From: Aquifex aeolicus VF5
Lineage (GTDB): Bacteria; Aquificota; Aquificia; Aquificales; Aquificaceae
Assembly: GCF_000008625.1 (NCBI RefSeq)
Contig: NC_000918.1
Span: 480,001-512,000, forward strand
Direction of reading: 5' to 3'
Length of the DNA stretch: 32,000 nt
Part shown: positions 1 to 32,000 of the stretch, one piece after another
Position numbering within the stretch: position 1 is the first letter of the stretch
How the letters are laid out: the number at the start of each line of letters is the position of its first letter
Translations under genes and position numbers: made by a program
The notes under the pieces: model-generated
Databases searched by the model: none
What the model saw: only the letters and a program-made list of their open reading frames with translations
Told to the model about the DNA's origin: nothing

Positions 1-273
1 CATGAGCTGGTCTATCTGCTTTTGCATTTGTTCCATCTGCTCTTTCAGGTTAAGGATTATGTCAACTCCCGCGAGGTTTACACCGAGTTCTCTTGTGAGG
101 AACAGGATAAACTCGAGTCTTTCTAGGTCCTCGTCCGTGTAGAGTCTTGTGTTTCCTTCGCTTCTGGAGGGTTTTAAGAGTCCCTCCCTCTCGTAAAGTC
201 TCAAAGTTTGGGGGTGTATATTGTACATCTTAGCGACTACACCTATTGTGTAGTAAGCCTTTCTCTTCTTCAT
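1..273 (-). CDS. hspR: MerR-family heat-shock repressor HspR; N-terminal 91 codons, the C-terminal part runs off the window
   Basis: Absent from the ORF track because there is no stop inside the window. My translation from ATG 273-271 gives MKKRKAYYTIGVVAKMYNIHPQTLRLYEREGLLKPSRSEGNTRLYTDEDLERLEFILFLTRELGVNLAGVDIILNLKEQMEQMQKQIDQLM. This is a MerR-type HTH N-terminus. It starts 5 nt after the dnaJ stop, and a GGTGAG SD overlaps that stop. Confidence 0.75.
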   Translation of the reverse strand, partial: MKKRKAYYTIGVVAKMYNIHPQTLRLYEREGLLKPSRSEGNTRLYTDEDLERLEFILFLTRELGVNLAGVDIILNLKEQMEQMQKQIDQLM

Positions 274-278
274 GGCAC

Positions 279-1409
279 TCACCTCTCTACAATTCTTTCA
301 GGCTTTGGAAGAACTTCCTGAAGTTGTTTTAAGAGCTCTTCCACCTTTTTACCGTCCCCAAGAAGCTTACTAAGAACACCAATCTTGGGAACGTCTATGT
401 GAACCCTGACGTAAAGGTCTCCCCTGCCCGAACCTTTCAGTCTGGGCATACCTTTTCCAGGAACCTTTATGAGTTCTCCCTCTTTAGTTCCGGGTGGTAT
501 CTTTACCTTTACCTTTTCACCGTCTAAAGTGGGAACTTCCACTTCTGTTCCGAGAACAGCCTCGGGGTAGGTTATGTTTACGTCAACGTACAGGTCGTCT
601 CCCTTTCTTTCAAAAATCTTGTGGGGTTTTACCTTTACTATGATGTAGAGGTCCCCGGGAGGTCCTCCGTATCTTCCCGCGTGTCCCTTTCCTTCCACTA
701 CGAGTTTTGAACCATCCCTCACTCCCGGCGGTATCTTTACCTTTATCGTTTCCTTAACGAGTCCGTATCCCCTGCCCGTGCAGGCGTGGCAGTTTTCGTA
801 AATCACTCCTTCTCCACCGCATGTGGGACAGGTTTGTCTTACCTGGAAGAACCAGTTTCCTTGAACGGTTTCTCCTCTACCACCGCATGTGGGGCACGTT
901 CTTGACTTTGACTCGTCGTATCCCGTCCCGCCGCAAGCGGAACAGGGGACTTCCCTTTCAACCTCTATGGGAACTGTAGTTCCCTTAAAGGCTTCTTCTA
1001 ACGTAATCTCAACGGGGACAACTATGTCTTCCCCTTTTACGCTCCTCCTTCTCCTTGCCCTCCTTCTTCCCGTAGCCCTTTCAAATATACTTCCTATATC
1101 AAAGTCAAAGAATTCCCTGAGTATTTCCTCTATTGGCGGTATTTCAGTGGTTTCTACCCTCTGCTGTGCTCCTGCACCTTCAAAGGCTGCGTGTCCGTAC
1201 ATGTCGTAGAGTTTTCTCTTTTCGGGATCGGAGAGTACTTGGTAAGCCTCGTTTATCTCCTTGAACTTTTCCTCACACTCGGGTTTCTTGCATATATCCG
1301 GGTGATACTTCCTGACAAGCCTCCTGTAAGCCTTCTTTATTTCTTCCTGCGAAGCGTTTCTCGGTACTCCAAGAATTTCGTAGTAATCCTTTTTAGTAGA
1401 TGAAGCCAT
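279..1409 (-). CDS. dnaJ: Chaperone DnaJ (Hsp40)
   Basis: 376 aa. J-domain with HPD (KYHPDICK). Four CxxCxGxG repeats ([32 protein letters not shown]). C-terminal client-binding domain. GGAGG SD at 1420-1416, 6 nt before the ATG. Confidence 0.95.
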
Positions 1410-1436
1410 AACTTTCCTCCGTTTACCAGAGTAAAT

Positions 1437-1467
1437 AACTTAAAAGTTGAGTTTATTTTTGTCAAGT
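1437..1467 (-). promoter_or_regulatory. Candidate sigma70-type promoter of dnaJ-hspR, overlapped by a HAIR-like (HspR-associated inverted repeat) operator
   Basis: Minus strand reads TTGACA (1465-1460), a 17-nt spacer, then TAAGTT (1442-1437). Plus strand 1446-1466 reads GTTGAGT-ttatttt-TGTCAAG. This matches the HAIR consensus CTTGAGT-N7-ACTCAAG at 11 of 14 positions with the correct 7-nt spacing. Confidence 0.4.
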
Positions 1468-1479
1468 TTCAAAATCACA

Positions 1480-2343
1480 CTAAACTAATAAACGTTTAGG
1501 GGAAAGAACACCTCCCTTTAACTCTCCGATACCTATAAATTTAGAGTCTTCATATATCTTAACAAGGCCCTCGTAATCGTAATTCTTTATTAAAATCCTC
1601 TTTCCCTGGAGTATTTTTCCGGCTTCAAAGGTGTTTAGCCTAACTTCGGGGATTACCCTGAAGAGTGTATCCACGGGCAGGACGTACTCCTCCGGATTTT
1701 CCGAAGAGAGAAACTCTTCCAGACTTACCGCTTCCTCAACGCTTATTTCGTCTATCTTCAACCTTCTGAGTTCCTTCATGTAGCCCCCTATCCCGAGCTT
1801 CTTTCCTATATCGTAGGCGAGACTCCTCACGTAACCCCCGGAAGATATTTCGGCCAAGAATTCCGCCTCCTTTTCTCGGGGATTGCAGGAAAGGAGTTCC
1901 AAGGAGTAGACGGTTATCTTCACGGGCTTTAGTTCTACCTTTTTGCCCTTTCTCGCGAGTTCATAAGCCCTCCTACCTTTTATCTTTTTTGCGGAGAAGG
2001 GCGGAGGTGTCTGGAGTATTTCGCCCCTGAACTCGTTCAGAACTTCTTTTAACTTATCGCAATTGAGTTCTCCTTCGTAAGTTTCTACGACTTTCCCCTG
2101 AGCGTCGTAGGTGTCCGTCTCTGCACCGAACTTAACCGTAAACCTGTAAGTTTTAGGCATCCCTATAAAGAACTGCGAAAACCTCGTAGCCTTGTTTATG
2201 AGGATTATGAGGAGTCCCGTGGCAATAGGATCGAGGGTTCCCGTGTGCCCCGCCTTTCTTGCCTTCAGTTTTTCCTTTACCCTTTCCACTACTTCCGTGG
2301 AGGTTATTCCCTTTGGCTTGTCTATCAGAAGTGCTCCGTCCAT
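1480..2343 (-). CDS. truB: tRNA pseudouridine-55 synthase TruB
   Basis: KPKGITS and catalytic-Asp motif HTGTLDP, with a C-terminal PUA-like region. The track ORF starts at TTG 2358. ATG 2343 ([15 protein letters not shown]) fits the usual TruB N-terminus better. Confidence 0.9.
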
Positions 2344-2350
2344 ACACAAA

Positions 2351-2366
2351 ATTATCAATTTAAAAT
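2351..2366. promoter_or_regulatory. Back-to-back -10-like hexamers in the 30-bp truB/trpB divergent spacer
   Basis: Plus-strand TAAAAT (2361-2366) lies 7 nt before the trpB ATG at 2374. Minus-strand GATAAT (2356-2351) lies 7 nt before the truB ATG at 2343. Neither gene has a convincing SD. Confidence 0.3.
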
Positions 2367-2373
2367 AAGGCTT

Positions 2374-3567
2374 ATGTACAACTATCCAGACGAGAGAGGT
2401 TATTTCGGGCCCTTCGGGGGAAAATTCGTCCCCGAAACCTTGATGTACGCCCTGGAAGAACTTGAAGAAAAATACAGGGAATTGAAGAGCGACCCTGAAT
2501 TCCAGAAAGAACTCGATTACTACCTGAGGGAGTACGCCGGAAGACCCACTCCCCTTTACTTTGCGGAGAAACTAACGAAGTACGTGGGCGGTGCGAAGAT
2601 ATATCTGAAGAGGGAGGATCTTCTCCATACCGGTGCCCATAAGATAAACAACACCATAGGTCAATGTCTTTTGACCAAGAGAATGGGAAAGAAAAGGGTT
2701 ATAGCGGAAACGGGGGCGGGACAGCACGGGGTCGCAACCGCAACCGCCTCAGCACTTTTCGGCTTGGAGTGCGTCGTTTACATGGGTGAAGAAGACGCGG
2801 AAAGGCAGGCTCTTAACGTTTTCAGGATGAAACTCCTCGGAGCAAAAGTGGAAATAGTAAAGAGCGGAAGCAGGACCCTAAAGGATGCCATAAACGAAGC
2901 ACTGAGAGACTGGGTGACAAACGTTGAAAGTACCCACTACGTGATAGGTTCTGTGGTTGGTCCTCATCCTTTTCCCATGATAGTGAGGGATTTTCAGAGT
3001 GTAATTGGAAGGGAGACTAAGGAGCAGATACTGCAGAAGGAAGGAAGGCTTCCCGACGCTATAGTCGCGTGCGTGGGAGGCGGTTCAAACGCTATGGGGA
3101 TATTCTACCCCTTCGTTGAAGACAAAGGAGTTCAGCTAATAGGCGTGGAAGCGGGAGGATACGGACTGGAAACTGGACAGCACGCTGCTTCCATATGCGG
3201 GGGAAGTGTAGGAATCCTTCACGGTATGAAGAGTTACTTCCTTCAGGACGAGGAAGGACAAATTCAGCCAACTCACTCCATTTCAGCTGGACTAGACTAC
3301 CCAGGAGTTGGACCCGAACACGCTCTCTTTCACGAGATAAAACGGGCAAAGTACACCACAGCAACCGATGAGGAGGCGCTTGAAGGTTTCAAACTCCTCG
3401 CACGTACGGAAGGTATAATCCCTGCCCTCGAAAGTGCCCACGCGGTAATAAAGGCGGTTGAAGTGGCAAGAGAATTGGGAAAGGACGGGATAGTTGTTAT
3501 TAACCTCTCAGGAAGGGGAGACAAGGATATGGCACACGTTATGAAACACCTTTCACTCGAAGGCTAA
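2374..3567 (+). CDS. trpB: Tryptophan synthase beta chain
   Basis: PLP-lysine motif HTGAHKINN, plus GGGSNAMG. The N-terminus [23 protein letters not shown] is typical. The 43 extra upstream codons of track ORF 2245 overlap truB and are not TrpB-like. No trpA is adjacent. Confidence 0.95.
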
Positions 3568-3582
3568 TATCATTAAAGTATT

Positions 3583-4644
3583 ATGGAAATCCTTGTAATA
3601 GGCGGTGGGGTAATAGGACTATCCATCGGGGTAGAACTGCTCCTTGCGGGACACGATGTAAGACTCCTCGTCAGAGATAAAAGGGAAGGTGCTTCCTGGG
3701 TGGCGGGCGGTATGCTCGCCCCCTTTTCGGAAGGTCTGAGGGGAGATTTTTTAAGGTTTTCCGTGGAAAGTCTAAGGCTCTGGCACGACTACCTTGAAAG
3801 ACTGAAGGAAATTTCGGGGAGAAAAGTTTTCTTCTCTCAGGGAATACTCAGAGTAGCCTTTGACGAGAAAGAAGAAAAGAAATTGAGAGAGGACGTTAAG
3901 TTTTACTCTCAGGAAGTGTGTCAGAACCTTATCTCTTACGACGCTGAAGAACTCCTAAAAGAGTTTCCCTACCTTTCGAGTGAAGTCAGGTACGGAGTTA
4001 TATACGGAGATGAGGGAAATGTAGACACGGAAGAGCTTATGGAAGCCCTTTACGTTGCCTTTGAAAAACTCGGTGGAGAAATAATAAACGAGGACGCGGT
4101 AAAGATTCTGAGGAACGGAGAGAGAATAGAAAAAGTCTTCGGCTTTTTTGAGGAGTTTACTGCGGATTACTACGTGTTTGCAACGGGTGCTTGGCTAAAA
4201 GAACACTTCGGCTTTCCCGTATTCCCGGTAAAGGGGCAGATACTCAGGGTTGAAGCACCCCTCAAAGACTACGTTGTTTACTCCTCAAGGGCATACATAA
4301 TCCCGAGGGAAAAGGACCTTTTAATAGGCGCGACAACCGAAAACGCTGGCTTTGACACGAAAACAACTTTAGAAGGTGTTAAAAAACTTTCCGAAGGGGC
4401 GATATCGAGCGTCCCTCAGCTCAAGGAAGCTCAACTTCTTGAGGTAAGAGTCGGCTTTAGACCCGGAACGCCCGATGAACTTCCCGTTTTTTACTTTGGA
4501 GAAAACTTTTCAGTTTACGGAGGGCATTACAGGAACGGCATACTCCTCGCTCCCGCAACCGCTGAGGTAGCCCTGAAGTTAATAGACCAGGGGGAGGTTT
4601 CGGAATACTTCAAGACTTTCTCCCCTTACAGGTTCAAGGAGTAA
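3583..4644 (+). CDS. thiO: FAD-dependent glycine oxidase (ThiO / DAO family)
   Basis: N-terminal dinucleotide fold VIGGGVIGLSIGVEL. C-terminal GHYRNGILLAPATAE, typical of ThiO-type glycine oxidases. Confidence 0.65.
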   Translation: MEILVIGGGVIGLSIGVELLLAGHDVRLLVRDKREGASWVAGGMLAPFSEGLRGDFLRFSVESLRLWHDYLERLKEISGRKVFFSQGILRVAFDEKEEKKLREDVKFYSQEVCQNLISYDAEELLKEFPYLSSEVRYGVIYGDEGNVDTEELMEALYVAFEKLGGEIINEDAVKILRNGERIEKVFGFFEEFTADYYVFATGAWLKEHFGFPVFPVKGQILRVEAPLKDYVVYSSRAYIIPREKDLLIGATTENAGFDTKTTLEGVKKLSEGAISSVPQLKEAQLLEVRVGFRPGTPDELPVFYFGENFSVYGGHYRNGILLAPATAEVALKLIDQGEVSEYFKTFSPYRFKE

Positions 4645-4647
4645 ATA

Positions 4648-6630
4648 ATGAGAGTTTACGTGGGCGTTGATACAGGCGGGACCTTTACAGACTTCGTTTA
4701 CTGGGACGGAAAGGAGTGGCGTGTCCTCAAAATCCCATCTACTCCCTCCAATCCCGCGGAAGCTGTCCTGAAAGGTCTCGAAAAGTTGAGAAGGGGGAAA
4801 GCCCTTGACGTGGTTCACGGCTCCACCGTAGCTACAAACGCACTCCTTGAGAGAAAGGGGGCAAAAACTGCTTTAATTACGAATAAGGGTTTTGAAGACG
4901 TAATAGAGATAGGGAGACAAAATAGGGAAAGACTTTATGACCTTTACTACAGAAAGCCCAAGCCACTTGTGCCGAGAGAACTCAGGTTCGGGCTAAATTG
5001 CAGGATAAACGCAAAAGGAGAGGTTTTAAAACCAATAAACAGAGAAGAACTGAAGGAAATACTAAAAGCCTTGAAAGAAAAAGGAGTTGAGTCGGTAGCT
5101 GTATGTATGCTCCACTCTTACGCAAATCCCGAACATGAGAAAGAAGTGGAAGAAGAACTTAAGAAGAATTTGAGTGTTTTTGTTTCCCTCTCCTCCGAAA
5201 TCCTTCCAGAGTTTAGAGAATACGAGAGGTGTTCCACTACCGTTATAAACGCCTACGTCTCACCAAAGATGTCAAAATACCTTTATTACTTAAAAGATAG
5301 ATTAAGGGAGGGAGACCTTTTCAGGGTGATGCAGTCAAACGGGGGACTGATTTCTCCGGAAACCGCTTCAAAGGAGGCAGTTAGAACTATACTCTCTGGA
5401 CCCGCGGGAGGAGTGATAGGTGCTCTTCACCTTGGAAAGCTCGCGGGCTTTGAAAAGTTAATTACCTTTGACATGGGCGGGACCTCCACGGATGTGTCCC
5501 TGATATACGGAACTCCGAATATAACTACGGAGTCAAAGATAGATGGTCTGCCCGTAAAGGTTCCCATGATAGACATAAATACGGTGGGAGCGGGAGGAGG
5601 TTCCATAGCCTACGTGGATGAAGGAGGAGCTCTCAGAGTAGGCCCTCAGAGTGCGGGAGCGCAGCCCGGACCCATATGCTACGGAAGGGGAGGAAAAGAG
5701 ATAACTGTAACGGATGCAAACCTCTTTCTAGGAAGACTCGTTCCGGAGCACTTCTTGGGCGGTGAGATGAAACTATATCCCGAACTGCTTGAAGAACCCT
5801 TCAAGGAAATGGCAAAGAAAATAGGACTCGCACCCACGGAGCTCGCGGAAGGGATAATAAAGGTAGCTAACTCCAGCATGGAAAGGGCTATAAGGAAGGT
5901 TTCGGTAGAGAGAGGCTACAACCCTGAAGAGTTTGCCCTCTTTTCTTTTGGAGGAGCTGGTGGCCTGCACGCTGTGCTTCTTGCAAAGAGTTTAAATATT
6001 CCGAAAGTCATAATTCCCAGAAATCCCGGGCTTCTTTCCGCGGTAGGTATGCTCTTTGCGGATATAGTAAAGGACAAAGTAACCACCGTTATGCTGAAAG
6101 AAGAGGAGGCAAAGCCCGAAACCCTAGAAAAGTTGTTCTTACTTATGGAGGAGAAAGTACTCTCCGAAATGGAGGGAGAAGGCTTTCCGCCCGAGAAGGT
6201 ATTCGTAGAGAGGTTTTTAGACGTAAGATACAAGGGGCAATCTTACGAGATAACTATACCTTTTGGTGAAAACTTCAAAGAGACTTTTGAAAAAGAGCAC
6301 GAAAGGCTTTACGGATATGCCCACAGGGGAAGGAAGATAGAAATTGTAAATCTCAGGATAAAGGCAACGGGGATAAAGGAAAAACCTCCCTTGAAAGAGT
6401 TTAAGGAAAGGGGAGATAAGTATCCCAAGGATGCAATCCTCGGAGAGCGGGAAGTGGTATTTGAAGGAAGGCTTGAGACTTTTAAAGTTCTCGACAGAGA
6501 AAAACTCGTTTACGGGAACGTTATAGACTTTCCCGCCATAGTGGTTGAGTACTCTTCAACCACGCTCATACCGCCCTACGCAACCGCGGAAGTGGACAGG
6601 TATGGGAACTTGATTATTACTCTCCTTTGA
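4648..6630 (+). CDS. hyuA: Hydantoinase/oxoprolinase family protein, A (ATP-binding) subunit type
   Basis: 660 aa. N-terminal [12 protein letters not shown], central [11 protein letters not shown] and GAGGGSIA motifs of the hydantoinase_A/ASKHA fold. Starts 3 nt after the thiO stop. Confidence 0.85.
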
Positions 6631-7135
6631 AGTACTTCCAGAAACCCCTTCTATCCTTGTAGGCCTCCTCCTGAGCTTCTCCCAATTCTTTTAAGTACTT
6701 CACCTGAGGAGGGATTATGAAAACGAATGCGAGTCCTTCCTTTACGAGGAGAAGGTTTAACATTTTGTTACGATACTCATCGAGCCATACGTAGGCGAGA
6801 TACCTGCCGTTGTTGTCCATCTTCCTGACGGGCAGTTCCAAGTAAACTACTTTCTTATCAATCAATCTCTTTGAGAATTCCTTTGCCTTCTTTCCAAATT
6901 CCTTAACGGTTCTTATCCCTCCGTAAAACCACTTTGCCTGTCCCATTCCCTTCTTCATGTTGTTCGTTTCAAGGGTGTCTATTCCCATGAGTCTTACTTT
7001 TATGAACCTGCTTTTCCCTTCGGGAACGCACCTGAAGGTATCACCGTCAACTACCCTTACGACTTTGCAAGGGATAAGTTCGGAGCTGAAAGTAAAACCC
7101 AAAAAAGTCAAAAACGGAATTAAAAATTTCTTCAT
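6617..7135 (-). CDS. Secreted staphylococcal-nuclease-like thermonuclease (SNase fold)
   Basis: Hydrophobic N-terminal signal MKKFLIPFLTFLGFTFSS. SNase motifs VVDGDT, VRLMGIDTLET and GRYLAYVW, so the Ca-binding and catalytic Arg/Glu positions are retained. Its 3' end overlaps the hyuA 3' end by 14 nt. Confidence 0.8.
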   Translation of the reverse strand: MKKFLIPFLTFLGFTFSSELIPCKVVRVVDGDTFRCVPEGKSRFIKVRLMGIDTLETNNMKKGMGQAKWFYGGIRTVKEFGKKAKEFSKRLIDKKVVYLELPVRKMDNNGRYLAYVWLDEYRNKMLNLLLVKEGLAFVFIIPPQVKYLKELGEAQEEAYKDRRGFWKYFKGE

Positions 7136-7647
7136 CTTTCCTTCTCCTTAAGTAGGAAAATCTTTACCTGAGACAAGTTGCCAAAGTAGGTATTCGGGTA
7201 TTCCTCTTTTATAGCGGACCAAAGGCTTAAAGCCTTATTAATTTTTCCCAGTTTTTCGTAAGAAAAAGCTTCCAAACTCTTTGCTGAAGGGTAATTAAAA
7301 TCTTCCTTTTTAATTTCTTTTAAGTTTTCAAGGGCTTTTCCGTATTTCTTATTTAAGTAAAAGTCTGCGGAAAGCCTCTCTTTATAAAACTTTTTCATAT
7401 TTTCCTCTTCTATATCTTCGTAGATTTCTTGAAAGTTTCCGAATTTTGCAAGGACGTAAGGATAAAAGGGAGTTCCCTTTGTGATTTTCAGTATCTCTTC
7501 CTTTTTTAATTTCCCTTTTTCAAAAAGGTAAACCTTGTAAGAAATTTCCTTAAAAGAATTTATCTTGTGTTCCTTGTAAGCGTTGTAAGCCCAAACGCCG
7601 AGGACGAGGAGGAAAACCGCTCCCAGGAATAGATAAAAATCCCTCAT
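7132..7647 (-). CDS. Membrane-anchored TPR-like protein (YfgM/UPF0070-like architecture); function unknown
   Basis: 171 aa with a single N-terminal TM helix (FYLFLGAVFLLVLGVWAY) followed by a helical repeat-like domain. ATGA overlaps with frr upstream and the nuclease gene downstream. Confidence 0.4.
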   Translation of the reverse strand: MRDFYLFLGAVFLLVLGVWAYNAYKEHKINSFKEISYKVYLFEKGKLKKEEILKITKGTPFYPYVLAKFGNFQEIYEDIEEENMKKFYKERLSADFYLNKKYGKALENLKEIKKEDFNYPSAKSLEAFSYEKLGKINKALSLWSAIKEEYPNTYFGNLSQVKIFLLKEKER

Positions 7648-8198
7648 ACGCTCATTATCTCCTTCTCTTTAGCTTCCATAAGCTTGTTTATCTCATCTAT
7701 GTACTTGTCAGTCAATTTCTGAAGTCTCTCGAGTGCCCTCTTCTTCTCGTCTTCCGAGATACCTTCAAGTTCTTCTATCATCTCCTTTGCTTCCCTTCTC
7801 ACGTTTCTCACCCTTACCCTCGCCTCTTCTGTTATCTTGTGCAGGAGTCTAACGAGTTCCCTTCTTCTTTCTTCCGTAAGTGGTGGGAGTGTAACCCTTA
7901 TCACGTTTCCCTGAACCGTTGGGTTCAGGTTCAGTTCTTCCCTTATGGCTTTTTCTATTGCGGGAACCGCGTTCTGATCCCAAACTTGAATTACTATCTG
8001 GTTGTGTTCTGGAACGGAAATAGTACCGAGCTGTTTAATGGGAACTTTTGAGCCGTAGTACTCAACTTTAATCTCTTCAACCAGAGCAGTGGAAGCCCTG
8101 CTGGTTCTGAGCCCTGCGATTTCGTTCTTGTAGTACTCAACAGCCTTTTTCATATCTTTTTCCGCTTCCTTGAATATGTCTTCCAGTTCCTTTATCAT
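7644..8198 (-). CDS. frr: Ribosome recycling factor
   Basis: 184 aa, full-length RRF-like sequence (GLRTSRASTALVEEIKVEYYG, LTEERRRELVR). Confidence 0.95.
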   Translation of the reverse strand: MIKELEDIFKEAEKDMKKAVEYYKNEIAGLRTSRASTALVEEIKVEYYGSKVPIKQLGTISVPEHNQIVIQVWDQNAVPAIEKAIREELNLNPTVQGNVIRVTLPPLTEERRRELVRLLHKITEEARVRVRNVRREAKEMIEELEGISEDEKKRALERLQKLTDKYIDEINKLMEAKEKEIMSV

Positions 8199-8203
8199 CT
8201 TTC

Positions 8204-9792
<1,589 letters not shown>

Positions 9793-9818
9793 TCTCATAC
9801 CTCCGCTTATCTTTTCTA

Positions 9819-9827
9819 ATTATAACA
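9819..9827 (-). promoter_or_regulatory. Extended -10 promoter element for tsf (TGTTATAAT)
   Basis: Minus strand reads TGT-TATAAT, a perfect TGnTATAAT, about 27 nt upstream of the tsf ATG at 9792. It sits immediately downstream of the IS right end. Confidence 0.45.
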
Positions 9828-9844
9828 GGCTCAAAAGGGAACTT

Positions 9845-10000
9845 TTGCGGGAGGAAAGTGTGAACTATCCCGCATCATAGATGCGGGGCTTCGGGTGGGT
9901 TTACACCCTCTTTGGAGTGCCTTACCACCACGGGCAGGTTCACACCGCCCCTACTCCTGCCTATCCCGCCATACAGCGGAATAGCGGAGCTACTTTCCCT
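9845..10000 (-). ncRNA. Candidate omega-RNA (reRNA) scaffold plus predicted guide of the TnpB element; 5' end undefined and may extend towards ~10100
   Basis: GC island by hand count: 62 of 100 nt in 9881-9980 versus 36 of 100 nt in 10401-10500 within the same ORF. Stacked hairpins: GGGTG/CACCC at 9893-9908, GGCAGG/CCTGCC at 9933-9961, CCGC/GCGG at 9966-9979, and the RE hairpin. The position at the tnpB 3' end matches known TnpB omega-RNAs. Confidence 0.5.
9869..9887 (-). repeat. Right-end (RE) subterminal hairpin of the IS
   Basis: Plus strand CCCGCATC-ATA-GATGCGGG, 8 of 8 bp. It contains the tnpB stop codon (9877-9875). Confidence 0.8.
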
Positions 10001-11269
10001 CAACTTGAAAAATACTCTTAACCTTATCGGCCTCAATATCCCACTTATCAGGTCAAATTTCCCGAGTTTCTTTAGCAAATTCCTGCAAGCGTTTACATCA
10101 GCATTCAAAAAACCCAAAAGTCTTGTCCTGAAAAGCCCTCTCTTTACCCTCGCTTCGGGAGTGTAGGTCTCTTTATTAACAGCTCCCTCTACGGAGCTGT
10201 CCACTCCCGAAGTGTAAGCTTCAGAAATATATTCAACTTCTATTCCATATTCTTTTGCCTTGTATTCCAAATACTCTTTTACCTTTCCGTGCGGTAACAA
10301 ACTCCATATTTGATCTGCTACACTACTCAGTTTACTTTCTTTATTCTTGTTCCTTGCCGCATCGCCTATGTATATTTTCCTAACTCCGTATTTAAGGGCA
10401 AGTTCCAATATCAGGTTGCTTATTGTATGGGCATAGTGTTTTAAAAGCCTCTTTACTTTGAGCCATAATCTTGAAATTCTCTCCTCCAGAAAGTGAGTTA
10501 AAAATCCTTTCTTTTTAGCTCCTTCAAGTCTGCTTTGAAGACTCGCTATTTTCTTTAAGTATTTCCTTAGCAAACTCTTTAATCCATTCCCGTCAATTAT
10601 GTAGGGTTGGGGTATGCCTTCTATTACTATTGCGAAAAAGTTTGATGAGTTCGGATCTAATACCATCACCTTGTCTTGCTTTAATAGTTTTTCTCCATTC
10701 TGAGGTTTTTCGTAGATTATGTGGAGTTCAAACTCCTTAGCGTTGGCTTTCGGAACAATTTGAATATTCTTTATCAACCTTTCGTCCAGCTCCAATCCCG
10801 TATCCAGCCAAAGGTATTTAAGCTCTATTCCATGTTTTTCTTTTAGCCATTGCCTTAAAGCCTTTGAAAGAGAAAGTCTTATTTTTGTTCCCACAACTTT
10901 AAAGCCTGTTTGGTCGTAGGTTATGGTTCTGTGTGGTTTGTTTTTAGGTCTAAATTTTGGCGGTTTAACTTCCTGTCCTTTAAACTTTTCTGGATTATGC
11001 AAAAACTCAAACCAGTTTTTAAAAGCTCTAACAAGTTCGTCCAAGACAATTTGAGCACAGCGACTTTGAAGGTTTTTAAGATGCAAAGAATTGTCCTTAA
11101 GCTTGTTATAGAGGTCGTAGGTGTTTACTTTTGCCTGTTTGGTTTTAATGGAGTAAAGAGCTTGATTAAAGAGCCTTCCTGAATGGTAGGTAAGGTAGCC
11201 TAAAACGATTTTGTATTCGTTAGGAAGGTCTGTAAAAGCTATAGTGATGCATCTTAGAGGTTTTGGCAT
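9875..11269 (-). CDS. tnpB: TnpB/OrfB-family (IS200/IS605, IS1341-like) RuvC-fold protein, atypical: zinc-finger cysteines absent and canonical RuvC-II Glu replaced
   Basis: 464 aa. RuvC-I VMVLDPNSSN (D205). Then WSLLPHGKVKEYLEYKAKEYGIEVEYISEAYTS, followed by FLNADVNACRNL (RuvC-III D391). GAGGT SD 9 nt before the ATG. Family assignment is by motif order seen by eye. Confidence 0.85.
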   Translation of the reverse strand: MPKPLRCITIAFTDLPNEYKIVLGYLTYHSGRLFNQALYSIKTKQAKVNTYDLYNKLKDNSLHLKNLQSRCAQIVLDELVRAFKNWFEFLHNPEKFKGQEVKPPKFRPKNKPHRTITYDQTGFKVVGTKIRLSLSKALRQWLKEKHGIELKYLWLDTGLELDERLIKNIQIVPKANAKEFELHIIYEKPQNGEKLLKQDKVMVLDPNSSNFFAIVIEGIPQPYIIDGNGLKSLLRKYLKKIASLQSRLEGAKKKGFLTHFLEERISRLWLKVKRLLKHYAHTISNLILELALKYGVRKIYIGDAARNKNKESKLSSVADQIWSLLPHGKVKEYLEYKAKEYGIEVEYISEAYTSGVDSSVEGAVNKETYTPEARVKRGLFRTRLLGFLNADVNACRNLLKKLGKFDLISGILRPIRLRVFFKLRESSSAIPLYGGIGRSRGGVNLPVVVRHSKEGVNPPEAPHL

Positions 11270-11324
11270 TTGAGTGACCTCACAAGATTCATTTTAAAAA
11301 ACTGCTTACACAGGCGGCTTCTGT

Positions 11325-11345
11325 CCCCGTATCATAGATACGCGG
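11325..11345 (-). repeat. Left-end (LE) subterminal hairpin of the IS
   Basis: Plus strand CCCCGTATC-ATA-GATACGCGG, 8 of 9 positions paired. Same loop and stem register as the RE hairpin, with one compensated C:G to T:A change. Confidence 0.8.
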
Positions 11346-11379
11346 TTTTAGCCCGCGGATTTACTATAAAATACAAGTA

Positions 11380-13454
11380 ATGGAAGAAGAAAAAGTAAAA
11401 GAGGGATTGTGGGAGTTAGCTTACAACCTGTGGTGGACGTGGAATCCGCCGGCTAAGGAATTATTCAGAAGCATTGACCCGCTTTTGTGGAAGGAAACTA
11501 AGGAAAACCCCATTGAGTTATTGAGGAAAACCAAACTCCTTGAAAACAAGCTCAAAGACGAAGATTTTATATCTCACTTCAAGTACGTTTATTCCCTTTA
11601 CAAAACCTACATGAACAGGCATTCGAAATACGAGGATACGTATAAGAAGCCTATAGTTTTCCTGTCTCCCGAGTACGGACTTCACCACACACTACTTATA
11701 TACGCGGGGGGACTGGGCTTTTTAGCAGGAGATATACTCAAGGAGAGCAGTGACTTGGGATTTCCGCTTATAGGTGTCGGGTTTATGTACCCTCAGGGCT
11801 ACGTAAAGCAGAGGATAAGGGTTGACGGATGGCAGGAAGACCTTGACGCACAAAATCAAAAGGAATTAATGCCCGTTAAAAAAGTTCTGGACAAAGAAGG
11901 AAAATGGCTCAAGTGCTACGTTTACGTAAGGGATGAAAAGGTTTACTTTGGAGTCTGGGAAGTTAACGTGGGAAAGACAAAGCTCTACCTTCTTGACACG
12001 AACGTAGAGGAAAATACTCCCTGGAACAGGGAAATATCCTCAAGACTCTACGTTCCGGACAAAGACCTGAGGTTAAGACAACAGATAGTTCTTGGTTTTG
12101 GCACCGTAATACTCCTTGAAAAGCTGGGCATTGATGCAGGAGGTTTTCACATAAACGAAGATTATCCCTCGTTCGTGTTCCTTGCAGAAATATTTAAACT
12201 TCTAAAAAAAGGTCTGACCTGGGATAAGGCGATAGAAGAAGTAAGAAAGATTTCTCTCTTTACCACGCACACACCACTACGGGTTGCCGTAAATACTTAT
12301 CCCTTCCACATGATAGAGGAACAGTTTCTATTCGTTAAGGATGTTTACGGAATAGACGTAAAGAAAGTTCTGGAACTCGGAACGAATCCTGAAGACCCTT
12401 CGGAGGGTTTTAACAGTACGATTATGTCCCTCAGACTCGCAAAGTACGTAAACGCAGTGAGTAAAAGACATCAAGAAGTTTCAAGCAAGATGTGGAGTTT
12501 TTTATTTAAAGAAAAGGAGAATCCAATAGATTACGTAACGAACGGTGTTCACTTTCCCACATGGATTTGTTCAGATTTGAGAAGACTGTACGAGGAGTAT
12601 TTGGGAGAGAACTTTGTGGAACTTCACGACCACAAGTCTCTGTGGGAATTAATAAGAGACATACCCGACGAAGAACTGTGGGAATATCACATAAGAAATA
12701 AAGAAAGACTTATTGAGCACATAAAAGACAGGGCAAGGGAAAGGTGGGTCAAGGAAAAAGCGGATCCTTCAATCCTTATGGCCGAAGGTCTGTTCCTTGA
12801 TTCTGACGTTCTTACGGTCGGTTTTGCGAGGAGGATGACCGGTTACAAAAGACCGGATCTTATATTCACGGATGTAGAACGCTTAAAAAAGATAGTGAAT
12901 GATTCGGAAAGACCTGTTCAGATAATATTCGCGGGAAAGGCTCATCCGGCTGATATCGAAGGGAAAAAGATAATCCAGAGAATATTTAACTTTGCGAAAG
13001 ATCCGGAATTTGGGGGAAGAATAGCTTTCGTTGAAGATTACGACGAACTCCTTGCCCATTACATGGTGAGGGGTGTGGACGTATGGTTGAACAACCCTCT
13101 TCCTCCCCTTGAAGCCTGCGGGACAAGCGGTATGAAAGCTTCTATGAACGGAGTGCTTCACCTTTCAATACTTGACGGTTGGTGGATTGAGGGTTATAAC
13201 GGAAAGAACGGTTGGGCTTTCGGAGATTACGAAGTTGAAGGAGACAGGAACAGAGCGGATGCGGAGGCCATTTACAACATCCTTGAGAATGAAGTAATCC
13301 CCCTTTATTACGAAAGGGACGAGAGGGGAGTGCCAGTTAAGTGGATAAGTATGATGAAGGAAGCTATAAAAAGCATTACCCCTAACTTTTGCTCCAGAAG
13401 GATGTTAAAAGATTACATAAATAAGTTCTATTCAAAAATTTTAAAGGAGGAGGG

Positions 13455-13458
<4 letters not shown>
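11380..13458 (+). CDS. glgP: Alpha-glucan (glycogen/maltodextrin) phosphorylase, GT35
   Basis: 692 aa. N-terminal WELAYNLWWTWNP region. PLP-lysine motif EACGTSGMKASMNG. Confidence 0.9.
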
Positions 13459-18742
<5,284 letters not shown>

Positions 18743-18768
<26 letters not shown>

Positions 18769-20635
18769 TTACGACGTTTACCTCTTTAAGGAGGGAACGC
18801 ACACGAGACTTTACGATAAACTTGGCTCCCACGTTATAGAACTAAACGGGAAAAGGTATACCTTCTTTGCGGTTTGGGCACCCCACGCGGATTACGTATC
18901 ACTTATAGGCGATTTTAACGAATGGGATAAAGGTTCTACTCCCATGGTAAAGAGGGAGGACGGCTCCGGAATATGGGAGGTTTTACTTGAAGGAGACCTG
19001 ACTGGTTCAAAGTACAAGTACTTTATAAAGAACGGGAATTACGAAGTTGATAAGTCCGATCCCTTCGCATTTTTCTGTGAGCAACCCCCCGGAAACGCTT
19101 CCGTAGTGTGGAAGCTCAATTACAGGTGGAACGACTCCGAATACATGAAAAAGAGGAAAAGAGTAAACTCACACGACTCGCCTATATCCATATACGAAGT
19201 TCACGTGGGTTCTTGGAGGAGAGTTCCAGAAGAGGGAAACAGATTTTTGAGCTATAGGGAACTTGCCGAATACCTCCCATACTACGTAAAAGAGATGGGA
19301 TTTACTCACGTTGAGTTCTTACCCGTTATGGAACATCCCTTTTACGGCTCTTGGGGCTACCAGATAACGGGCTACTTCGCTCCGACTTCCAGATACGGAA
19401 CTCCTCAGGACTTTATGTACTTAATAGACAAACTTCATCAAGAAGGGATAGGTGTGATACTAGACTGGGTTCCCTCTCACTTTCCCACCGATGCCCACGG
19501 GCTCGCATACTTTGACGGGACTCACCTTTACGAGTACGAGGACTGGAGAAAGAGGTGGCATCCCGACTGGAACAGCTTTGTTTTTGATTACGGAAAACCG
19601 GAAGTTCGCTCCTTTCTCCTGAGTTCTGCCCACTTCTGGCTCGACAAGTACCACGCAGACGGTCTCAGAGTGGATGCAGTTGCTTCAATGCTTTACCTAG
19701 ATTACTCTAGGAAAGAATGGGTTCCAAACATATACGGAGGGAAAGAAAACCTCGAGGCTATAGAATTCCTCAGGAAGTTTAACGAAAGCGTTTACAGAAA
19801 TTTTCCAGACGTCCAGACAATAGCGGAGGAATCAACAGCCTGGCCTATGGTGTCCAGACCTACATACGTGGGGGGACTGGGATTTGGAATGAAGTGGAAT
19901 ATGGGTTGGATGAACGACACACTCTTTTACTTTTCAAAGGATCCCATCTACAGGAAGTACCACCATGAAGTCCTCACTTTCAGTATATGGTACGCTTTTT
20001 CCGAGAACTTCGTCCTTCCACTATCCCACGATGAAGTTGTTCACGGAAAGGGTTCTCTGATAGGGAAGATGCCAGGAGATTACTGGCAGAAGTTTGCAAA
20101 CCTTAGAGCCCTTTTCGGATACATGTGGGCACACCCAGGGAAAAAACTCCTCTTTATGGGGGGAGAGTTCGGACAGTTTAAGGAATGGGATCACGAAACG
20201 AGTCTCGACTGGCACCTCTTGGAATACCCTTCTCACAGAGGTATTCAGAGATTAGTTAAGGACTTAAACGAAGTTTACAGGAGGGAAAAGGCTTTGCACG
20301 AAACGGATTTTTCACCTGAGGGCTTTGAGTGGGTAGACTTCCACGACTGGGAAAAGAGCGTTATATCCTTCTTGAGAAAGGACAAAAGCGGTAAGGAAAT
20401 TATACTCGTAGTTTGCAACTTCACACCCGTTCCGAGATACGATTACAGGGTAGGTGTACCGAAAGGCGGATACTGGAGGGAGATAATGAATACCGATGCA
20501 AAGGAGTACTGGGGCTCCGGAATGGGAAATCTGGGTGGAAAAGAGGCTGATAAAATCCCGTGGCACGGAAGAAAATTCTCACTTTCACTTACCCTGCCTC
20601 CCCTTTCCGTGATCTATTTAAAGCACGAAGGATGA
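18743..20635 (+). CDS. glgB: 1,4-alpha-glucan branching enzyme (GH13)
   Basis: GH13 regions [32 protein letters not shown]. Overlaps glgA by 26 nt. There is no alternative in-frame start before the conserved [14 protein letters not shown]. Confidence 0.95.
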
Positions 20636-22089
20636 GATTGGCAGGTATTTTACTTCACGTAACTTCACTTCCCTCTCCTTACGGGATAGGGGATCTCGGA
20701 AAAGAAGCCTACAGGTTTCTGGACTTCTTAAAGGAGTGCGGTTTTAGCCTTTGGCAGGTTCTACCTCTGAACCCCACTTCACTTGAGGCGGGAAACTCAC
20801 CCTACAGTTCAAACTCCCTCTTCGCGGGCAATTACGTACTAATAGACCCTGAAGAATTATTGGAGGAGGACTTAATAAAAGAAAGGGACTTAAAAAGATT
20901 TCCCTTGGGTGAAGCCCTTTACGAAGTCGTGTACGAGTATAAAAAAGAGTTGCTCGAAAAAGCCTTTAAAAATTTCAGGAGATTTGAACTGCTTGAAGAT
21001 TTTCTGAAGGAACACTCTTACTGGCTCAGAGATTACGCACTTTACATGGCTATAAAAGAAGAAGAGGGAAAGGAGTGGTATGAATGGGATGAAGAATTGA
21101 AGAGGAGAGAAAAAGAGGCTTTAAAAAGGGTGTTAAATAAGTTAAAGGGGAGGTTTTACTTCCACGTATTCGTCCAGTTTGTTTTCTTCAAGCAGTGGGA
21201 AAAACTGAGAAGATACGCAAGGGAAAGGGGGATAAGCATAGTTGGAGATCTTCCAATGTACCCCTCGTACTCAAGTGCGGACGTGTGGACAAATCCTGAA
21301 CTTTTTAAACTGGACGGAGATTTAAAACCCCTTTTTGTAGCGGGTGTTCCTCCTGATTTTTTCAGTAAAACGGGACAGCTGTGGGGAAATCCCGTTTACA
21401 ACTGGGAAGAACACGAAAAGGAAGGCTTCAGATGGTGGATAAGGAGAGTTCATCACAACTTAAAACTCTTTGACTTTTTAAGACTTGACCACTTCAGGGG
21501 ATTTGAGGCGTACTGGGAGGTTCCTTACGGTGAAGAAACTGCGGTAAACGGAAGGTGGGTAAAGGCTCCCGGAAAGACACTATTTAAAAAACTCTTATCA
21601 TACTTCCCGAAGAACCCATTCATAGCGGAGGACTTAGGTTTTATAACGGACGAAGTGAGGTACTTGAGGGAAACTTTTAAAATCCCGGGAAGCAGAGTTA
21701 TTGAGTTTGCCTTCTACGATAAGGAAAGTGAGCACCTTCCCCACAACGTTGAAGAGAACAACGTTTACTACACTTCAACTCATGACCTTCCTCCGATAAG
21801 AGGATGGTTTGAGAATTTAGGAGAAGAATCAAGAAAACGATTATTTGAATACTTGGGAAGGGAGATTAAAGAGGAAAAAGTTAACGAGGAGCTTATAAGA
21901 CTCGTTTTAATCTCAAGGGCGAAGTTCGCAATAATCCAGATGCAGGACTTACTCAATCTCGGCAATGAAGCGAGGATGAATTACCCCGGAAGACCTTTCG
22001 GAAATTGGAGGTGGAGAATAAAGGAAGATTACACACAAAAGAAGGAATTTATTAAAAAACTCCTCGGAATTTACGGAAGAGAAGTTTAA
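20632..22089 (+). CDS. malQ: 4-alpha-glucanotransferase (amylomaltase, GH77)
   Basis: [20 protein letters not shown]-terminus, [30 protein letters not shown]. Start set at ATG 20632 (ATGA overlap with the glgB stop). The 24 upstream track codons lie inside glgB. Confidence 0.93.
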
Positions 22090-22100
22090 AATAACTCTAA

Positions 22101-24608
22101 ATGCTGAAAGCACATTCTCTTTCCCCTGAAGAGATATTAAGGATTTTAAAGACGGACAGGAGGGGGCTCTCTGAAGAGGAGGCTAAAAAGAGGCTAAAAA
22201 TATACGGAAAGAACGAGATAGAGGAAGAAGAGGAAAGTTTAATTAAGGTCTTCTTTAGGCAATTTAACAATCCCTTTGTTTACATCCTGTTTGTTGCAAG
22301 CGGTATTTCCGCTTACATAGGAAAAAAAGAAGATTCCCTGATAATTCTTGCTATTATATTCGTGAACTCCCTTCTCGGTTTCTTTCAGGAGTTCAGGGCC
22401 ATAACATCTTTAAAGGCTTTAAAGAAATTAACGGAAGTAAAAACAAAAGTTTACAGAGACGGCAAATTAAAAGTAATACCCGCTTCCGAACTCGTTCCCG
22501 GTGACGTTGTCTACATTCAGGAGGGAGACGTAGTTCCTGCGGATATAAGACTTATTGAAAGTGTAGGCCTTATGGTTGATGAATCGGTTTTAACTGGTGA
22601 ATCCGTGCCGGTTGAGAAAAACGCGGACGTTGTTTTGCCTGAAGATACTCCCGTTTACAATAGGTCGAACGTAGTATTTAAAGGCACGCACGTTGTAAAG
22701 GGATGGGCAGTCGGAGTAGTTTACGCAACGGGAAGACAAACGGAGTTTGGAAAGATAAGTGAAAAGGCAAAGGAAAAGTCCCCGGAAACACCATTAATGA
22801 GGGCTTTGAAAAAGTTTTCCCTTGCATGGATGGTAATCATCTTTTTCTTACTCTCAATCCTTTTCCTTATAGGTATTTATCAGGGAAGAGACATTTACGA
22901 GGTTTTACTCCTCATAGTTTCCGAGTTGGTATCTGCAGTTCCAGAGGGCTTGCCTCTCGTAATAACGTTCACTTTAGTAATTGGTGCGATTGCCCTTTCA
23001 CGGAGAAAGGTTCTCATAAGGTACCTTCCCGCTACGGAGACGCTTGGGAGTACAACTTTTATATGTTCTGACAAGACGGGAACCATAACAGAAGGGAAAC
23101 TAAAAGTCCAGGAATTCTTCGCCCTGAACGAGAAGTTTTTAAACCTCATTTCTGCACTCTGCAACTCGTCGGACGGCGAGAGTGGGGATCCGGTTGATCT
23201 TGCTCTTCTCAGATGGCTTGAAGAAAACGACATAGACTGGAAGAAACTGAGGGAAGAATACAGAACGGTTAAAGTTTTCCCCTTTGATACAAAAAAGAGG
23301 TATATGGCTGTAATTGTTGAAAAGGAGGGCAAGTATTACCTGCTCGTGAAGGGTGCCTTTGAAACTTTATCAAATTTTTCCGAAGGTATTTCCGAAGAAT
23401 TAATAAAAGTTCACGACGTTCTTGCGGAAAACGGCCTGAGAGTCCTCTTCTTCGCTTACGCCGAAATTCCAGAGCCTGTTGAAGATATAGAAAGCTTAAA
23501 ACTGAAACCCGCTGGTTTTGTCGGATTTCTTGATCCTCCAAAAGAGGGTGTAAAGGAAGCAGTTGTGAACGCAAGAAGGGCGGGAATAAGGGTTATCATG
23601 ATAACGGGCGATAACTTAAAAACCGCAGTAGCAGTAGCGAAGCAAACCGAAATATACAGGGAAGGTGACTTAGCCGTTGAGGGAAAAGATCTTTCTAAAT
23701 ATTCAGATGCGGAACTTTACAATTTGTTGAAGAGGGTTTCTGTCATTGCAAGGGCACTTCCCGAAGATAAGTACAGGGTTGTAAAAGTCCTTCAGGAAAA
23801 AGGGGAAATAGTCGCGGTTACGGGAGACGGTGTGAACGACGTTCCAGCCCTTAAGGTTGCCGACATAGGCGTAGCTATGGGTTCTGGAACTGAAGCGGCA
23901 AAGAGTGTAGCTAAGATGGTAATAACTGATAACAACCTAAAAGTTATAGTGGAGGCCGTTAGGTGGGGGAGGATAATAGTCAGGAATATAAAGAGGGCGA
24001 TTACTTACCTCCTCACCACAAGCTTTGGTGAAATAACCTTACTTTCTTCCGCAATACTGATGAAATTACCTCTGCCGCTTTATCCCACTCAGATACTCTG
24101 GATAAACATAGTTACCGACGGAGTTCAGGATAAAACTTTCCCCTTCAACAAAGAGGAAATAGACGTTATGAAGGAAAAACCTCAGAAGCCTGAGAAGGTA
24201 TTCCTGGACAAAAGGCTTTTTTTAAGATTTTTAACCGGAGGTTTATTCATAGGATTTATAAACTTAATTCTCTTCAAACACCTCCTAAGCGTTTATTCAT
24301 ATGAGGTTGCAGTAACTATAACCTTTACCTCAATGGTTGTCAATCAATGGGCTGTAGGAATTCAGACTGTAAGGGATTACCCCTTCTTTTACAAGCCTTG
24401 GAGGAATTTCCAGATGAACCCATACATATTTATAGGCATATTTATAGGATTGATCCTTCAGCTTTTGGCAATATACGTTTTCCCTAACTACTTTCACGCA
24501 GTTCCCCTCTCATTAGAACACTGGTTTTACGTAATCTTAACAACATTATCAGTTTTCATCTTCATAGAAATAAGGAAATTAGTTTTTACAATTTTCAGTG
24601 AGAGGTAA
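22101..24608 (+). CDS. P-type cation-transporting ATPase (type II, PacL/Ca2+-ATPase-like)
   Basis: 835 aa with TGES, VPEGLP (TM4), CSDKTGTIT phosphorylation site, MITGDN and TGDGVNDVPAL. No N-terminal heavy-metal-binding CxxC domain. Confidence 0.9.
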   Translation: MLKAHSLSPEEILRILKTDRRGLSEEEAKKRLKIYGKNEIEEEEESLIKVFFRQFNNPFVYILFVASGISAYIGKKEDSLIILAIIFVNSLLGFFQEFRAITSLKALKKLTEVKTKVYRDGKLKVIPASELVPGDVVYIQEGDVVPADIRLIESVGLMVDESVLTGESVPVEKNADVVLPEDTPVYNRSNVVFKGTHVVKGWAVGVVYATGRQTEFGKISEKAKEKSPETPLMRALKKFSLAWMVIIFFLLSILFLIGIYQGRDIYEVLLLIVSELVSAVPEGLPLVITFTLVIGAIALSRRKVLIRYLPATETLGSTTFICSDKTGTITEGKLKVQEFFALNEKFLNLISALCNSSDGESGDPVDLALLRWLEENDIDWKKLREEYRTVKVFPFDTKKRYMAVIVEKEGKYYLLVKGAFETLSNFSEGISEELIKVHDVLAENGLRVLFFAYAEIPEPVEDIESLKLKPAGFVGFLDPPKEGVKEAVVNARRAGIRVIMITGDNLKTAVAVAKQTEIYREGDLAVEGKDLSKYSDAELYNLLKRVSVIARALPEDKYRVVKVLQEKGEIVAVTGDGVNDVPALKVADIGVAMGSGTEAAKSVAKMVITDNNLKVIVEAVRWGRIIVRNIKRAITYLLTTSFGEITLLSSAILMKLPLPLYPTQILWINIVTDGVQDKTFPFNKEEIDVMKEKPQKPEKVFLDKRLFLRFLTGGLFIGFINLILFKHLLSVYSYEVAVTITFTSMVVNQWAVGIQTVRDYPFFYKPWRNFQMNPYIFIGIFIGLILQLLAIYVFPNYFHAVPLSLEHWFYVILTTLSVFIFIEIRKLVFTIFSER

Positions 24609-24613
24609 TCATT

Positions 24614-25618
24614 ATGAACGTATTATTTACAAGTGTTCCACAGGAAGATGTACCCTTCTACCAAGAGGCTTTAAAGGACCTATCACTAAAAATTTACACA
24701 ACAGACGTTTCAAAAGTACCCGAAAATGAATTAAAAAAAGCGGAACTAATTTCAGTCTTTGTTTACGATAAGCTTACGGAAGAATTACTTTCCAAGATGC
24801 CTAGGTTAAAGCTTATCCACACACGTTCCGTAGGTTTCGACCATATAGACTTAGATTACTGCAAGAAGAAAGGCATTCTGGTTACTCACATACCTGCTTA
24901 TTCTCCCGAATCTGTAGCTGAACACACCTTTGCCATGATCCTTACTCTGGTAAAGAGGCTAAAGAGGATAGAGGATAGAGTAAAAAAACTGAACTTTTCG
25001 CAGGATAGCGAAATTCTGGCACGGGAGTTAAATAGGCTCACGCTTGGAGTTATCGGAACCGGAAGGATAGGAAGTAGAGTTGCTATGTACGGTTTAGCGT
25101 TTGGAATGAAGGTTCTGTGTTACGATGTCGTTAAGAGGGAGGACTTAAAAGAAAAAGGATGTGTTTACACCTCCCTGGATGAATTACTGAAGGAAAGCGA
25201 TGTTATTTCCCTTCACGTTCCGTATACGAAAGAAACCCATCACATGATAAACGAAGAAAGGATTAGTTTAATGAAGGACGGTGTTTATTTGATAAACACC
25301 GCGAGGGGAAAAGTTGTAGATACTGATGCACTTTACAGAGCCTACCAGAGGGGTAAGTTTTCAGGCTTGGGACTGGACGTATTTGAGGACGAGGAAATCT
25401 TAATCCTGAAGAAGTACACGGAAGGTAAGGCTACTGATAAAAACCTGAAAATACTCGAACTTGCCTGTAAAGATAACGTGATAATTACTCCCCATATAGC
25501 CTATTACACGGACAAATCCTTAGAGAGGATCAGGGAAGAAACAGTAAAAGTTGTTAAAGCGTTCGTGAAAGGAGATCTGGAACAAATAAAGGGGAACTTT
25601 GTTGTAGGTCCTTCCTGA
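24614..25618 (+). CDS. ldhA: D-isomer-specific 2-hydroxyacid dehydrogenase, D-lactate dehydrogenase-like
   Basis: NAD fold GVIGTGRIGSRVA, AYSPESVAEHT, catalytic His in TPHIAYYT. GAGAGG SD upstream. Confidence 0.75.
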   Translation: MNVLFTSVPQEDVPFYQEALKDLSLKIYTTDVSKVPENELKKAELISVFVYDKLTEELLSKMPRLKLIHTRSVGFDHIDLDYCKKKGILVTHIPAYSPESVAEHTFAMILTLVKRLKRIEDRVKKLNFSQDSEILARELNRLTLGVIGTGRIGSRVAMYGLAFGMKVLCYDVVKREDLKEKGCVYTSLDELLKESDVISLHVPYTKETHHMINEERISLMKDGVYLINTARGKVVDTDALYRAYQRGKFSGLGLDVFEDEEILILKKYTEGKATDKNLKILELACKDNVIITPHIAYYTDKSLERIREETVKVVKAFVKGDLEQIKGNFVVGPS

Positions 25619-25653
25619 AGCAAATATCTATAAAAGTATTTATATTTATCGGA

Positions 25654-26826
25654 ATGACTAAGGTTGTAAATTACGGGGAAGTTCAGTACGGTTTTGCTAA
25701 GAGGTACTTTGAAGAATTCTTATCCGAGAGGAAAGGAAGGATAGAAAAGCTCTTGAAACCAGAAAAAACTCCGGTTCTCCTTATGGACATCCAGGGTGTG
25801 AAGAAAAAGTACCTCGAAGTTAAGTATCACTTTCCCGAGTTTAACGTTTACTACGCGGTTAAGGCAAATGACGACGAAAGCGTTATAAGGGCTCTCGTTG
25901 AAGTGGGAGCAGGATTTGAGGTTGCCTCTTCTCAGGAACTTGAAAAGGTTCTGAGGCTTGGAGGAAAAATTGAAAAAGTAATTTCAAGTAATCCAGTAAA
26001 ACCTCCAGAATTTATAGAGTTTGCGTATCAGAAGGGTGTTAGAACCTTCGCGGTGGATAGCATAACGGAAGTTAAAAAAATTAAAGATATTGCCCCGCGT
26101 TCAAAAGTTTACGTGAGGATTGCCGTTCCGAATGAAGGAAGCGACTGGCCCCTTTCCCGGAAGTTTGGAGTGAGTGTGGAAGAAGCCGTTGAAATTCTAG
26201 AGTACGCAAATGACCTTGGACTCGTCCCTTACGGGATTACCTTTCACGTGGGTTCTCAGTGTAATAACTTAAGAAACTGGTTCATAGCGGTAAAGCTTTC
26301 TGCACAACTCTGGGAAAAGGCAAGGGCAAAGGGACTAAAGCTTCAGATGCTCAACATGGGCGGGGGAATTCCCGTTCGTTACAACTACGAAGCTCTGAGC
26401 GTTGAGGACATAGCCTATTACGTCAAAGGACTCATGAGGAAGTACTTTCCTGTTCAACCTTATGAACTGCAGATAGAACCCGGAAGGGGAATAGTCGGAG
26501 ATCAGGGAATTATGGTAACAAAGGTAATAGGGAAAGCTAAGAGAGGAAGTGAAAACTGGCTTTACATAGACACTGGAGTTTTTAACGGACTTGCGGAAGC
26601 ACTCGGGGGCATAAGGTATCCCTTCTTCCTTGAAAGGGAAGGGGAACTGAAGGAGTGGACAATAGGCGGTGTTTCCTGCGACAGTATGGACGTAGTGGCT
26701 AAGAACGTTTACCTTCCAGAACCTGAAGTAGGTGATTACCTTTACATACTTTCCGCTGGAGCTTACACCACCGTTTACGCTTCAAACTTCAACGGCTTTC
26801 CTAAACCTGAGGTTGTTCCTTTTTAG
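25654..26826 (+). CDS. PLP-dependent Orn/Lys/Arg decarboxylase (alanine-racemase fold, ODC-like)
   Basis: PLP-lysine motif YAVKAN, plus HVGSQ, GGGIPV, EPGRGIVG and SCDSMD motifs. 390 aa. Confidence 0.8.
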   Translation: MTKVVNYGEVQYGFAKRYFEEFLSERKGRIEKLLKPEKTPVLLMDIQGVKKKYLEVKYHFPEFNVYYAVKANDDESVIRALVEVGAGFEVASSQELEKVLRLGGKIEKVISSNPVKPPEFIEFAYQKGVRTFAVDSITEVKKIKDIAPRSKVYVRIAVPNEGSDWPLSRKFGVSVEEAVEILEYANDLGLVPYGITFHVGSQCNNLRNWFIAVKLSAQLWEKARAKGLKLQMLNMGGGIPVRYNYEALSVEDIAYYVKGLMRKYFPVQPYELQIEPGRGIVGDQGIMVTKVIGKAKRGSENWLYIDTGVFNGLAEALGGIRYPFFLEREGELKEWTIGGVSCDSMDVVAKNVYLPEPEVGDYLYILSAGAYTTVYASNFNGFPKPEVVPF

Positions 26827-26842
26827 AAATAAATTCAATCTT

Positions 26843-27745
26843 ATGAATAAGTACCCCTCTTATTTGAACCTCTATGAGAGCGGAGAGCTGGAAAAGAGGG
26901 TGGAAAAAGCCCTTAATATGCTTGAAAAGTGTAAGGTTTGTCCCCATACCTGCGGTGTAAACAGGCTGGAAGATGACAAAAAGGGATACTGTAAAGTAGG
27001 AAGGTACGCTGTGGTCGCCGACTACTTTCCCCACTTCGGCGAGGAATTTCCCATAAGGGGATACAGGGGAAGCGGGACGATATTCTTCTCTTACTGCAAC
27101 ATGAGGTGTGTTTACTGCCAGAACTACGATGTCAGCCACTTGGGCGCGGGAAGGATTATGAAACCCGAGGACCTCGCAGAAGTTATGCTGGAACTTCAGG
27201 ACTACGGTTGCCATAACATAAACCTCGTTTCTCCTTCCCACGTAGTTCCCCAGATACTCGAAGCCCTCCTAATAGCGGTAGAAAGAGGACTTAGAATTCC
27301 AATAGTTTACAATACATCTTCCTTTGACTCTCTGGAAACCTTAAAACTTCTTGATGGAATAGTTGACATATACCTCGCGGATTTAAAGTACCTAAACAAA
27401 GAGTACGGGAGGAAGTACTCAAAGGTGAAAGATTACCCATCTGTCGCAAAGGAAGCGATAAGGGAAATGTACAGGCAGGTGGGAAACCTGGAAGTGGACG
27501 AAAGGGGTATAGCTGTAAGGGGGCTGCTCGTTAGACACCTCGTTCTTCCAAACGACATATCCACCACAAAGGAGGTTATGGAATTCTTAAGAAGTATTGA
27601 TCCAAAGCTTGCGGTAAACGTTATGAAGCAGTATCACCCATACTACAAAGCGTGGGATTATCCCGAACTTTCCAGAAGAATAACGGAAGAAGAATACAAA
27701 AAAGCCCTTGAAGAAGCTCAAGGCTTTACCCTGATTGTGGATTAA
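26843..27745 (+). CDS. Radical SAM protein, PflX/COG1313-like (homolog of pyruvate formate-lyase activase); substrate unknown
   Basis: CNMRCVYCQN is a CxxxCxxC radical SAM cluster motif. An extra N-terminal Cys set is present (CKVCPHTCG...GYC). Start ATG 26843. The 37 upstream track codons overlap the decarboxylase gene. Confidence 0.8.
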   Translation: MNKYPSYLNLYESGELEKRVEKALNMLEKCKVCPHTCGVNRLEDDKKGYCKVGRYAVVADYFPHFGEEFPIRGYRGSGTIFFSYCNMRCVYCQNYDVSHLGAGRIMKPEDLAEVMLELQDYGCHNINLVSPSHVVPQILEALLIAVERGLRIPIVYNTSSFDSLETLKLLDGIVDIYLADLKYLNKEYGRKYSKVKDYPSVAKEAIREMYRQVGNLEVDERGIAVRGLLVRHLVLPNDISTTKEVMEFLRSIDPKLAVNVMKQYHPYYKAWDYPELSRRITEEEYKKALEEAQGFTLIVD

Positions 27746-27756
27746 AATAATCAATT

Positions 27757-28590
27757 ATGGATGTAACCGTAATAAGTGCCTTTCTGGGCGGACTCCTTTC
27801 CTTTCTATCTCCCTGTATCCTTCCGATAATCCCTGCGTACCTCTCCTACATTTCTGGTGTCGGAGTAAGTGACGTAGAAACTCAAAAGGGAAAAGTGAAC
27901 TGGAAAGTGTTCTTTTCAGCCCTATACTTTGTCCTCGGATTTACGCTTGTCTTTACGGGACTTGGCGCAAGTGCGACTTTTGTGGGGCAGCTTCTTCACG
28001 ATTATCAGGAATGGATAATAAGGGTGGGAAGCGGACTCGTGATATTCTTCGGTCTCCACTTTGCGGGAGTGTTTTTATGGAAGCACTTCCTGAAGGTTTA
28101 CATACCGATAGGTATCTTAATTCCCGTTCTTTACTTCTTAAAACTCCTCTCATGGAACGAGTTCTTTAACTTGATGTTTGCCTACGCGGTAGTTTTAATC
28201 CTTTACCTCGTAAAAGCTCACGAGTTTTTATACAGGCAGTTAAAGATAGAGGCAAAGGCGGAAATTTCTTACTTGGGAGCCTTCTTAATGGGGGTAGTTT
28301 TTGCCTTCGGGTGGAGTCCCTGTATAGGGCCCGTTCTCGGTTCCATTCTCTTCCTCGCCTCTCAGCAGGAGACCGTAGCAAAAGGAGCTCTTCTACTTTT
28401 CGTTTACTCAATAGGTCTCGGAATACCCTTTCTCCTTGCAGGACTCCTCTTTTCCCTATTCCTTAACTTTGTGAGGTCCTTTTCAAGGTACTTCAAGTAC
28501 GTGGAAATTGCGGGCGGTGTTCTGCTTGTTTCCTTGGGACTTCTTCTCGCACTGGATAAGCTCTCACTTATTGCTAACATTACTTTCTGA
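27757..28590 (+). CDS. ccdA: Cytochrome c biogenesis thiol-disulfide transporter CcdA (DsbD family)
   Basis: Polytopic membrane protein carrying the two conserved Cys motifs LSPCILPIIPAYLSY and GWSPCIGPVLGSIL. Confidence 0.85.
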   Translation: MDVTVISAFLGGLLSFLSPCILPIIPAYLSYISGVGVSDVETQKGKVNWKVFFSALYFVLGFTLVFTGLGASATFVGQLLHDYQEWIIRVGSGLVIFFGLHFAGVFLWKHFLKVYIPIGILIPVLYFLKLLSWNEFFNLMFAYAVVLILYLVKAHEFLYRQLKIEAKAEISYLGAFLMGVVFAFGWSPCIGPVLGSILFLASQQETVAKGALLLFVYSIGLGIPFLLAGLLFSLFLNFVRSFSRYFKYVEIAGGVLLVSLGLLLALDKLSLIANITF

Positions 28591-29213
28591 TGAGGACTGT
28601 TGTAATAGACTATGGAATGGGCAACTTAAGGAGTGTCAGTAAAGCTCTTGAGGCGGTAGGATTTCCCGAAGTAGTAGTCTCAAACGATTACAGAGTGGCT
28701 TCCGAGGCGGATGTCCTTGTTCTTCCGGGTGTCGGTGCCTTCGGAGACGCTATGAAAAATCTGGAGGAACTAAACTTAGTCAGCGTAATAAGGAGACATA
28801 TAGAAAAAGGAAAGCCCTTTCTTGGAATATGCCTCGGTCTTCAACTCCTCTTTGAAAAAAGCTATGAACACGGTGAGCATAGGGGTCTCGGGATTTTAAA
28901 GGGTGAGGTTATACTGCTCCCTTTGGGGGTGAAAATACCCCACATAGGATGGAACCAGCTGTGGTTTAAGAAGGAAAGTGAGATACTGGAAGGTCTGAAA
29001 GAGGGAGATTTCGTTTACTTCGTCCACTCTTACAGAGTAGTTCCGGAAGACGAGAGCGTAGTTCTCACAAAAACCGATTACGGAGAATACTTCGTCTCTT
29101 CAATAGAACTGGATAACGTAGTGGCTTTCCAGTTCCACCCCGAAAAGAGTCAAAAGAAGGGCTTAAAACTCCTTGAAAATTTTAAAAGGAAGGCGGAAAA
29201 GCTTACCACCTGA
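28590..29213 (+). CDS. hisH: Imidazole glycerol phosphate synthase, glutamine amidotransferase subunit
   Basis: Class I GATase triad context: GICLGLQLL (Cys) and FQFHPEKS (His-Glu). TGATG overlap with the ccdA stop. Confidence 0.93.
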
Positions 29214-29685
29214 AGTGGGAGAAAACCATGTTCGCATGTGCCATCCTGTGTGTCTCTTCCTTCTTCTTGTACGCTCCTCCCCTCTCGTTCAGCGCATCCA
29301 ATAGCTCCGCCTTTAACCTCTCTATCATAGTGTACTGTCCCCTTCCCCTCGGTCTTTCCCTCGCAGCCTGAACCAGCCACTTTATCGCAAGGCTTATCTG
29401 CCTCCTCTCTGGCACTTCTATCGGCACCTGATACGTAGCTCCTCCCACTCTTCTGGGTCTCACTTCCCACTCGGGCTTTAACTTCTCTATTACCTTATGA
29501 AGCAGTTCAACAGGGTGCATGTTTACCTCTTTCGCAGCCTCTTCCAGTGCAGTGTAGACTATCCACTCAGCCACGCTTTTCTTTCCGTCCTTCATCACTT
29601 TGTTTATTAACTTCTGAACGAGTACGTCCCCGTACTTGGGGTCGGGCGGTATTTCTCTCGGAGGTACTGGTCCTTTCCTTGGCAT
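29203..29685 (-). CDS. rpsG: 30S ribosomal protein S7
   Basis: 160 aa, full-length S7-like sequence ending in HFRW. Its 3' end overlaps the hisH 3' end by 11 nt. Confidence 0.97.
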
Positions 29686-29688
29686 CTA

Positions 29689-30075
29689 TTAACCTCCTTT
29701 TTCTTCCTTTGGTCTCTTGGTTCCGTACTTGGAACGGGATTGTCTCCTTCCTTCAACTCCAGCTGCATCAAGCGCTCCTCTGATAATCTTGTATCTCACA
29801 CCGGGAAGGTCTTTCACTCTTCCTCCTCTCACGAGAACTATAGAGTGCTCCTGAAGGTTGTGACCTTCACCGGGGATGTAGGCGGTGACTTCAATACCGT
29901 TGGAGAGTCTGACTCTTGCAACTTTTCTGAGTGCAGAGTTTGGCTTTTTTGGAGTGACTGTGTAGACTCTGACACACACACCTCTCTTTTGAGGGCAGCC
30001 TTGAAGTGCCGGAGCTTTTGACTTTTTCTTCCTCTTTTCCCTTCCGTACTTAACTAACTGGTTGAACGTCGGCAT
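29689..30075 (-). CDS. rpsL: 30S ribosomal protein S12
   Basis: 128 aa with [16 protein letters not shown] and [25 protein letters not shown] upstream. Confidence 0.97.
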
Positions 30076-30103
30076 TCGCTTCCTCCTTTTAAGGCAAATT
30101 ATT

Positions 30104-30133
30104 AGTATATCAAAATGCTAAAATTAAAGGCAA
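30104..30133. promoter_or_regulatory. Overlapping divergent promoter candidates for rpsL (minus) and lpdA (plus)
   Basis: Minus strand: TTGCCT (30133-30128), 18-nt spacer, TATACT (30109-30104) preceded by TGa. Plus strand: extended -10 TGcTAAAAT at 30116-30124, 36 nt before the lpdA ATG. Confidence 0.35.
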
Positions 30134-30160
30134 TTAAAACCCCTTTTCAGGAGGAGCTTC

Positions 30161-31558
30161 ATGGAGTTTGACTTAATAATCGTGGGTGCGGGTAGTGGAG
30201 GTTACGAGGCGGGGCTTTACGCCTTCAGAAGGGGAATGAAGGTAGCCTTCGTGGAACTCTCTCCGGAGACCGTGGGAGGAAATTGCCTCAACAGAGGTTG
30301 CATCCCTTCAAAGTACATGAGGCACGGGGCTTACCTCCTTGACAAGTTTCAGAAAATGGAGCAATACGGAATAATTTCAAAGGGTTACGACATAGAGTAC
30401 AAAAAACTCAAAGAGGGAAGGGATAACGTCGTAGTGACCATAAGGGAAAACTTTAAGAAGTTCGCCCAGCAACTCAGAATTCCCATATACTACGGCAAAG
30501 GAGTTTTAAAGGATCCAAACACTGTGTTCGTGGAAGGACCAGAGGAAACTCTGAAGGCTAAGTACATCCTCGTGGCTACTGGATCCTCTCCTACCTCTGT
30601 CGGGAACCTCGTTCCGGACGGAAAGTACGTTATAGACACAGATCAGATATGGGAAATAGATTACGTACCAAAGAAGGTTCTAATAGTCGGGGGCGGAGCA
30701 GTAGGGGTTGAGTTCGCATACATATTCAGGAAGTACGGAAGTGAGGTTGTTCTGGTAGAGATAAAAGACAGACTCCTTCCCACTCCCGATATCCCCGAGG
30801 ACAGCGGGAGGTACCTCGCCAGAAAGTTAAGGGAACTGGGAGTTGATATAAGGACGAGAACTTCTGTGGAGAGCTGGGAAAAGACTCAGAACGGAGTAAA
30901 GGCAAAGCTCACGGACGGGAGCGAGGTTGTAGCGGACTTCATCCTCCTCGGTGTAGGAAGAAAACCAAACACCAAAGGAATAGGCCTTGAGGAACTCGGT
31001 ATAGAGATGGACGAGAGGGGATTCGTAAAGACGAACGAGTACGCCCAAACGAACATTCCAAACATATACGCCTGTGGGGATATAACCTCTCCCTTAATGC
31101 TGGCTCACAAGTCTATGTACGAGGGTAAAATCGCCGTTTCCCACATACTTGGCGAGAGGGACTGGAAGAAGAACGAGAGGATAATTCCCAAGATTATTTA
31201 CTCCGCACTGGAAGTGGCATCGGTCGGCCTCACTGAAGAGCAGGCGGAAGACGAAGACATAGAAGTAAGGGTGGGAGTAGCTTCTTTCGTTTCAAACCCC
31301 AAAGCCATGGACGACGGAGAGAATGAGGGATTTGTAAGGATAGTGGCGGACGACGAGACTGGTGAAATACTCGGATGTCACATAGTCGGTCCACATGCGG
31401 GAGAACTCATACATCAGGTAGTTCACATGATAAAGGACGGAAAAACCGTGGAGTTTGCTTCAAAGACTATGTACTCCCACCCATCACTTTCGGAAAACAT
31501 AGGAATAGCTTCCTCGGAGGTTTATTACGGACCTATATCGTGGGTAAAAAGGCGGTAA
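30161..31558 (+). CDS. lpdA: Dihydrolipoamide dehydrogenase-type pyridine nucleotide-disulfide oxidoreductase
   Basis: FAD fold IVGAGSGG, redox disulfide GGNCLNRGCIPSK, NAD fold VGGGAVGVEF, C-terminal interface HPSLSE. AGGAGGAG SD. Confidence 0.88.
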   Translation: MEFDLIIVGAGSGGYEAGLYAFRRGMKVAFVELSPETVGGNCLNRGCIPSKYMRHGAYLLDKFQKMEQYGIISKGYDIEYKKLKEGRDNVVVTIRENFKKFAQQLRIPIYYGKGVLKDPNTVFVEGPEETLKAKYILVATGSSPTSVGNLVPDGKYVIDTDQIWEIDYVPKKVLIVGGGAVGVEFAYIFRKYGSEVVLVEIKDRLLPTPDIPEDSGRYLARKLRELGVDIRTRTSVESWEKTQNGVKAKLTDGSEVVADFILLGVGRKPNTKGIGLEELGIEMDERGFVKTNEYAQTNIPNIYACGDITSPLMLAHKSMYEGKIAVSHILGERDWKKNERIIPKIIYSALEVASVGLTEEQAEDEDIEVRVGVASFVSNPKAMDDGENEGFVRIVADDETGEILGCHIVGPHAGELIHQVVHMIKDGKTVEFASKTMYSHPSLSENIGIASSEVYYGPISWVKRR

Positions 31559-31621
31559 AACTTGACACCACTCATTGTTTATTCAAAGGGAATACTCATA
31601 TTTCCTAAAGGAGGTAAGTAA

Positions 31622-32000
31622 ATGGCCGTTCAGGACGTAATAGAGGCTCTCAAGAAGGAAACCCTTGAAGACGTAGGTATAAATCAAAACCTAGCACAGC
31701 TCGTAAAAGACATAAAAATGGTGGGAAATGTTCTCACGATAGTCTTTGAACCCCCAAAGCAGGGACTTGAAGACATTATAAGAGCAAAGGTTATAGACGC
31801 CTTAGGTAACCTTCCCGAGGTTCAAAAAATTGACGTGAAGTTTGTAAAACCTCAGGCTCAGATTCCCGTAAAGCAGCAAGCACCCCAGCAACAGCAAACC
31901 CCACCGCCCCAAACGCAACAACCCATGTTCACGAGGAAAAAGGTTCCCGGAGTAAAACACATAATAGCGGTTGGAAGCGGTAAAGGAGGAGTTGGAAAGT
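31622..32000 (+). CDS. mrp: Mrp/ApbC-family Fe-S cluster carrier ATPase; N-terminal 126 codons, continues beyond the window
   Basis: Absent from the ORF track because there is no stop inside the window. AAGGAGG SD 7 nt before the ATG. My translation gives MAVQDVIEALKKE..., a DUF59-like N-domain, a Q/P-rich linker, and then the Walker A start IAVGSGKGGVGK at the window edge. Confidence 0.8.
   Translation, partial: MAVQDVIEALKKETLEDVGINQNLAQLVKDIKMVGNVLTIVFEPPKQGLEDIIRAKVIDALGNLPEVQKIDVKFVKPQAQIPVKQQAPQQQQTPPPQTQQPMFTRKKVPGVKHIIAVGSGKGGVGK

Follow-up and report, generated by a model that had tools for sequence, protein, structure and literature searches.

The question raised by this locus is whether a TnpB-like protein that has Gly at the canonical glutamate position of its RuvC-II motif, and that carries no cysteine at any zinc-ligand position, is an RNA-guided nuclease with a rearranged active site or a nuclease-impaired RNA-guided DNA binder. 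The tnpB open reading frame (ORF) lies between the tsf-pyrH-frr genes on the minus strand and glgP on the plus strand of a 32-kb stretch of DNA, which was analysed as a whole and is called the window here. Both readings had been put forward in an earlier note on this DNA, and of the two it is the rearranged-site nuclease that found support, as Glu350 is invariant at the published alternative-glutamate position, the ends of the insertion sequence (IS) are intact, and the relatives are mobile, while the reading as an impaired binder did not. The features on which the argument draws are collected in Table 1.

Table 1. Positions in the window of the element, its tnpB gene, and its predicted non-coding parts, listed from the left end to the right end of the element.
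Feature	Position	Strand	Basis or remark
Predicted TAM/target pentanucleotide 5'-TTTAT-3'	11366..11370	(-)	adjoins left end; alignment
Left end (LE), non-coding	11270..11365	(-)	hairpin CGTATC-TAT-GATACG at 11328-11342
tnpB ORF, 464 aa	9875..11269	(-)	profiles, AF2, Foldseek, homologue alignment, dN/dS 0.07-0.08
D205 codon (gat)	10655..10657	(-)	context VLDPNSS; read from DNA
G302-D303 codons (ggc gat)	10361..10366	(-)	context IYIGDA; Gly302 codon 10364-10366; read from DNA
E350 codon (gaa)	10220..10222	(-)	context ISEAYTS; read from DNA
Zinc-free TNB ('ex-zinc-finger') segment, residues 354-389	10103..10210	(-)	free of Cys and His; alignment with zinc-finger-bearing L030, L031, L041, L046
D391 codon (gat)	10097..10099	(-)	context NADVNACRNL; read from DNA
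3' module of predicted omega-RNA scaffold, three hairpin units	9860..9954	(-)	covariance model; ends in TAGTTCAC
Right-end (RE) subterminal hairpin CCCGCATC-TAT-GATGCGGG	9869..9887	(-)	DNA fold; compensatory changes across the family
Predicted guide-encoding flank ACTTTCCTCCCGCAAAAGTT	9840..9859	(-)	just 3' of RE; host DNA upstream of tsf

Family assignment and the rearranged RuvC-II site

To place the protein, we compared the ORF with profile collections, in which it matched OrfB_IS605 (47.7 bits with a cut-off of 30.5) and Cas12f1-like_TNB (41 bits with a cut-off of 26.3) in Pfam and guided_TnpB (130 bits with a cut-off of 100) in NCBIfam. The AlphaFold2 (AF2) model, with 107 homologues as its input, has a mean pLDDT of 82, with values below 50 at residues 422-447 and 449-464. 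In a Foldseek search, this model retrieved AsCas12f (E = 1.4e-18), ISDra2 TnpB (E = 3e-14), and Fanzor2 (E = 4e-12), which points to a TnpB/Cas12f-like fold. Here, the best match to the family profile in the PDB was the zinc-finger-bearing AsCas12f (56 bits), and there was no solved structure in the PDB that is close in sequence to the window TnpB family. Moreover, Fanzor chains were not reached by sequence, even at E ≤ 10 with a fragment covering the RuvC-II and TNB regions.

A search of 5.8 billion proteins gave 348 relatives, which come mostly from Aquificota (Thermocrinis, Hydrogenobacter, Hydrogenivirga, Persephonella, and Desulfurobacterium) and also from Dictyoglomus and Archaeoglobus, and the family alignment was made up of 107 full-length homologues with ~45-88% identity. 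For the tnpB core, the dN/dS was 0.07-0.08 against the three relatives with available DNA, and the window protein departs, both times mildly, from just two of the columns conserved at 90% or more (L40S and R277K). A decaying pseudogene, the objection foreseen for this gene from the outset, is ruled out by this dN/dS and by the intact conserved columns.

Reading the codons from the DNA bore out the residue positions D205, G302-D303, E350, and D391 given by the earlier note. In the phmmer alignment with AsCas12f (PDB ID: 8j12), 'kiyiGDa' of the window TnpB stands opposite 'tiqmEDl', so that G302 faces the Glu of this motif, which we take to be the catalytic RuvC-II residue of AsCas12f. The alignment thus places no Glu at the canonical RuvC-II site and no Cys at the zinc-ligand positions, both as had been proposed. 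In the AF2 model, strands β1 (residues 200-207), β4 (296-302), and β5 (344-348) are followed by E350, with Gly302 at the end of β4, where the canonical Glu would stand, and with E350 directly after β5, beside β4 and β1 in the RNase H sheet. In sequence, E350 is found 48 residues after G302 and two residues ahead of YTS; it precedes the first zinc-ligand position (the D357 column) by six residues, and its spacing from D205 is 145 residues.

These residues are strikingly constant in the family. Both G302 and E350 are kept in 107 of the 107 full-length homologues, and D205 and D391 in 106 of them each (the remaining row being a gap), while the NADXN motif (N389-A390-D391-V392-N393) is retained in at least 105. 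At RuvC-I, the window protein reads DPN, and half of the family has DYG. Beyond the family, all 137 of the nearest 50%-identity cluster representatives show Asp, Gly, Glu, and Asp at the four catalytic columns. Judged by these alignments, the D/G/E/D pattern with no zinc ligands is a trait of the family and not the chance state of one sequence.

The combination of Gly-for-Glu with a relocated Glu has been described in three papers, under the names RIIr (PMC10691335), TnpB2 (PMC10530073), and Ealt (PMC10711439). According to the first of these, RuvC-II rearrangement marks two major TnpB clades along with eight large branches; in the largest, Gly stands in for Glu, and the alternative Glu follows β5 in a RuvX-like arrangement. 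The same work separates 'derived' TnpBs with NADXN in RuvC-III from typical TnpBs with DRDXN (PMC10691335). In biochemical studies, the TnpB2 of Thermoplasma volcanium (TvTnpB) was shown to cleave DNA at 60 °C, using NTGAC as its TAM and having no collateral activity, and ApmFNuc (ApmFz2) was inactive as the E467A variant (PMC10530073). The cryo-EM structure of Fanzor2 has D324, E467, and D501 holding Mg2+, where the Glu is shifted by 50 residues and the D324-E467 spacing is 143 (PMC11832414). The window TnpB, by its aligned motifs, belongs to this described rearranged RuvC-II group (Ealt/TnpB2/RIIr), with Gly at the canonical site, where the group has a non-acidic residue (Gly or Pro), and E350 at the published Ealt position, ~45-50 residues downstream and, as in the RuvX-like arrangement, right behind β5. 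The statement in the earlier note that a relocated RuvC-II Glu is reported for Fanzor and some TnpB clades agrees with these papers (PMC10691335, PMC10530073, PMC10711439, PMC11832414). By the same token, Gly302 with E350 can no longer be called unusual, as this very arrangement defines a large described group; the window TnpB is a new member of a described branch, and the arrangement itself was already known.

The zinc-free TNB segment

The window TnpB has only three cysteines (residues 7, 71, and 395), and there is neither Cys nor His in residues 354-389, in keeping with the original observation that Cys is absent from every zinc-ligand position. In the phmmer alignment with AsCas12f, 'ytsqrCseCg' is matched by 'ytsgvdssveg' and 'fkCraCgy' by 'frtrllgf'. 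Among the 107 full-length homologues, no conserved Cys occurs at any zinc-ligand column; every one of them has D357 and S358, and R374 and R377 are almost invariant. When aligned with the relatives that bear a zinc finger (L030, L031, L041, L046, L047, and L054), all of which match the published Ealt regular expression, D357 falls at the column of the first Cys, and the window segment has a 5-residue insertion (YTPEA). The AF2 model keeps three short strands here (residues 374-376, 379-381, and 387-389), with pLDDT values of 83-93 in the ten-residue blocks covering residues 351-400.

In its published definition, Ealt is a Glu that precedes the first CxxC by six residues, and the regular expression given for it requires the C4 finger (PMC10711439). 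This expression fails on the window TnpB because it requires CxxC...CxxC, and the protein lacks each of the four Cys of the finger. That the C4 zinc finger was lost 'in some large TnpB branches' has already been described (PMC10691335). When 1.84 billion cluster representatives were searched with the profile, 4588 matches were obtained at E ≤ 0.001; for 137 of the best 150, the alignment covered the four catalytic columns in full. No CxxC motif is present in 125 of these 137 nearest representatives, one is present in a single representative, and two are found in only 11, so that zinc-finger loss, first presented as unusual, proved to be the common state; 48 of the 137 have no Cys whatever in the TNB segment. 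The wider group is therefore not defined by a zinc finger. So far as the aligned representatives tell, Gly at the canonical site together with zinc-finger loss is the rule in this region of TnpB diversity.

The window TnpB family itself is compact, with scores above 760 bits for two full-length 50%-identity clusters and then a drop to at most 378 bits for the following matches. The nearest outside relatives by distance include proteins with a zinc finger, with the C4 kept in P0124, P0126, and P0133. This hints at an independent loss of the zinc finger in the window TnpB family, though the neighbour-joining tree is weak evidence at such divergence. Somewhat tentatively, and at less than even odds, we suggest that a family centred on Aquificota and Archaeoglobi lost its finger independently and replaced it with a metal-free mini-domain made up of D357-S358 and the YTPE insertion. 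Were this true, its members would be zinc-independent, hyperthermostable, compact RNA-guided nucleases with a TTTAT TAM and, by analogy with other Ealt enzymes, with no collateral cleavage.

Boundaries of the element and the predicted omega-RNA

The region 9860-11370 on the minus strand is best read as a non-autonomous, tnpB-only element of the IS200/IS605 family, 1.5 kb in size, flanked by the divergently oriented glgP and tsf of a thermophile resembling Aquificota. Intact IS ends had been claimed for it, and in fact a hairpin is present at both, with the boundaries set by comparison of related loci: the similarity to these spans from ~11371 on the left to 9860 on the right, and the flanks are unrelated. 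On the left, similarity to L027, L001, and L002 starts at ~11371, outside of which the flanks diverge. On the right, the end reads ...GAAGC-hairpin-(G/A)TAGTTCAC in every family member, and similarity stops at 9860. The only left-boundary motif common to the sub-families is TTTAT, which is followed by AGAAA, CTTC, or CACC, while the sequence 5' of it varies between copies. From this alignment, TTTAT would be the target and TAM of the family. The 6-bp hairpin of the LE sits within a larger stem when folded as DNA, and its stem and TAT loop resemble those of the RE hairpin, which folds with -9.0 kcal/mol (z = -4.16) and has the tnpB stop codon (9875-9877) inside it. The 20-mer just beyond the RE occurs once in the window, and its role as a guide is presumed by analogy with the known TnpB mechanism.

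An empty site was not found in metagenomes, where the junction pattern gave 0 matches, and so the assignment of the TAM and of the precise left boundary comes from alignment. A degenerate pattern for the tsf N-terminus identified one metagenome contig (L081), in which the element is absent and the upstream gene is a different one.

While tnpA is present in neither the element nor the 32-kb window, the related locus L002 has a 141-aa Y1 transposase (TnpA; PF01797, 162 bits) between the LE and tnpB. At the same place, L001 has a truncated 79-aa TnpA copy, and L004 and L007 show a gap of matching size. Since L002 carries the Y1 TnpA, the family includes autonomous IS605-type elements. A bounded IS with LE and RE hairpins, with a Y1 TnpA in its relatives, is what is sought in a TnpB element. 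The element is the sole copy within the 32-kb window; in single genomes of the relatives there are several copies, with ~88-90% nucleotide identity and different flanks, and many family copies sit at contig ends, where they break assemblies. Internally deleted copies were also observed in related metagenome-assembled genomes (MAGs) (L049 and L053).

At the 3' end of the element, its last 95 nt make up an RNA module that overlaps the final ~27 codons of tnpB. The whole predicted omega-RNA scaffold would run from 9860 to ~9954 and further 5', with the ORF extending ~65 codons into the omega-RNA region. A covariance model (R1), built from 20 family members, matched 32 times across the loci and a single time in the window (78.1 bits). 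In the alignment of these 32 members, pairing holds for 92.3% of cells, and compensatory double changes occur in 22 of the 24 pairs. The covariation score, as counted on the alignment fitted to the model, is 0.715, compared with 0.226 for shuffles (0 of 500 reach the observed score) and at most 0.153 for slid controls. The covariation thus argues for a conserved, structured 3' RNA ending at the RE boundary, as is looked for in a TnpB. With RNAalifold on a plain MAFFT alignment, the structure was recovered only in part, because differences in loop length offset the arms, a problem that the covariance model solved. Moreover, synonymous divergence falls from ~1.4 to 0.4-0.6 over residues 401-464, which indicates a constraint at the nucleotide level there. 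Part of the RNA structure, namely the RE hairpin, could act as DNA for TnpA rather than as RNA. The window had no match to any Rfam family.

Function of the protein and its relation to known systems

With a probability that we put at about 0.8, the window TnpB is an active nuclease, guided by omega-RNA and dependent on a TAM, that aids the retention of its transposon, with a metal site formed by D205, E350, and D391 and with a zinc-free TNB domain. Its nuclease activity, TAM, guide use, and zinc independence are all put forward as predictions. The catalytic carboxylate would be supplied by E350 just after β5, acting with D205 and D391, and the TNB domain between E350 and D391 would function with all four zinc ligands lost, as in most relatives. 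The 3' end of the tnpB transcript would fold as the omega-RNA scaffold, with ~16-20 nt of host flank after TAGTTCAC serving as the guide. After excision of the element by a TnpA supplied in trans, the resealed donor site would read TTTAT plus the match to the guide; the TnpB-RNA complex would then cut this site, and recombination with a sister copy would restore the element.

One alternative in functional terms is that of a nuclease-dead, domesticated RNA-guided repressor, similar to TldR, which would act on the promoter of neighbouring tsf or glgP. The canonical RuvC-II Glu is missing, a feature shared with TldR and further TnpBs that were inactivated and exapted (PMC10691335); in addition, the element stands between two promoter regions, its predicted guide matches the region upstream of tsf, and the window copy has no tnpA. 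However, exapted TnpBs have lost catalytic residues with no conserved substitute, are immobile, and are tied to specific host genes, whereas the window TnpB has a complete rearranged triad, in which the alternative Glu is invariant (107/107 homologues and 137/137 representatives) and both Asp are kept, and which is catalytically active in the same arrangement in TvTnpB and Fanzor2. The transposon ends and the TAM motif are intact, and the relatives, with several copies, different flanks, and TnpA, are unlike immobilised exapted TnpBs. Moreover, a match between guide and flank is automatic for any IS200/IS605 insertion, and what precedes that site is the RE and not the TAM. Nor was a conserved position next to tsf seen across species with the IS ends missing, given that the related tsf locus L081 lacks the element. 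We therefore regard a repressor of this kind as very unlikely.

Rather less improbable, but still unlikely, is that the protein is of an active nuclease type and that the window copy is a stranded relic, with no genomic TnpA and no current role in transposition. This would suit the lack of tnpA in the element and the 32-kb window, the single copy in the window, and the internally deleted copies in related MAGs, but the ORF is full-length and has all of the invariant residues, with L40S and R277K its only departures at conserved columns, and the LE, RE, and RNA module of this copy score well. As for the chemistry, D303 adjoins the canonical position (in 'IGD') and might be taken for the compensating catalytic acid in place of E350. 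Yet position 303 is Asp in 46, Lys in 45, and Asn in 15 of the 107 homologues and is Asp, Asn, Lys, or other residues in the wider group. Because of this variability, D303 is not a substitute acid, a role for it being barely conceivable, and E350, invariant where D303 varies, is favoured as the catalytic carboxylate.

An active, rearranged nuclease of this sort carries little scientific weight as a discovery, since the relocated Glu is documented across a huge TnpB branch, with biochemistry and cryo-EM in relatives, and the zinc-finger loss is both noted in the literature and the majority state among the nearest relatives. Its practical interest is modest, as a candidate compact thermostable nuclease, presumably independent of zinc. 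Our literature search turned up no account of an experimentally tested member of the window TnpB family. Its origin in hyperthermophiles, its well-marked ends, its constrained RNA scaffold, and the probable TTTAT TAM make the family readily accessible as a candidate source of a thermostable, compact nuclease that would be independent of zinc.

Of the known systems, the rearranged TnpBs are closest in kind to the window TnpB, which is like them in its Gly site, alternative Glu, NADVN, IS200/IS605 context with Y1 TnpA, and thermophilic host. It differs from the published Ealt TnpBs in the absence of the four zinc-finger Cys and in the 5-residue TNB-loop insertion, and from the published rearranged TnpBs in the ~65 codons by which its ORF runs into the omega-RNA region. 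Fanzor2 (ApmFz2; PDB ID: 9b0l) has a relocated-Glu triad with a spacing near that of D205/E350/D391. In contrast, Fanzor2 is eukaryotic or viral, with a zinc-finger domain, an N-terminal extension, a DPG motif, and IS607-type linkage, while the window TnpB has DPN, an association with Y1 TnpA, and no zinc finger. Pro-Fanzors and Fanzors alike are marked by DPG with Ealt and by the IS607 serine recombinase, instead of which DPN is seen in the window protein, DYG in half of its family, and a Y1 TnpA as the associated transposase.

The WED/REC/RuvC/TNB fold is common to the window TnpB, ISDra2 TnpB (PDB IDs: 8h1j and 8exa), and Cas12f (PDB ID: 8j12), with Foldseek E-values of 1e-18 to 1e-11. ISDra2 also resembles the window element in having a 3' omega-RNA that overlaps the ORF and a TAM that adjoins the LE. 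Both ISDra2 TnpB and Cas12f differ from the window TnpB in that their RuvC-II Glu stands at the canonical site and they carry a zinc finger of the C4 type. Moreover, Cas12f, unlike the window TnpB, is CRISPR-associated, and there is no CRISPR repeat array in the 32-kb window. SisTnpB1 from Sulfolobus islandicus is likewise a hyperthermophile TnpB, active at 75 °C with catalytic residues D187, E271, and D335 and a TTTAA TAM (PMC10640517). Compared by description only, its residue spacing and TAM differ from those of the window TnpB. The solo-tnpB elements of S. islandicus, on the other hand, have a TTTAT motif at the LE (PMC10640517), just as in the window family.

The tnpB 3' end and the RNA module

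We observed that the omega-RNA/right-end (RE) region overlaps the last ~65 codons of tnpB (TnpB residues ~401-464). Synonymous divergence in these C-terminal ~65 codons is 0.39-0.60, against about 1.4 in the core, while TnpB residues 422-447 and 449-464 are predicted with a pLDDT below 50, and the RE hairpin contains the tnpB stop codon. The conservation of the tnpB C-terminus looks to be driven by RNA/DNA rather than by protein constraints.

Element variants among the related loci

In some members of the family, 35-40 nt are inserted within the RNA module's terminal RE hairpin, and here the matches to the covariance model (in L016, L028, and L033) are about 130 nt long, versus 94 otherwise. 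Moreover, relative to its two paralogues (L017 and L023), one Hydrogenothermaceae copy (L011) has ~400 bp inserted between the left end and tnpB. In one archaeal copy (L025), TTTATAG comes immediately after the RE end TAGTTCAC. The left boundary of the Aquificales sub-family opens with this motif; no second element comes after TTTATAG in L025. Two RE-like TAGTTCAC ends lie ~100 nt apart on an Aquifex sp. contig (L020), the first of which comes after a copy with most of the RNA module internally deleted. Two further copies with internal deletions, L049 and L053, come from a related genome, the Aquifex sp. MAG WFPV01. They consist of the left end and first ~215 nt, followed by short internal fragments, and are derivatives of the element that are decayed or MITE-like.

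Coordinates of the overlap, the flanking regions, and the variant copies
Feature	Locus	Positions
tnpB 3' end within omega-RNA/RE region	window	9875-10069
RE-to-tsf-start spacer	window	9799-9859
Junction of TAM/left end and glgP start	window	11360-11385
glgP start codon	window	11380 (+)
Region with the conserved extended -10 at tsf	L081	280-330
RE-hairpin insertion copy	L016	4322-4452
RE-hairpin insertion copy	L028	643-772
RE-hairpin insertion copy	L033	603-735
~400-bp insertion	L011	2528-2937
RE end with TTTATAG	L025	553-567
RE-like ends	L020	759 and 860
Internally deleted copies	L049, L053	about 2897-3214

Flanking genes

An extended -10 (TGTTATAAT) is retained in the 61-nt spacer between the right end and the tsf start. 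Because it is also kept at a related tsf locus that lacks the IS and has a different upstream gene (L081), the insertion seems to have left the tsf promoter intact. On the opposite side, the TAM/left end lies only ~10 nt from the glgP start codon, no Shine-Dalgarno is visible, and the TAM plus left-end start, read on the + strand, gives CTATAAAAT, a -10-like box immediately 5' of the glgP ATG. For these reasons, glgP may be transcribed leaderless, from a promoter that the IS end created or carries.

Host range

TnpB copies with 81-82% protein identity to that of the window occur at L003 and L006 (QOAS01), on contigs from a MAG that carries the label Gammaproteobacteria. These contigs are probably mis-binned Aquificota DNA; otherwise, they would reflect recent horizontal transfer. 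Family members are also found in Dictyoglomus (73%) and Archaeoglobus (46%).

Follow-up and report, generated by a model that had tools for sequence, protein, structure and literature searches.

The GC-rich island that overlaps the 3' end of a tnpB gene in Aquifex aeolicus VF5 is very probably the omega-RNA (reRNA) gene of an IS200/IS605-family element without tnpA, a non-autonomous IS1341-like derivative that occupies positions 11365-9860 on the minus strand of the window (the whole stretch of DNA that was analyzed, 32,000 nucleotides long). A sequence-only reading of the window had put the island forward as a candidate omega-RNA, and this proposal gained support from what was computed and compared here: the host ORF encodes TnpB, the ends of the element were located, the scaffold stops at the conserved right end (RE) of the element, five helices covary among relatives, and the C-terminal tail of the protein has largely lost its coding-type constraint.

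The island is distinct both in composition and in predicted folding. The GC content is 0.36 at positions 10401-10500 and 0.62 at positions 9881-9980 when computed on the window, in agreement with the jump from about 36% to about 62% within one ORF that had been noticed before. Over the entire island (9860-10009) it is 0.567, as compared to 0.378 in the remainder of the tnpB gene and 0.441 in the window. HgcC (RF00062) was originally discovered when hyperthermophile genomes were screened for their GC content, and the sequence-only reading had followed the same logic, starting from an island of high GC in the AT-rich genome of a thermophile. The minus strand between 9840 and 10060 folds at -86.8 kcal/mol, compared with -66.6 +/- 4.7 kcal/mol for 200 dinucleotide shuffles (z = -4.27), none of which folds as stably. 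As had been claimed, the tnpB frame (9875-11269 on the minus strand, stop codon included; 464 aa) traverses the whole island and terminates in the RE hairpin at 9887-9869, with the TGA stop codon (9877-9875) in the loop and 3' arm of this hairpin. No Rfam family matched anywhere in the window at gathering thresholds, and a consensus scan found no sigma-70-type internal promoter for the RNA upstream of the first helix, S1.

The ORF at 9875-11269 is TnpB. Its product matches the Pfam families OrfB_IS605 (2.1e-12) and Cas12f1-like TNB (2.1e-10), and among sequences with solved structures it is closest to AsCas12f and a TnpB. The AlphaFold2 model of the product (mean pLDDT 79) retrieved Cas12f, ISDra2 TnpB (8h1j), ISFba1 TnpB, and Fanzor2 in a Foldseek search, with E values between 1e-17 and 1e-11. 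In the alignment with AsCas12f, the catalytic glutamate of the latter stands opposite G302 (in IYIGDA) of the window TnpB, and both G302 and E350, which is located 48 residues downstream, are invariant in 21 homologues. A change from Glu to Gly together with an alternative Glu has been described for RIIr-5 (PMC10691335), and the RuvC-II Glu is shifted by +50 in Fanzor2 and “TnpB2/pro-Fanzor” (PMC11832414). With Gly at the canonical Glu position and an invariant Glu at +48, the window TnpB resembles RIIr-5, TnpB2, and Fanzor2. By its sequence it is thus assigned to the rearranged RuvC-II type (RIIr-5/TnpB2 type, with Gly for the canonical Glu and an alternative Glu about 50 residues downstream), an assignment based on the motifs G302 and E350 and not on phylogeny. 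The four zinc-finger cysteines are also absent from the window TnpB (YTSGVDSS...), its comparison with the RuvC-II-rearranged clades again being one of motifs.

The window TnpB keeps every family-invariant residue, including D205, E350, and D391, and its ORF is intact. The hallmarks of a TldR (nuclease-dead repressor) were not found, in that these three residues are kept and the left end (LE), RE, and the likely target-adjacent motif (TAM) are all present. Furthermore, the relatives of the window element occupy many different contexts, unlike the fixed target-gene association of TldR. A protein search with the window TnpB gave 334 matches. Homologues abound in Aquificota, namely in Thermocrinis, Hydrogenobacter, Hydrogenivirga, Persephonella, and Desulfurobacterium, and are also present in Dictyoglomus and some archaea; TnpBs are known to be especially frequent in Aquificae (PMC10691335).

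The scaffold of the putative omega-RNA is placed at 9860-9997 on the minus strand, which is the covariance-model match at 9856-9997 minus 4 nt of flank. Five helices and a candidate pseudoknot were defined on 13 sequences that MAFFT had aligned without regard to structure, an alignment in which 95.7% of the cells are paired, as opposed to 36-48% when the partners are slid by 1-3 columns, and 20 pairs show double changes, as opposed to 2-7 in the slid controls. A covariance model was built from this alignment; it found a single match in the window (161.9 bits, the third best of 44) and 43 matches in related loci. In the resulting 44-sequence alignment, which was fitted to the structure and is hence flattered, 91.9% of the cells are paired (slid controls: 39-51%), compensatory changes occur in 37 of 46 pairs, and the covariation score is 0.515 compared with at most 0.094 in the controls; the observed values were reached by none of 500 shuffles. 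The structure-blind 13-sequence result agrees in direction. The sequence-only reading had named covariation over homologous elements as a check on its proposal, and it is found here, with 92-96% of the cells paired over the two alignments against 36-51% in the slid controls. The five-helix scaffold between 9989 and 9868 is therefore strongly supported by covariation.

The first helix, S1 (9954-9989, minus strand), is composed of an outer CUCC/GGAG pairing (9989-9986 with 9957-9954) around an inner hairpin at 9980-9965, and 12 of its 14 pairs have changed on both sides in the 44-sequence alignment. S2 (9932-9950) is a hairpin of 6 bp whose 7-nt loop reads UGUGAAC (9944-9938); five of its six pairs are compensatory, and its cells are 91% paired among 44 sequences and 100% paired among 13. 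S3 (9931-9925 with 9898-9893) encloses S4 (9920-9915 with 9908-9903), so that the two together cover 9893-9931. Compensatory changes are found in 11 of their 12 pairs, with 94-98% of the cells paired in the two multi-pair helices and 74% in the single outer pair. S5 (9868-9888) is the subterminal hairpin of RE, with the loop CUAUG, and contains the stop codon of tnpB; seven of its eight pairs are compensatory among the 44 sequences. The closing pair of S5 (9888/9868) is C-A in the window and C-G in 38 of the 42 relatives that have letters at both positions. S5 probably plays a dual role, as a DNA hairpin recognized by TnpA and as a part of the RNA scaffold. The hairpins first read by eye overlap this model to different extents: that at 9869-9887 equals S5 and that at 9966-9979 is the inner part of S1 (9965-9980), the one at 9933-9961 overlaps the covarying S2 but matches it only partly in extent, and the one at 9893-9908 was dropped, as its bases form the 3' strands of S3 and S4, which are backed by covariation. 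G-U pairs make up about 9% of the cells in a tally of the 44-sequence pair table, and therefore the structure is specific to the tnpB-sense strand.

The boundary between scaffold and flank was located by comparison with relatives. In total, 78 related loci were fetched, and 33 of their 3' ends were aligned with the window. In all 33, the similarity continues to ...GGGRTAGTTCAC and then halts, and the next bases differ even within subfamilies. The last 6 nt that are shared, GTTCAC (GUUCAC in the RNA), are located at 9865-9860 on the minus strand. Since the similarity halts there, the element ends at 9860, and the guide would begin at 9859. By analogy, 16-20 nt from 9859 downwards may act as the guide. 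The predicted guide (9840-9859, minus strand; ACTTTCCTCCCGCAAAAGTT) is flank DNA not common to the relatives, and from 9859 downwards it can also be written ACTTTCCTCC..., ACUUUCCUCCCGCAAAAG..., or ACUUUCCUCCCGCAAA. The RE junction had earlier been placed at about 9864|9863, and the 33 related 3' ends put it at 9860|9859 instead. Hence a guide just beyond RE, as had been suggested, is retained as to the type of position, with its start moved 4 nt further out; the guide as first written (TCACACTTTCC..., from 9863) begins with four bases, TCAC, that are conserved scaffold. A second target of the guide was sought within the window, and neither a perfect second copy nor one with fewer than three mismatches was found.

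The terminal GUUCAC (9865-9860) is complementary to GUGAAC in the loop of S2 (9943-9938), and this complementarity is conserved. The two segments probably form a pseudoknot, which we treat as a candidate on the basis of these sequences. Among the 44 sequences the pseudoknot helix is 85% paired and near-invariant, with only two compensations, each in a single sequence; one relative (L009) has a C-G to U-A compensation in this helix. Because both strands are near-invariant, there is almost no covariation, and the data are compatible with the pseudoknot but do not demonstrate it. The pairing is weaker in Hydrogenothermaceae-type copies, which have the loop UGGUGAC, shortened to GUGAC, and a subgroup from one archaeal MAG has the loop GUUUAC without pseudoknot complementarity. 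RNAalifold offers an alternative 4-bp partner for GUUC at 10017-10014. The closing stem of the minimum free energy fold (GUGUGAAC/GUUCACAC) was rejected, for its two outer pairs involve bases of the flank and lack conservation, and only a 6-bp core is kept; this conserved core would correspond to the candidate pseudoknot with the S2 loop and not to a nested stem.

At the opposite end of the element, LE (11270-11365, minus strand) has, upstream of the tnpB start codon, a subterminal hairpin (11343-11327) whose loop ATCTATGAT matches the loop of the RE hairpin at 9887-9869. The common loop is a direct and not an inverted repeat. Imperfect subterminal hairpins at both ends without terminal inverted repeats identify these ends as IS200/IS605-type. 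Directly 5' of LE lies TTTAT (11366-11370, minus strand), every base of which agrees in 18-20 of the 20 LE flanks compared; the sequence further upstream is unrelated. TTTAT is likely both the TAM and the insertion target motif. It is followed by AG (11365-11364), which is AA, AT, or CT in relatives and could belong either to the TAM or to LE. No empty (uninserted) site was found in a metagenome scan with EF-Ts or in look-ups of exact and 95%/88% identical EF-Ts, and thus the TAM and the LE boundary are drawn from conservation. Neither a tnpA (Y1/HUH transposase) nor a second copy of tnpB or of the element is present within the window. Given a window without tnpA, the element is considered non-autonomous and would be mobile only with transposase supplied from elsewhere. 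Five relatives (L001, L002, L004, L040, and L048) carry extra sequence between LE and tnpB, and this sequence has an N-terminal KYQIAY-type motif. The ORF between LE and tnpB in L001 is a Y1 transposase (Y1_Tnp, 1.9e-45), and the other four align there.

The element points in the same direction as tsf, and 62-68 nt separate its end from the downstream tsf start codon, which is at 9798 or, more likely, at 9792, the start on record. A putative extended -10 promoter-like box of tsf (TGTTATAAT) is found at 9819-9827 on the minus strand and reads TGnTATAAT in IS-less Aquifex relatives. The similarity of these relatives to the window begins only at 9831-9827 and runs downward. Therefore, the predicted guide (9859 to about 9840) abuts the tsf promoter core without covering it, and it is located where the -35 element of tsf would be. 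That the guide reads into the tsf promoter region, as had been stated, thus holds in the sense that it abuts this region, but the -10 box at 9827-9819 is not covered. No terminator-like site was found after RE. The metagenome scan with EF-Ts gave one close locus only (L079), with rpsB upstream of tsf. An exact-protein look-up of tsf from the ATG at 9798 had zero matches, and that from the ATG at 9792 matched 3 contigs, all three with the insertion. Among loci with 95%/88% identical EF-Ts, the upstream neighbor of tsf is DUF501 (A. pyrophilus, A. aeolicus, and others) or a metal repressor (L163), and it is glgP with the element in the window. As the upstream neighbors of tsf vary among close strains, the element sits at a synteny breakpoint, upstream of tsf-pyrH-frr.

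This location bears on whether the window copy is decaying or domesticated, such that its RNA may still be made but would not support homing, the copy being either inert or affecting tsf-pyrH-frr via read-through. A single copy without tnpA in the window would be expected under such a scenario, and so would the same insertion in all three contigs with identical tsf, the co-orientation with tsf at so short a distance with no terminator-like site after RE, the position at a synteny breakpoint, and the C-A mismatch at the base of the RE hairpin. However, the ORF is intact with its family-invariant residues kept, the two ends and the scaffold reach scores comparable to those of relatives that look active, and the conserved extended -10 box for tsf persists downstream of the element. 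We regard decay or domestication of this particular copy as unlikely.

The omega RNA, or reRNA, of ISDra2 TnpB was reportedly described by Karvelis in 2021 and by Altae-Tran in 2021. In ISDra2 of Deinococcus radiodurans, the omega RNA originates from RE together with the 3' end of tnpB, the nucleotides directly before the guide are engaged in a pseudoknot, and TnpB residues 376-408, which overlap RNA nt -109 to -10, are disordered and dispensable (PMC10097598). The arrangement in the window is similar in several respects. The proposed RNA gene extends over both RE and the 3' end of tnpB, the guide would be the flank past RE, and the overlapped C-terminal peptide is predicted to be disordered. 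Likewise, a multi-stem scaffold is present, the last pre-guide nucleotides are complementary to an upstream segment, and a T-rich 5-nt TAM lies by LE (TTGAT in ISDra2, and TTTAT as the likely TAM here). In the window, the candidate partner strand of the pseudoknot is found in a hairpin loop some 80 nt upstream, whereas in ISDra2 it is a strand beside stem 1. The two RNAs also have no detectable sequence similarity, and the window differs further in that its TnpB has neither a zinc finger nor the canonical RuvC-II Glu, its element copy has no tnpA, and the system is known from its sequence only. The omega-RNA pseudoknot of Fanzor2 uses the last nucleotides before the guide, as the candidate pseudoknot here would.

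Weaker similarity was observed to RNAs already described from tnpB 3' ends. The sot0042 RNA (RF02656) is a haloarchaeal (Halobacterium) sense-overlapping transcript of IS1341-type tnpB (PMC4615843). In a cmscan search, sot0042 aligns over 9855-9995 (minus strand) with the same helix order, at a below-threshold 11.5 bits against a gathering score of 88. On relatives of the window element it reaches 29.3 bits (L032, E = 9e-4) and 23.5 bits (L027, E = 0.047), and at the same place of L032 HgcC scores 26.9 bits against a gathering score of 50 (E = 0.034). Both sot0042 and the window RNA lie at the tnpB 3' end on the sense strand and share the motif AAGUAnCUCC...AGGAGUA. Unlike sot0042 and HgcC, the window RNA family has bacterial (Aquificota) hosts, and by the Rfam gathering threshold the window RNA is not a member of either family. 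These subthreshold matches suggest that the window RNA family is a distant relative of the described tnpB 3' RNAs. A link to the asd/MarS sRNA (RF01732) was also considered and rejected: CAGGAG and UGUGUGAACCU are common to the two, with E = 4, and no such match came up in 16 relatives.

The ends of IS200/IS605 elements carry subterminal hairpins that are recognized on one DNA strand. It may thus be asked whether the structure is a feature of the single-stranded DNA right end that serves only excision and integration by TnpA, rather than an RNA. S5 is such a TnpA-type hairpin with a twin at LE, and the strand specificity is compatible with DNA, in which hairpins tolerate G-T pairs. On the other hand, the covarying helices S1-S4 reach 130 nt inward from the end and have no counterpart at LE, where a single matching hairpin region is found, and the architecture resembles that of sot0042, HgcC, and the ISDra2 omega RNA (PMC10097598). 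A role confined to DNA is accordingly very unlikely, and an omega-RNA gene remains the preferred reading of the island.

The last 44 codons of tnpB (aa 421-464, 9878-10009 on the minus strand) overlap the omega-RNA scaffold. Conservation by codon position was compared in an alignment of the window gene with 18 full-length relatives. From the ATG to 10010, the conservation of third positions minus that of the first two is -0.10 to -0.29 in every 60-nt bin, and from 10009 to 9860 this difference shrinks to -0.02 to -0.04. The mismatch frequencies at the three codon positions are.225/.186/.422 in the core and.272/.241/.307 in the tail. A weak residual excess at third positions remains in the tail (P = 0.013), which leaves room for some constraint at the peptide level. 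In the AlphaFold2 model, the pLDDT stays at or above 74 as far as residue 420 and is 24-36 in residues 421-464. Residue 421 is encoded at 10009, where the substitution pattern changes as well, and residues 411-420 (ILRPIRLRVF, a predicted strand) are still protein-like. The commonest stop codons of the relatives are a TGA in the RE loop, at -17 from the element end, or the TAG of GGGTAGTTCAC, at -7, and thus different reading frames are used at the end of the tail. Other relatives stop at -150, -98, -74, -59, -55, or -34 within the element, or at +21 or +49 beyond its end. Since the third-position pattern is largely lost, the pLDDT is below 40, and the frames and stops of relatives vary, the tail appears to be shaped mainly by the RNA. 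The sequence-only reading had regarded the tail as dictated by RNA constraints, which agrees with this result in the main; its length is 44 aa (421-464) and not 54-60. That the tail is instead a functional protein segment, with the RNA structure as a by-product of its codons, is extremely improbable: the peptide IG-RSRG-VNLP-VVR is recognizable in relatives at 47-50% identity, the weak third-position excess is present, and in most relatives the ORF remains open until 20 nt or less from the element end, but the codon-position mismatches are near-flat in comparison with the core, the compensatory changes in 37 of 46 pairs alter the peptide, the pLDDT is low, several relatives have premature or late stops and differing end frames, and the equivalent segment of ISDra2 is dispensable (PMC10097598).

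The following lifecycle is proposed for the element by analogy with ISDra2. Transcription of tnpB would continue through RE into the flank, and the 3' part of the transcript would fold into a scaffold of about 130-150 nt that comprises S1-S4, S5, and probably the pseudoknot. TnpB would bind this scaffold and probably trim it, leaving the 16-20 nt past the element end (9859 downwards) to serve as the guide. The complex could then cut DNA that matches the guide next to TTTAT, i.e., the empty donor site after excision. Such cutting would allow the element to be restored by recombination with a sister copy and so favor its retention, and the occupied site would be spared because its target is preceded by the end of RE instead of by TTTAT. 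The tnpB reading frame would run through the scaffold over its last 44 codons, and the resulting disordered tail would owe its sequence mainly to the RNA. The model thus predicts that the RNA is expressed, processed, and bound by TnpB, that the guide has the length given above, that TTTAT acts as the TAM, that this copy is an active nuclease, and that the pseudoknot forms.

A more far-reaching interpretation would combine several of these points. The island may be the founding, covariation-defined example of an uncurated omega-RNA family that belongs to the zinc-finger-less, relocated-Glu (“pro-Fanzor”-like) TnpBs of hyperthermophiles and is distinguished by a guide-proximal pseudoknot with the S2 loop, and the element or its nuclease may have mediated the rearrangement at this locus, with its read-through transcript perhaps now feeding tsf-pyrH-frr. 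Taken as a whole, this combination is speculative and, in our view, unlikely.

As an arrangement, the window omega RNA is an ordinary example of one that is well known. From ISDra2 it is already known that gene and RNA overlap, that the tail is dispensable, and that the guide comes from the flank, and the understanding of TnpB in general is unchanged. What is new is a covariation-backed structure model of the omega RNA for a TnpB lineage of hyperthermophilic Aquificota, together with the exact boundary between scaffold and guide, the likely TAM TTTAT, and a TnpB that combines a rearranged catalytic site with the loss of the zinc finger. The model may be of use in curating a new RNA family, as no Rfam family matches at threshold, and the system may provide a thermostable miniature RNA-guided nuclease.

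Two sequence motifs, GGAGUAG and GGUAAGG (window 9951-9957 and 9921-9925), are invariant in the proposed omega RNA scaffold, with GAUAAGG taking the place of the latter in some relatives. They carry UAG and UAA in both of the reading frames other than that of tnpB; an open frame through the scaffold is possible for the tnpB frame only. In most relatives, this frame stays open to a point no more than 20 nt from the element end.

The encoded TnpB (9875-11269, minus strand) lacks the canonical RuvC-II glutamate. In the alignment, the catalytic glutamate of AsCas12f falls opposite G302, itself an invariant residue, and an invariant glutamate, E350, is found 48 residues downstream. None of the four zinc-finger cysteines is present (residues 354-390; YTSGVDSS...). 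Judged from these motifs, this TnpB fits the RIIr-5 or "TnpB2, pro-Fanzor" types as described (PMC10691335, PMC11832414).

The element is placed at a synteny breakpoint (window 9827-11380) when compared with loci L161, L163, L164 and L169. In the other Aquifex strains examined for synteny, whose EF-Ts proteins are 95% and 88% identical, the gene divergent from tsf is a DUF501 or a metal-repressor gene, whereas glgP and the IS occupy this place in the window. Sequence shared with those strains begins only at window 9831-9827, so that the 28-32 nt between the right end and the tsf promoter have no counterpart in them. Upstream of tsf, TGTTATAAT (9819-9827) has the form TGnTATAAT in each of three Aquifex strains whose upstream neighbors differ; this conserved box is likely an extended -10 promoter, and a consensus scan passed over it because a -35 element is absent.

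On the other side of the element, the left end and the TTTAT motif adjoin the start of the divergent alpha-glucan phosphorylase gene (window 11364-11382), lying only ~10-16 nt upstream of its ATG (11380, plus strand), before which no Shine-Dalgarno sequence is visible. The region of this likely target-adjacent motif reads CTATAAAAT on the plus strand and is similar to a -10 box. Either the insertion displaced the alpha-glucan phosphorylase promoter, or the mRNA of this gene is nearly leaderless.

Scaffold variants were observed among the related loci. In six copies from one archaeal MAG, S141 (L011, L013, L014, L028, L034 and L045), helix S1 is shorter and GCGUUUACCAAGC stands in place of the S2 hairpin, a sequence unable to pair with the terminal GUUCAC; a further copy in this MAG, L037, retains the canonical form. 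The six either represent a variant of the structure or are in decay. At locus L058, a scaffold copy (1392-1532, minus strand of the locus; 108 bits) with a divergent S1 is inverted and adjoins tnpB fragments, as might be expected of a remnant left by rearrangement or nesting.

The resemblance of the scaffold (9863-10008, minus strand) to the Rfam asd/MarS sRNA consensus (RF01732; 11.6 bits, E = 4), with which it has in common CAGGAG and, after it, a hairpin whose loop is UGUGUGAACCU, is probably due to chance, since the match was absent when 16 relatives were searched. Weak covariance-model matches (~20 bits, E ~1e-5) were found in a Burkholderiales MAG and Cohnella (L057 2442-2579 and L068 2466-2638), where the tnpB genes whose 3' ends are matched are only 25-29% identical. 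Parts of the scaffold core, namely AAAGUAG...GGnGUAG and the next hairpin, may be widely conserved.
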